From assembly GCA_047495785.1 (NCBI GenBank), contig JBLDXI010000013.1, positions 1,302,001-1,366,000 of the forward strand: a stretch of DNA of 64,000 nucleotides, read 5' to 3'. The DNA is from Lepidodermella squamata (taxonomy: Eukaryota; Animalia; Gastrotricha). The notes under the pieces were generated by a model. That model ran no database searches, had not been told where the DNA came from, and saw only the letters and a program-made list of their open reading frames with translations. The translations under genes were made by a program, and so were the position numbers. Each line of letters begins with the position of its first letter. The stretch's first letter is position 1. Positions 1-64,000 of the stretch are shown here, piece after piece.

Positions 1-1677
1 GGCGAGACATGGTCATATAGTTGTCAAAGTTCTGTTTAGCTGAGGTTGTAAAAGCGGGTAAAGTAGGCGGAAAAACGGCAAGAGATCTGTGAAAATGAGA
101 CGATTAAATTTGACTTCAAATTTAAATAACAATCAAACCTCGCGCAATTTAAATTCTCCAGATTGATGGATTTGGTTGGTATATCTTCATCGTTAATATT
201 GCGACTGGCCGTGACGGTCGGATTCATTTTCGCATTGATTGTTGAGCGTTGCCGATGTGTGTCATTATTTCGCTCCATAGACTTGCTTAGCAGCGGCAAT
301 GATTCGGATTTTTTCGGCGACTGAGGGCTATCTGCCATTTGTTCATAAATGACATTTGGATTCTCCGAGTTGTGAGCAACACTGATGTAAGATTCCGAAT
401 GTTGATCGTCGGGGTAATCGTGCTGTGCGACCAAATACCTGGTCGAACCATCAGCCCCAGTCGCTTCAATGAAGCTCTGCTGGGTGTGCACCTCATATTG
501 CTGTTGGTTAGGTGCCATTATGAGCAAAGGCTGCGAAACGGTCTGCTGAGGCGCGATGGCTAGTAGAACAGAGCCACTCTGTTGCTGACCTGGCACTTGA
601 ATCAACAATCCCTGAACCGATGCGGTTTGCGGCTGGGCACTGATCAACACTGGCGCATAAGACTGCTGCTGTGGCTGGGGCGCGGCAATAACCTTCTGCT
701 GTTGCGGCTTGGTTTTGCTCGCTATTTTCATTGGCGTCGCCCCGTTCGCCGCTTTTTTATGCACATCTCTACTCCGCTGGCCCGGAGCTGGGGCCGGGGC
801 GATTTTCGGTGGAGGTGGCAGCGGTTGGCGCGGGTTCCCAGGCGTCGGCACCAACTGCCCGGTCGGTTTCTTAAGGATGGACGATAACAGTGAATTCGAA
901 GACTGGTCCATTTCAGATGAATTCATGCCGTTTTGCAGTGAAGATATTATTGAAGCCGACGATGGCAGGTGTGTCAGTTTAGGAGGCGCTTGTTTTCTCA
1001 AAATTTTCGGCATACTCGTTTTGCTACTCGTGGTCTTAGCTGCTGAGTTTTTCGGCCCAGTAGGGTTCTTAAACGTCGACGGGGCGGGCGAAATGCTAGA
1101 CACACGACTGACTACCGGAGACATACTTCTGTTATTCGACCGTTGACTGATGTCATTAGTCGTTGTCAGTAGCGACGCTGAAAGCAGCGTCGGAGCTTCA
1201 AGCAATGAATGAGTAGGTGTTTGCAGCAAAAAACTCTGATTGTGATGATGTATATTGTGGTGGTGAAACCGATTCGGCGACGCGAATAATTCCTGGAAAT
1301 ACATATATTTTTATTTTTCATCGAAATTCAACCAATAAGATACTCACATGGCTCATGAGAGTTGGCGAGTCCATAAGTCGCGGCGAATGACTGGCGACAG
1401 GGCTCGCCAGGAGTGAATTCGCATTCGACCCATGTTGGCTGTGCGTTACAACGCTGTGCCCTGCCGAGTTCAGCGCAGTGACGTAGGGTATGGTAACGTC
1501 GAGACTTGACGATGACAGCGAAAGTTCGGCCAGCGATGAAAAGCAGTGCAGCGGCGAGAGACTCGAGCTCGGCAGGCAAAAACTTGACGAGCTGACATCA
1601 CAGCCGGCTGATACCGAAACAGCGCACATCGACGACAGCGACATGGCGGAGTTAAGCGCCCGAGTTGGACTGTTCAT
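1..1677 (-). CDS. Unidentified low-complexity Ser/Pro/Gln-rich protein, 5' part (continues off the left edge)
   Basis: ORFs 1318-1677 and 36-1304 join in frame through GT-AG intron 1293-1347 (MSH|ELFASP). A second intron, 87-138, keeps the frame open to position 1. No recognisable domain in this part. Confidence 0.65.
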
Positions 1678-1798
1678 CTCGCAGTCTTCAAGTCGTCATT
1701 ATTGCACCATGCATTTATCACTCAAATAGCTAATCACCTAGAATAAAGAATAGCGATTATTGACTGTTAGCGCTATTATTTGCACAATTTATTCGATT

Positions 1799-3391
1799 TC
1801 ACGCGCTCTTATTTCGCTTGGAATTTTTCGCGCTATAACGAGCGGCTTTCTTCACAGCACCTTTGAAAAACGCGGGAGGTTCACTAACGAACCGCTCCAA
1901 TTTACTCGACGCTTCTTGATCCAGCACTTCGCGCTCTTCCTCTTCAACTACTTCAACAGGGCTAGTTTCGTCAGTTTCAAGAGGCAAATAAGCGGGAAGA
2001 GCTGTGGTGAAAAAAAACTGAGTTGCATAAAACCTTCAAGATTCGACCCTAAACCTACCTTCACTAGATTTCGAAGGTTTCCTTTTCGAACCTATTTGTT
2101 TCGCAGCCTTCCAAACAGGCAGCGATTCGTTTTTCTCTTTCTTTTCGCTCTCTTCCTTAACCAATTTTGATTTTTCCTTGACTTCATCCTTTTTTCCTTT
2201 GGTAGCATCTTTTTTAGCAACCTTTTCAGGCGATTTCTCTTTCGGCGCATCATCATCATCCGCAGCACTACTCCGTTTTCTTACAGATTTAGGTGCGGCC
2301 CATGACTCCAATTGTAAGTTGATTGCGTTAGGATTTTGAGCAACCCTATTCCAGAACTTTTTATCCATCTCTTCGCTAGAAGCCTCCGAGAGTTCCTCCA
2401 TGCGTTTCACGTAATGGTAAAGCTTTTTACGATTCGCAACAAGACAGTTTTGAGATGATGCTTCTTTGAAGATTATTTCAGAAATCCTTTTCAGACTCAA
2501 CTAGAGAAAAGAGATCATTAGCAAACGAGAGGCAAGAGCCTGAGTGATATTTACCGGAAAAGCCCAATCAACAGTATCGTCATTTGTTTTTTCGTCTTGA
2601 GCAGCAACGAAGCCAAGTAAGAATTGGTCAAAAACAGATTTGCCGAACTGAGAGAGCAAGCGCCGGCTGAAAAATTAATAAATTAATAAATGGGCCAAAA
2701 TTGTTGGCAAAATTTTACTCAGTGGAATGGGCTGCTTCACTCGCAAAAATTTTTACAAAACTTTCAGCAGCGTATTGCACACCCTCGCTTTCGTAATAGG
2801 CCTTCAATTCGTCGAACGCCATTTCAGCGGTGAAAAGTTGCAAGCCGAAACATAGATGAGTTGATTTGAAAATCAGCTTTTGAATCACGTCGAAGCAGAA
2901 CCAGTCCACATCTTCGTGAGACCAACTTTTGTCATTCAACCAGTTCAGGCATTTGCGGAAAAACCTCCTGACGAGCATCATAAATTTGTCCATGCGCCAT
3001 TGATCAATCGCGCCCCATTCGCGGGCTTCCGTTTCAAAGAACGCTGAGATGAATTCGCGTTGACAACGCGGGGCGGACTTAGGAATAACGTCCAAAATTG
3101 AGCAAAGCTCTTCGGCTAGATCTTCCTGGGGTAATGGCTTATCGCACATCCACATGCTGAAGTGAAGGCCTTTCCAGAAAGCCTCCATCGATTCGGCGCA
3201 TTCTAAAATCAAGGCGATAAAGAAAATTAGATTCGTTCAACTAAACACTCACTTCCAGGTCGTTTCTTGAGTAATATTTTGAATTTTTTCAAGCCGGACC
3301 TGCGAATTTTACGGTCGTTTCCAGCTAGAAGCTGTACTATTCTCCGCTCACACTCTTTATACGTCGGTTTAGGCTGTTGAACGGCAACCAT
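1799..3391 (-). CDS. RRP1: Ribosomal RNA processing protein 1 (Nop52 family), 5 exons
   Basis: N-terminal LAGNDRKIR and family motifs WKGLHFSMWMCDKPLPQEDLA and REWGAIDQWRMDKFMMLVRRF, followed by a Lys/Glu-rich tail. Four short GT-AG introns preserve the frame. Confidence 0.92.
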
Positions 3392-3802
3392 TTTTGAAAC
3401 AAAACAATATCTAAAACAACAAGGCGCGAACAAGAATAAAAACTCTAATTCATTATTATGTGCTTGTGTAATAAGAAGGAGAGAGGCTCAAACGCACTGC
3501 TTCAGGCATCAGTCAGTTAACACTTTTCAAAAAGCTTCGCGCTAGAAAGTGTCATAGCTCACCAATATCAATAACTTGCAGTAGAAAAATGGTGCTAAAA
3601 CACCGTTTCAAACACAGTAAAGGACGGTTTTTATAACGAGATTTGAGCTTAAATTGCATGATTCACTGGAATGACTTCAAATTATGCTGGAAAATCTATT
3701 TTTCAAATCGCCACATGATTTCAATAGGATACAACGGCAAGAAAACATGATTACATCAACAATCATTGATAAGATAGAAAATCAAAAAACTAAACACCGC
3801 AT

Positions 3803-6114
3803 TTAGATCAAATTTGACAATCGTTGGAACAACACCGAGACATCTTCATCGCCATTAGGAGAGTTTTTCCCAGCGGAAATGAGCGCGTGCATGGCAACAA
3901 ACATAGATTGCGCGTTCAAACCGGCTTCATTGGCCAGCGAGTTGAAACACTTGGCGAAAGCAGCGGCGTAGTTCACCGTGCAAGACAAAAGACGAAGTTT
4001 TTCAGGGCTCGAAGAACTAGCCCTGTTCTTTTCGGGGGACATAGCAGCTGTAGCGCTCAAGGAATGTGGTAGCAAGAAAGACGAAGAACTTTTCGAACCG
4101 GTCGCGAGAAGTTGCGAAGTCAAACCAATTTGAGCAGATTCTAAAGGTAAACATTGCGAAAAATGGTCTTTGCTTTGATGACGCATCAATCGCATCATAA
4201 AATCAGCGGGCAGGCCACTCTTCTGGGCCATACTGATCGCTTCGCAAAATGCTAGATTCTGCGTGTGCACCAGCATATCTGAGATAGACTTTGCCTTCAA
4301 AGCAAGTGTTGGATCTTGCCAGTTACTATCCGTAGTTTCATAGGTTCCGCCAAGAGACCGTAATAAATCGTCTATGTCCTTGTAAAGACGATGAGTTCCG
4401 GAGACTAGGAACGATAACTTCGCATCAGCTGCATCAACAACATTTCCGAAAACTGCGCAATACAGATAAGCAACTCGACGCTGCTCCAGCATCTGATTGA
4501 TCTGATTCACGTACAGAATCGTCGGGGTACCCAGGTCAACAATACCCTTGGACGGGTCAACGCAAGCCAGGATGCCATGCCTCGGCTCGAAAAAAGCCTC
4601 GTGGACCTCTTCTTCAGTCAACATCAAAGTGAAAATTACGTCACTCGAATCGATCACGTCAGCTTTCGAGGCGCATGACACGGCGCCGAAACCAGTGGCT
4701 AGTTTTGCCGACTGGGCATTGGTGTCGAAGACATGTACTTTAGAGTTGGCCGCGCATAAATGGCGAACCATTATCAGACTGAGGGGTTGGAGACCGATAA
4801 ACCCGAACCGTATGCCGTTTTCGTTCAACAAATTGATAGATCGTTTAGAATCTAACATAAGATGATGCCTATAACGCCAGTCAAAACATGGAAACTAGCT
4901 CACCTGAAGTCTTCCCGGGAGCAAGAATTTTCGGCATATCCTGCAAATCTGCCGACAATAAGTTACGGTTTTGAGCGACATAAGCCTACAGGCGACATAA
5001 AATACGATGAAATTAAAAAGAAACGAAGCAAAACACTAACTTCATCGAATGCAGAGCTTGATTTAGCTCCAATCGGGCCAATCGGAGGGAGACTAGTTCT
5101 AGACTTTGACTTGTCTGCAGACTTGTTTTCAGGAGATGCTAGAGACGGCCTGCCACGTTTTCTTGTGGGTGAAATAATAGATTCAGAGGAGCCGTTGCCG
5201 ACAATAGGTTGGTCTTGTGTTACTTCCTTTTTTGCTTTCTTCTTTGGCGAAGCCGCTGTCTGTTCGGCAGCCGCAGAGCGACCTCTGCCACGTTTAGGAG
5301 CTACTTCGCTTTTATTTTCTTCAGCGTCAAGTTTAGCCACGCCGTTCAATTGTGCAGCAACAGCAGCCGGCTGTAATTCTTCATTACTCGTAGATGACAG
5401 CTTCTTACCTTTTGCAGCGGCTTTCGTCTTTTTTGTCTCAGCGGATTTATTTTGAGCGCGCCGGGGGCTAGTTCTACCGCTGACTTCATCGGCGAAAACA
5501 TAATGATCTAGTGGAGCCGACACAGCTTCCTCGTCAGGCATTTCAATCGCATCCAAGGCGTGAGCAGGGTTATGAGTGTTAGCTGGTTTATTTTCTTCTT
5601 TCGAAGGTGAAACTTGATCAGGACGCTTGGTTTGAACCACAGAGATGTCGTTGGATCCAGTCGAAGCTGTTTCCGACGGCATAGTCTCGGATGATGGAGT
5701 CCGAGTAGGCGGCTATGGATAGCAATTCAATATTTTCAAATCTAATACCAAAATGATGAAGCTAACCGGAATCTCAGCCGTGATTCCGAGGTGTTTATCA
5801 GCAGCAGCAACCAATTTTCGCCAATTTCCGGTGGCTTTCAATGATTTGGATCCCATGAAGTTATCCCTGTAGTCACGGTAGTCCCAGATTGCGTTTGGTT
5901 TCACCCAACTGCACGTTTTTAGATCAGGAAACCATCGTACAAAGTAACTGCCGTCAGTCTGCGAGTCATCAGGCAAGGGCTCGACGATACCAGGGTAAAG
6001 CTTAGCGCTGAATTTCGCCCTATCGGATATATACAATTCAAAGGTTTTGGCGATTTCTTGGACTGGTAAATCTTACCAAACAGTATGACCGGGCTGAAAT
6101 CGCTTCGCAGCCAT
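3803..6114 (-). CDS. GLYR1: GLYR1/NP60/NDF-like protein: PWWP domain, AT-hooks, 3-hydroxyisobutyrate-dehydrogenase-like domain; 5 exons
   Basis: MAAKRFQPGHTVW|AKF...YFVRWFPD...SWV is PWWP-like, KRGRPS and KRGRGRS are AT-hook-like, and the C-terminal domain begins FGFIGL with beta-HAD family features. This domain order is that of GLYR1, although the sequence is divergent. Confidence 0.8.
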
Positions 6115-7233
6115 TTAGTTAATTCTTCAGCCGTATCTAATTGAGCAATATCAACTAATCCCACTTTTATAGCAATTCAACGATTATTAATAGGTCAACA
6201 AACGATTTATGACATTTAGCGTGACATTTAGCGCGTGCAAACATAATTTCTGACCTCAAAACGTCACAAAACTGCGACAAATGCTCAGCAAACCCCAAAA
6301 CATTCAAGCTTCTGTAGGGGATTCGCTTATAACTTCACAGCATGTTAAAAAAAGCTGACTTCTTCATTAGGCAAATCTTCATGTTCCTCACAAGATTAAT
6401 GAAAACATGTAGAGCAGCCGTAGCAAATTATCATGGATTCGTTCTTGCACTACCAACACCTCGACCACAAGTTCTCCCATTCAGGTGAAAAGGGCTCTGT
6501 CGCAACTACAGGCCAACTGAATAGCACACTGGGCTTTTCATTAATACGGTAACTGGCGGGTAGGATGGAGTACGAGGAATAAGGCTAAGAAGCCAGGTTT
6601 TGAGTTTCGAAAGCTCATTTTTGTTCTTCTCGAAAATATTAGCTCGCCTCTTTTTACGCCTTCGCGAAGATTTTCCGTGAACAGTACCCGAAGATGGTGG
6701 GACATTTGAGTGAAAGTGGGTACGGGTCAATTTTATTCTGGCCGCTAAGCCTAGCCCTAAAATCTAAAATTAACCCTAAACCACTAACTTGCATGAAAGT
6801 AGTCAATTCAATCTAAAACTTGAATGGCCCTCAATTTACTAGCCCGCTGACTCAATTTCGTCCAACATAAATAATCTCTTAATTCTACTCTACAGTTAAA
6901 AAAAAAAGTACGCCCCTAGACTGTGATAATTATAACGTACTACCCCTATTGTTCCTAGCCGTCCGCCGTTAACAGGTTCGTAAGAGCAGAGACTTGAGGC
7001 TTGAAGGTTTGAGGTTTGAGGTTTGGGACATGAGAAACGCCCCCGGAACTGCTGCCGATCCAAAAATTCCCAGCTGGAGAAACCGCGGTCGTAAAACTAA
7101 TTTAAAAACATATTTACAAATATATGCATTTTCGTTACATTTTCTAAAGAAATATATGTTTGCAATTAATTTACACATATATACATCCAAGGTTGGTCGC
7201 AGGTTTAAATGTGTGAACAAGGAGGACCATCGG

Positions 7234-7910
7234 GCCGTTTCAGATTCCAGACGCTATGAAATGCTTCCCAAGCAATTGCTTCCAAAGCAACTGCTTCCCA
7301 AGCAGCACGCTTGCAGAGCACTGCTTCTCAAGCATTGCTTCCCAATCAACTGCTTCCCAAGCAACTAATTCCCAAGCAATTGATTGGGAAGCACTACTTT
7401 TCAAGCAAGCTGAATTTTTAGGAAATTCCCTATTTAGCCCTGTTACCGCGGGTTGTAGGCCACACGGAGCAAGGATCCGTTGCGTGATCAATCAACCGAT
7501 CGATCAAGGAATTCAACGGTGACATAAAAAGCTAATGAAAAATATGTTTTATTTCACATCTGAATGGAGGGTGGCTAGGACCCAGGGCGAAAGATGAGTT
7601 TGATCGAGAAGCATCATGAGAGTAACTACGTCTCATGAGAAGCATTAGCTCGGAATTTAACAATCCAATTTTCGGCTTTACTTGCGATTTCCTATTACTT
7701 ATTACTTTTGTGGCTCATCGGTGAAAAATCGCGAAACTCTGCTTGGGAAGCATTTGCTTTGGAAGCAACTGCTTCCGAAGCAGTGATTGTTACGCCATGT
7801 TTATTTACCTGCTTGGGAAGCACTTTGCTTCTAGAGCAGTGATTGGGAAGCAGTTGCTTTGGAAGCAATTGCTTGGGAAGCATTTCATAGCGTCTGGAAT
7901 CTGAAACGGC
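7234..7910. mobile_element. Non-autonomous DNA transposon (MITE/foldback-like) with long TIRs and 8-bp TSD
   Basis: Perfect terminal inverted repeat of about 68 bp starting GCCGTTTCAGATTCCAGACGCTATGAAATG, followed by arrays of a ~15-bp TGCTTCCCAAGCA unit at both ends. The direct repeat ACCATCGG flanks it at 7226-7233 and 7911-7918. Confidence 0.92.
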
Positions 7911-8975
7911 ACCATCGGCCAAGGACCGCTCGGAGCGTGACGGCTTCGTCCGAGGTGGAGGCGGCATGGCATCATCGTCTTCCCTGTTATGTTGCATACG
8001 TCAATCTTAAAAAAATGTGCTGGTAAGTTATGAACCGACGCTTTTGATCCAAATGTTCCCGCAGCAGGCACTGAATGGTTCACAGTCCACCTCAGATGCA
8101 TCCCCTGGGACGGCGATTATCCTCTCCTCCTTTTGACTCCTTTGAGCGCTGTTGGCGATCAGTTATCAGTTGCTAAACATATTTTCCATTTTTTGAAATA
8201 CGAAATATCGAACGATTCGGCGAATTGGTCTTATTCAATTTTTAGGATGAACAAACCGAAAATAAATTCGGCATTCTGTTGCTCTCAACCTTTGCTCCTA
8301 ACGACACAATAACATTTTTCTGTTAGCCGTTCGTGTTCTAAGGTGTCACTAGACATAAGGGCAATCCCTCCAGGCATGCGATTTCTTCCAGTCGATCGTA
8401 GCTTCCCTATTTTACATTCGATGCTCTCATCGCCGCCCGATCAAGAAGTAATGTACGAGCTGCTCATGTAGCATCTTATATTTCTTGAGGTACCTATCTG
8501 TCTTGTCTCGCACGCTTGTCTGCTGCTATTCAATGAGCCGTCAATGATTTGTAACGAATCACTGATGATTTCAATGTAAACCTCAAGCGTTACAGTAACG
8601 ATGATCTTGCCATGTAGAGCTCTATCAGCCCTGAGATCCATAGTAGTAAATGGTAATTCAAGATTTCAAGAGCTCGTGACCCAGCTTTACTTCGTCGAAT
8701 ATAATCCCTCGATCCGACGCTATTTTCGTAATAAAAGTAATTATTAAGTAACGCAAACGCTTAACGAAAGTCGAAATAAATAACTCCGAGAAACTTTATT
8801 ACAAATAGCCCTGCAACTTATAGCTTCTAGCCTCAGGTTTAACGCAACATTTCAGTGGATTTAATTTGTAGCCGACAGCAATATCTGTCTGAAAATGTTC
8901 ACAATGCACGCGTTGAAATTTACCGTGGCCTTACGGTAGCGAGTACTCGGATTTTTCTTCAGCTGCGCAGTTGAA

Positions 8976-10268
8976 ATGTTACGACTAATTGTATTGCTTA
9001 ACATTATTTTTGATGTCTTGGGACAAGAAGCGAGTACACAATCTCCACAACAATTTTCAACTCTCAGTGAAACTAGTTCCGACGGCGGGTCCCGTATCAA
9101 GGCATGTGCGCGTTGCATGTATTGGGAGGGGCAGTTGCCTTTAAACCTTCAAGACCAATTAAAATCCACGCCAAAAGATCCCCGCTGCTTGCGCTGGGTG
9201 GACAATATTCCGGTCAGTGAGTATGAAAATTGCGGTACAGCGATGGATGGAGAATCGAATGCCTGCGTTTATGTGAATCTCACGATTGTAATGGTAAGAA
9301 AGCAATCAAATTTCAATTAAGACTCTTGGTTAAAAGCAAAATTTTTTTAGCAAAATGCAGCAACAGATGCCTTGAATCAAGCTGGCCAACAGATCGGCTC
9401 TATCAGTGGCACGGCTGGCAACGTCTTGGGAACGGCCGCAAACCCTGTGGGTGCTTTGACGAATGCATCAGGTATAAGCAGTTCTTCTATTCCGCTCGCC
9501 AACAATGCTGGCAGCGTGTCAGGAGTTGACAGTAACACTAACGCAGCGAGCAGTGTTCCAGCTTCGTCAGTGATATCAGCGTCTCGCTTTGGACGAGCTG
9601 GACGTCGTTGGCAGAGGCGCCAAGTCATGATAGGAGGCGATAATTCTCCTGGCTACCTATCAAGACCCTACCGAACGAAACAGTCGCAGCTAGGATCCAA
9701 CTTCGGACAATCCAATAGCATAGCATCTGGCTCGCAAACGTTTGGCCAAAATCAGCCCAATCTATCACAGCCTTTGTCACCAGTCAGTAATGCGGTGGGA
9801 ATGGGCCAGGGACTTAGTTCAACAGGGCCGACTGTTTTAAAAATTTGGTACAAGGGCTGTGTAAAACTGTCGCTCCTAGAGACACTTGCTGGTTCGCACT
9901 GCAAACTGACTCCGGAATTCGCAGATATTCGATTCTTTTCCCAACAGGCTTGTGTAATAAATTGATGTATATTTAATTACAGAACTGGATTTTTACAGGC
10001 CCTTTTGCAGCCACTAATGGATGCGATCACTTCACTAAATACTTTATTCGGCAGCTCTTCCAACTCTACTACGACTGTCGATGGGCTATGCTACTTTTTG
10101 AACAAAGAATTCGCTCGAGAGCTATGGAAAACAATGATGAAATTTTCAGCTGGCAGCTCATCTTCAAGCAGTAGCAGCGGCATCGCTAGTGGGCTTGGAA
10201 GCGCTTTGGGCGGCAGCAGCTTATTGGGCGGTACTTCATCAAGCCTCGTTCAAGGTCTCGGGAAATGA
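8976..10268 (+). CDS. Secreted Cys-rich protein, paralog A of a three-gene cluster (3 exons)
   Basis: Signal-peptide-like start. Exons 8976-9293, 9351-9947 (or 9953) and 9999-10268. Shares CxxC, DGESNACxY, YKGCVxLSxLETLxGSxC and DIRFFSQQ blocks with B and C. Confidence 0.88.
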
Positions 10269-10377
10269 GACTAAAAATGTTGACGTCTTCTATTTATTCA
10301 CCCTTGGTTTTTTAGGCTTCGCTGCCTTGAAATTATTTCATGAGATATCATTTTGATGAAGTAAAAGTGAAAAAAAT

Positions 10378-11543
10378 TTAACCGCCTAAAACACTGGTGA
10401 CTGGTTTCATCATGTCCGGGTCATAATGAAGCATAGCCTTCCAAACTTGTCGGGTAAATTCCTTTTTGACAATATAACAAAGGCCGTCTACGCCAATTTT
10501 TGTACCAGCGAACCCGTATAAGCCTTGGTTCAAAGTATCAACGAGGTCCATCATCGGCTGAAGCAGCGCTTGCTGGGAGAAGAATCGAATGTCGTTGATA
10601 TCAGGGTCCAGACGGCAATTCGACCCGGTCAGAGTTTCCAAGAGGGAAAGTCTAACGCAGCCTTTGTAGAATATTTTGTAGGTGTAAGTTCCGTTGTTTT
10701 TCGTGACAAAATCTGGCAATTTGACCCCGTTCAAAATGCTTGCAATCGAACTATTTGCTGTTCCTAGGGCGCCACCTAACGCACCATTAACCGATCCAAG
10801 ACCTCCTCCAAGCGCGCCGTTAGCAGAACCGATAACCCCACCCAAACCTGAAGAGCCGCTTCCCAAGATGTTGCCAAGATTAACCTGTCGCTTTTTGCGC
10901 CCGAAACCCGGAACCCTAGGAGCTGTCACGGGTAGCTTCGGTATTGTTACCGGAATGGTTATTGGAAGTTTCGGGGTGGTCAAAAATTGAGGAATAGTCA
11001 CACCGGCTGCAGTAAGGGCGCCCCCAATCGGATTACTAGGATTGATTGTCACGCCGATGGCAGAGCCAAGACTGCCAAGTGGATCGCTGGTGTTGATTTT
11101 AATTGGAATATTGCCAAGAGGATCCGCTAGAATAGTGCCAGCTTGACCCAAAGCAGAGGTAGCATTGGCCCCGATCATGTTCAACAAGTCGGTAAGAATA
11201 TTCTTAATACTGATCGTCATATTGAAATAGAGGCACGCGTTTGATTCGCCATCAAATGGTGTGCCACAATCTTCATACCTGAAATGAAAAGTTTTAATTC
11301 CACCTTAAAAATTAAGGTTTTCATTACGTACTGAGATTCAGGAATGCCATCGTTCCACTTTTTACACCGCGAGTCGTTTTTGTTTCCAGGAATCGGTATG
11401 AAATTTTGTAAATTCAGCGGTAAGCCCCCTTCCATGTAGAAGCATTTTGGGCATCGTTGAACCCGAATAGCAGTGTTTTGGTCACTCTGTTGTTGTGAGC
11501 TGATAGCAGCCAAGGAAACTAAGAAGAGCGCAACCCAAAGCAT
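10378..11543 (-). CDS. Secreted Cys-rich protein, paralog B (2 exons)
   Basis: MLWVALFLVSLAAISSQ signal-like start. Intron 11279-11331 joins ESQ|YEDCGTPFDGESNACLY. Internal FGRKKRQ site. Confidence 0.9.
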
Positions 11544-11883
11544 GGCAGCAATGTCTATAGCGAAAAGTTCAAAATCACCGATGAAACCAGCTAAATTTAT
11601 CCACCGCGGATCTTGGGCCATGACCTTTCAACCGTTATATAGTTTACCGCTGCCTACGCAATCTCGCTCGTGTTTACCGGGCTAAACTTTTTTTGATCGT
11701 GTCAGCGCGGAGATTTTATATATTCCAACTCAGGAGAAATGTATTTTTTTATTACTATTCGTGTTGTAACACAAAATACTGCAAACTTAGTCAGGCACAT
11801 TTTTATAGCTGGTAAAGCTGTAGTTATTGTGTTATATTTTGCGTGATTCAAAGCCATTCCCTCGCTTTTCGGCTGTTTCCGGT

Positions 11884-13004
11884 TCACCCCGTAGGTATGA
11901 TTTGATTGATAAGGCTTGGGTCGTAGTGAAGAAGTGCCTTCCAAATTTGCTTCGTAAAATCTTTCGTCTGAAAGTAGCACAATCCATCGATCTTATTGCT
12001 GATACCTGCGTAGTTTGTGAGACCCGTATTTAGCACATTTATGAAATCCATCAATGGCTGAAGCAGAGCCTGCGAATAAATAAATAAAATTACATAAATA
12101 AAATAATTATTGCTGAATTAAATATAAGGTAAACCTGTTGGGAGAAGAAACGAATATCGTTAAGGTCAGGATCCAAGCGACAATTAGAACCGGTTAGGGT
12201 TTCTAGGACTGATAGCCTAACGCAACCTTTGTAGAACATTTTGAATGTGTAACCATTCCCGGACGGTGTCAGTGGATTTGGAAAATTAGGAATACTCGGC
12301 AGGCCTGGAATTGCGGTTGGCAAGCCGGGTATGCTAGGCAAACCTGGTATCAGACTACGCGAGCCGCCGGATAAATTTACGGACGCTATCGGCCTTTGGA
12401 TTCGATAGGTTTGCCGCTTTTTGCGCCCGAAGCCACCGAATCCACCACCGCCTCCTATATTAGGAATATTAGGAATAGTCACGGGAATCGGAACTGGAGT
12501 ACTGAATGGCAAAGTAGGCAAAGTTGCTGGAATTGTAATCGGCAATGTAACAGGCAATGACGATAGTACCGACAATAACGTGGCTGGGTTGTTGATTATG
12601 CCACCAATGGTGTCAGTCAAATTTTGCGTCATATTAATCGCGTTGTTGATGTTATCCAAAATGTCGGTCACTAGGTTCTTAATGACAAAAGTCATGTTCA
12701 AATAAACGCAAGCATTTGATTCGCCATCAAAAGGTTCCCCGCAATTTTCAAACTCGGACTCGGGTATTCCGTCGTTCCATAAAATGCACCGTTCGTCATT
12801 CGAACCAGGTGTTTTGGGTATGGTGAGGCCGAACGGCAGTTGCGTTGAATTCATGAAAAAGCATTTCGCGCATCGCGTTATTCTCGATATATTATTCCTG
12901 ACTTCGGTGACATACGGAAGGCGAGTCTCTGCTGTTTGCCCTGCTACGAAGTCACCTGGAACCAATAAGAGAGATATCAGGACGAGCTTAAATGAAAATA
13001 GCAT
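11884..13004 (-). CDS. Secreted Cys-rich protein, paralog C (2 exons)
   Basis: MLFSFKLVLISLLLVPG signal-like start. Intron 12070-12134. The last exon ALLQPLMDF...DGLCYF...IWKALLHYDP...PTG* aligns with paralog B. Internal FGRKKRQ site. Confidence 0.9.
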
Positions 13005-13737
13005 TTTGCGACTGCATTCACGATTTTGTCAAAGAGATTATTTATATATTGCTCGCCCTCGCTCATTTTCATCTCGTCGTTGTCATAGGGGCTCCTTTCA
13101 ATTCATCGTCAAAGAATGATAGTGCTGCCAGCTTTTTTCACCATTAAAATTGCGTGACATGATAGCGCGTGGTGAATTGGGTAATTTTATGATCGATCTC
13201 GCGCCGGGTCAGGTCATCGTTTAATGAGTCATGGCGCGAATAATTGCAGGTAATAATTGAGGACCCTATTTCCGGCGCTACATCAAAGGCGCCTTGGTGC
13301 GCGCAAAAAGCCGACGAAGCGTGCGCGTAACACTTGCCTAGCAGGTAAATGAGCTAATAATTAACTCGATTGACTGTGACACACACCGACGCGCGACTGG
13401 GTCGCAAGATGGTTATCACACTGTGGCAAGAGGCTTGTTTCCCTGGTATGAGAAATAAGGCGGGAATTTAGAAATAACATTTTTTTATTCACCATCAATT
13501 GAATTCATACACAACCATCGGCGATTTTCATAACGATTTTGATTTATACAATTTTTGATTATAACGGAGTGAACAGAGGATGAATAATCGTCGATTAATA
13601 AGGTAACGATTGAAACAGCAACGCTGAACAAAGCGTGTCGGTAAAAAGCAGTCAGTCGAATCAACAAATCAGAGCACTGAGATTGCACGCGATGATAAAA
13701 GAAGAATGCTATACTTCAAGAGCGTAAAGGCACGCGC

Positions 13738-14755
13738 CTAACGCCAGCTGTTGGCGGGCTTGTCGCGACGGCCACCGACCGCTGGTTTGTTCGAGCCGCC
13801 GTTGTAGCGAGGCGCGCGACTGCTGGTCGACTTGTTGTTCGAGGTAGAGCTGGTTGAGCCCGAAACGACGCCTGATGAACTGCCGGTCGAATTGCCAGCC
13901 CGGCTGGAGAAACAGTAGTTGGCGGTGTGACCCTTGACGCCGCATTTGTGGCAGAATTTCGCAGACAGAACAGGGCACGTAATTTCACCTAGAATAAAGA
14001 AAAATAGACGTTAATTTCTGAAAATTAAATAAAAAATTGTCATCGCACCTTTTTCGTTACGAATGACGTGACTGGTGAACAGAGCAGGAGAACGGCCGGT
14101 GTTGCGGCAGAAAACGCAGACGCGCTGAAGCGGAGGCGGGGCGGACTTGTGGAAACGTTCGCGCCAACGACGCTTGTTTTCGAACAGACGCTCAAGAGCT
14201 AAAGAAAAAGAAAAATTTAAAATCCAAATCACATTTCAATTTTTACATTCGAAAGCACTATGATGAAAAGAAAGACAGATAATAAAGCTTACGAGGACAA
14301 CCAGGGGCTGTTTGGATGTTCCAGGCCCTCCAGTAGCCTTCCTCCTGCTCATCGAAGCAGTCGTCACTAGCAGAAGCGTGCGCGTCGTTCGACTCGGGTA
14401 GAAAAACGTCGTCGTTGTGCTCTTCATCGGACGGAACGAAGCCGCTCGACGGCGTGTCCTGGGCGATTTTGCCGAATGTGACGTGGTGACGATGGTCGCC
14501 GTGCCCGTTGACCATTGACAGCGACGAGAAGCAGCCGAAACGAATCGGTGAAGAGTTGCTCGGAAGGGGCGACGTATCGCCGCAGCTGTCGAAGGCGAAC
14601 GAAAGAGCGCTGTTCATAGCCGATCGACTGCCGTAGCCGTAGTCGTTTGGCGAGCCAGCGACGTTCTTGCTGATTTGAGGCGCCTGCTCGGTAACTTCAG
14701 CCATGCTGTAGAACAGCGGGTTCCACGGGTTCCAGGCAGCGGTCGAAGTAGACAT
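13738..14755 (-). CDS. nanos: Nanos-family RNA-binding zinc-finger protein (3 exons, 287 aa)
   Basis: Exons 14755-14293, 14198-14049 and 13988-13738 give CVFCRNTGRSPALFTSHVIRNEKGEITCPVLSAKFCHKCGVKGHTANYC, the Nanos double-CCHC signature (CVFC-x12-H-x10-CPVL). Confidence 0.9.
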
Positions 14756-14842
14756 GATAATGATAGATCGAGAGAATTAGTTCAAGTCACGAAATTATTG
14801 CGAATTGATGAGCTTTGATACCTGTGACAGGGGCGCTGGTCG

Positions 14843-14904
14843 CTTTTATACTGGCAGGTTGCGCGGTGATTGGCCAGCGAGACGGAGCGCACGTCTCGAC
14901 CAAT
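14843..14904 (-). promoter_or_regulatory. Probable nanos core promoter: TATA box plus two CCAAT boxes
   Basis: TATAAAAG on the minus strand at 14843-14850, about 90 nt upstream of the ATG. CCAAT at 14869-14873 (minus) and 14900-14904 (plus), within a CpG-rich stretch. Confidence 0.6.
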
Positions 14905-17117
14905 CAGCGCGCGCGACGACATTGCGTGCGCGACGGTGACGGCCGCGTCGGTCCATTCCGCCCTCTTGACGTGCGCACGGCGTGTGATCGTCCGCAAATC
15001 GCACAGCGCCGCACCGGCTCTTCAAGCTTCATGAAGGCGGCGAAGACGCCAATTTAGGTACATCTGCCGGGCGCCAGGTGAATCCTTCAGTTTGAGAGGT
15101 AAAATTATACAAGAAACCGCCTTTATCGAGGCAGCAAAGCAGCGGAACCGCCTTGACTGAAAAATGACCACGCGCTCAGCCGAAAAAAGTTATTGTTCAG
15201 CGACATGATATACTGAAATTGAATCGAAAGGAATTGGCCAATATAAGCTTCATCTGAATCGAAAAAAAATAATATAGAGTCTCTGTTCGCTGCATTGCGA
15301 TTAACATCGGATCATGAAGCATTCGGATCTTAAGAATTATCTTCCAATTTTTCCTGGGAAAGCGAACTGAAGTTGAATTTCTCCGACGTAGCTTGCAGTC
15401 TCGGACATTAATTGCATTGTTTCGTTTTTCATCGTTTTCAGAGGGCATTCGGAAATTTTTTTCTGTTCTATTCCGCATGGTTACGTTTTTCCTTTTTTTT
15501 TCGCGAGTTTTAACTTGGCTCTTTCATTTCGTGGTTATCACGTGATGTTTTCGAATAATACCTCAATTTACACAAGGTGGCAAGTAACATTGGCTCCTGA
15601 GATGATAGTCATTTGATTGTGTTTCAATCTGAGGTGTTAAACTGAAATTATAGGTGTTTTGGCTTTTGGTTTCTCTTCTGTTTCTGGTTTCTGGTGACAC
15701 CTCGCAGTTGTAGCCTGGTTGATGCGCGCGCTCATGAGACCATGACGAGCAAGCGCGCACGCTAAGTCAGTGCGACCAGCGAAGACAATAGATGCGCGCG
15801 TATCGATGATACTCCCTGCTGGTGCACCGGCGCGCAGCTACCTGCCGCACCTTGTAAGACGAAGAAAGTAAACTAGGCGGCATAACTTTCTTGCCGAAAA
15901 ATCAGATGCATCGAAATTACGGTGATGGCGAGTTGCGTCTATCAAGGCGGCTTTCGTTTTTAAATGTTTCTTTTTATATACCATCATCTCCGCATCAATG
16001 TAAAAATGTTCGCCCATCAATTGCGGCTAATGAAAGGTAATGTGGCTTTGATGAGCTGACTCTGATCGTAATACAGCAAGCTGGCAGCGAGATGTTACAA
16101 AAATTGTTATTTCATCATTACTGCTGACCGCCGCAATCTGGCCGCTGTTGTGATAACAAAAATTACCGCCTTCGATGGCCATTAGACGCGCGCCGGAGGT
16201 GTTTGGAAAATGTCCATCCATGCCCCACGCGAATCGCAGTAAAAAGTAACCAGCGGCTATCCAGTGGTCGGAATAAAGTAGAAAAATTGTAAACAACGCG
16301 GGCTATAACCGTTACCTGGGCGGCGTATTTTACAATAATGTTGTTATAACAATGATAGTATTTATAAACTCCAGGTTCCACTCAAATGAGAACGGCTGCC
16401 TTTACCATGCTTGAAATACAAAAATAAACTTGATAATTATAGGCTGATCTCTCGGAATAGTATTTATCAGTTGATACAGACGATTTCGATTGAGTACTTA
16501 TACGAAGGAATGATCCTATGTACTGTATTTTCAAATAATTTTTCATCCGTTCGAACACGTTTCTGTTAACTCCCTGGGCGCCAATGAAACTGACCACAGG
16601 CGTGCAAAACGATTTAACGGTAACGAGCACCGTAACATAAAAAAAGCGCTAGAAAAATCACCCGGTTATAGCAGCTTGTAAACTAAAGCTGCTTAAATCG
16701 TTCGAAAACCACGTTCCCAGCTGAAACATCCCCTTATTGTAGGCTTTTTTTCAGTGCAATCTGCAGCATTTTTTATAGGCGCCTATTGCGTGGCGAATTT
16801 CTTCGAAACAGTGCTGGCTCTATGTAACGAATAAATACAGGATAAAATATAGAGAAAAAATGATTTTCCTATTAAAATTTTAGATTATTTTTGCCTATAT
16901 TTTTCTAGTTATTTTTACTATATAGGTCAAAAGTATGATGTATATTGGGACGCAATGTGGCGTACTGATTGTCTAATTGAGCGGCTTTTAGCTGTATTAG
17001 ATACAGCGGGAAACTATGCTTGAAAAAACGTCCGCATTCACGTAAATCTGTCATCAGCTCAGCGTAGTTCAGAATAAACGCCGCCGGGGTCGTTTTTTCC
17101 ACCGTTGTATTATCCGG

Positions 17118-20100
17118 ATGGCCTACCAAAACGATAAAAACAGCCATAACAGTGATGTTCTGGATCGCGTCGATGAAGGTCAAAACGAAGATCAATCGGC
17201 CGATGATGATAATCGTTCAAGAATGTTAGGCAATAAACTTGCCGGGTTACTTCGAGCTCTTGACCCACTGGACCTGGGTCTCATCGTGATCGGATTCGCA
17301 TGTGTTGCGTTCTGTTTCTTCACCCGACTTGTTAACTCTATTCTACCCGAGCGATGGAAATTCGGCCAAGCGGTGAGAGCTGCTCCGACGGCCAGCAAAT
17401 CGAAGCAGCAAGCGATTGTTCATGTGAATTCGCACCCAGTTATTCAAAAGGTGCAAAAAGCAACTCGGACGACAGTAATCGCTCCGCTTCTGACTACAAC
17501 AGGCGCGGACAACGAAGCGCCAACGGCTGGCTCTATTAATTCTTCACCAAATGTGACAATAATTGAACCGGCTTCAGGTAGCTCAAACTCGCACGAACCG
17601 CCCATAATTGCGGCTACGACGATATCTCAAAGCAACGGCCATCCAGCTTTGACTCGGACACCTGGTGAGATGGGGAAAACTTCGAGATCTCCATCGGCAA
17701 CCGAAAGCACGTTAGCAGCTATGCAATTGGGCGCCTTTGATAAGCAAAGCCTCGACTGGCTTAACACATCGCTGATATGGATGCATTTATATGAAATCGG
17801 CATTTTTGCTCCAACAGCCTTGAAGCAATGGTTTGACGCGATGAATGCTGAAGCTGCTAATTTGGCGGCTCAGAATAGGGTAAGCTCTATTTTCGGAAAA
17901 ATTCTGATTTTATATAGCGAATTTTATTGTATAGCATCACGGCTTGGCGATAAAATTCCGCGAACTAAGCAGCTCGCCAACACCACCCGTGATTACTTCG
18001 ATGTTAGCCGAAAGAATGGTGGACGAACAAGACGATCAAATTAAGCGGGTATTATTAACCAAATTTTCATTTTTTTTGCTTAAAATAAAATTCTGCTGAT
18101 ACAGTATCTGACCGTATGTATTGAATGGCGCGACTTTTCATTTCCAACCTTGGTGTGCCGAGATGAAGACTTAGTCTCTGTTCCAATAACCAATGATCCA
18201 GTCGCGAATGCGAGGGAAATGGAGGCGAGGATGTACAACATTACCATGTTCGTTCGGTCGATCAGAGCCAAGGTTCGAATGACCGTTGAGCCGATGTACG
18301 AAACCGGCGAGGTTTACCTAGTGCTTTCTTACGCTGCGCCGCCCGACATGATCTTCGATGTCATACCTACCTCGAACTGTGAATTTCCATATCATATCAA
18401 CTTGATCCATCTATCAGAACTTCTCGACATGTGTGTTCGCTTCACGTCGATTCGGACTTGCGTGAAACAGTCAAATTTTTTCGACCCATCGTCAGGGTTT
18501 TTATCAGCCGGCAATCCGGCACGGTTTTGGGGCGGAGTTGAAACGCCGAGGTCACGAGGCTCGATCAGTGACGAAAGTAGCCATCTAGGAATGACCCCTC
18601 GAACTCCTAAAAAACCGCCACGTCTAGCTAATAAGCAGCAAATGTTGGTGAAAATTATTTCGGCGTCTTTCAACCGCCAACTTCCGTTCGTCCAGCAACA
18701 ACGAAGCCCGTCGCCACTCATGGATCCTTATTGCGTCATCGAGGTGGAACCGCCATTCGAAAAACAGGTCACCAGTATTGTACAAAACACGTCGAGCCCG
18801 TATTGGGATGAACATTTTGTCGTATATATCGAGGAGTCAACAACAACTTTAATTCTAAATGTGGGTTGCTTTTTTGTTTTAAGGCGATTTTTGTAAAAAA
18901 AAATATTCTTTCAGCTGTTCGATAACTTGCGATCGCACGATGATTGTGCGCTCGGCGCTGTTCGAATCGATATCGATCAAATCCGAGGCGACCCGGAATC
19001 TTTTCGCCAACCCATTGTCATGGATGTTTTGGCTACTATCATCGAAACAACTGTTCAGTTGGGACAAGGTTCAGAACCCGAACCCCAAGAAGAGGAGCGA
19101 ACTGTCGTAGTCGGCCACCTGACGCTTTCTGCTGAAATTTTGGCGCCTAATAACGAAATCAGACGTCGAGGGTCATATTTTCGGGAGAGTTTACCGAAAG
19201 AAGAAAACCCACCCCTGCCTTCGTCGATCGTATTCCCGAAGCGGATGTCAATGTCAGCGGCTCTATCGGGGAATGGCGGGGAGTCATCACCGATCGCACT
19301 TACGCCACCTATGAGTTCGTCGAACCTCGGCGTAAATTCTGCGAATAACCTGCTCAGTGTAGGCAACCTAAATTCACCTGGCAATTCGCAGTCACGACTC
19401 TCCGTGAATTCATTCTCACGCGATGATAGTAGTCGACTTGATCTTTCAATGCAGCCAACTATTCCCGAAAACATGACACTTCGTAAGTCGATTTTCGTCG
19501 ATTTTTGATAGAAAAGTTAACTTATTGTTTAATTTAGTCAGCCCACCCGATACTCTTAGTGGTCTTTCAGGCTCTCCAGGCTACGCTGGTTCTACATCAG
19601 GGTCCAGCTCGCGAAATCGAACAATAAAAATAACTGTTCCCAAGTTTTCGACCGTTGTTCATGAATCTAAACAGCTGATGCGAAAACCAACAGTTGAGAA
19701 AATCCGCAAAAATCTTAATACGTTCCATAACTGGACAAAGCACAAGCTCGAAAAAGCTGGGAGCCACGTAAAAATACTTGAATTTCCGATTGACGGCGAT
19801 TTTAATTTTTCGATATTTATTGCAGTTACCAGACTCTTCTCGCTTATCCGCTTCAGTTCAGGAAGCTATTCGAAGCCGCGGAAATTCACCTACCACTATC
19901 ACCCCGCCTGATGAACTCGACGCATCGGCACCTTGCACCCCTCGAAAAGGTAGCTTCGAAATGATAATTTAGGGACAGGCTTAACATATTTTCATTAGAT
20001 GAGAAAACCTTAAAAACTCGTCTGATGGCCACACTGCAAAGGCTCCAACCTCACAGCCGGGCGGTATCCGTCGATCGAGGCAGTGAATTTTTCGCAGCTA

Positions 20101-20924
20101 AGAAAGATTACGGCTCGCCGCAGCCCAAGAGGGTTGGCGCTTCAACTGATCAACTTACAGATAAGCACTCCCGCTCGCCTAAATTTTTCACCCAGCGACT
20201 GTCAAAAACTGCCAAGTCACTTTCGACATCGCTAAAGAAGCTCATTGTCGATATTCAAACGCCGCTGAGCGGGTGTGGGGGTGGGCAATCGAACCGGTCA
20301 CGCATGGCTAAGCACCGGCACCGTGACAGCGGCATGTCGTCATCTTTACGGGAAAATCACGGCTCCGACTCACCCCCAGGTATATCCGACCTTGTCTCGG
20401 GAATTAGCCGAGCTTCTACGCCGTCGCTAGAGCTCGAATTCAGTACCATTAGTGGCGCAGTTGCGCCCGCGGCATCCGGGCGGTACGGTGCCGCTTCAGC
20501 AGTTCCGGACGACTTGGATGATGAATTCTGCGAAACCGCGCCCGACTCGCCTTACTCCGGGCAAGACTACCCAGGCGACAATTTTCGCTCTTCGACCGGA
20601 TTCGGAAAGCGAAAACAAAGCCAAGCCGTGTTAATGGCGGCTAATATGGCTAGCCGGTTCCTTTCCAGCAATGTCCTCTCTAGCAAACATCGCGCGTCTT
20701 TATTGGAAACCCTGTCGCCAATCACGGGTAGGCATCAAAGCCCAAAAGGCAGGCAATCTTCCGCAGGCCAGTCTTTGCCACCCCCAGCGATCCGAAACCG
20801 ACTGGTGGTGCCTGAAATGTCGCCGACCTACTTGCGGAAACCCAAGATGAGCACGTCAAATGTCACATTTTCACCGGCCCCATTTCGGCGAACAAAAGAA
20901 GGCTACGAGCAAACAACGCTTTGA
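17118..20924 (+). CDS. C2CD2/C2CD2L (TMEM24)-like protein: N-terminal TM helix, SMP-like region, C2 domain, long Ser-rich tail; 7 exons
   Basis: TM segment LGLIVIGFACVAFCFF, a DWLN motif typical of the start of SMP domains, and C2 motif DPYCVIEVEPPFEKQVTSIVQNTSSPYWDEHF. Six short GT-AG introns keep the frame. Confidence 0.75.
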
Positions 20925-22267
20925 ATGTTTTCATTATTTTTTTCTGAAGGAATTCCACCCGTGTATAATTATTTGGAGTGTATTTTAGCAACCTCGAATA
21001 AAAAAAGAGCCGTGCAAATTTTTTTGCCTTGAAATCGAGTTATCCGTCAGGTTAATGAGTTTTTGAGAGAATTGGGGGAAAGTGGTCATGTGGCCGCTGC
21101 GTCGTAACTTCGTTATCGAGGCATTAAACTGCTGCTGTTCATCTAGTAGTCGCCTTCTTTTTATATTGCTACTTGTAATATGCGTCGACGCGCAAAAAAA
21201 TTGTGCGCAAAAATTGAACAATTTTGCACTGCTATTGTTGGGCTATATAAATTATGTAATATCCATTTCATAACTCATATAAGCCGTTAATGGGTGATTT
21301 CGCTATCGTTTTATTCAATAAATTTTCCGTCCGCCGGCTCCGATATTTATCGAATGCGCGGCAACAAAGCGGCGTCAAGATGATGCGAATAAGCCACAAC
21401 CTGCACGTAATGATTGTCCTATGCAAAAACTCGACGCTAAATATTAACACTATATCCCGTATGCCTCAAGGGCGAAAAGATGCTCAATTTTTACACCAAG
21501 CCAAACTATTTGTAATATGGTGGACAATCAATGCGGATTTTCAGCGTCCACTTGCTGCCGCCTTCTCCCGCCACAGCCCCATCGAAGTGAAAATCGGCCA
21601 TTTTCATTGTGATATATTGATATTTTATTCTTACGTGGATCAATGGTCGCATTCAATAGCACTTCCTTAAAAATCGGAAATTCATCATCAAAACACAGCC
21701 ATATCATTGCAGCTTTCATATACATATAACTTACTATCCCGGTTACTTATAGGGAAGTTTGGCAAGATCAGTGGAGCATGCCCACACGATAACTTCATCG
21801 TTGGCACGTCGGTTTTGTACGCGTGAAAATCATTGATGCCTGGGCAGTAGTGCACTGCTCCATTATAATTTCTATACCTCTCTTATAGCTCTTCAATCAA
21901 AGCTCCTCTGACTCTTGTTTATAGTCGAAACGATAGCTTTTAGCCTTGAAGATCGTTTCTTTAATCTCTGTTTTCAAAATATCTTACCTGCTGAGGCAAA
22001 TTAGGATAGGGAAAGGCGTTATATTGACTGTGTTTATTCCGCTTTTTTAATTTTTTTTGTATTCTTTGTCATAAGCTAGGTTGCAAATTCAACAGCAAAT
22101 TAGTTTTTTAATTATGAGCTAGTTTTTATAGAAGTTGCTGTATAATTAGCGCAAATTTGCGTTGTTAATATCAAAAGTGAGATAAAACGTAAACCTTCAT
22201 CTAATTTCGCCATCGGCAACCAAAACAGAGACTATAGCAAGGTGGCTGAGAGCAGCAACACCAAAAG

Positions 22268-24577
22268 ATGGCCTCAACGGCCGGCTTCATAACGTCAACA
22301 ATAAAAGCCTTAACGAAAACAGGCGCTGCAGCGTTCAGCGGTAGAACAACAGCGGCGACAAAAGCCTCGGCTCAATTGATGCTCGGTAGCATATCACCGC
22401 GGTTGCTAAGCTCGACAACGCTGGCAATGGCCACCGCCAGCAGTCGTACAACAACCGAGCCGCCTGAAATACCCAAAAAGGTATGATAGCTGACTTTTTG
22501 TTCATCATCTCCGCATTACTTTTCGGATATTATTATTACTCATATATATAGCTGTTATCATCTCGTTTAATAATAGTATTATGTCGCTAAAACCGCTGTG
22601 CGTTTTATTTGAGCCGTGCGATGAGCAGCCAAGCGAGCCGGTTTGTATTTATTAGTTACAATAATCGCTGTCTTGTCATGAATGTATCGGCGACTCGAGT
22701 TGCCAGTTTCTGCTCTTGCGCTGTCTTCTTGCCTTATTATGCCGCTAAAGCGCGCGTGATGATGCTCCAAGCGCATTATCACCGCCACGTAAATATCTTA
22801 TAGGTTTACTACTGAGATGAGCAATAATGATAAGAAAAATAACAACAACACTGCGGCGATCTTGTACCTGCTGCTGTCTGCGCGTTCTGACTCATGCGCT
22901 GCGGCTCAAAAATATATTACAACAGCAATTAATTGATATACCCCGTTGATATGGCGATATAATGTAGCAACAACGTTTTTGCCGCCAGGCCACAGCTATT
23001 ATAGGAACTAATTATTACACGGTTTCTTCTTCTATCAGAAATAATGCGCAAACTTGGCCAAGTGGAAATTCAATTAAAAATTTGAATTACATGCTTGGAT
23101 TGTGATTGAATTTTCCAATTAATCTATTTCTAGGTTCTGAAGCCGCAAACAGTCGGAGACATTATTGCCTTCATTTCACTTACCCTCGGATCCTACCTCG
23201 TCGGAGCTTTACTCGCTATCGTTTTCAAGTAAGTTCCGGTCCCGAGTTATTTTCACTTCCGCATTGGTGCATGCGCTTGCTTTGCTTGCGTTCTGTGAGC
23301 GTGACCATTTTGCTATCCAAACAGCCAGTTTGGTGACACAGTTATATATAGCGCTGTGCATTTTTTTTAGGGAATTTAGCTCGATCTAAATTGCACCAGA
23401 CTTATGAACTACAACATTAATTTGCATATTACAGCCTGCACATATTTTTACAATTAAATGTTCATATTTTATCCGCGGGCAATTTCCATCAATTTTCTCG
23501 CGTCGTTATTATTAATTACAGCAAAATTCGTTTGCCGTAGCGGTCGCAAAATGAGGTTAAGATATGAAAAATTCAGAAATTTTGGGATGATCGAGCAATT
23601 CTATTAGTTTTTTCAAACCCATTGAGCGACGAATCTAACTAGCTGAAAGATGATTTTTTGCATAGTTATTTTGTAATTGACCTTAATTTGTTGTACTTTT
23701 TATTATTGCTAGAGCGTTGTTCAACTTCGTTCAAAGCAAATACCGTCGGAAAAGTAAAGCAATGATGAACACTCAGCAACAAAACCCACTGCTGGACCCT
23801 AATGGTCAAAATAATTCAGCTCGACGGCGATCATCAGGTATTAGCAATTCAAGCTCAAGCAGCGCTGGCTCAGGTACGCGTTGGCGCTTCGGCAATGCTG
23901 GCGACCAGCGGCGGCTGTCGACTATTTTCGAAGCAGCAGCTTACGAAGGCGACGAAAAAGCTGACGAGATGATCGTCCCGGTTCAGATGCCGCAGTCGTG
24001 TTATGCCGTTGCAAACCAGTCCTACGATTTGGTTGTCAAGTCGCCGCAGAGACAGTCGCAATACCAGCCAACGCCGGTTCCTGTTGTCAAGTTGCAGAAG
24101 CCACCTACCCCGGAAAGGTCGAGCCGAAGTCAGAGTCTAACTAGCAGCAGCTCGCTACCTATTTTAGTCCCATCCACTCGCCGGCCTAGTGACCAGACAT
24201 ACAGTCAGAACTTCCGAGAAGAGTACTTGCCTCCGAACCCTGAAATGGCGAGTAGCAGCCAAGAGCGCTTCCTTCCGCCCTTGCCACCACCACCTGTACC
24301 ACCACCGCCAGCTATGGTCCCACTTCGAAGCAATATTCAATATACCAACTATTGCCAGCCGACTACGGCAGTTCTGGTGCGGGGCCAGCCACCGGAGAAG
24401 CATTACCTGCCTTATTATCAGAACCAGCAGCAAATTATCCAGGCAGCTCTTCAACAGCATTATTACCAAAATTACCAACCGCCTTTGTACATAATTGGTA
24501 AGGAAAATTTTCACTGAATTAAGGCATTATTTCGTCTCATTTTTTCAGAGTGCTTCGGCGTTGGTGAGGATGTATAG
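22268..24577 (+). CDS. Orphan single-pass membrane protein (4 exons, about 373 aa)
   Basis: Exons 22268-22480, 23134-23228 (TM: IIAFISLTLGSYLVGALLAIVF), 23713-24497 and 24549-24577 join in frame with canonical GT-AG sites. Thr/Ala-rich N-terminus and Pro/Gln/Ser-rich tail. Confidence 0.7.
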
Positions 24578-24834
24578 AAAACCCGCGGCTTTCGTTCACA
24601 AAAAGTATTGTTGCTTTATTGGCAAGTCTGAGAAACTTCAAGTGCGAATTTGCGACATTCATTCATATTATCATACTCAACAATTATCGTGCTAAATTAT
24701 GAAATTTCTCACTGAAATAAAAGTCTCTAATTATTCAAGAGTCATGTCTAATATTCAAATATATCGAATTCGACTACAACATTGAAAGACACCAGAGAAC
24801 GAGATTGGCAGTATATATTATAAGTCCTTGAGCT

Positions 24835-27800
24835 TCAATAGTAAAGTTCTTTCGCGGCCCATGATTCCATGCCATACTTTCTCAAAGCCCATTTGCGACT
24901 CTCATCGTAGAGCAAAATCGCCAGGGAAAACGGCAGGGCTGGTAACCACCACGTGAACCTGAAATAAAATTCCACCTTAATATTTTCTATTCATCAATCA
25001 ATTCGATCTCTGACCTGAGAGGCTGCATGTTGAGCCCTTTATCCATACCAGGGCAGTAGGATAGGAAAGCGGCCAGGGCGGTTTCGAAGAAGAGAGCGAA
25101 GGTCATCTGGTGGTTGCGCATGCCCTGGTGGAACAGGGACAGACGACGGGTCTTGCAGATGAGCAAGTCGGTCCACTGCACGATGACGATCGACGCGAAG
25201 TAGGCAGTGTGGCAGGTGTATTCGAGACGCTTGCGCTGGTTGAACGTCCACTCCTGGCCGTAAGAATCCATCACGTCGTTGTAACCCTTAGCTTCCCACT
25301 GACTGCGTATGCCGAGTAGACGCCACGGCAGGAAGCCATTTTCGCCCATTATTGCGAATGTAACGAAAAATCCTGCCGCAGCCTGGATCATACCGATCTG
25401 CCCATAAGCCATTAGGATCAATTTATCGTTCACGAGTTTATCTCGCCCTGAATCACGTGGTTTCCGCTTCATTAGGTCAGATTCAGGCTGTTCGTAGGCA
25501 AGCGATATAGCTGGGACCATATCAGTCCCCAGATCAATGCAGAGGATCGTGATGGTTCCAAGGGCTTGGGGGACATCGAGGGTGATGAAAAACAAGAACG
25601 GGCTGATTTCAGGGATGTTTGACGTCAGAGTGTAAGCGATTGACTTCTTCAGATTGTCGAAGATCAGACGACCCTCTTCGACACCAGTAACGATCGAGGC
25701 GAAGTTGTCGTCGAGCAAGATCATGTCGGCGGCCTGTTTCGAGACATCCGACCCTGAAATTCCCATCGCTATACCGATATCGGCCTTCTTTAAGGCGGGT
25801 GAGTCGTTCACCCCGTCACCTGTTACCGCGACAATAGCACCCTGTCGCTGACACCCTTCGACTATCAACAGCTTTTGTTGAGGACTCGTTCTCGCGAAAA
25901 CGATTTCGCCATGCGTTTTTAGAAGTAGGTCAAGGTCTTCAGGTGACATTTCGCGCAGCTGCGATCCTCGAACTACAGCAGCTTCGGCTTCGTTCGGGTT
26001 CACCTGGGCGACAGGAATGCCTCTTCTCAGCGCAATGTCTTCAACAGTTTCTGATTCTGGGCTTATTATCCCGACAGATTTCGCGATAGCTTTCGCGGTG
26101 ATCGGGTGGTCGCCAGTGACCATGATAACGCGAATACCGGCAGATCGGCATTTCGCAACCGCATCTGGCACGCCGGGTCGGGGCGGATCGATCATTGACA
26201 TCAGTCCAACAAAACACAGATCTTTCAATGGGAAATTCGGATTCTCAGCGTCAAATTCGAAGTCTTTCGGGAATTTATCTTCAGGTAGACGAAGATGGCA
26301 GAACCCCAAAACCCTGAAAATTGCATGAAATTACAGTAAAAAGTGAGGTTAAAAGTTAGCGGCAAACCTTTCTCCAAGTCCTCCTAGCAGCAGGCAAGCT
26401 TCGTTGAACATTTTCTTCTCCCGATCTCCGAGCGGCATTTCTTCGCCATTAATCAAAATCGTCGACGATCGCTCTAAAATTCGCTCAGGCGCGCCCTTCA
26501 TCGCCAGCAAAAACCTTTTATCCTCGATTTCATCCGACGCCGGTTCATGAATCGACAGTTGAAACTTGTTGACGCTGTTGAACGGAATTTCCATTCGCTT
26601 TGGCCAGACTTTACGAAACGCGTCAACATTGCCGTTAGCCATCTCGCAGCACTTGAGCAGCGCTGATTCCGAGCCGTCGCCGATACATTCGCGCTTTAAA
26701 ATCGGAATTTTCAGCTGATTTTGCTTGAACACCGCCCGGTTGCACAGCATAGCTATGCGGCTCAGTTCACTCCAACCGCTTTCTTTCATGTAGCCGGACT
26801 CAGTCTGCGGCTTGAATGGATCCACCTCAAAAACGCGTCCGTTAAACCACATGTGAGCGACCGTCATTCTATTTTGCGTCAGAGTTCCAGTTTTATCCGA
26901 ACAGATCGTTGAAGTCGATCCCAATGTTTCAACAGCTTCGAGATGTTTAACCAAACAATTCTTCCGGGCCATTCGTTTCGCGGTTAAGGTCAAGCAAACC
27001 GTAACAGTGGCCAGCAAGCCTTCAGGGACATTAGCAACAATAATCCCGATAAGAAAAATCGTCGCGTCAAGCCAGTAGTAGCCGAGAATGAACGCAATTA
27101 TGAAGAACGCAACGCCTAGGAATATGGCAAACCCCGTTATAATGCGGATAAAATGCTCGATTTCGATAGCAATCGGCGTCTTCCCCATATTCAACGACGC
27201 TGTTAACTGCGCGATGCCGCCCATGAACGTTCGATCGCCAGTTAGCACCACAACCCCAATGGCGGTTCCTTCGATAGCGTTTGTTGAGAAAAACGCGATA
27301 TTTTTCGTCTCGAGTGGGCTTTCCGATGTGCAAACGGGTGTTCGAGCTTGCGGTTCGGATTCGCCGGTCAGCGATGAATTGTCCACCTTAAAGCCGCGCG
27401 ATTCCAATATGCGAACATCTGCCGGGATGCGATCACCGCCCTTCAAAACAACGAGATCGCCTAGCACTAGTTCTTCTACTCGAATTACAGATTCGACCCC
27501 TTCGCGGATAACTGTCGTGTTTTGGGGGACAAATTTCATGAATGAGTCCATTGTCCGCGACGTTTTCGCCTCCTGATAATAGCCGAAACACCCGGTTAGG
27601 AATATGACAATCGCCAGGGTGACCCCCAGGTACAAATTATCCTCCGGAGGCTGTTCGTAGGTCGAATATTGGATCGAGTAGGCTATGAAGCAAAGCAGTG
27701 ATCCGGTCCATAGCAACATTGCGAAGCCTCCGAACATATTTTTGCAAAATTTCACCCATTCCGGGGTCGTCGGGGGCGGGGTGAGTTGGTTAGGCCCATG

Positions 27801-28112
27801 AGCAAGCAGTAGCTCTCTGGCTCTTGTATGAGAGTGACCCTGGGAGGTGAATAAAAAAACGTGAAAATTTCAGGTGAGATAATTAATAAAAACCTTCTTG
27901 AGATCGACGGCGAAGCGTTGACACAATTCATCGAGTGCGATGATGTGCACGTCAGTATTTATTTCTCGCTTCAAATCTTCTAAGTTGCGCTGTTGTTTGC
28001 CACCACGAAAACGCTGCCGTAGCTGGTCTGTGAAGCTTTCATTTCGTGGCAGGCCTCCAGCGGTGCGCTTTGCGTGGCCGCCGAGCATTGGCTGACTCTC
28101 GCCCGGGGGCAT
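24835..28112 (-). CDS. ATP1A: Na+/K+-ATPase alpha subunit, copy 1 (4 exons)
   Basis: P2C motifs TGES, NVPEGL, CSDKTGT, KGAPE, TGDGVND, TSNIPE and CIDLGTD; C-terminus KELYY*. Confidence 0.96.
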
Positions 28113-29150
28113 TGCTCAACAAACACGACAGGTAGGTATTATTTGCGACGGCAGGAAAATTTTAAACAAAAGTGCAACAAATTTTCTTGTTTCTCTTCTC
28201 TCTCGCTTTCGAGTGAGTGTGACGACGTGTGCTGAGGGATAGGTGCAAACTCGGGCAACGCTTGCTGTCAAGCCGCACTCACACCTTGTCATCTGCGGAA
28301 CCGCCCTCGTGCAATTTTTGACAGTGACATGAATTACCGCTGACAGGTACCACATCGGCATTATAGTCTCTGCATCTCTTCATAATTATTTTCGCCAATT
28401 TTCAACTCCTCCTGGTGCCACAACTATAATGGAAGAAATAAATGGTAAGTATTTCCTTTTTTTATATCGACGATGATTTTAGTTTTCAACACTTCAATGA
28501 GCCAATTACTTTGCGGAGGTATACTTAACCATAACGTGGTATATCATTATTAGTCTGTCTGTGATAAAGAGCGGTATCGATAACACAATCTTCGATCTCC
28601 ACTCAGACAAAATCAACCAGCTCTTTTTATGGCGGCGCCATATTATGATATATGATTTTGCGCTGCTGATAATGCAATGTTCTCATCCGCGTAGTTTGAT
28701 TTCTTTATAATATTCTAGACAGAATGGGTACGGCACTTTCTATTGCTATTTTATCTCTCTAAATTATGTCTTATATTCCTGCTGTGCATCTGCATGATTG
28801 TTCTAAGCCCTCGCCATGCTCGCCCGACGTCTACTATACAAGCATGTGAAGATATTCATAAATCTATATAAATAAGTATATACGGGAGCATCGATAGCCT
28901 CAAATCGCGCGCCAATGTTTTATATTGCGTTACTAACATACATTTTCTATGAAAGAAAAAGGAAAGAACCAAGAATATTACATCGCACGTGAGAAAATCA
29001 GTGTAAGCGGCGGCGAGCAGGAAATGAAACTATAACTAAAAGCGAACGGGCGGAATCGCGCGCACTATAATATTCGTCTGGCAGTTCTTATCAGCGCCTA
29101 GGCATCTAAGCTGCATTGAAAAGAAATGCAAATACGTTCAGCTGCCATTT

Positions 29151-29173
29151 TATTATTATTATTATTATTATTA
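29151..29173. repeat. (TAT)7 microsatellite
   Basis: Uninterrupted TAT triplet run seen directly. Confidence 0.85.
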
Positions 29174-31291
29174 CTATATAGCCGCATTCAGATTTAGACG
29201 AAAAACCACTGTAGTGAGAAAATGCGCCTGTTTTCGCATCGCTAGAGCAACCGCGCAGACAGCATCCGCAGCAGCAGCAGCAGTTCGTGCTATAATAAAA
29301 AAAAAGAAAAAAATTGTGAACGAAATGAACACATCAATTGAAAAATTCTATAAAAAACAGACAGAAAATTCAAATTTTAAATTCTTTGGTTTTATTATTT
29401 TACAATCATCAACTATAATATGTTCATATCATTTCAACAAGCTATATAGTATCCATAATTATTTGTTTATATATATATCCAGTCACGAAATGAATGCGTA
29501 GCTTTGAACTCTTGGTTGACGAAGTATGCCCCAATTACATACGCGTATCATAAACGAATCCTTGAAGACTATAACAAAACGACATAGACAATATTCAGCG
29601 TAATTTATATAGACTTTAAATCAATAATAATAATGTATAGCGCAACGCATAGCCCTCATCAGCGAACTTAAAGTTGAAGAACAAGATAGCGTTTAACGTG
29701 ACATATTTTATGTACAAGTAACACAATGGAGGAAATTTCTCGAAAAAGGTGTGTTTGCTGTTTGCTCTCAGTTTTTTGACGCTTCACCTAGTTACGACGC
29801 TCTTGAATCAACAAAAAAGCTGCTTCGATAAAACATCAGATAAACGCACTGTTCCATGAATTTATTCGAAGTAATTTTAGGTAATTTACATATTTATATA
29901 GTAGATGATTTACCTATAATTAAGATATAACCACGTGAAAAGCCGAAAAAGAAGAATGAACAAGAAGGACAACGCAGCATATCTTGAAGAGCGCGAGAAG
30001 AGAATATTGAATATTATATAATTTCATGCCTAAAGACGCCAGTAATGACCATCTCTAGCTTTCTTGAAACGTAAACGCAAACACAAACATGATGGCAGAG
30101 AAAAAGCCGCTGAACAACTGATTTCACTTGTTCAATTATTGTTATTGTTATTGACGAATATTCTCGTAGTGGGACACGGAAAATAAGGTAGGAGCAATTT
30201 GTTTTATCAATATTTGTCATAATTCATCAACCGAAGATGGCGAGTTCTTCTTTATAAATTTCATCTATCATCTTTCCACTCTTCATACTTGAAACCGGAC
30301 GAAAAATAAGGATGAAAATACAAAATCATGCTAAACATATGTTGTAGGTCTCTCTCTCTAAAGCATATTTCAGTGTATACAAAGAAAGTGGTGTGCCTTT
30401 GGTGAACGGCAGAGAGAAGAAGATGAAGAAACCAGCGTGAATAGGCGTGCACTACTTCGTTTTGCTTCGCGCTGAAAATAAACTGAAATCACTGTCCAAC
30501 AAAGATGATACGATAGTAGCTTTATTATTATCATTTTTACTTTGATACATACATAGATACTGATGCGTTTGCCAGTCCGGGCACTTTTACAGTGAATCAC
30601 AACAAAATTTAGACATACTATGACATTAGTGACTACTCGTTCCGCTGTTCTTCTCGTTCAGTCGCGCAACAACCCCAATCTCCAATGGTTTCTCCTCTCG
30701 TCACTTTACTCAATCAACAATTTCAAAATTAGAACGCACTAGATTGACCACAGGCCGATAATAGTAACCAGTATGTACATCAAAGTGCAGGCAGTAGTTG
30801 GTTTAGTTGCGGACGATGGCGATCGCGGTGAAGTAAAGTTATGTACAAAGAAAATATTCAAAAATCGCACGTGGAAACAGTCCGTAGTCAATTATTTTAC
30901 GATTTTGAGGTAATGGATAATGGATAATGGTTTGTCAACAATTGTAATTTCGACTTCGAAAAGTTCCTAGTAACATGAATTGTTGTCTAATAAGATCGAT
31001 CTGACGGGTATGACAAGTTTCGAATGACATCTTTTGAAGTCAACATCACCTAAATTTAGAAGCTATCGTCGGTCACATAGTAGGATGTAGGGGCGAGACT
31101 TTTAATATTAATTTTGTACAACAGCTAAATCAGCAGCTGCACTGCCGATCATGGGCGCGTGAAGCTTATAACAGTCAAATTTGTAGTTCTTCATTATCAT
31201 CATCATCAAAAAGGAGAAAAGTTAGTCCTTTATCAAGTTTGATGAAATTTCGTGAAACAGTTGATAGATAAAGTTCCATATTATATATAGT

Positions 31292-34200
31292 TTAGTAGTA
31301 TGTCTCGCGCGCCACCCACGAATTCATGCCTCGCCTTCTCAGCGTCAGCTTACGGCATTCATCGTAAAGGAGGATCGCCAGGGAGAATGGCAGTGCAGGG
31401 AGCCACCAGGTAAACCTAAACAAATCCACCTTAAAAATAGTCAACTCAACAATTTGCTGAATCACTCACCTGAGCGGTTGCATGTTAAGACCCTTGTCCA
31501 TGCCTGGGCAGTAGGACATGAAGGCAGCAAGGGCAGTTTCGAAGAAGAGAGCGAAGGTCATCTGGTGGTTGCGCATGCCCTGGTGGAACAGGGACAGACG
31601 ACGGGTCTTGCAGATGAGCAAGTCGGTCCACTGCACGATGACGATCGACGCGAAGTAGGCAGTGTGGCAGGTGTATTCGAGACGTTTGCGCTGGTTGAAC
31701 GTCCATTCCTGGCCATACGAGTCAGTGACATCGTTCAGGCCCTTGGCTTCCCATTCGGCACGGATGCCAAGCAGGCGGTTTGGCAAGAATCCGTTCTCAC
31801 CCATGATGACAAAGGTGACGAAGAAGCCAGACGCGGCTTGGATCATACCGATCTGGCCGTACGCCATCGAAATGAGCTTGTCGTTGACAAGTTTGTCACG
31901 GCCAGAATCACGAGGTTTGCGCTTCATCAAGTCGGACTCGGCTTGTTCGTAGGCAAGCGAGATGGCAGGGACCATGTCAGTACCCAAATCGATACACAAG
32001 ATAGTGATGGTACCGAGGGCCTGAGGGATGTTCAGAGTGATGAAAAACAAGAACGGGCTGATTTCAGGGATGTTCGAGGTCAGAGTATAGGCGATGGACT
32101 TCTTCAAATTATCGAAGATCAGACGACCCTCTTCGACACCAGTAACGATCGAGGCGAAGTTGTCGTCGAGCAAGATCATGTCGGCGGCCTGTTTCGAGAC
32201 ATCAGAACCGGCGATACCCATGGCAATACCGATATCGGCCTTCTTCAGGGCAGGCGAGTCGTTGACACCATCACCGGTTACGGCGACGATGGCACCACCA
32301 CGCTGGCAGCCTTCGACGATGATCAGCTTCTGTTGCGGCGAGGTACGGGCGAATACGATTTCCGGATGAACACGGAGGAAGTCGTCAAGCTGAGCAGCGC
32401 TCATTTCACGCAGTTCGGAGCCGTGGATAACAGCGGCGCGAGCCTCTTTCGGGTCAACTTGCGAAACCTGGATTCCCTTGCGCATAGCAATGTCCTCAAC
32501 AGTCTCAGAACCGTCCGAGATGATACCGACCGACTTGGCAATAGCCTTGGCAGTGATGGGGTGATCACCAGTGACCATGATAACGCGAATACCGGCAGAG
32601 CGGCACTTGGCGACGGCGTCAGGGACACCGGGGCGAGGCGGGTCGATCATGGACATGAGGCCGACGAAGCGGAGTCCGGACAGAGGGAAGTTGACGTTTT
32701 CACCATCGAACTGGAAGCCTGGCGGGAACTTGTCCAGCGGCAGGCGGTAGTCACAGAAACCAAGCACACGCTCGCCGAGGCCTCCGAGTTCGAGGTAGGC
32801 ATCGTTGAACAGCTTCTTCTCCTTCTCGCCCAACGGAATTTCCTGGCCGTTGATCAACATGGTCGCCGAGCGTTCGAGGATGCGTTCAGGGGCTCCCTTC
32901 ATCGCGAGGATGTAGCGCTTGTCTGGGTCATTGCCCGGCGAGTGGATCGAGACCTGGAACTTGTTGACTGAGTTGAACGGGATTTCGATGACCTTCGGGA
33001 ACTGCTTGCGGTAGTTGTCGACGTTGCGGCAGGCGAGCTCGCAGCACTTCAGAAGCGCAGATTCAGAGCCGTCACCGATGCACTCACGCTTGAGAACGGG
33101 CAGGTTATCCTGGTTGGGCTTGAACACGGCGCGGTTGCATAACATGGCGACGCGGGACAGTGCTTTCCAGCCCTCTTCCTCCGACGAGTACTCAGCAGTA
33201 GATTGGTCTTCGCTCGTGTCAGCCTCGTAAACCATGCCGTTGAACCACATGTGAGCGACCGTCATGCGATTTTGCGTCAGCGTGCCGGTCTTATCCGAGC
33301 AGATGGTCGAGGTGGAGCCCAGGGTTTCGACGGCTTCCAAGTGCTTGACAAGGCAGTTCTTCTTGGCCATACGTTTCGCGGTCAGGGTCAGGCACACAGT
33401 GACGGTGGCCAGCAGACCTTCGGGTACGTTAGCGACGATGATACCGATAAGGAAAATCGTGGCGTCGAGCCAGAAGTAGCCGAGGATGAACGCGATGACG
33501 AAGAACGAAACACCGAGGAAAACGGCGACGCCGGTGATGATGTGGATGAAATGCTCGATTTCGCGGGCAATAGGCGTCTGGCCCATCTCGAGGCTGGCGG
33601 CCAGCTGAGCGATACCACCCATGAAAGTTTTATCACCAGTCAACACGACCATGGCAGTACAAGTGCCCTCGACGGCGTTGGTCGAGAAGAAAGCCAGGTT
33701 ACGAGTCTCAAGAGGCGAGTCGTTGGTGCAGTCGGGCGAGCGGCTCTGCGGCTCAGACTCACCGGTGAGCGATGAGTTGTCCACCTTAAAACCGTGCGCT
33801 TCCAGAATTCTCACGTCTGCCGGTATACGATCTCCTCCTTTTATTACCACGATGTCGCCGAGGACGAGGTCCTCGACGTGGATGGTCTGTTGGACACCCT
33901 CGCGGATAACAGTCGTGTTCTGCGGCATAAATTTCAAAAACGAGTCCATGATACGCGACGATTTCGCCTCCTGGTAGTAACCGAAACAGCCGGTTAAGAA
34001 AATGACACCGCCGAGAGCGATGCCCAGGTAGAGATTATCCTGAGGAGGTTCTTCGTACGCCGTGTACTGAATACCATACGCGACGAAACATAGCACCGAG
34101 CCGATCCACAGCAACATGGCGAAACCGCCGAACATGTTCTTGCAGAACTTGACCCATTCGGGTGTAGTTGGCGGGGGCGTCAGTTCATTTGGACCATCAC

Positions 34201-37055
34201 GGGCGAGGATTTGCTTCGCTTGGGCATGAGAGTGGCCCTAAAACAGGCATCGAAATTAATTTAAATCTCACTTTAATGAATCAACTCACAGTCTTAAGGT
34301 CGACTTGGAATCGCCGGCAAAGTTCCTCAAGTGGAACTTTGTGGACGTCGGTATTAACTTCCTTCTTCAACTCCTCCAAGTTGCGTTTCCGCTCTTTAGC
34401 TAAACAAGGCAGGACGCTAGTTATGCTCCACGAGGACTTTTTACGCTTTGATTGCGCATTGTCCTTCTTCAACATAGCCTTCGACTCCGGCTCCTGAATC
34501 AAAAGAAATCATTAGCAAAAATCGATGTGAAACAGCTTGTATAAATTTTTGAAAATTATAATTATATATACATGAGCTCCCGACGATGGAATTTCTGACA
34601 TTTCCAATATTTGCGGCGAATTTGTCAAGGCAGTAAAAGATTGAGTATCGGCAGATTAAGTGTCAAGAAGTTATTGCAAAAGCATAAGTTTTTAACATTT
34701 TCCAACTGCGATCTGCTTCTCCTCAAAAAGCACCTATAATCCGTGGAGAAAGTTAACTAGAATATGATGATAAAGACGGTCAAGTGGAAAAAATAGAGAG
34801 AGATAGAGAGACGTTGTGTAGCTAAAAGATGATATATGTTTCTTCTGGTTCTGTATTACGTACTACATATTCCATTCCTATACTGTATTCATTATTTTGC
34901 AGTGCGAATTATTGTCATGAAAATAAGTAAAATTATTGCAAAATGCACACGATATGATCAACGCCATCGCGCGCCGTTCGACTATGACATATTACTATTA
35001 CTATGATTGTGATTATTCATTATTTATTATCATATAAAACAGACACATATGCGCCGCCGCAAACATGTAGGCCCGACAGCAATTCTCCAATGTTTCCACA
35101 TACTACATATACGGCGACGAAGACTAGGCACACTACACGGCCGCATCGATATATTACAGTGAGTAGGCGTTATCTATGTTTCATGCCGTCGCTCAAATTC
35201 TGCGCTTCTTCATCAAATGAAAATGGGAATCTGTGTTGCGCGCGAATCAAATCGAGCGTGAACCTCTGCAATAAAATCGGATTTTCAGTAGTGGGTGAAG
35301 GAACATTGCAGAGCAAGGGAAAAAAACCGGCGCTTTTTTTGTTAAGAATGAGATGTAAATAATCTTGCATATGATGCACATGTAAGGTATAAAAAACAAT
35401 CGATGGCTTCTGAAGCAAAACGCGAGGTCACTAGGAGGGACAAATTTGGGCTAAATAAACCATTGAATAGTTCATTCAACAAGTGAACGGGGCGAATTTG
35501 CCTGCGCAAAATTAAGCAATAATTTTAGTGAATGCGTCTTTCAGTAGCCAGAATTGCCGAGTCGATATTTCATTATTATTATTATCATCATTGTTATAGT
35601 GTTTTTAGAGCTGAACCGAGTACTGGGGTAGTATTACTAAGGGCGCTAGAGCACGGATTCCACCCATAAAAAAATTATTGATCGATCGATCCGCAGCCGC
35701 AGCGTGGCAGAGTTGTGACTTTTCCAGTCCGTAATTTTAACGCGAGGCAAGACACGCAAAATATTCGCAGCAGCATCGACTGCTTGCACACGCGCGCGCA
35801 TGAAACAAATCGTGCCCAGCGGACGGGCGCGTACGACGACGGCGACAACGAACAAACGAAGGAAAGGGCGGAAATAGTAAAAGTCAATATTTTTCGCAAT
35901 ATAGTGGCTCGCGCAGGCCGGGCATACGCTACTAATACCGGCTCTACACTCCCACATTCACATGGGCGCGCGCAGACGTCTCATTGTCGTCTCTTTTTCT
36001 TCTTTTTAGGTTTTCATCGCCCTATTCTGCGTCGCTTTTCATCGTCTATTTTCCCCTCCAACGCCAGCGAAACATGTATAGTATTATTATTATTTTAAGA
36101 AGGTTATTACTGCAATTATTATTATTATTGCGACGATGTATAACAATGTAAAGCTAATAATAACAAAATAGTAATAGTAATGGCCTGCCAGAAGGAAGAA
36201 AATAAGCAGGCAGCGAACAAGGGAAGACGATTCGGGCGCGGATATCGCTACATAAGGATTACTACTATCATTGTATTCTTGTGCTCGGCCTAATGCCTGT
36301 ACTAGTAGCTCTGGAACTGTTCCTTCCGGCTATAAAATAATAACGCTCACCACTCGACGCAGCGCAATAATAGTAGAACACAGGACCGTCTTCTGACAAA
36401 TGAAAGTAGCCGCTTTACTTCAGTTCAGGGTACTCGTATAGAGACGCCGGGCGATAAAAAATAGCTGACAAAGCCCTACAATCAACGATCATTACGCCGA
36501 GATTAATTTACATTCGCTGATCCTTTCATTGATATCAGCAAATTTTTTACATTCTTTCACCTGAATTTACTTGATTATTAAATTTGATGGCAATACTTCG
36601 GTAGCAGGATGAGGCATATTGCTTTCAGAAAATTGACCTGGCGCAGGAAAATGCCGCAGCCCGAATGATAAATTAATGAGTCTACTAAGGTGCACAGCTT
36701 CAAGGGTTTAAAATCGATTTTCGCTCAGCGGTTGTTTTTCTTAGTCATACATAATGGTGAATCGATATGACCATGCCATCGCGTACTAACTACTACATAA
36801 CCGCATTAGAATCGATTGGATAAACAAACGAGTGTTTCTTATGCCCATCGTCATCGTCATCCAATCTGTCTCACCTGCGACAGTGATCCTCGATAAAGAT
36901 AACGAATTGTAAATTCCATAAATGCGGTAGCTCATGTTGTATAAATATTAAGTAAATAGCCTGAGCAGGGGCTCAGAAAATCGGGTGTAAAAGGTATATT
37001 TTTCCAATAAACTTACGGTCTGAGTCGGCTGGTAGGCAGCACCTTTTCCAACCAT
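31292..37055 (-). CDS. ATP1A: Na+/K+-ATPase alpha subunit, copy 2 (main body 31292-34495; candidate first exons 37017-37055 or 34572-34601)
   Basis: Same P2C motifs, C-terminus RETYY*, strongly GC3-biased codons. Both candidate first exons end in phase-0 GT donors compatible with the EPESKAM exon. The 5' end is less certain than the gene identity. Confidence 0.93.
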
Positions 37056-40000
37056 TTGCTGGTGACTAAATGCGTTGACTGAGGTAACTTGACGTTGTAT
37101 ACTTCGTTCAAGTATTACAAGTCAAAAAAACGTATAGGCGATGTCGACAGAGGTCGAAGACACTGGACAGGATACAATTAATACAATTGTAAAATCCTAT
37201 ACGTCTAGACGTGAGAGAAAAAAATCATGAGTTGATTGAGATAAAATCGGGTAAAATTTAGCGCGTTGATTTCGGTAGCCGGCTCATCTGACCGGCGATG
37301 AAAATGAGGCCGTGGCTATAGCAAGCCGGGTATGAGGAAATCGCAACTCAGCCGCACAATGCAAGGGATGTGAAAACAAATGCTAATTCAGCTACCGTCC
37401 AACCACCGGTCGCCGAGCGAGATCGGGCGTGCTAGCGTAGAGCGCGCATAATAATGAGATCTACCTTCAACTAGTCGCTGGACGACGAGTTTTCAGTAAA
37501 TGTAAATTGCCGCCGATTCCAGCGCCATTTTTCGGGCTGGTTTTGCTGAAACTCAGGTAACTTATTAGCTGGAAAACAAAACATTACAGATGGAAACAAC
37601 AGGCTACCAGCCAGCAGCGTGCTTAACTAACGCAACCAGTAGTAATTTATTTGATATTTCGTTTTGGTGCAATAGCTCTAATACCAACGCATTATATCTA
37701 TACGTTACTATTAGACTAAAATTACGATGTGTCAAAGCTCGCGTGCACTACAGCGACCAACACGCTCGTGTAAGCCAGCCTTAACCGACTTGGCATCGTT
37801 AAAAAAGCCTCAAAGCTGCGTGCGTTTGTATTTTACAATGAAGAAAGTTGTAATTGCAGCATTGAGTTGTTACGCATCACCTTGAGGTTGTTGGCGGAAT
37901 AAAATAATTTAGCGATGAAAAATTGAACACGTTATGAAAGAGATTAAATTCTCTACCTAGCCACATCGAGCCCAGATTTAAAGCGAACACCTGGATCAAC
38001 TTACAAGAAAAAAACTTACATGGTCCATTGTGTTTTCGGATATCTGCCCTTCTGCACAAATTGGAGACCACTTTCAAACTTGTTATCACTGCAACAAAAC
38101 GAGTGGCTATTAACAAGCCTTCGGATACCGAGCGTGAGATAAAAGTGAAATAGCCGGCACAATTGATAACAAGGAACGCAGTTCTCAATAATTTGACCTT
38201 GGTGTTGTAAAACATAAGCCACCTCCTTAAAATACTCATGAACCCACGCTCACTCCACTCTTTCTGATAGTGAGCATTTTTTCCTCGCACTGCCATTCAA
38301 TCTTAAACCGCTTTCATCCGCGAACAGCAATTCAGAGAACTGAATAGAATGCGCAGCGACTTCGTTGCGAATAAGAATTACAGCATATTTCCTAGGCACT
38401 TAATTGAAGGATTCAATTACTGCATTATCGTTGGGAAGCAAAATACGACGATGGGTGTACTTCGAAAAATTCAGTTCAGTTGCTAATTTTCGGCAATTAG
38501 CAATGCAATTCAAAATTCGAAAAACCTCAAAATAAATTAAATCGGAATAATTACGGCCCAAAGGCTTGGGAGTTAACCGAAGAAACCGATTATAATAAGC
38601 AAATCGTAATTAAATCTTCCTGCTTTCAAAACCGCCTCGTTATGTTAACATTTGGATGTATATAAATGTACAATAATTGAGACAAAACTGAGACAAAAGT
38701 AGCACAATTAGCCTTCGCTCGAGTAGAGAAATCGTAAACGCCAATTTGAATGGCAAGCAATGGGAAAAGAACCATTCATGTAATAAAAGTGAAGAACAAA
38801 TGCATCATACATCATACATGCCCAAAAAATCGTAGAATGTCCGAAAAACTTAGCTCATACTGTATATAACTAGCAAAATATTAGCGGAAAATTGAACTAT
38901 TTGCAGCTTGAAACAATAGGGAAGCCCACTTTCCGCCTGCAAGTTGATATCATGGGAAGTTTTTTGATAAATTGATTACAAGGTGATTCCTGAATAAGTA
39001 TCGTAATGGGTGACATCGAATTTACCAAGTAATAAATTCAAATGGAATTAGCGGGTTGTAAATCTAAAATCTAACCTGATCTATGGTATGAAACTGCTAA
39101 CAGGATCCAAAATTACAACAGGCCTGCAATTTCGGTACAATTTAAAGGTCTTGATTCGGAAGTAACAATTTCAATTTTCATGCTATTTTGACTGAGCCAG
39201 CGCAACGCTTTGTAACGGCTGTAAATCAATGAATCTAAAGTGACCTATTCAGATAAGGATTTGGCACATACAGTAAGTTCTGTAAAATACTTTAAACTAT
39301 GAGATATGAGCTTTGAACTGTATATGCCACCGCTCCCAATTTCTTGCCATTAGCCATTAAGGGTCTAACACGCTATTTAACACGCGATGAATAGTTAGAA
39401 ATCGGCGGATAGGCGGATAATAATGAAGCCAATCTAAAATATTAAAAACAATCAGTAATGAAGGTAGCCGTTGATAAAGTCATAAATCATTAAAATCCAG
39501 TGAGCATGCTTTGAATGTACTTAGATAAAATTAACCACAGCATAAGTTGAAAATAACAGGACAAATGATACGCAATGGCAGTAACTTCTAGAACAACTAA
39601 CAACTTAAGCCATCAAGTTTTGAGCAAATTCATTGACTCATTCACACATCCACTTATTTACACACGCTTCTTAAGTATATACTGAATACTAAACGTCGCC
39701 TGACTTGGCCGTTTTTACCGGTGCCCGGTGCCGCCTCGTCTCGCTAGAACCGGTTTGCAACCCGATCCCCCATCCGCAGCTAGTCTAAAATTTTGCGAGC
39801 ATTTTATTTTGTTGACACAAATAAATTTTTGAAAGCGAAATTGATAATTACATACATAAACAATTATCTTATCAACCGAATTTAGTTACGTAATCTTTAG
39901 GTCTTGGGTTTTCAAAAAAGTTGCCGCGTTCGTGCACGTGTGTGGTGCGTGAAATGAATCCTACCTACCTGGCCCACCATCCCTGAACCCCAACCGACGT

Positions 40001-40414
40001 GAGTCGAAAGGTAGAATTTCGAATTTCGCAGTCGCTAGGTTCGCTTTTCAAATAACGCGGCTTCGTCGTGCTATCGTTTGCCGTTTGCCTTTTGCCTACT
40101 ATAAATTGCTGATAGTTGAGTATCTGAATCGAAGTGTCTCGATTTGCCTTCTAGTTTCCTTTCACCGCACACACTATTAAATGTAATATCCAATTGCATG
40201 TATGTTGGCTAGATTTTGCCATAATTTTAGGCAGAATGAAAAACTTTTTCATAGGGTCAGCCATGTCGTTTGCCGTTGCGATCGTGGGATTTTTCTCTTG
40301 GACAAAACCAATTAATTGTGTATTAGTTATTGATTTTATTCACTGAGACACGCTTCTGCAAAGGCCGAAAAGGGGCGTTTAGTTTCTGCTGCATCACACA
40401 TTAGGGGGACACGC

Positions 40415-40741
40415 CAGTGGCGGAGATAAGGGGTGCACGATGCACCCCCAAGTCCCCAGTCTTCACCCCCTTCTATCGGGCCCTTTATCCCATATGAAAA
40501 AAATCTCAATTTTTCGCGCAACTTTTTCTTGCTCAACCAGTTACTACTGCCGCCAATGAGCGATCTTTATTGAAACTTAAGCTTGTGATCAAATTATTTG
40601 ATATCTTCTCTCTTGTAAGGCAGTCCTTCAAACCTATTTGCTATTTGGCGCCCCAGTTTTGAAAAGTGCACAACCCAAAATGGCCTTGGATGGCGCCTGT
40701 GCACCCCCTGCTAAATAAGTTATCTCCGCCACTGGCCACTG
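40415..40741. mobile_element. hAT-like MITE
   Basis: TIR CAGTGGCGGAGATAA (40415-40429) / TTATCTCCGCCACTG (40720-40734), followed by a duplicated GCCACTG. Flanks GGACACGC (40407-40414) and TGACACGC (40742-40749) match 7 of 8. Subterminal GGGGTGCAC/GTGCACCCC motifs. Confidence 0.75.
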
Positions 40742-40922
40742 TGACACGCTAATACATGGGCGATTTACTCTATCTTATTCTTATTTGACTTGAATAAGCC
40801 CCTTTTCATAGGGCAAATACAACTTTCATATTTGACCACGGAAAATCGATTGCCGTTTTCAACTTTCAATTTCTGCTTCTTTAGATTGTGGATTGCAGTT
40901 GAATTTTATTTTGTCTTATCAA

Positions 40923-42062
40923 ATGGCCGAATCAGGCGCAGATCATGTTGTCGATCAGGTTATCAAATCAGCCGAAGCTTCGAGCAACGACGGGTGTACG
41001 TGTATTATTGTGTCCGGCATGGCGGGTTCGGGCAAGACAGCGCTAGTTCAGCGGATAGTTTCTCATCTGTACAAAAGTCACCCGCCCTATGTGATCAATT
41101 TGGACCCGGCAGTCCTCGAAGTTCCGTACCCTGTCAATGTCGACATTCGTGATACAGTGAACTACAAACAAGTAATGAAGGATTACAAACTTGGCCCAAA
41201 TGGCGCGATCATAACGAGCTTGAATCTTTTCGCCACGAAATTCGATCAGGTCGTTGGACTGATCGAAAAGAACAAAAACAAGCACAAGTATGTCGTGATC
41301 GACACCCCTGGGCAAATTGAGGTTTTTACATGGTCTGCTTCTGGTGCTATTATCACCGAATCGTTGTCTTCATTATTTCCAACTGCTGTTTGTTATTGTG
41401 TCGACACTCCAAAATCAACTAACCCAGTCACTTTCATGTCAAATATGCTCTACGCCTGTTCTCTGTTGTATAAAACTCGTTTGCCTCTTGTCGTTGCGCT
41501 CAACAAGGTCGACGTGGTTGACTGCAGACCTATTCAATTATGGATGAAAGATTTCGAAGCTTTTCAAGATGCTTTGGATCAAGAAAATCAGCTTGGTGAA
41601 AATCGAGCGTCTTATAGCTCTTCATTTGCCAACTCACTATCGCTGGTTTTGGACGAGTTTTATTCTACGATGCATTCGGTTGGCGTATCAGCCGTGACCG
41701 GTTCTGGAATCGATGATTTAGTCTCGGCTTTCGATGAACTGCGTAAAGAATATTTTTCTGACTTCTTGCCTGCCATGGAAAAGATGAAGCAAGACCGTCT
41801 CTCCGAGCAATTAAGTCGTGTTAGAATGGACGCTAGCGAAGATCCGATCACCCAAGTGGAGCCAGCGAAACTGGCCGCTGATAGAGTTTACCTGAGACCT
41901 GACGGCGACGACGATGAAGATACCGGTAAACGCCCGATTGATGATGAAGATGACCCTCAGGAACGTCTCGAGTACGAATCTTTCCAGAATTTCATTCGTG
42001 ACGTCGTCAAAAACAAAAAGGCATCAAGTAATCCCAATTCTGCTGCTGACTCGAATTTTTGA
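40923..42062 (+). CDS. GPN1: GPN-loop GTPase 1 (intronless)
   Basis: GMAGSGKT P-loop, [26 protein letters not shown], and an acidic C-terminal extension. First ATG at 40923. Confidence 0.96.
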
Positions 42063-42632
42063 AAATGTGATCTTATTTTCTTTGCAATTCCTGGTCAATA
42101 AAATTTTTACGCATTCGTGATTTTGTTTTAGTTTCAAAAAGCAAAACATCGATTGACTTTGACCATTGGCCGTTTTATTCCCTTTGAGGGACGTTTCTTC
42201 ACATCATTTCTTCAGTTCGTGTAGCAAAAACAGATAGAACGAGCAAATACACATGGCATTAACGGCTTTGATTCAAAAAGACAAAATTTCACAGATCACA
42301 ATGAAACACAGTGTCATAAGAATATGGATTAACGTCTGTGACAGAGACGCTTGAAATAAGCTATGAATATATATGGATTTGGAATAGGAAAAGATTTATT
42401 CATCGTACGACCTCGTAGTGCCTTGAATCAAAACAATTCTAGCGGAAGTCGCAAATCTACAGTTGTTTGTTACAAAAGAGGGCTGCAATCCGCTAAAATA
42501 TTCGAATGGAATCTGCTTTCAGGAAAATATCACCGTTCTTTGGGCAAATTTGAGAAGGTACATAAATAAATTGTGACATCACATTCAGACATAGGCGAAA
42601 GAGAAGAGCAATGTAAGTATAATTCGTGGGAT

Positions 42633-43032
42633 TTACGGTGAAGATTCGAGCAAAGAAGCAGCGCTGGCCGAATTGCGATGGATCCGTCGGCTGAACAACG
42701 GAGTCGAAGTTCCATGGACCTTGAGCAAATCGGGCTGGCTGCACACATCAGAATCCTTTTCATGCGAAGATTCTGACAGATTGTTGCGGCGCCTCCTCTG
42801 CTTCTTAGACAGATGGAGTTCTATAGAAATAAAGGTGTGTCCATATAAAATGTTGTGGTCTACATGCACTTTTCATACCTAGCTTTGGAGGCAGTTTTGC
42901 CCTGCTCGACTGGTTTAGCGTCGTTGATTGGTAATAAATTGGACGAGTTACCGAGAACGCTCGGGAAATCATCAGCATGACAAGAGTGTAGAACAGGCAG
43001 GCGAAGAAAATCACCAAACCTCTCAGCGCCAT
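42633..43032 (-). CDS. Putative small signal-anchored or secreted protein (2 exons, 113 aa)
   Basis: Hydrophobic N-terminus LVIFFACLFYTLVMLMI. The 58-nt GT-AG intron 42821-42878 joins ORFs 42805-43032 and 42633-42869 in frame. Confidence 0.45.
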
Positions 43033-44166
43033 ATGTATTTTGATTTCAGTAATAATACCTATAGATCACAGAAAAATTCGCATAAAAATTATTTCCAGCT
43101 AAGCCTCTGTGTTGTATAGGTAGGTAAGGTTGAGAGCTATAGGTGAAGCGTAGCTCATGGCGTAGCTTACATCGGCACGAGCCCAAGGCACTGAGGAGCT
43201 GCGTCACATGTTTTGCTAGCCGCAAATCGCGTGTTAAAAGGTGTTCACATTTTTGCCCGACTTGAAATACTTGAGCTCTGTTATCAATTTTAATGCTGTT
43301 TTTTCTGGAATTATAATAGCGGCGTATAGAAAAGCCAGGCTGTATACATGAGCAAACACGAGCCGGTTTTTGATACTGTGGGCAATGCGTAAAAGGGTAA
43401 GATTCAAAGTTCAAAGGTTACTAAAAAAATAATAATCAACGCTATTCGACGGCACGTGAATAGCTCACACGCGCTATCGCCTTTCGTCATAACAATAGGT
43501 GCAGCGATTTGTGACATAAAATGCCGATAAAAGCATGAAAAACAAGATAAAAAGTACTGTGACCTTTGTCCTGTGATGAATGTGTCCGCGATATCGACTC
43601 TCTTACTTGTTTTTATTTGAATAAATTCACTGCGGTTCAGCTGTTAAAAACTGTTGACCCAGTTTGCTCGTTTAAAATAAGCAACTGAGCATTTATTTTT
43701 GTTCACTTTGCTTAACCGTAATGTAAATTCGGCACCGTTTCCGGGTGTGGTTCATGACCCCTCACCCCACCACCACACCCGTAATAAAAAAGCGTTATCA
43801 TTCGGCGTCAAAATTCACAGTATTTATTCAGTCAAAGTAATATGCTGATAACGCCGCCTCAAATAATGAACAATAACAGCAGTTGGCTTAGCCAAGTGTG
43901 GATGAAACGTCAATTTACACAATGAAACTGATACGACATCATGTGTGGTTACACCGAAAAACATAATAGCGCCCAGTGGATCGCGGCGAACTAGATAAAA
44001 AAATTGAACGCTAACGATGCGTCACTGAGGCGAGAAAGGCGATTCAGAAGAGCACATCAAAACAAATTGTTTCGAACGTTCATTATTACAAATCCGTATC
44101 ACGCTTTTCCTATTCGAATAAAAACGACCAATTCACACATCTTCTGCTTATTATTGCAGCAATAAT

Positions 44167-44997
44167 TCAATGACGGCCTCGTGAACCGGAGCGGGATCGG
44201 TGGCGTCTTCGTTCTCCACCACGCTCGCGACTGTGACTGCGAGACCGGCTGAAATTGAAAAAATGAAATACATGTCCGTAAAATAGCCTATAAATTTACC
44301 TTCGCTTCGACTTCTTCGATTTGCTTCGGTTGTAAAGCTTCTTCCGCAATTCACGGCTGATTGGCTTCAAATGCATGAAATTGCAAAACCCACCCCTCGT
44401 ACATTCGCCGATTTCGTATTGACGGCAGCAAGCTTCGCGGAAATCGGTAACCGGCGACAGCTCGGCGTAAATTGGTCGACAGTTAAACCAGCGGTTGTTC
44501 AAATCATTCACAGCTCGTTCGGCATCTTCTTCGCGGCGAAATTTGACGTAAACGTTGCCGACGAGATGATCGCCCAAATTATCGCAAACGTTCATTTCCT
44601 CAATCTCGCCATATTTCTCCTCCAGTTCGGTGAAAACCTCCTCAAAAAAATCGTCGAAATGTTTCTGAATTTCAACGTCAGTGAAGGTGCTAAGGCCAGA
44701 GGCTACGATTTTCCCTGAAGCCGGATCTATCGTCATTTGAGGATTCACGTACAAATTCTGCATCAAAATAGTCTGACTGAAAGTGGGACGGTTATGAATG
44801 CGAGAGCAACGATCCCCATGGCGACATGCTCCGATTTTGAAATAAAACGAGCAGTTAACCCTGAAAAGTTCAATAGAACCGTCATGTGAGTTAGTTCAAA
44901 GTGATTCGAAATCAAACGAAAGTAGAGCTGAAATAAAAATACCGTCAACTCACTTATCCTTTTCTGTGCCGAAAATCGATGCCAAATATTCAGCCAT
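44167..44997 (-). CDS. U2AF1: Splicing factor U2AF small subunit (U2AF35), 3 exons
   Basis: MAEYLASIFGTEKDK|VNCSFYFKIGACRHGDRCSR, UHM domain, second CCCH finger CRQYEIGECTRGGFCNFMH, and an RS tail. Confidence 0.98.
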
Positions 44998-45351
44998 CCT
45001 TTGAAACCTGAATTAGCCTGGATAAAAATTCGCTGCGAAAGAGATATGATCGAAAAATCCTGAAAAAGTTGTTAATCTTTCCTAGAATTAAAAGCAATAG
45101 ATAATCAAATGTGGATACTTGACTCTGGGATAATCTCGAAACAAAGCTGTGCTTAAAAATTGGGGTAAAATAGCCATAAATTGGACACGAAGAAAGCGTA
45201 GTTGAAAATTTATTATTTTATCAAAAAAAACCGTCTCAGATAAGATAGTCGGAAGCGGATATTGTATAAAATGGTAAATACAAAAATGATATGTTGACTG
45301 AGCAATAACAAAAGTATCTAGACTAAGACTGGCTGTGAACGTCCTGGCGAT

Positions 45352-46709
45352 TCAGCATTTCTCTGCCGACTTTCTGGAAGAGCATAATTTCAGTTCGCCT
45401 CGAAGTTGTTCACATAATTCAAGCAAAACTCACGATTAGCAGATGAGCATACTGAGGTTCGAGCATACGCTTGAAGCAGTTGCATGAAGATCGATTTGCG
45501 GGAAAATTAGACGAGCTGTGACCAGACGACTTTGAGCATACAGAAACCGGCTCACAACTAGCAGATGATATCGATGAAGCATCTTCCCGAACAACATCCA
45601 ATTTAGGTAATTGAGCCCATAGTATATTTGAAAGGGCAGTCAGAACTTCTAGCTGCTGCTCATCGTCGACAAATACTAGTTCATCATCGCTGTCATCCTC
45701 TCCTGGGAGGTGAGGGGCAAAAAGTTTCTCGACTTTTTTCGCAGCATGGGGAATCAATTTGGGGACAATTTTCTCGGCGAATCGGAATACCGACAAGCGG
45801 TAAAGATCCAAATCACGTGTATTATTGAGCAAACATAGGAACCGCCGAATGAATACTTCCTTAGGCTCGTTGTCAATATCATCTAATCAAGAACGAATTA
45901 ACGAAGATTTCGAGGCAAGCACATGAACATACCCAAACATTCAGGCAACAGAGCTATAACACGAAATCGCTGATAGAGGAGCTGAAAATTTAGACTAGAT
46001 GGTTCATGTTGCAGGCGAATTTCATCTTCAATCATCCGCTGGAAAACTACAGACCACTTCAAATGGCAACCTTTTTCGTCTGCATCAAACAGGGAGTAAA
46101 AAATAACTAAGTTGGATAACATTTCACTATAGAAATACCGGTTGGTACGGCAGATTTGAACAGTTCGAAAAGTCGATCTAACAGAACGCCGCTTTTAGAT
46201 ATCTTCCAGTTGACTAGGTGATGTAAATAGTATTCGTGAAAAGGCTGTATTTGCTGCTTATTAGCTTCATTGAACGGGCTGTTGACTAGAATCATTAGAC
46301 ATTCGCTGAAAGCCATGAAAGCGGCTTGGTATTGGGAAAAGGCATCTGCGGACAGCTCTTCGTCGTTGGCTGCACTGAGCGTCTTGCGAACAACGATGTC
46401 CGTCATTTTCACAATTTTCAGGCGGCGAGCCAAGTTCTGTGCGCTGGGGTTGTTGGTTGATATTCGGCTAATAATTAGCGACGCAACCATAGCGGCTTTC
46501 ATATGTAGACCAATTTTCAAGTCATCCTCCTCAACTGCGATTTTAGAGATAACGTTGGATAGCTTGGTAAATGACGTTTGATTTGTAGCAATGCTGACGT
46601 CAGCCGTTGATAAATTAGGTCTCCGTAAAATCGTATCACACAAGACGCTCACGTCGTTATCATTTTTACAATGCTCAAGCTTGTTAATCACATTGATAAT
46701 CTCGGTCAT
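45352..46709 (-). CDS. Hypothetical, probably alpha-helical protein (about 4 exons)
   Basis: ORFs 46107-46709, 45898-46122 and 45419-45832 join in frame through short GT-AG introns. The last exon (KSAEKC*) is tentative. No family recognised. Confidence 0.65.
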
Positions 46710-46820
46710 TTCAAAAGTCTATTTTTGAAGAGAAAACATTAGGTATCATAAATAATAATCTACATTGCATCAATATGTTAAGCAGAAGTGGAGCGTCAAA
46801 GAGTTTTGATGAACGAGTAT

Positions 46821-47711
46821 TTATAACCGTGATGGCATTCCGCCTGCGACAACTATACTCTCGCCGGTGATGTAGGAAGCATCTTTGGAACAAAGAAATG
46901 AGACGATGCCAGAAATTTCATCAGGCTGAGCAACTCGTTTAAGAGGCGTATCTTTGAACATGTAGTCGCTAACTTGCTCCGACTCCCACAAAGCACGAGA
47001 AAATTTCGTTTTAACGATTCCAGGACAGACACAATTTACGCGAATCTTATGGTCACCCAACTCTTGAGCCAAAACCTTAGTCAGTCCAAGTAAGGCGGTT
47101 TTGCTCACACTGTATGCTCCAATCAATTTGAACGGTTGAAAGCCAGCAATTGAAGAAATTAGGACTACCGAACCATCGCCAGTCGCCGATAATTTAGGCA
47201 CAGCTTCTTTTACGAGCAGAAATGCGTCTTTAACATTTAGCTCAAATATCTTGTCCCACATGACTTCGGTAGTTTCAATTAGCGGGCCAAATGTGGGTGA
47301 CACCGCAGCATTAGAAACAAGAATATCCAATTTTCCGAATTTTGCCACGGCTTCTTCTAGCAGATTTGTACGATCGGCAGTTTTAGCTACATGTGCAACC
47401 ACGCCAGTAACTCGACCAGAACTCCCGGTTTTTGATGCAAATTCTTCAATAGCTTTAACGGCAGCGTCGACATTTTTCTGCTGGCGACTGCTGACAACCA
47501 CGTTGGCCCCATCTAACACCAAACGTTTCGCAATGGCTAGCCCAATTCCCTCTGTCGAGGCAGTAACCACAGCGCTTTTACCGAGCAATCGCTTTGATGG
47601 CGATATGTTCTCGCCAATATCAGAATTCGTTGATGAAAGCATAGCTTTGTTCCCTACGGTTCTGTTAATAATAGGGGAAAGTCTGCTAATAAATAATCGA
47701 GAAGTTAACAT
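46821..47711 (-). CDS. DHRS4: Dehydrogenase/reductase SDR family member 4-like (intronless)
   Basis: VVTASTEGIG cofactor motif, LVSNAAV, catalytic YSVSK, and C-terminal PTS1 SRL*. Confidence 0.93.
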   Translation of the reverse strand: MLTSRLFISRLSPIINRTVGNKAMLSSTNSDIGENISPSKRLLGKSAVVTASTEGIGLAIAKRLVLDGANVVVSSRQQKNVDAAVKAIEEFASKTGSSGRVTGVVAHVAKTADRTNLLEEAVAKFGKLDILVSNAAVSPTFGPLIETTEVMWDKIFELNVKDAFLLVKEAVPKLSATGDGSVVLISSIAGFQPFKLIGAYSVSKTALLGLTKVLAQELGDHKIRVNCVCPGIVKTKFSRALWESEQVSDYMFKDTPLKRVAQPDEISGIVSFLCSKDASYITGESIVVAGGMPSRL

Positions 47712-48114
47712 TATTTGGCACAATCTAAGCAAGCAAAGCAAAATGCCTATATACGAATTAGATAAATGAGAAAACGGGTAAAAACGAATAAACATTCTTC
47801 GGCTATTAAATACAGAAGTTTATCTGCATGTTGAGAAATCTATTTTAGAGTTTCAAGTTTCAAGGTGGTAGTATTCAGCAGCAGCGATTGGAGAGATGTG
47901 AGATCTGTAAGGCATAATTAAGGGGCGTCAAAGTGAAAGACAAAGCAGTAAGAGCGTGCCGGCGGATGAGAAACGATATCATTCGAGTGTCGAACCTGAA
48001 ATGAGTAACAAAACAGGACATATTGCGATAGCAAACGAAAAGGTATAAAAGAAATATCACTTGATACTGTCACTAATATGGTCTATAATGCTGGGCTTAG
48101 TATCTATGTCCCCG

Positions 48115-48128
48115 CCCCCCCCCCCCCC
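48115..48128. repeat. C14 homopolymer (G-tract on the minus strand)
   Basis: Seen directly, about 400 nt upstream of the DHRS4 start. Confidence 0.8.
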
Positions 48129-49767
48129 GCTGTCCTGCAGCGGTAGTCAGTCAGTTATCGTGAGTTCAATGAATGAGTTTTAATGTTAAAGCCCCAGACT
48201 CTAACATATATTAACATATTCTAACATATTTCTTAAACGTTCGTGAGTTCAAATCGTTTCTTTCGTCATTTCGCCGAACGAACAAACTGACAAAAAACGT
48301 CAATAAAAAAGTCAAATGACATTCACCGGAAAATACATATAGTTCAATTCTTATTATTTAATTTTTTTTAAATATAAATACATGTTTTTTAATTTTGGTA
48401 TTGCCATGTCAACGACGCCTGCTCTTTGTGAGACGTCGATAGAATGCAAATCGTCATAAAGAAATAGCCCGAGATTTACAGCCTCTCTCTATTCTCAATC
48501 CACAAGGAAGTCGCTAAGCCACATATTTCTTACCGCCGTCGTTGCTGCTTGCTTCATGCTCTTAGCTTTTCTTGTTTCTTGCGTTGCGTCGAAATTTTGA
48601 TATATTTGTTTGTCGAACTCCACTTGAAGCTTGGGGACTGAGATGCCTGCTCTCAAGCTTTGCATGTCACTTATAGTTTTCCTTTTTTATTGGAAGGTCG
48701 TTTATGAGAACCGCAACTGTAAGACAAGAGATTGCAAGAGATGCATGCAAGGAAAATATTCGGTTTCGGATGAGATATGATGCACATCTCATCTGGTAGG
48801 GAAGTAATTTCAGTACCTGGAAATAGGCAAATCAAAAAGCCTCAGTTTAAAATTTGGGCGTGGAAGTGAAACTACGTACTTATTTTCTATATGCAACTCT
48901 TCGAGATAGAAAATTTTTATCGAAATCTGATCGGCAATTTTTATAGTCAGCGATAGCACGCTTCACTTGTCCTATGATTGTCCATTCTCGTTACAGAAAA
49001 AAATATAAATTATAAAAGATGCCAGTTTTCACATTTGTTATCCAACTAGATCAAAGCTCTTTTTCATTAAGGGACGGGTGAATTTATTTTAGACGTAGAA
49101 GCTAAAATCATAGGACATATGTTGATGCAAAAAACTGCGACCAATCGGTGTTAGTTGCAGAGACGCCGCAAAAGATACAATTAGTACATCGTACTTGAAT
49201 CTTTGAAATCTATTGCAACGACCGTTCGCACTTCTTACGTTCTGTGCGCTAAATAGCTGCATTTAGACGGATTTGTGTTCTTTGGGAAATCCAAGTCAGA
49301 AAGTTAGTTTCTCTTGTAACTTGTAACTTATTTTGGCTGGTGGAGAAAAATTCAGAAATGGACAATCATGGGTTCTTTGTGAGAGATTTCACAGCCAAAA
49401 AAGAACCCATGATCCACGATCCACGCCTCCTGTACCCTGCTGAAGGAAGCCCAAATAATCGGCAATATTTTGGGCTCTAAATGCAGATTATAGTAAATTA
49501 ATCGGCGAATGGGGTGAATCTGTTGCAGCCATCCAATTAAGGAAATAAATATATCTATGCATGGCATTAATATTAGGCATTTCACGCAATGGCAAGTATC
49601 AGAGGATTAGCTGATCAGCTGATCAGCATAATCGCTTACTTAATCAGGTTCAACTAATTACCGATTTCTTTTCTTCGAATCGCGTATCCTTGATATCTTG
49701 ATATCGGTTATGTACTTAGGCAGCGGGCAAATAAACATGCAATATTGATTATTCAGTTATACCCGGG

Positions 49768-50660
49768 ATGGCATTCGCCAATAAGGATGCCGCGCATACG
49801 TTGTTGGTCATCACACCAGAGACTCAACTTTTGTCTGCTAGAACCCGTGGTAAAAGAAGTCTGTTGTCAAGCCTGGAAAAGCTGAATTTAGAGGAGGACG
49901 CGCAACCTCTGTCTAACAGCGTCACTGGGCAATATCATCTGGGTTTATCGCCTAAAACATTGCCTTCACCGCTTGAAGAGGATAGACAGTTCACCGTGTC
50001 TGTCCAATACAGGTAAAAGGTTAATATTCATTTATATGCATAATTGGCTAAATTGAATTGAATTAACTAGGACCAAGCTACCGGTTGTAACTCCGCGCAC
50101 GGGTGACCATTACTCGATAAGTACAAATAAAGGCGAAACACATCGCTCGGAATACACTAAAAACAGGATTCAAGCGTATCCTTCAGCATCCATCATATCG
50201 GCGGTTCCTGTTAACAGAGCAGAACGAAACAAAAAATCCAAGTTTCCAGCTGTCCTGATTGCCAAGTTGCTTACCACTCAAGGTTATGGATCGCATTACC
50301 CTCAATTGTATCCAAATTTTAAGAACGCTACGCTTCTTCCTTCGGCAAAACCCCAAGGCTTGGCACCCGACTTCAGTGATTACACATTTATGAAGATGTA
50401 AATTTAGCCCCATATGACGTAAATTCAAGTCAAGATTTTTCAATTACAGGCGGCTGCGCATACATAACACCACCTCGTCGACTCCTATTGGATCGAATAG
50501 AATTGTGATCGATACTAGTCCGTCACCATCAGGAGGAAACGCCCACATTCTCAACTCGATGACGATTCCCAATATTGGCAATACTTATTCTGTTGTTTTT
50601 CCGAAACGACACAAGCGGAAGACTTGGCGTCGGACGGCAAACGTTGAAGAGAGCAAATAG
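49768..50660 (+). CDS. Orphan three-exon gene (at least 260 aa), mostly absent from the ORF track
   Basis: Exons 49768-50012, 50071-50397 and 50450-50660 with 58- and 52-nt GT-AG introns, both phase 2, give one uninterrupted frame of 261 codons. Confidence 0.65.
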
Positions 50661-53461
50661 ATCGGGGCTAAAAAATGTTTTATTCTTTTATAAAAAATAT
50701 GGCAATATGGCAATACTCTCTGCAACTATAAATCTTTTTATAAGGCGGTGGCAATACTCACATTTTTCTCGGTTCTTTTCTTTCTTTGAAATTATACTCT
50801 GTTTTGAAATGACTCATTTGAAATGACTAGCAATAAAAAGTTCAAAACACATCGATCGCAACACCTTTGTTGTTTTATTTCTAAATTTCTTGTTATATTT
50901 CTTCAATCAAGCCTTTCTTCGTTTAAAAAAGAGAGAAAACAAGGACTGCGCAATATACTGCCTGAGCTGTTAAACGATAACATTAACCCTATCCTAATAT
51001 ACGAACTCTTTACAGGCATGTAGGAAAAGATGTTGTCAATAATCGTATTTATAACGTTAAGATTGTGTTATTACATAGGATTCCTTTACAATTTCACCTT
51101 AAAAATTCACCGGTAGATGTAATATTGTGATTAGTAGTTGAATAAGTCAGGTAGGACCAGCAATATTTGATAAGATACGCCGATATCAGGTAGTATGAAA
51201 ATTCAGATTATATTATGTATATTGGCTTCAACATCGATATTTGGAATATTGAAACCCGCATTGAAATTGTGAGATTATAATGTTAATCAGGTAGTTTTAA
51301 GAAGGTAAAAATTTTGATGAGACTGCTAACCACCTTCGAAGATGAAGGCGTGCTAAGAACGATGCCAAAATATTACCGGGTTGACAGTAGTTTTACAGTA
51401 GTTTTCACTGTGCATGATTGGTGCGTCATTCTGCTTTAAAAGGACATTTTCCTGAACAACTTATTCTTTGAGGGGTGTTTAGGACAGTGTCGAAACCTGA
51501 CGGCGTTACTTATAGGTGCATCATGGAGGAGACTTATAGGCTACCCTACTCCAAGGTAATAGGCCTCCTCCTCAGCCCGAGTCGGGAAGAGTTAATTTTA
51601 AACGCGACATCAGCGAAAGTTTGTTGATAAAAAGTAATCGCGTTTTTCTCAAGTGTTACAACGAAACAGGAGTAATCATTTTGAAACTAAGAAGTTTTAA
51701 GGTTGACTGCCACAGAAGTTATGCGAGTAGCTGTTGCCTTTCGTGAAAGGCGCTAATTTAAAATTCCTCATGAGGACAAAAGAGGTGCACATAATTAACG
51801 AGTCCTATAACCATAGAATGATTTCATTCCTGGTTCAAATTTTTTTGTCATTTTCGAATTAATAAGTTTTGATCGGTACGACACAAATAGACGCAGATCA
51901 AGACAGCAAAAATGCGCAATAGATGCTTCCTCATCGTCAAAAGTCGTTTCATGAAAGAAAATGAAGGTGTTGTCCGCAGTCGTAAAATCGAAGCCGCATC
52001 TTTTCTTGATTTTCCCCACCAAGAAAAATAAATGTTGTGATAACAGTGAAAAGCGACGCAAGACGCTGACGCTATTTCACTTCATCACTCCAAATAAATA
52101 GAAGAGTAAATTGTTCAATTTGAAAATACTAGCATTATTTCAATTTCTGCAAGACGCGAAAAATCGAAATAAAAAAATGTAAATAAAATAAATAGAAAAA
52201 GCACTGCAATCTATGCCGTGCGTGAGTCAACGCCTAAAAAAAGCAGACGAGCCGCTGTATGCACAAGGTTATCGATCGTAAACGTGAATATAGCGCGCGA
52301 ACCTTTTTTGAAAACATAAAGAAAGAAAAGTCGAAAGAAAATGCGTTTGTTTCAGAAGTAGAACACTCATGATATAGGCGGTGTTTCATGTGTTACAAGA
52401 CAGAACTGACTGCCTTCAAGAGAATAGCTTCACCGGGTATTCTCGAGTTACATCATTCATCCAAAAATAATTCAAGTCCGTATAGCGGACCTTCGTTTTG
52501 AGTCATTACTGGTATTAAAATGTAATAGCACATTTTCGCTTAGAGGCAGCGTTAATACCATTTCCGGACAGGCACAACGTGACAACATAAAACTAGCCGT
52601 TATAAGATAACTTTTCCAGATAAATTTCAAAGGTTTTCCAGTCAAAATGAAAGCTCTGCGAGTATTTGGTTGTAAATTCTTTTCAAAACAAAGAAGTTAG
52701 ATTATATAGATGAACGAATACGTTAATTAAGGTTCGCGCTACGCTTTACGATCGATTTGCTAATTTCATGCATATGAAGGCTCGCGGCAGTTGGCTCAAC
52801 GCAAAAAAAGGCGGCAAAGATTCCAGCACAGCACCGAAAAAGTCCAACAGTGCGCAGCTGCTTGGTTAGGAAAACTTACTCATCAGTACGTCTTGTGATT
52901 TTTTTTTATCCTAATATACTATGAGTTTATAATACTCAAGTTATTCTTATCAACTAAAGAGATGGAAGCCACAAGTGTCGTATATTCTGAGCTTTCCCTT
53001 CCAAGCACTGCGCACGGCGAATTGGTTAAATTTGAATAAAATATAAATCGCATATCATTCAGTTTGTTTTGAAGATTTGAAGAATTTGAAGAAACTATAT
53101 AAAATATATGATGTTTTGCTAACAAACGAAAATTGCTAAATCAAATAAATATATTCATCAGCCACCGCATCATCATTAAAAATTTTGCTGATTATCAGTT
53201 TCAAGAAGTGATAAAAAACCATCGCGTGATACTGTACCATAGTATAAAATCGCTCGTCAAAAATCCTTCACGTCGAGCAGAATATTTGAATTGAAAATGT
53301 AAAGAATCAGATTCGATAAAGTCCAGCGCTGCTAACAAAATCACCGTCGCAAATAATGAAATAAACATGAGACTCGATTAGGATAAAATTCCAGGTAGAT
53401 TTAAAACAGGTTTCGGGGAGGTTCGAAATCGTTGACGATAGTGAAAGTCGTTGCTCCGTCT

Positions 53462-55226
53462 TCACGGGAAAACGAATCGCGGCGTTTGTTGCGCCATCAT
53501 CAATTCGGGCGGAGAAATCGGCGGAGTCAGCGTGGCGACGCGAGGCCGGTTGAGGATGTTCTCGGTCGAACGGCTCGGCGACATCAGGCCACCGACAGAG
53601 TGTTCGCTGATGGGTGACGCGAAGATGCCGTTAGGCGACGCGAAACTGGAGAAACACAGCGAGGTCGGAGGCGAGATGGCGGCGGCTGCGGCCTGTTGTA
53701 GCTGGGCCTGCAGGTTGAAGAGCGTCGCCAGCCAGTCTGAGCTCGGCGGCATCATAGGCGCCGCCGGGGTAGTCGCCATCAACGCAGCCATGAACATATC
53801 GCTGTGCATGTTCGGCGTCATCGCGACCGGCTGCGGGCGAGCTGGTAGCATGACCGGGAAGTTCGCAACTGGCGCTGATGCCTGCTGGGTCGCTTGGGTG
53901 AATTTCTTCGCCTCAATGACCTGCTCGACCGGTTTCTCAATTCGCTGCTGCTCCGCCTGAACTGGTGCCACTACTACTGCCGCGGACGAGGAGCCATGGA
54001 TCTTCATGTGGCGGTTGATCATATCCTTGCGGCAGGCGGTGTACGAGCACACGGTGCAGGCGTATGGCTTGTCTCCAGTGTGAGTCCGAATGTGAGTGGC
54101 CAAATGATCGGTACGCGAGAACAACTGATCAAAAATTGATTGATAGACATGTCAATAACTTTATTTTAAAGTGTTTACCTGACTGCAGATTCCGCACCGG
54201 TAAGGTCTGAACCCCGTGTGAACGCGAATGTGGCGCGTCAACATGTCACTACGACGGAATTGTCTGTGGCACCACAGGCACAAGAAATTGCGCTTGGACG
54301 AAGCCGATTGCGAAGCTGGCTGTTGCATGGCCGAGCTACCGCCGACTTGACCTGAAGCAGCGCTGGATAGACCCAGCAACTGGCCAGCTGTTACTGCCGA
54401 AGCTTCAGCAGCAACGGCCGGTTGTTGTTGGATCAACGCTGCCATGGCCTGGTCTACGACTCCGGGTTCCATTGCGCCAAGAAGAGCGCCCGTGCCTGCC
54501 ACGCCACTTCCGGCGAGTTCACTCCCTTTAACCGAGTCCAAGTGACGGGCGACGTGATGTACGAGTTTTACATGTCCTAATATAGGTCATTATATTATAG
54601 CAATGTAGACTTTGTAGTTGGGATACCTTACCTGAGAAGCATTCGCCACACAACGCGCAAACGTAGGGATCGGCAATAGATGACGGCGAGATGGTTCCAT
54701 TCATAGCAGCGCTGTCTTTCTTGCTGCTGCTAGACTTGCCAGTAGCCGACGAGTTTTTCGATGACGAAGCTGCGGACGAGGCCGGCGATGATGGTGCGAT
54801 CACCGTGGAATTGTCCGGCGTGAGATAGTCGTCACAAACGTCAATGTCATCCTCGTCGATGTCGTCTTCGACTTCGCTGCTGGCCTGTCGCGACATGGAG
54901 ACGACAGATTCGTCGACGGACGCGAGACGGCGGGCATGATCACCGCAAGACGCAGATGATGATGAGGTCGCCGAGGCGCGTGCCGCCAACAAATCGTTCA
55001 TCTCCTCACTGTCGCAGCATGACGAGTCGAACGAGCACGGCTGGTGTTTCAGCTGTTTCTTGGTCGACGGTGCCGCCGACGCTTCGCTGCTCGTATCCTC
55101 GTCGCTAACCTGCTCGTGATATCGCTTAAGCAGGCGCTGCTTGAATGAAACCGAATCGCTGCCGTTCGATGCTTCGCTGCGTGCGCCAGGTGAAACTGGC
55201 GACTCACAAATTATGTTTGCAGCCAT
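53462..55226 (-). CDS. klu: Klumpfuss-type EGR/WT1-related C2H2 zinc-finger transcription factor (3 exons)
   Basis: One isolated finger ([12 protein letters not shown]|[11 protein letters not shown]) plus three linked fingers with helices [16 protein letters not shown] and CRKDMINRH, matching the Klumpfuss pattern. Confidence 0.88.
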
Positions 55227-58200
55227 TGCCGTAATTATATTTTAAAGATCCCTAGATAGAAAAATTAAATAAAAATAGTTGCACTTGAATTTGAAGAAAT
55301 TTCCACGCTTCGATTCGAGACTAATTCGATTGAACCGTCACGCTCGTCCGCGATAATCACTTTAGACAACAGGGAATCCTTAACCTATACTAATGAATTA
55401 ATTCCGACACCTATACAACTTTTCCTCTCAGATCGCGCTAAGCATACTTGAGGTGTACTTCTAACATCCCGACCACGCATTTACCGCAACTCTATACGCA
55501 TGGATTTATACTAGATGTAATTAATTGGCTATATTTTTTGCGCTAGCAGCTGCCGATAGACCTCTAGACGCTGACGGAATTTCAGCTGCGTCACTTCCTC
55601 TCACCGCCCCCACCTCCATCACATTCTAATTACGCGATTACAAGCCAGGAAAATTGCTCGCATCCTTGGCCTTCCATTATTAACCTAAATAAAGGGCTTT
55701 AAGTAAGGGATTTAAGTTTTGCCTTATAGTGACGCAATCAAGGTCAATCTACTTTCTCAGATTGATAAAGTGCAATGAGACTTAGAAAAGTTTTTTGGAC
55801 AATAAATGCCTGCTATCCATATCTCGGCAAATTTTCTCGGTTGCGTTTCGCTGATGATGCATGACCGTGATATGCATGTCTGCTCTTCCGAATCGTCCTA
55901 TTGATCAGGGAGAGGAAGAGCACGACAGAAAGTGCGCATCGATTAAACTACCTGGCATTGATGAGCGATAATTGCTTCGAGCACTTTTCAAGTGTGGGAG
56001 GGTGGATTAATCATATCGAGTGACACAACTTGACGAGCTAACGATTTTAATCGCAATTAATTCTTCGCCAGCTACCTAGATCAAGCAGGCGTGATGTTCA
56101 AAAAAGCATCTGGCTCGCATAGTTCGTAGAAGCGTGGGGGGAATCATCGGCCCATCGCACAAAAAATCAGGCGGAAGATAATCCCGTTTTATACATCCAT
56201 GCATAATAATATTGTATATAAGAGCGCTATTGTTTCTACGGGTCTTTATTTCATAAGAGAAAATCAGGGCGAAAAGGCTTGAGGAGAAAAAAAAGAAGAT
56301 TTTTTTGTCTTATATCTTATAGCTTCTCACTCACTCCCGCGCTCGCAACCCTTCTCTCGCTGTAAAAGTCTCGCTCAGATGATAGTTTCGGCCGTTTTTT
56401 ATTACTATTATTACTCGGTGCCATCATTCGAATGTTTGCAAAATAATATTCATAATAATAAAGAAAAAAATCTCCTACCGCCCGCCCGTCTGCTCGTTTA
56501 GCTTTGCAGTGTGGACCCAAATGAGGGGAAAATGAAAAAAAGGCTCAAATACGGGAGCAGATCGGGGCAAAAAGTTGAAGTAATACCTACAGCGGAAAAG
56601 GTATTATGCGCCATCATAGGAAAAAAGGGAGGGGGTTTGTTTAACGTTATCTGTGTTCCAACGTGCGCGCATGTGTGGGCGAAAAAAGGCGGAAAAGTGC
56701 ATATCGAGGCGGCAATATAAAGAACGGCAAAAAAACACACACACAAAGCCCGCGCATCATTGTTCTGCGTTGCCGCTAGCGAAAAAAACGAGCAGTTATA
56801 CGGAGGTTATAGCCTAATATTGTTATGCCTTTTTGGCGTTTACTCAGCAATGTTTAACGGGGGCATTTAAGCCAGACGGCCTCGCAGGCGGGTGGGCATT
56901 TTTTGGGCGTGTTATATCGTAATATAGCGCGCATGAAAAAAAACGTTCTGTACGCGCGCGGATAGCAGAAATGTACATAAAGAAAGCGCGGAGAGGGTTC
57001 ACTAAATATAGGTAGACATACAATAAATATAACATCAGGCGGATAAATAAAAATAAATGATATTTCCGCGATTGGCGTCAGCCTACCACGCATTGTTTAT
57101 ACAAAACATCGATTTAGACGAGCGTCGTCGCTTTTTTTTATGAGCCTCATATTGGCTCGCGAATCAAATCGCTGGACAAGTGATTTCGGGGTATTTTCTT
57201 TTTTGCCTGCGTTACAGTAAATGCTTGATCACGATTTATACAGGTAAGAAACTGAGTAAAATTGTGAAAATTCAAATGATTTCTCCAAGAAGTTCATCAC
57301 AAGAGACACAAGAGACTGGCAATTATATCACCCCATATATCATCGGTTCATTAAACAAATGCACCCACATAGGATATATCAGGCGATTAAAAAATGAAGC
57401 TGATGAGAAGAGCTGGTCTTTCTAACGGCTCTTATCATCGAATTACAGAAAGGCTATGCGTTCGGAAAATATAAATGCCAGCCCAATATAAACAATGAGA
57501 AGCGAAAAAGAGACGAACGCCCTCTATTATCACCCACCTTTCCACCATAAAAAATATATTTATTATTACCACAGGCCAAACGAAGGCCAGGTATTGCTTA
57601 AAACAATACGTTTCAAACGGCGCTATACGTATAACGAAGATTTACCGTTATACTCATCAGATGCGATAAAAAAACTAATATGATAATAAAAATTGCAAGG
57701 AGTTCGAGGCAGAAGTTACTGATATATTAGGCGCTAAACCAGAAAGGTGGGTTTCCCAATAGGTTAAAAAGCCGTTAAATTAGGTTCGATGGTACAAAGA
57801 AGTATTGTCGGGACATTTTGGACGAGAAAACGGAGATATTAACGAATTTTAACATTTTAAAACGCACTTGGACTGGAGTTCAAAAACTTCAAAGAGAAAA
57901 ATAATACTGTTTATGAGTGGTATGGTGTAGGTGGGAGAGGTGGACGGAGGCGACACTTACCCTCGAAGTTTACATAAACGATCGGAAAACATTGTCGGAG
58001 AAGTACAAAAACATGGTGATTATATGCCGACTGATGTATCAAGGGCGCTTTTTTCCGGAGGCGTGGCGCGTTCGCTCGGTAAATTATTTACCGCTTATCG
58101 CTGATGTACAGCTATCAAAGCGGGGGAGGATGAATTTAGGATTTACGTGTCCATTGTGACCTGTCAACGTCGAAATGTTCACGGATGCGTGCATTTCCGA

Positions 58201-61200
58201 TGCATTTTGATCTGTGAGGGTGTCGAAGTTTCGCCTCCAGAACTCACGATTAATCAAACTCACCCATGTCTGAGGGAGATAAAATGGTGGGCATTTGCAC
58301 ACATTTTTAAGCAACCCTACCCTCAAATCGGCCCGTACCTTGTTAATTGCAATCAACATCAAAGAGAGTATGATGTGGGAAGCATCATGTTGCGTGATCA
58401 CTGAGCTGTGGGTGGCAGTGTCACTCGTTTGCGCTGTCGATCGTGACTCAGCCGCATTCTAAAGAACCCATATCAGTCGAAATTCGAAACTGAAGGTCTG
58501 AGAATTAAAGAAAAAATCTAGACGAAACGCGCGCAAAATCCAGGGTTTGAGACTTGGATATCTCTCAAGGCGACCTATAATCCTATATGATTAGCTCCGT
58601 CCAATTTGGCTTCGCGTGGGTAAAAAATGCACTCAGGTGGCTAGGACAAAGTGCGACGGCCAAAAAATAACCTTTCCTCAAGGGTCGCGGCAATTTGCGA
58701 TACTTGACCAAAGAAAAAAAGGAAAAAAATGAAACGGGACAGGAATCGAGGGGGTGGGGCGGATGAAAAAAACGCAAATACTTCATCACAGAGTTCGATC
58801 GATCGCCTATTCGATGAATTTTACATGGAAAATACTCGGCAATATAATCGCATTTTTTGAGTATTACAATGAGACGTGTTTTTGATGGGTTTGGGGGCGG
58901 ACGCGGGAGCGCAGCGCTGTGTACAATGGCAATAGGAGTGTGAGGGCTCTCTTTTCTCTGCATATTATATATTATATACAGTACTGCGCGAAATGTAAAA
59001 TATTAATAAAAGGCGAACGAACCACGAGAGACAACCCACAACAACGCCGGAAAACGTCAACGCCGAACGATGGGAAATCAATTTTTACCGCAGCCATTTC
59101 ATTTTTTATCGTCTCTACAATCCGAACCTACGTCGCGTTGCCAAGGACACGCCGATCTCTTTTTTCGCGTCGCACTTTGCCATCTCTGCCTAAATCGCTC
59201 ATAAAGTGACGCAAAAAAGTGAATGGGAAAATTGCCTCAGTGGATTTCGAGAAATTACCGATAAAAAAAAAGAGTTGGGAAGATTAATAATATATCCTGC
59301 TCTCATGCCATTGTTTCACGGGGGCTGCATGGGGTAGAGGCTTAATTTAGTGAAAATAGCAATGAACAAAAAGAACTTTGCTGCTGCGCAATGCCGCTAT
59401 ATATTGATCACGTGTTAAATTCGCGTGAGATAAGAAAATTCGGTAAAAATGTATTTGCGCATTTTAGATAAAATATCGAGAAGCATTCAATTCCAAGAAA
59501 AATGCAGCATACGGGTATTCCGAAATTCTCAAAATTATGAAAACATGCTCAGATTATGAACGTTAGTCAGAACAGCGTAAAGATGGCAGAAATATGACGC
59601 TGAATAAATACGCCCAATAAATAGTGGGTGTCGCGATGCATACGCATGACATACATTTATAATTTATTGTCGTTTATAGGTCCCAAACTAAATTTTCACT
59701 GCAGTAAGTAAAACTTTTATATTATTCTGACGCTTGACCTACCAAGCAATCAAGGGTTCGACTTCACATAAATAAATGACATCATGTAAAGGCAATTCTG
59801 ATAATTATAAATTTTGCTAAAAACTGTAACGTCACAGACATCGCGCATTTTTCTTGAGAGACGAAAAGGAGGGTCGGAGGTGGGTAAACTCTAGTCATAT
59901 TCTAGTGTCGCCTCCGGTAGCTCAGCAGCTGCGATTATAATGATTATATGAGTGAGTACAAGACCATGCCTTCTGGTCTGTTAAATCTACCTCTAAATAA
60001 GTTCCGCAGTTCGCGAAAAAACCGCAAATATTTGCTCTTCGTTAGGCGAACCACTGTCACATGATTTTGGTCAACGAAATGTCTGTCCATCTACGTCAGC
60101 ATCGCACCCGTGGGCACAACAACAAACTGGAGCCAATTAAGCTCTAGCATGATTCGCTGTTGACAGCTATTTCCGGATTTCGTTCAAAAGATGGACATTC
60201 CATCCGATGACTGAATCTGAAGCTGTTGAATTTGGTCTCATCGATTCGCAAACGGGAAGAATAAGGGTGGGTGGGGAAGAGGAAGCAAAGCATGTAATAA
60301 AATAAACCTGAAAGTTTCTTGATCGCTTGTGGGTAGTGAGAAAATTTCGTATTTCGTAAACGTGTTCATTTATAATATAAATGACAGTTGTAATTCCGAT
60401 ACGGATCATCCTGCGGAAACCAATTGACGCCTAGTTTGCGCCAAAAAAATGAAATGCACTTGAAATGCACCGAGAGCATATAAATAATTCGTAAACAAGC
60501 GTAGCCATTCTCTACCAGAGTTGCGGCGAGTAAGAGAGCTCGAGGGGGTCGCCAAAAAAACTGTTGCGTTGAAAAAACTCACCTGCCTATGTATCCACGC
60601 GGTTAACGCAGAAAAAAATCACCGTAATGAGCGATTTTTTGTCGTAGTAATCACCCATATATGTTATGGTTAAACACGCCTTCGCAATCCACCTGAAAAA
60701 AACGTGACTGGTCAGTTAGAATAACTTTCTAGTCCTCCCCTGCTATATAATGATGTAACATAGAGCTAATTTGCTCGTTTTTACTGTTGCCGTGCCCGTG
60801 TCAAAGGCCGCGGCCCTACACTTGACAAGTTTTTTACAGAAAAGTTGGCATTAATGCCAAATATTATACTAGGAGATTCCGTCAGGAAATTCTCTGTGGT
60901 TAGGTAACTCTATATATACCTATTCTATCCCGAAATCAGGCAGTTAGGTCAATTAATACGACATCCGATCGAGTATGTCCTTAGAGAATATATGTAAAAG
61001 TTCCGAATCTTTCCATTTAATTGCAACAATGATGATTAAGCATAAACTCATGAAGCCTTGAGCACGAAATCTCTGGTTCACTAATATATCGCCGCAACAT
61101 TTAGCACAAATAGCTCAAGTATTTTTTAGTTATCAAGTAAAGGAGCAAAGAAATGAAAGAATCAACGTAAATAATTTAAACTTCGCAAGTTCGACATGAA

Positions 61201-62347
61201 TTATTTCCTATTTGGAATGGAACGTAAGCAAGTTTACCAATGCATGGCGGGTCAGGTCGAACTTGTGATTCAGTGCCTATTAATAATTAAAATCAAACCG
61301 ACTTGTAATTTCATCTCGACACTGCTGAGAAGCAGGCGTGGCTCAAGAGCACTCTAAAAATAACCTATCTTCCTAATGACCTAATTATAATACCTATGCG
61401 TGAGGTCTGTGGATGGACAATAATTCTTAAGACTACATCTCGCCCACGAACCTTTGCTTCTTGAAAGGCACTAAAAGCACAACAAATTTCGTCCCTCATG
61501 TCGTCGATTAACCCTTTGCACGAAGTGTCAAACTGCAAGAGTATCAAAATGATTTTTCTGCGGAATCAACGGGAAGGAAGTTGGGCGTGGATCGGCAATA
61601 AAAGCTTTTTTGCGTGATTTCGTGCTCATGACTCATGTCTGTGGTGCTACTCGTGACAAGGAAAAAAGCTATAGGGACAATCGGAAATTCGTTCTGTTAT
61701 TACATCCTGAATGAGGCGAGACTATAAGCCTACGCCCTCTAAAATTGGCGAGGATCGGCGGGCGCAATAACTTTCGAGGGGCTTTTAGTCCCATATGTTC
61801 GCTATTTCATTGCGTAGTGAGCAGTTCGGCGTAGTTTTTGCCAGGGTTCAATGCGCAGGTTGACATCCGCGAAGCTTCCCCTGATCAGGTGAGGTTCAAC
61901 AAGGGTAAGTACGTAGTAAAGTGAGCTCCGCTCTGAACTGTATTGCCATGAATCATGGTAACAGGCTACTCGAATTTCGCATGAGCAATTAATTATCTGC
62001 ACACGTTTCGAGAAAAAGAACCAATATCCAAGGTAGCACATTTCTTTATTTTCTCATTTAGAATATCAGCATCAATAATATTGAATTAATAATAATAATA
62101 ATAATGTTTCAGTATTTCAATTTAGTAACCACCGGTTCGAATTGGACGATAAAAGCAATAAAAGAGTACGAGTGAAAGAAAAAACGGACATAGTGACAAA
62201 CTGCCGAAAGGATGGGCCATTTCGGTACTCTTTGAGTCAAATCTAGCGAGGACATGTTATAAATTACTATCTAGTTTGAACTTAAAATTTTGATTAGTTA
62301 AACAAGAATGAATGCAGGGAAGAAGAACATTCGAAGCGATCTCATGT

Positions 62348-64000
62348 CTATGAGCAAATGCCGAAGCGATGTTGCGAAAACAGCTCAATTAACCGCTTCA
62401 CTTTCACGAATAGAGACATCTCAGTCGTCGTCGTCAACATTTCATTAAGGACCCGTATAAAACCACACGTCTCGAGGATTTGCCAGCGCTTCAAACTGCC
62501 GACGTAATCACTAGCGTCCGTATCAAGTGTCAAATTGGTCAGTGCATCTATCGCGGCCATTTGGACATTCAGGTTGACGTGAAGCATGTAGTCCATGACC
62601 TTGCGAAGCAAATCGTCGTTCCCTAAAAGGACATCGCGGCTCCGTTCGCCGGCCGCCATGTTCGCGATAATGCGAAGCACCTGTTCCTTGACTTCGACAG
62701 GGTAATCGCCCTCTAAAATCCATATCGCAGACTGAACAACTTGATCGCCGTACTGCGCCATGCCAGCATCGACCTCTGAGGCTGTTCCATCTATCAAGTT
62801 GCGGATAAGACCGAGAGCGCACGCGACGATTTGCGGCGTTTTGGCGTCGGATAGTAAACCGAATAGGGTCTCACGTGAAAGACATGAAAAAATGTGATGT
62901 TTCATCGATGGCGCGCCTTGATACGACAAATTCTAATAACGACATAATTAGGAATACATCCACCCTAAATAATAATTTTCCTTACCATTAACGCCCAAAC
63001 AGCGTTTATTCGAACCTCCAAGTTCTCATGTGTAGTGAAGGAGATGAGCCGCATCAAAAATTCCTGGGTATTGTCTCCTAGGAAGGCTCGTTTCACTTGT
63101 GCGGTTGACAACAGCAGATTGCAAAGCAAGGCCAGGCACGACGATAGGACAGCCGGGTTGCAATCAGTTCCAAGCTTCAAAATCGCGATCAAATCCTTCG
63201 ATAGATTAGCCTGATGATCGCTAAAGGTTGTCCGCAGTTGATAGGCAGAGCGAGATAGCGAAATCAAACACCGCAACCCAGCAACTTGAACCGCGCTATT
63301 AAGCGAGTTTCTGATCGAGTTGATAATAAACGATATCAGTTCGGAGGATTCGCTGACTTTCCGCCGCAAATATTCGTCATTTGCTGAGATTGAAGCCAAC
63401 AATTGAAGAAACGGAGCCGTTAAATCGTCGGATTGATCGACAACAGTCAACGGTCGGTTTTGCATGTCCAAATCCAGCACAGATTCCTTCCCGTTCGGAA
63501 CGCTTTGAGGTGGCACTGTTTTATTGCTAGAATTAGAAAGCGTGGATGTGATGACTGTTATCAACCCATCACACATGCCAGTTATGCGCTGTAAACTGAT
63601 GGCACTGTCAATAAAATGAGTCAATATAACGGCCGCTTCGACGCGAATCGAAACAGGCCGATCTTGCCGTAATAACCGCACCAAATTTTCGCAAATTCGG
63701 CTCTGAATCAGCGCCGTCAAGTTGGTGTCGTTTTGGCCTAACGCTTCGCATAGATTCACCAAACATTTCAGTGAAGCAAGTTGAAGACCAAGAGTCTGAT
63801 CCCGGTTCGAAAAATTCAACAACGCATCGACAAAAATAGGCTTCTTCTCCGCGGAGAACAAATCGCGGGCGTTTTTGACGTTCCTCCGGCAAAAAGCGGC
63901 CAGACAATCGATGGCACATAGCCGGGCGTTGACCGCCTGGGAATATGGGGAGAAAAGCGACGCAAGTATCGTCCAGATCTGCTTTTGAGCAAAGGATAAG
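62348..64000 (-). CDS. ARMC8: Armadillo repeat-containing protein 8 (GID/CTLH complex), 3' part
   Basis: LRCLISLSRSAYQLRTTFSDH, LCNLLL, VRINAVWALM|N and EVKEQVLRIIANMA resemble ARMC8. The frame is open to the window edge, with one intron near 62933-62982. Confidence 0.85.

Follow-up and report, generated by a model that had tools for sequence, protein, structure and literature searches.

A family of orphan, putatively secreted and convertase-processed cysteine-rich proteins in the gastrotrich Lepidodermella squamata

Three adjacent genes in the gastrotrich Lepidodermella squamata, here called A, B and C, raise the question of what their unfamiliar products are and how they might mature. They lie within a 64-kb window (64,000 nucleotides of contig JBLDXI010000013.1), with A on the plus strand and B and C on the minus strand. 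A sequence-only reading of the locus had proposed three paralogs for secreted proteins, in which an eight-cysteine scaffold recalling Ly6/three-finger proteins is split by a hypervariable insert. The paralogy is confirmed: the gene models (Table 1) encode proteins of 394 (A), 370 (B) and 351 (C) amino acids that match one another by tblastn with E values of 4e-48 to 2e-66, and tblastn finds no further copy in the window.

The three paralogs are genuine genes that are transcribed and spliced. RNA-derived contigs contain spliced junctions from all three genes, covering intron 1 of gene A and the introns of genes B and C, and so supply the spliced transcripts on which the sequence-only reading had said its models depend. 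The RNA contig of gene B begins at 11607 and meets its first ATG at 11543, and a poly(A) junction is found at ~10278; for gene C, an RNA contig places an adaptor-capped cDNA 5' end at 13015. For the second intron of gene A, the sequence model offers a putative GC donor at 9948 or an alternative GT donor at 9954, neither of which was confirmed by the RNA contigs. The N-block of gene B cannot be read from a single open reading frame because a 53-nt intron splits it, which corrects the earlier description. Word depth of the contigs, which reflects expression poorly, lies at 98-240 for B and C in run X1 and for B in run X3; C in X3 stands at 12.7 and A at ~3-6.

Table 1. Features of genes A, B and C in window coordinates; arrows mark predicted cleavage positions.
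Feature	Position	Strand	Content or support
Gene A exon 1	8976-9293	+	Signal-like peptide, 5-Cys N-block (Cys 44, 47, 71, 86, 97), NLT sequon
Gene A intron 1, 57 nt, GT..AG	junction 9293/9351	+	RNA contig
Gene A exon 2	9351-9947	+	Low-complexity insert, basic site, first half of C-block (YKGC...DIRFFSQQ)
Gene A basic site FGRAGRRWQRR↓Q	9588-9623	+	Within exon 2
Gene A exon 3	9999-10268	+	Second half of C-block (ALLQPLMD...VDGLCY...W), Ser/Gly-rich tail ending GLGK, stop codon
TATA-like box, gene B	11635-11641	-	~30 nt upstream of 5' end of longest RNA contig; inferred from position
Gene B exon 1	11543-11332	-	Signal-like peptide and first three N-block Cys
Gene B intron, 53 nt	11279-11331	-	Confirmed in two RNA runs
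Gene B exon 2	11278-10378	-	Remaining N-block, insert, entire C-block, stop codon
Gene B basic site FGRKKR↓Q	10885-10905	-	In exon 2 insert
TATA-like box, gene C	13042-13048	-	~30 nt upstream of mapped 5' end; inferred from position
Gene C exon 1	13004-12135	-	Signal-like peptide, N-block, insert, C-block through DIRFFSQQ
Gene C basic site FGRKKR↓Q	12411-12431	-	In exon 1 insert
Gene C intron, 65 nt	12070-12134	-	Skipped in RNA contigs of two runs
Gene C exon 2	12069-11884	-	Second half of C-block, stop codon

The gene models bear out the proposed architecture. Each protein consists of a hydrophobic, signal-like N-terminus, a block of five cysteines (N-block), a low-complexity insert of 139-168 amino acids, and a block of three cysteines (C-block), with cysteine spacing fixed at 3, 24-26, 15 and 11 in the first block and 14 and 46 in the second. 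The glycosylation sequon claimed for all three proteins is indeed present, as N-(M/L)-T immediately after Cys5. A second species, represented solely by metagenome contigs, carries the same cluster, and the order nanos-C-B-A is conserved in its loci L001 and L003. Across the six proteins of the two species, which are 285-394 amino acids long with 84-168 amino acids between the blocks, all eight cysteines and 59 alignment columns are invariant and the NxT sequon is always kept, suggesting N-glycosylation. All six have a Gln following a small residue downstream of the hydrophobic N-terminus. The C-termini are polar or Ser/Gly-rich and lack a hydrophobic tail; four end in Gly or Gly-Lys, while a C-terminal Gly is absent from the other two.

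The insert is long and poorly alignable, as had been described, with only 23-40% identity among the paralogs and differences in both length and composition; it nevertheless holds a conserved basic site and invariant anchor residues. Its supposed hypervariability is not borne out. All 32 coding substitutions observed between alleles or strains are synonymous (24 of 24 in gene C and 8 of 8 in gene A), 13 of them within the insert and six, all allelic, in the Ser/Gly tail of gene A. At the protein level, alleles or strains differ solely by two in-frame indels, of 3 and 12 nt, in repeat-like stretches of the insert. Within the second species, five synonymous and two non-synonymous changes fall in the insert. 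The insert is thus under purifying selection despite its divergence in length and composition among paralogs, and a diversifying role is rejected. Over long times, it would change mainly through in-frame slippage indels under constraint at the protein level. A low-complexity region may therefore look hypervariable between paralogs yet be strongly constrained in the short term, a useful caution for scans that call such inserts diversifying. Two other readings were set aside: an origin of the insert from DNA-level tandem repeats, since gene C shows merely two 9-nt mini-repeats, and a pseudogene or chance-ORF reading, which is ruled out by the spliced transcripts together with the uniformly synonymous substitutions.

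The basic site, which lies midway along the insert and which the sequence-only reading does not mention, is of the convertase type, F-G-(basic)-R↓Q, and occurs in all six proteins, as RKKR↓Q in three and as RRKR↓Q, RGKR↓Q and RRWQRR↓Q in the others. Gly directly precedes the basic run in five of the six, and Gln directly follows it in every one. Five sequences conform to R-X-(K/R)-R, placed within the low-complexity insert of proteins that bear a signal-like peptide; the site of gene A (RRWQRR, or RAGRR upstream) is dibasic without an Arg at P4 and is not a canonical furin site. No second conserved basic site is found in the six proteins. With five cysteines in one block and three in the other, full pairing requires at least one disulfide between the blocks, and these odd counts combined with the basic site predict a two-chain, disulfide-linked mature protein.

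We therefore lean, with modest confidence, towards a family of secreted N-glycoproteins that are cut by a convertase into two disulfide-linked chains and serve as structural or secretory material. The precursor would enter the secretory pathway by way of a cleavable signal peptide, with Gln as the predicted mature N-terminus in all six proteins, and the eight invariant cysteines of both blocks would form four disulfides. A furin- or proprotein-convertase-type enzyme would cut once, at F-G-(R/K cluster)-R↓Q, leaving a core held together by disulfides, from which two long, flexible arms rich in Gly, Ser, Pro and Ile would extend. The N-terminal chain would end in Gly and could be amidated, and the Gln that starts the C-terminal chain could become pyroglutamate.

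How the basic site is read separates this scheme from two alternatives. The proteins might be secreted uncleaved, with the N- and C-blocks as separate modules and the basic run as a charged, heparin-binding or matrix-binding patch in the linker. Cleavage is here deduced from a motif, the gene A site is non-canonical and 84-168 amino acids separate the blocks, all of which suit this arrangement; we consider it very unlikely, since Phe-Gly ahead of the site and its exact R↓Q context persist in an insert of such low identity, and since odd cysteine counts argue against two self-contained modules. Alternatively, the site may belong to a prohormone-like precursor that yields, by an insulin-like logic, a circulating two-chain hormone or cytokine whose ends pyroglutamate and amide would block. 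The Gly-(basic)n-Gln site, the Gln at both predicted chain starts, the C-terminal Gly or Gly-Lys of four proteins and strong purifying selection over the entire length point in this direction. A single processing site would, however, release no small peptide, leaving chains of ~160-180 amino acids with low-complexity arms; the C-terminal Gly is missing from two of the six proteins; and the high contig depth, the repetitive Gly/Pro/Ile composition and a length difference of more than 80 amino acids between orthologs better fit a structural protein, so that we judge a hormone distinctly improbable. Like proinsulin and insulin-like precursors, the family combines a predicted signal peptide, two conserved cysteine segments and a poorly conserved connector with a putative basic convertase site, and a two-chain product with inter-chain disulfides is predicted. 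Insulin-like precursors, in contrast, have two and four cysteines rather than five and three, and two cleavage sites rather than one, so the connector would not be excised here; the chains of the family are also many times larger, and their cysteine spacing departs from the insulin/relaxin pattern (B-chain C-x11-C, A-chain CC-x3-C-x8-C). The Gly before the basic run and the Gln after it (five and six of six proteins, respectively) recall amidated neuropeptide precursors with Gly-Lys/Arg-Arg signals, which differ from the present proteins in that the latter have a single site, contain no short repeated peptide copies and are most conserved in their large folded cysteine blocks.

The family was also unrecognised in the sequence-only reading, and database searches agree. 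Pfam searches (hmmscan) gave no relevant match, at thresholds of E<=1 for the exon pieces and E<=10 for the full-length orthologs P0001-P0003; in a word-indexed search, gene C exon 1 found nothing among 5.8 billion proteins; and sequence profiles of both blocks found chance matches only (E>0.3) in the PDB. Searched with a HMMER profile, 1.84 billion representatives yielded four true matches, all from one other species; the matches P0005 and P0006 were dismissed as low-complexity artefacts. Close relatives may be under-sampled in this library, as it returned none of the window's own proteins. JGI metagenome contigs scanned with C-block and N-block patterns gave pattern matches, among which no relative was confirmed. 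Rfam matched nothing in the window, and a search with a GLYR1-like ORF likewise came back empty. Pfam, the PDB sequences and the HMMER search thus hold no confident match to a characterised family, and by these sequence comparisons A, B and C are an orphan, lineage-restricted family without an earlier name. AlphaFold2 models of P0001 and P0002, built with the family alignment (14 and 15 rows), have mean pLDDT values of 34.7 and 36.5, too low to judge the fold; in both of these low-confidence models, long beta strands flank the insert and the C-terminal third is helical, and Foldseek found no match to the second in the PDB at E<1.

The proposed likeness to Ly6 is a question of fold and leaves room for convertase processing. 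The proteins would be divergent Ly6/uPAR three-finger domains that open with Cys1-xx-Cys2, with the insert as a giant extension of the tip of finger 2, Cys5 and Cys6 (KGC) at the bases of that finger, and helices in place of the usual C-terminal CCxxxxCN loop; they might act as soluble modulators or ligands, like other Ly6 proteins. Members of the Ly6 clan (UPAR_LY6, Toxin_TOLIP, QVR, Activin_recp, ecTbetaR2 and Ly-6_related) are the top named language-model neighbours in three queries (C exon 1, P0002 and the P0001 C-block alone), though with scores of 0.40-0.71, far under the 0.9 where such matches become meaningful. The eight cysteines could map in order onto the first four disulfides of CD59-type domains, and the modelled strands flanking the insert would suit a finger. 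The family further resembles CD59-type proteins as a small secreted Cys-rich module opening with CxxC, with cysteines at the bases of a predicted central beta hairpin and KGC after the descending strand. Against this, no Pfam model of the clan (UPAR_LY6, UPAR_LY6_2, Toxin_TOLIP, QVR or Activin_recp) matches even at E<=10, whereas a Ly6-like ORF adjacent to the L001 cluster, used as a control, matches Ly6 models weakly and below threshold. When N- and C-block profiles were compared by hhalign with that ORF, itself a single and weak Ly6 match without relatives in the word-indexed search, the probability was 0.1%. The terminal CCxxxxCN and the GPI tail are missing, as first noted: none of the six sequences has an adjacent cysteine pair, a C-N motif or a GPI signal, and the fifth disulfide of the Ly6 type is lacking. 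The stretch of 46 amino acids between Cys7 and Cys8 and the C-terminus are predicted to be helical, unlike finger 3; loops of 6 and 5 residues in CD59 correspond to loops of 24-26 and 15 here; and proteins of 285-394 amino acids, with an 84-168-residue insert carrying a convertase site, contrast with a compact secreted domain of ~70-100 amino acids. The Foldseek search, on a low-confidence model, adds no structural match. The Ly6 idea thus draws on low-scoring language-model similarity, and a Ly6 fold seems unlikely. A bolder reading, less probable still, is a new disulfide-locked fold not related to Ly6, cut once by a convertase into two chains with all ends blocked by pyroglutamate or amide, and acting in a small invertebrate lineage as a signalling ligand or as material that self-assembles upon cleavage. 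Were it true, the family would be a novel class of extracellular proteins matured by processing, not a variant of one already known.

Under the preferred reading of a two-chain secreted glycoprotein, our best guess at the role is an abundant structural or secretory material of the extracellular space, which cleavage would license to assemble, with a soluble ligand as second choice. A precedent may lie in furin-activated matrix precursors (ZP-domain cuticlins and nematode cuticle collagens with RxxR), which are abundant and secreted, share low-complexity Gly/Pro-rich regions with the family, and depend on RX(K/R)R cleavage for assembly. Unlike these, the family lacks ZP and collagen domains, and any other matrix domain recognised by Pfam. 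As the evidence stands, this is one of many orphan families in invertebrate genomes that have been poorly sampled, and it opens no long-standing question. If the preferred reading holds, it is a clean, compact, lineage-specific secreted family whose maturation could be tested step by step: removal of the signal peptide, formation of four disulfides across the split core and a single cut by a convertase. The suggestion of an abundant product draws on the high contig word depth of B and C and on their independent transcription, as each of these two genes appears to be transcribed from its own start with a TATA-like box. On the same grounds, B and C may be markers of a particular type of secretory cell, and the regions upstream of them might serve as tissue-specific drivers in Lepidodermella squamata.

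What is new in this cluster is an orphan protein family with an unusual split-core architecture and a single predicted cut. As the sequence-only reading proposed, its three genes, A, B and C, are adjacent paralogs, A on one strand and B and C on the other. Models built from an ORF listing and direct reading, and then spliced by script, match one another at E-values of 4e-48 to 2e-66 (tblastn), and tblastn finds no fourth copy in the 64-kb window. The window is eukaryotic (~44% G+C), and the introns of the three genes are 51-65 nt long.

Coordinates of the three genes and of neighbouring features (window positions, unless the second-species locus L001 is named)
Feature	Position	Strand	Product or remark
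Gene A	exons 8976-9293, 9351-9947, 9999-10268	+	394 aa
Gene B	exons 11543-11332, 11278-10378	-	370 aa
Gene C	exons 13004-12135, 12069-11884	-	351 aa
A intron 2	9948-9998	+	51 nt
C intron	12070-12134	-	65 nt
A-B convergent interval	10268-10378		
C 5' end region	13004-13048	-	adaptor joined without spliced leader
C and B regions compared for identity in X1	12134-12945 and 10370-11411	-	
nanos	13700-14760	-	directly adjoins gene C
nanos, L001	526-1350		adjacency kept
Ly6/uPAR-like ORF, L001	6510-6875	+	adjoins A'

Contigs from four public sequencing runs were compared with window 8900-13100: X1 is RNA by a guessed label, X3 and X4 are of unrecorded kind, and X2 looks like a DNA assembly. X3 contigs are spliced, and one terminates in a poly(A) tract. 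RNA contigs lack A intron 1 (57 nt, GT..AG), and the introns of B (53 nt) and C are each spliced out in contigs from two runs, so spliced transcripts exist for all three models. The longest B contig begins at 11607, which leaves the upstream in-frame ATG 11621 outside the transcript and makes ATG 11543, which opens the hydrophobic leader, the start codon. The 5' end of the C cDNA, at 13015, is fused directly to a template-switch adaptor. An unpaired AG lies within 7-14 nt before the ATG of each gene, and TATA-like boxes lie ~30 nt upstream of the B and C 5' ends. Contig depth, a rough guide only, stands at 174 (X1) and 98 (X3) for B and at 240 (X1) and 12.7 (X3) for C, against ~3-6 in these runs for A; the C/B ratio differs ~tenfold between samples, indicating that B and C are not co-regulated in lock-step. 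A and B are convergent, and the B poly(A) junction (~10278) falls ~10 nt from the A stop codon (10268), so that their 3' ends overlap or abut.

A Pfam search with the proteins gave no relevant match, and a word-indexed search of 5.8 billion proteins gave no match. Searching 1.84 billion representatives with HMMER and A1, a profile of all exon products, recovered four true relatives (P0001-P0004). Each of these lies on a metagenome contig, and all belong to a single other species that is represented in at least two assemblies; two further matches were rejected as low-complexity artefacts. Two scans of JGI metagenome contigs yielded no further relatives, and the original impression of an unrecognised family is borne out. 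The HMMER search returned none of the window's own proteins; the library may lack the source genome and relatives may be thinly sampled, making two species a lower bound. On L001 the whole cluster recurs with order and orientation unchanged: nanos comes first, C' and B' follow, and A' lies on the other strand. In both species nanos sits on the C flank, and synteny stops beyond A. It is the L001 nanos ortholog that gives the zf-nanos Pfam match (E 1.4e-13), and its zinc-finger region is 88% identical to that of the window (tblastx). A core-only tree splits A/A' from B/C at 100% support, while support within B/C is weak (66-77%), so the orthology of B and C rests on position.

The six proteins (A, B, C and their counterparts A', B' and C') share 8 invariant Cys and 59 invariant columns. 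Distances between Cys are constant except from Cys2 to Cys3 (24-26 residues) and across the insert, and each protein has an N-(M/L)-T sequon after Cys5, upholding the proposed 5-Cys and 3-Cys blocks and their N-x-T site. These blocks are 49-70% identical between orthologs and 45-72% between paralogs; the corresponding values for the insert are 39-40% and 23-36%. Insert length varies (84-168 aa), and the insert is rich in Ser/Gly/Ala in A, Gly/Leu/Ile in B and Pro/Ile/Gly in C. Its invariant anchors are a (K/Q)N..T segment immediately past the sequon, a middle F-(G/F)-basic run-R followed by Gln, and Pro-x-Phe/Leu and Gly immediately before the C-block. The basic run is RKKR in B, C and B', KRRRKR in C', KRGKR in A' and RAGRRWQRR in A; R-X-(K/R)-R fits five of the six, window A being dibasic. 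Past the hydrophobic leader, Gln follows a small residue in every protein, and four of the six end in Gly or Gly-Lys(-Lys).

The insert had been called hypervariable, a description that the coding differences do not uphold. All 24 substitutions separating X1 from the window in gene C are synonymous, 12 of them in the insert, alongside two in-frame indels, one removing 3 nt from a Gly run and the other adding 12 nt to the Pro-Val-Thr-Ile-Pro repeat area. The second allele of gene A, in the DNA run, has eight coding differences, all synonymous (one in the insert, six in the Ser/Gly tail), and four more in the 51-nt intron. In the second species, comparison of two assemblies shows 5 synonymous and 2 non-synonymous changes in the insert. 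This dominance of synonymous change indicates protein-level constraint on the low-complexity parts, which over short times change via slippage indels, not substitution. Gene B is identical over 989 nt in X1, 600 nt from the variant C, and in X3 the two C variants are combined in mosaic form. The X1 differences and the X3 mosaic may be explained by a second haplotype, by a diverged duplicate located elsewhere or by gene conversion.

We infer every step after translation. The protein would be secreted, form four disulfides and be N-glycosylated; if all Cys are paired, at least one disulfide would join the blocks, which hold five and three Cys. A single convertase cut at ...R|Q would then leave two chains joined by the core, each with one long flexible arm. 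Gly ahead of the basic run would permit amidation and Gln behind it pyroglutamate formation; the motif itself is conserved in the second species. We favour a role as extracellular structural or secretory material, with assembly licensed by cleavage, given the high RNA-contig depth of B and C, their upstream TATA-like boxes and the repetitive Gly/Pro/Ile composition; a soluble ligand is our second choice.

The sequence-only interpretation as a whole is supported in part; its suggested link to Ly6/three-finger proteins rests on leads. With CD59-type domains as the template, the eight Cys could be assigned, in their sequence order, to the first four disulfides of Ly6, which would put the insert at the finger 2 tip, and Ly6-clan families recur among the nearest named clusters in language-model feature searches, at scores (0.40-0.71) that the tool's calibration treats as leads only. 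However, the CCxxxxCN loop that defines Ly6 proteins is absent and helices would stand in for the third "finger", so Ly6 membership is not established. The AlphaFold2 models of P0001 and P0002, built on the family alignment, have mean pLDDT values of 34.7 and 36.5, respectively. In both, long strands flank the insert, one per side, and helices follow Cys7, but the models are unreliable. A Foldseek search of the PDB with the second model found no match, and PDB sequence profile searches returned chance matches only. The Ly6/uPAR-like ORF beside A' contains CCKGNLCN and a hydrophobic tail, and it matches Pfam UPAR_LY6 weakly; no window counterpart was found near the cluster, and its lack of profile similarity to the N-block or C-block also speaks against the likeness.

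A intron 2 requires a GC donor (CAG|GCTTGT) to preserve the conserved FFSQQ|ALLQP join; with the GT donor that lies 6 nt further downstream, the protein would gain Ala-Cys, and RNA coverage there is low. This intron and that of C occupy the identical codon boundary after FFSQQ, a position without an intron in B and in all three second-species genes. The B intron is private and lies within the N-block. B' and C' are intronless, and A' retains the position of A intron 1 without A intron 2, a distribution likely to reflect intron gain or loss inside a young family.
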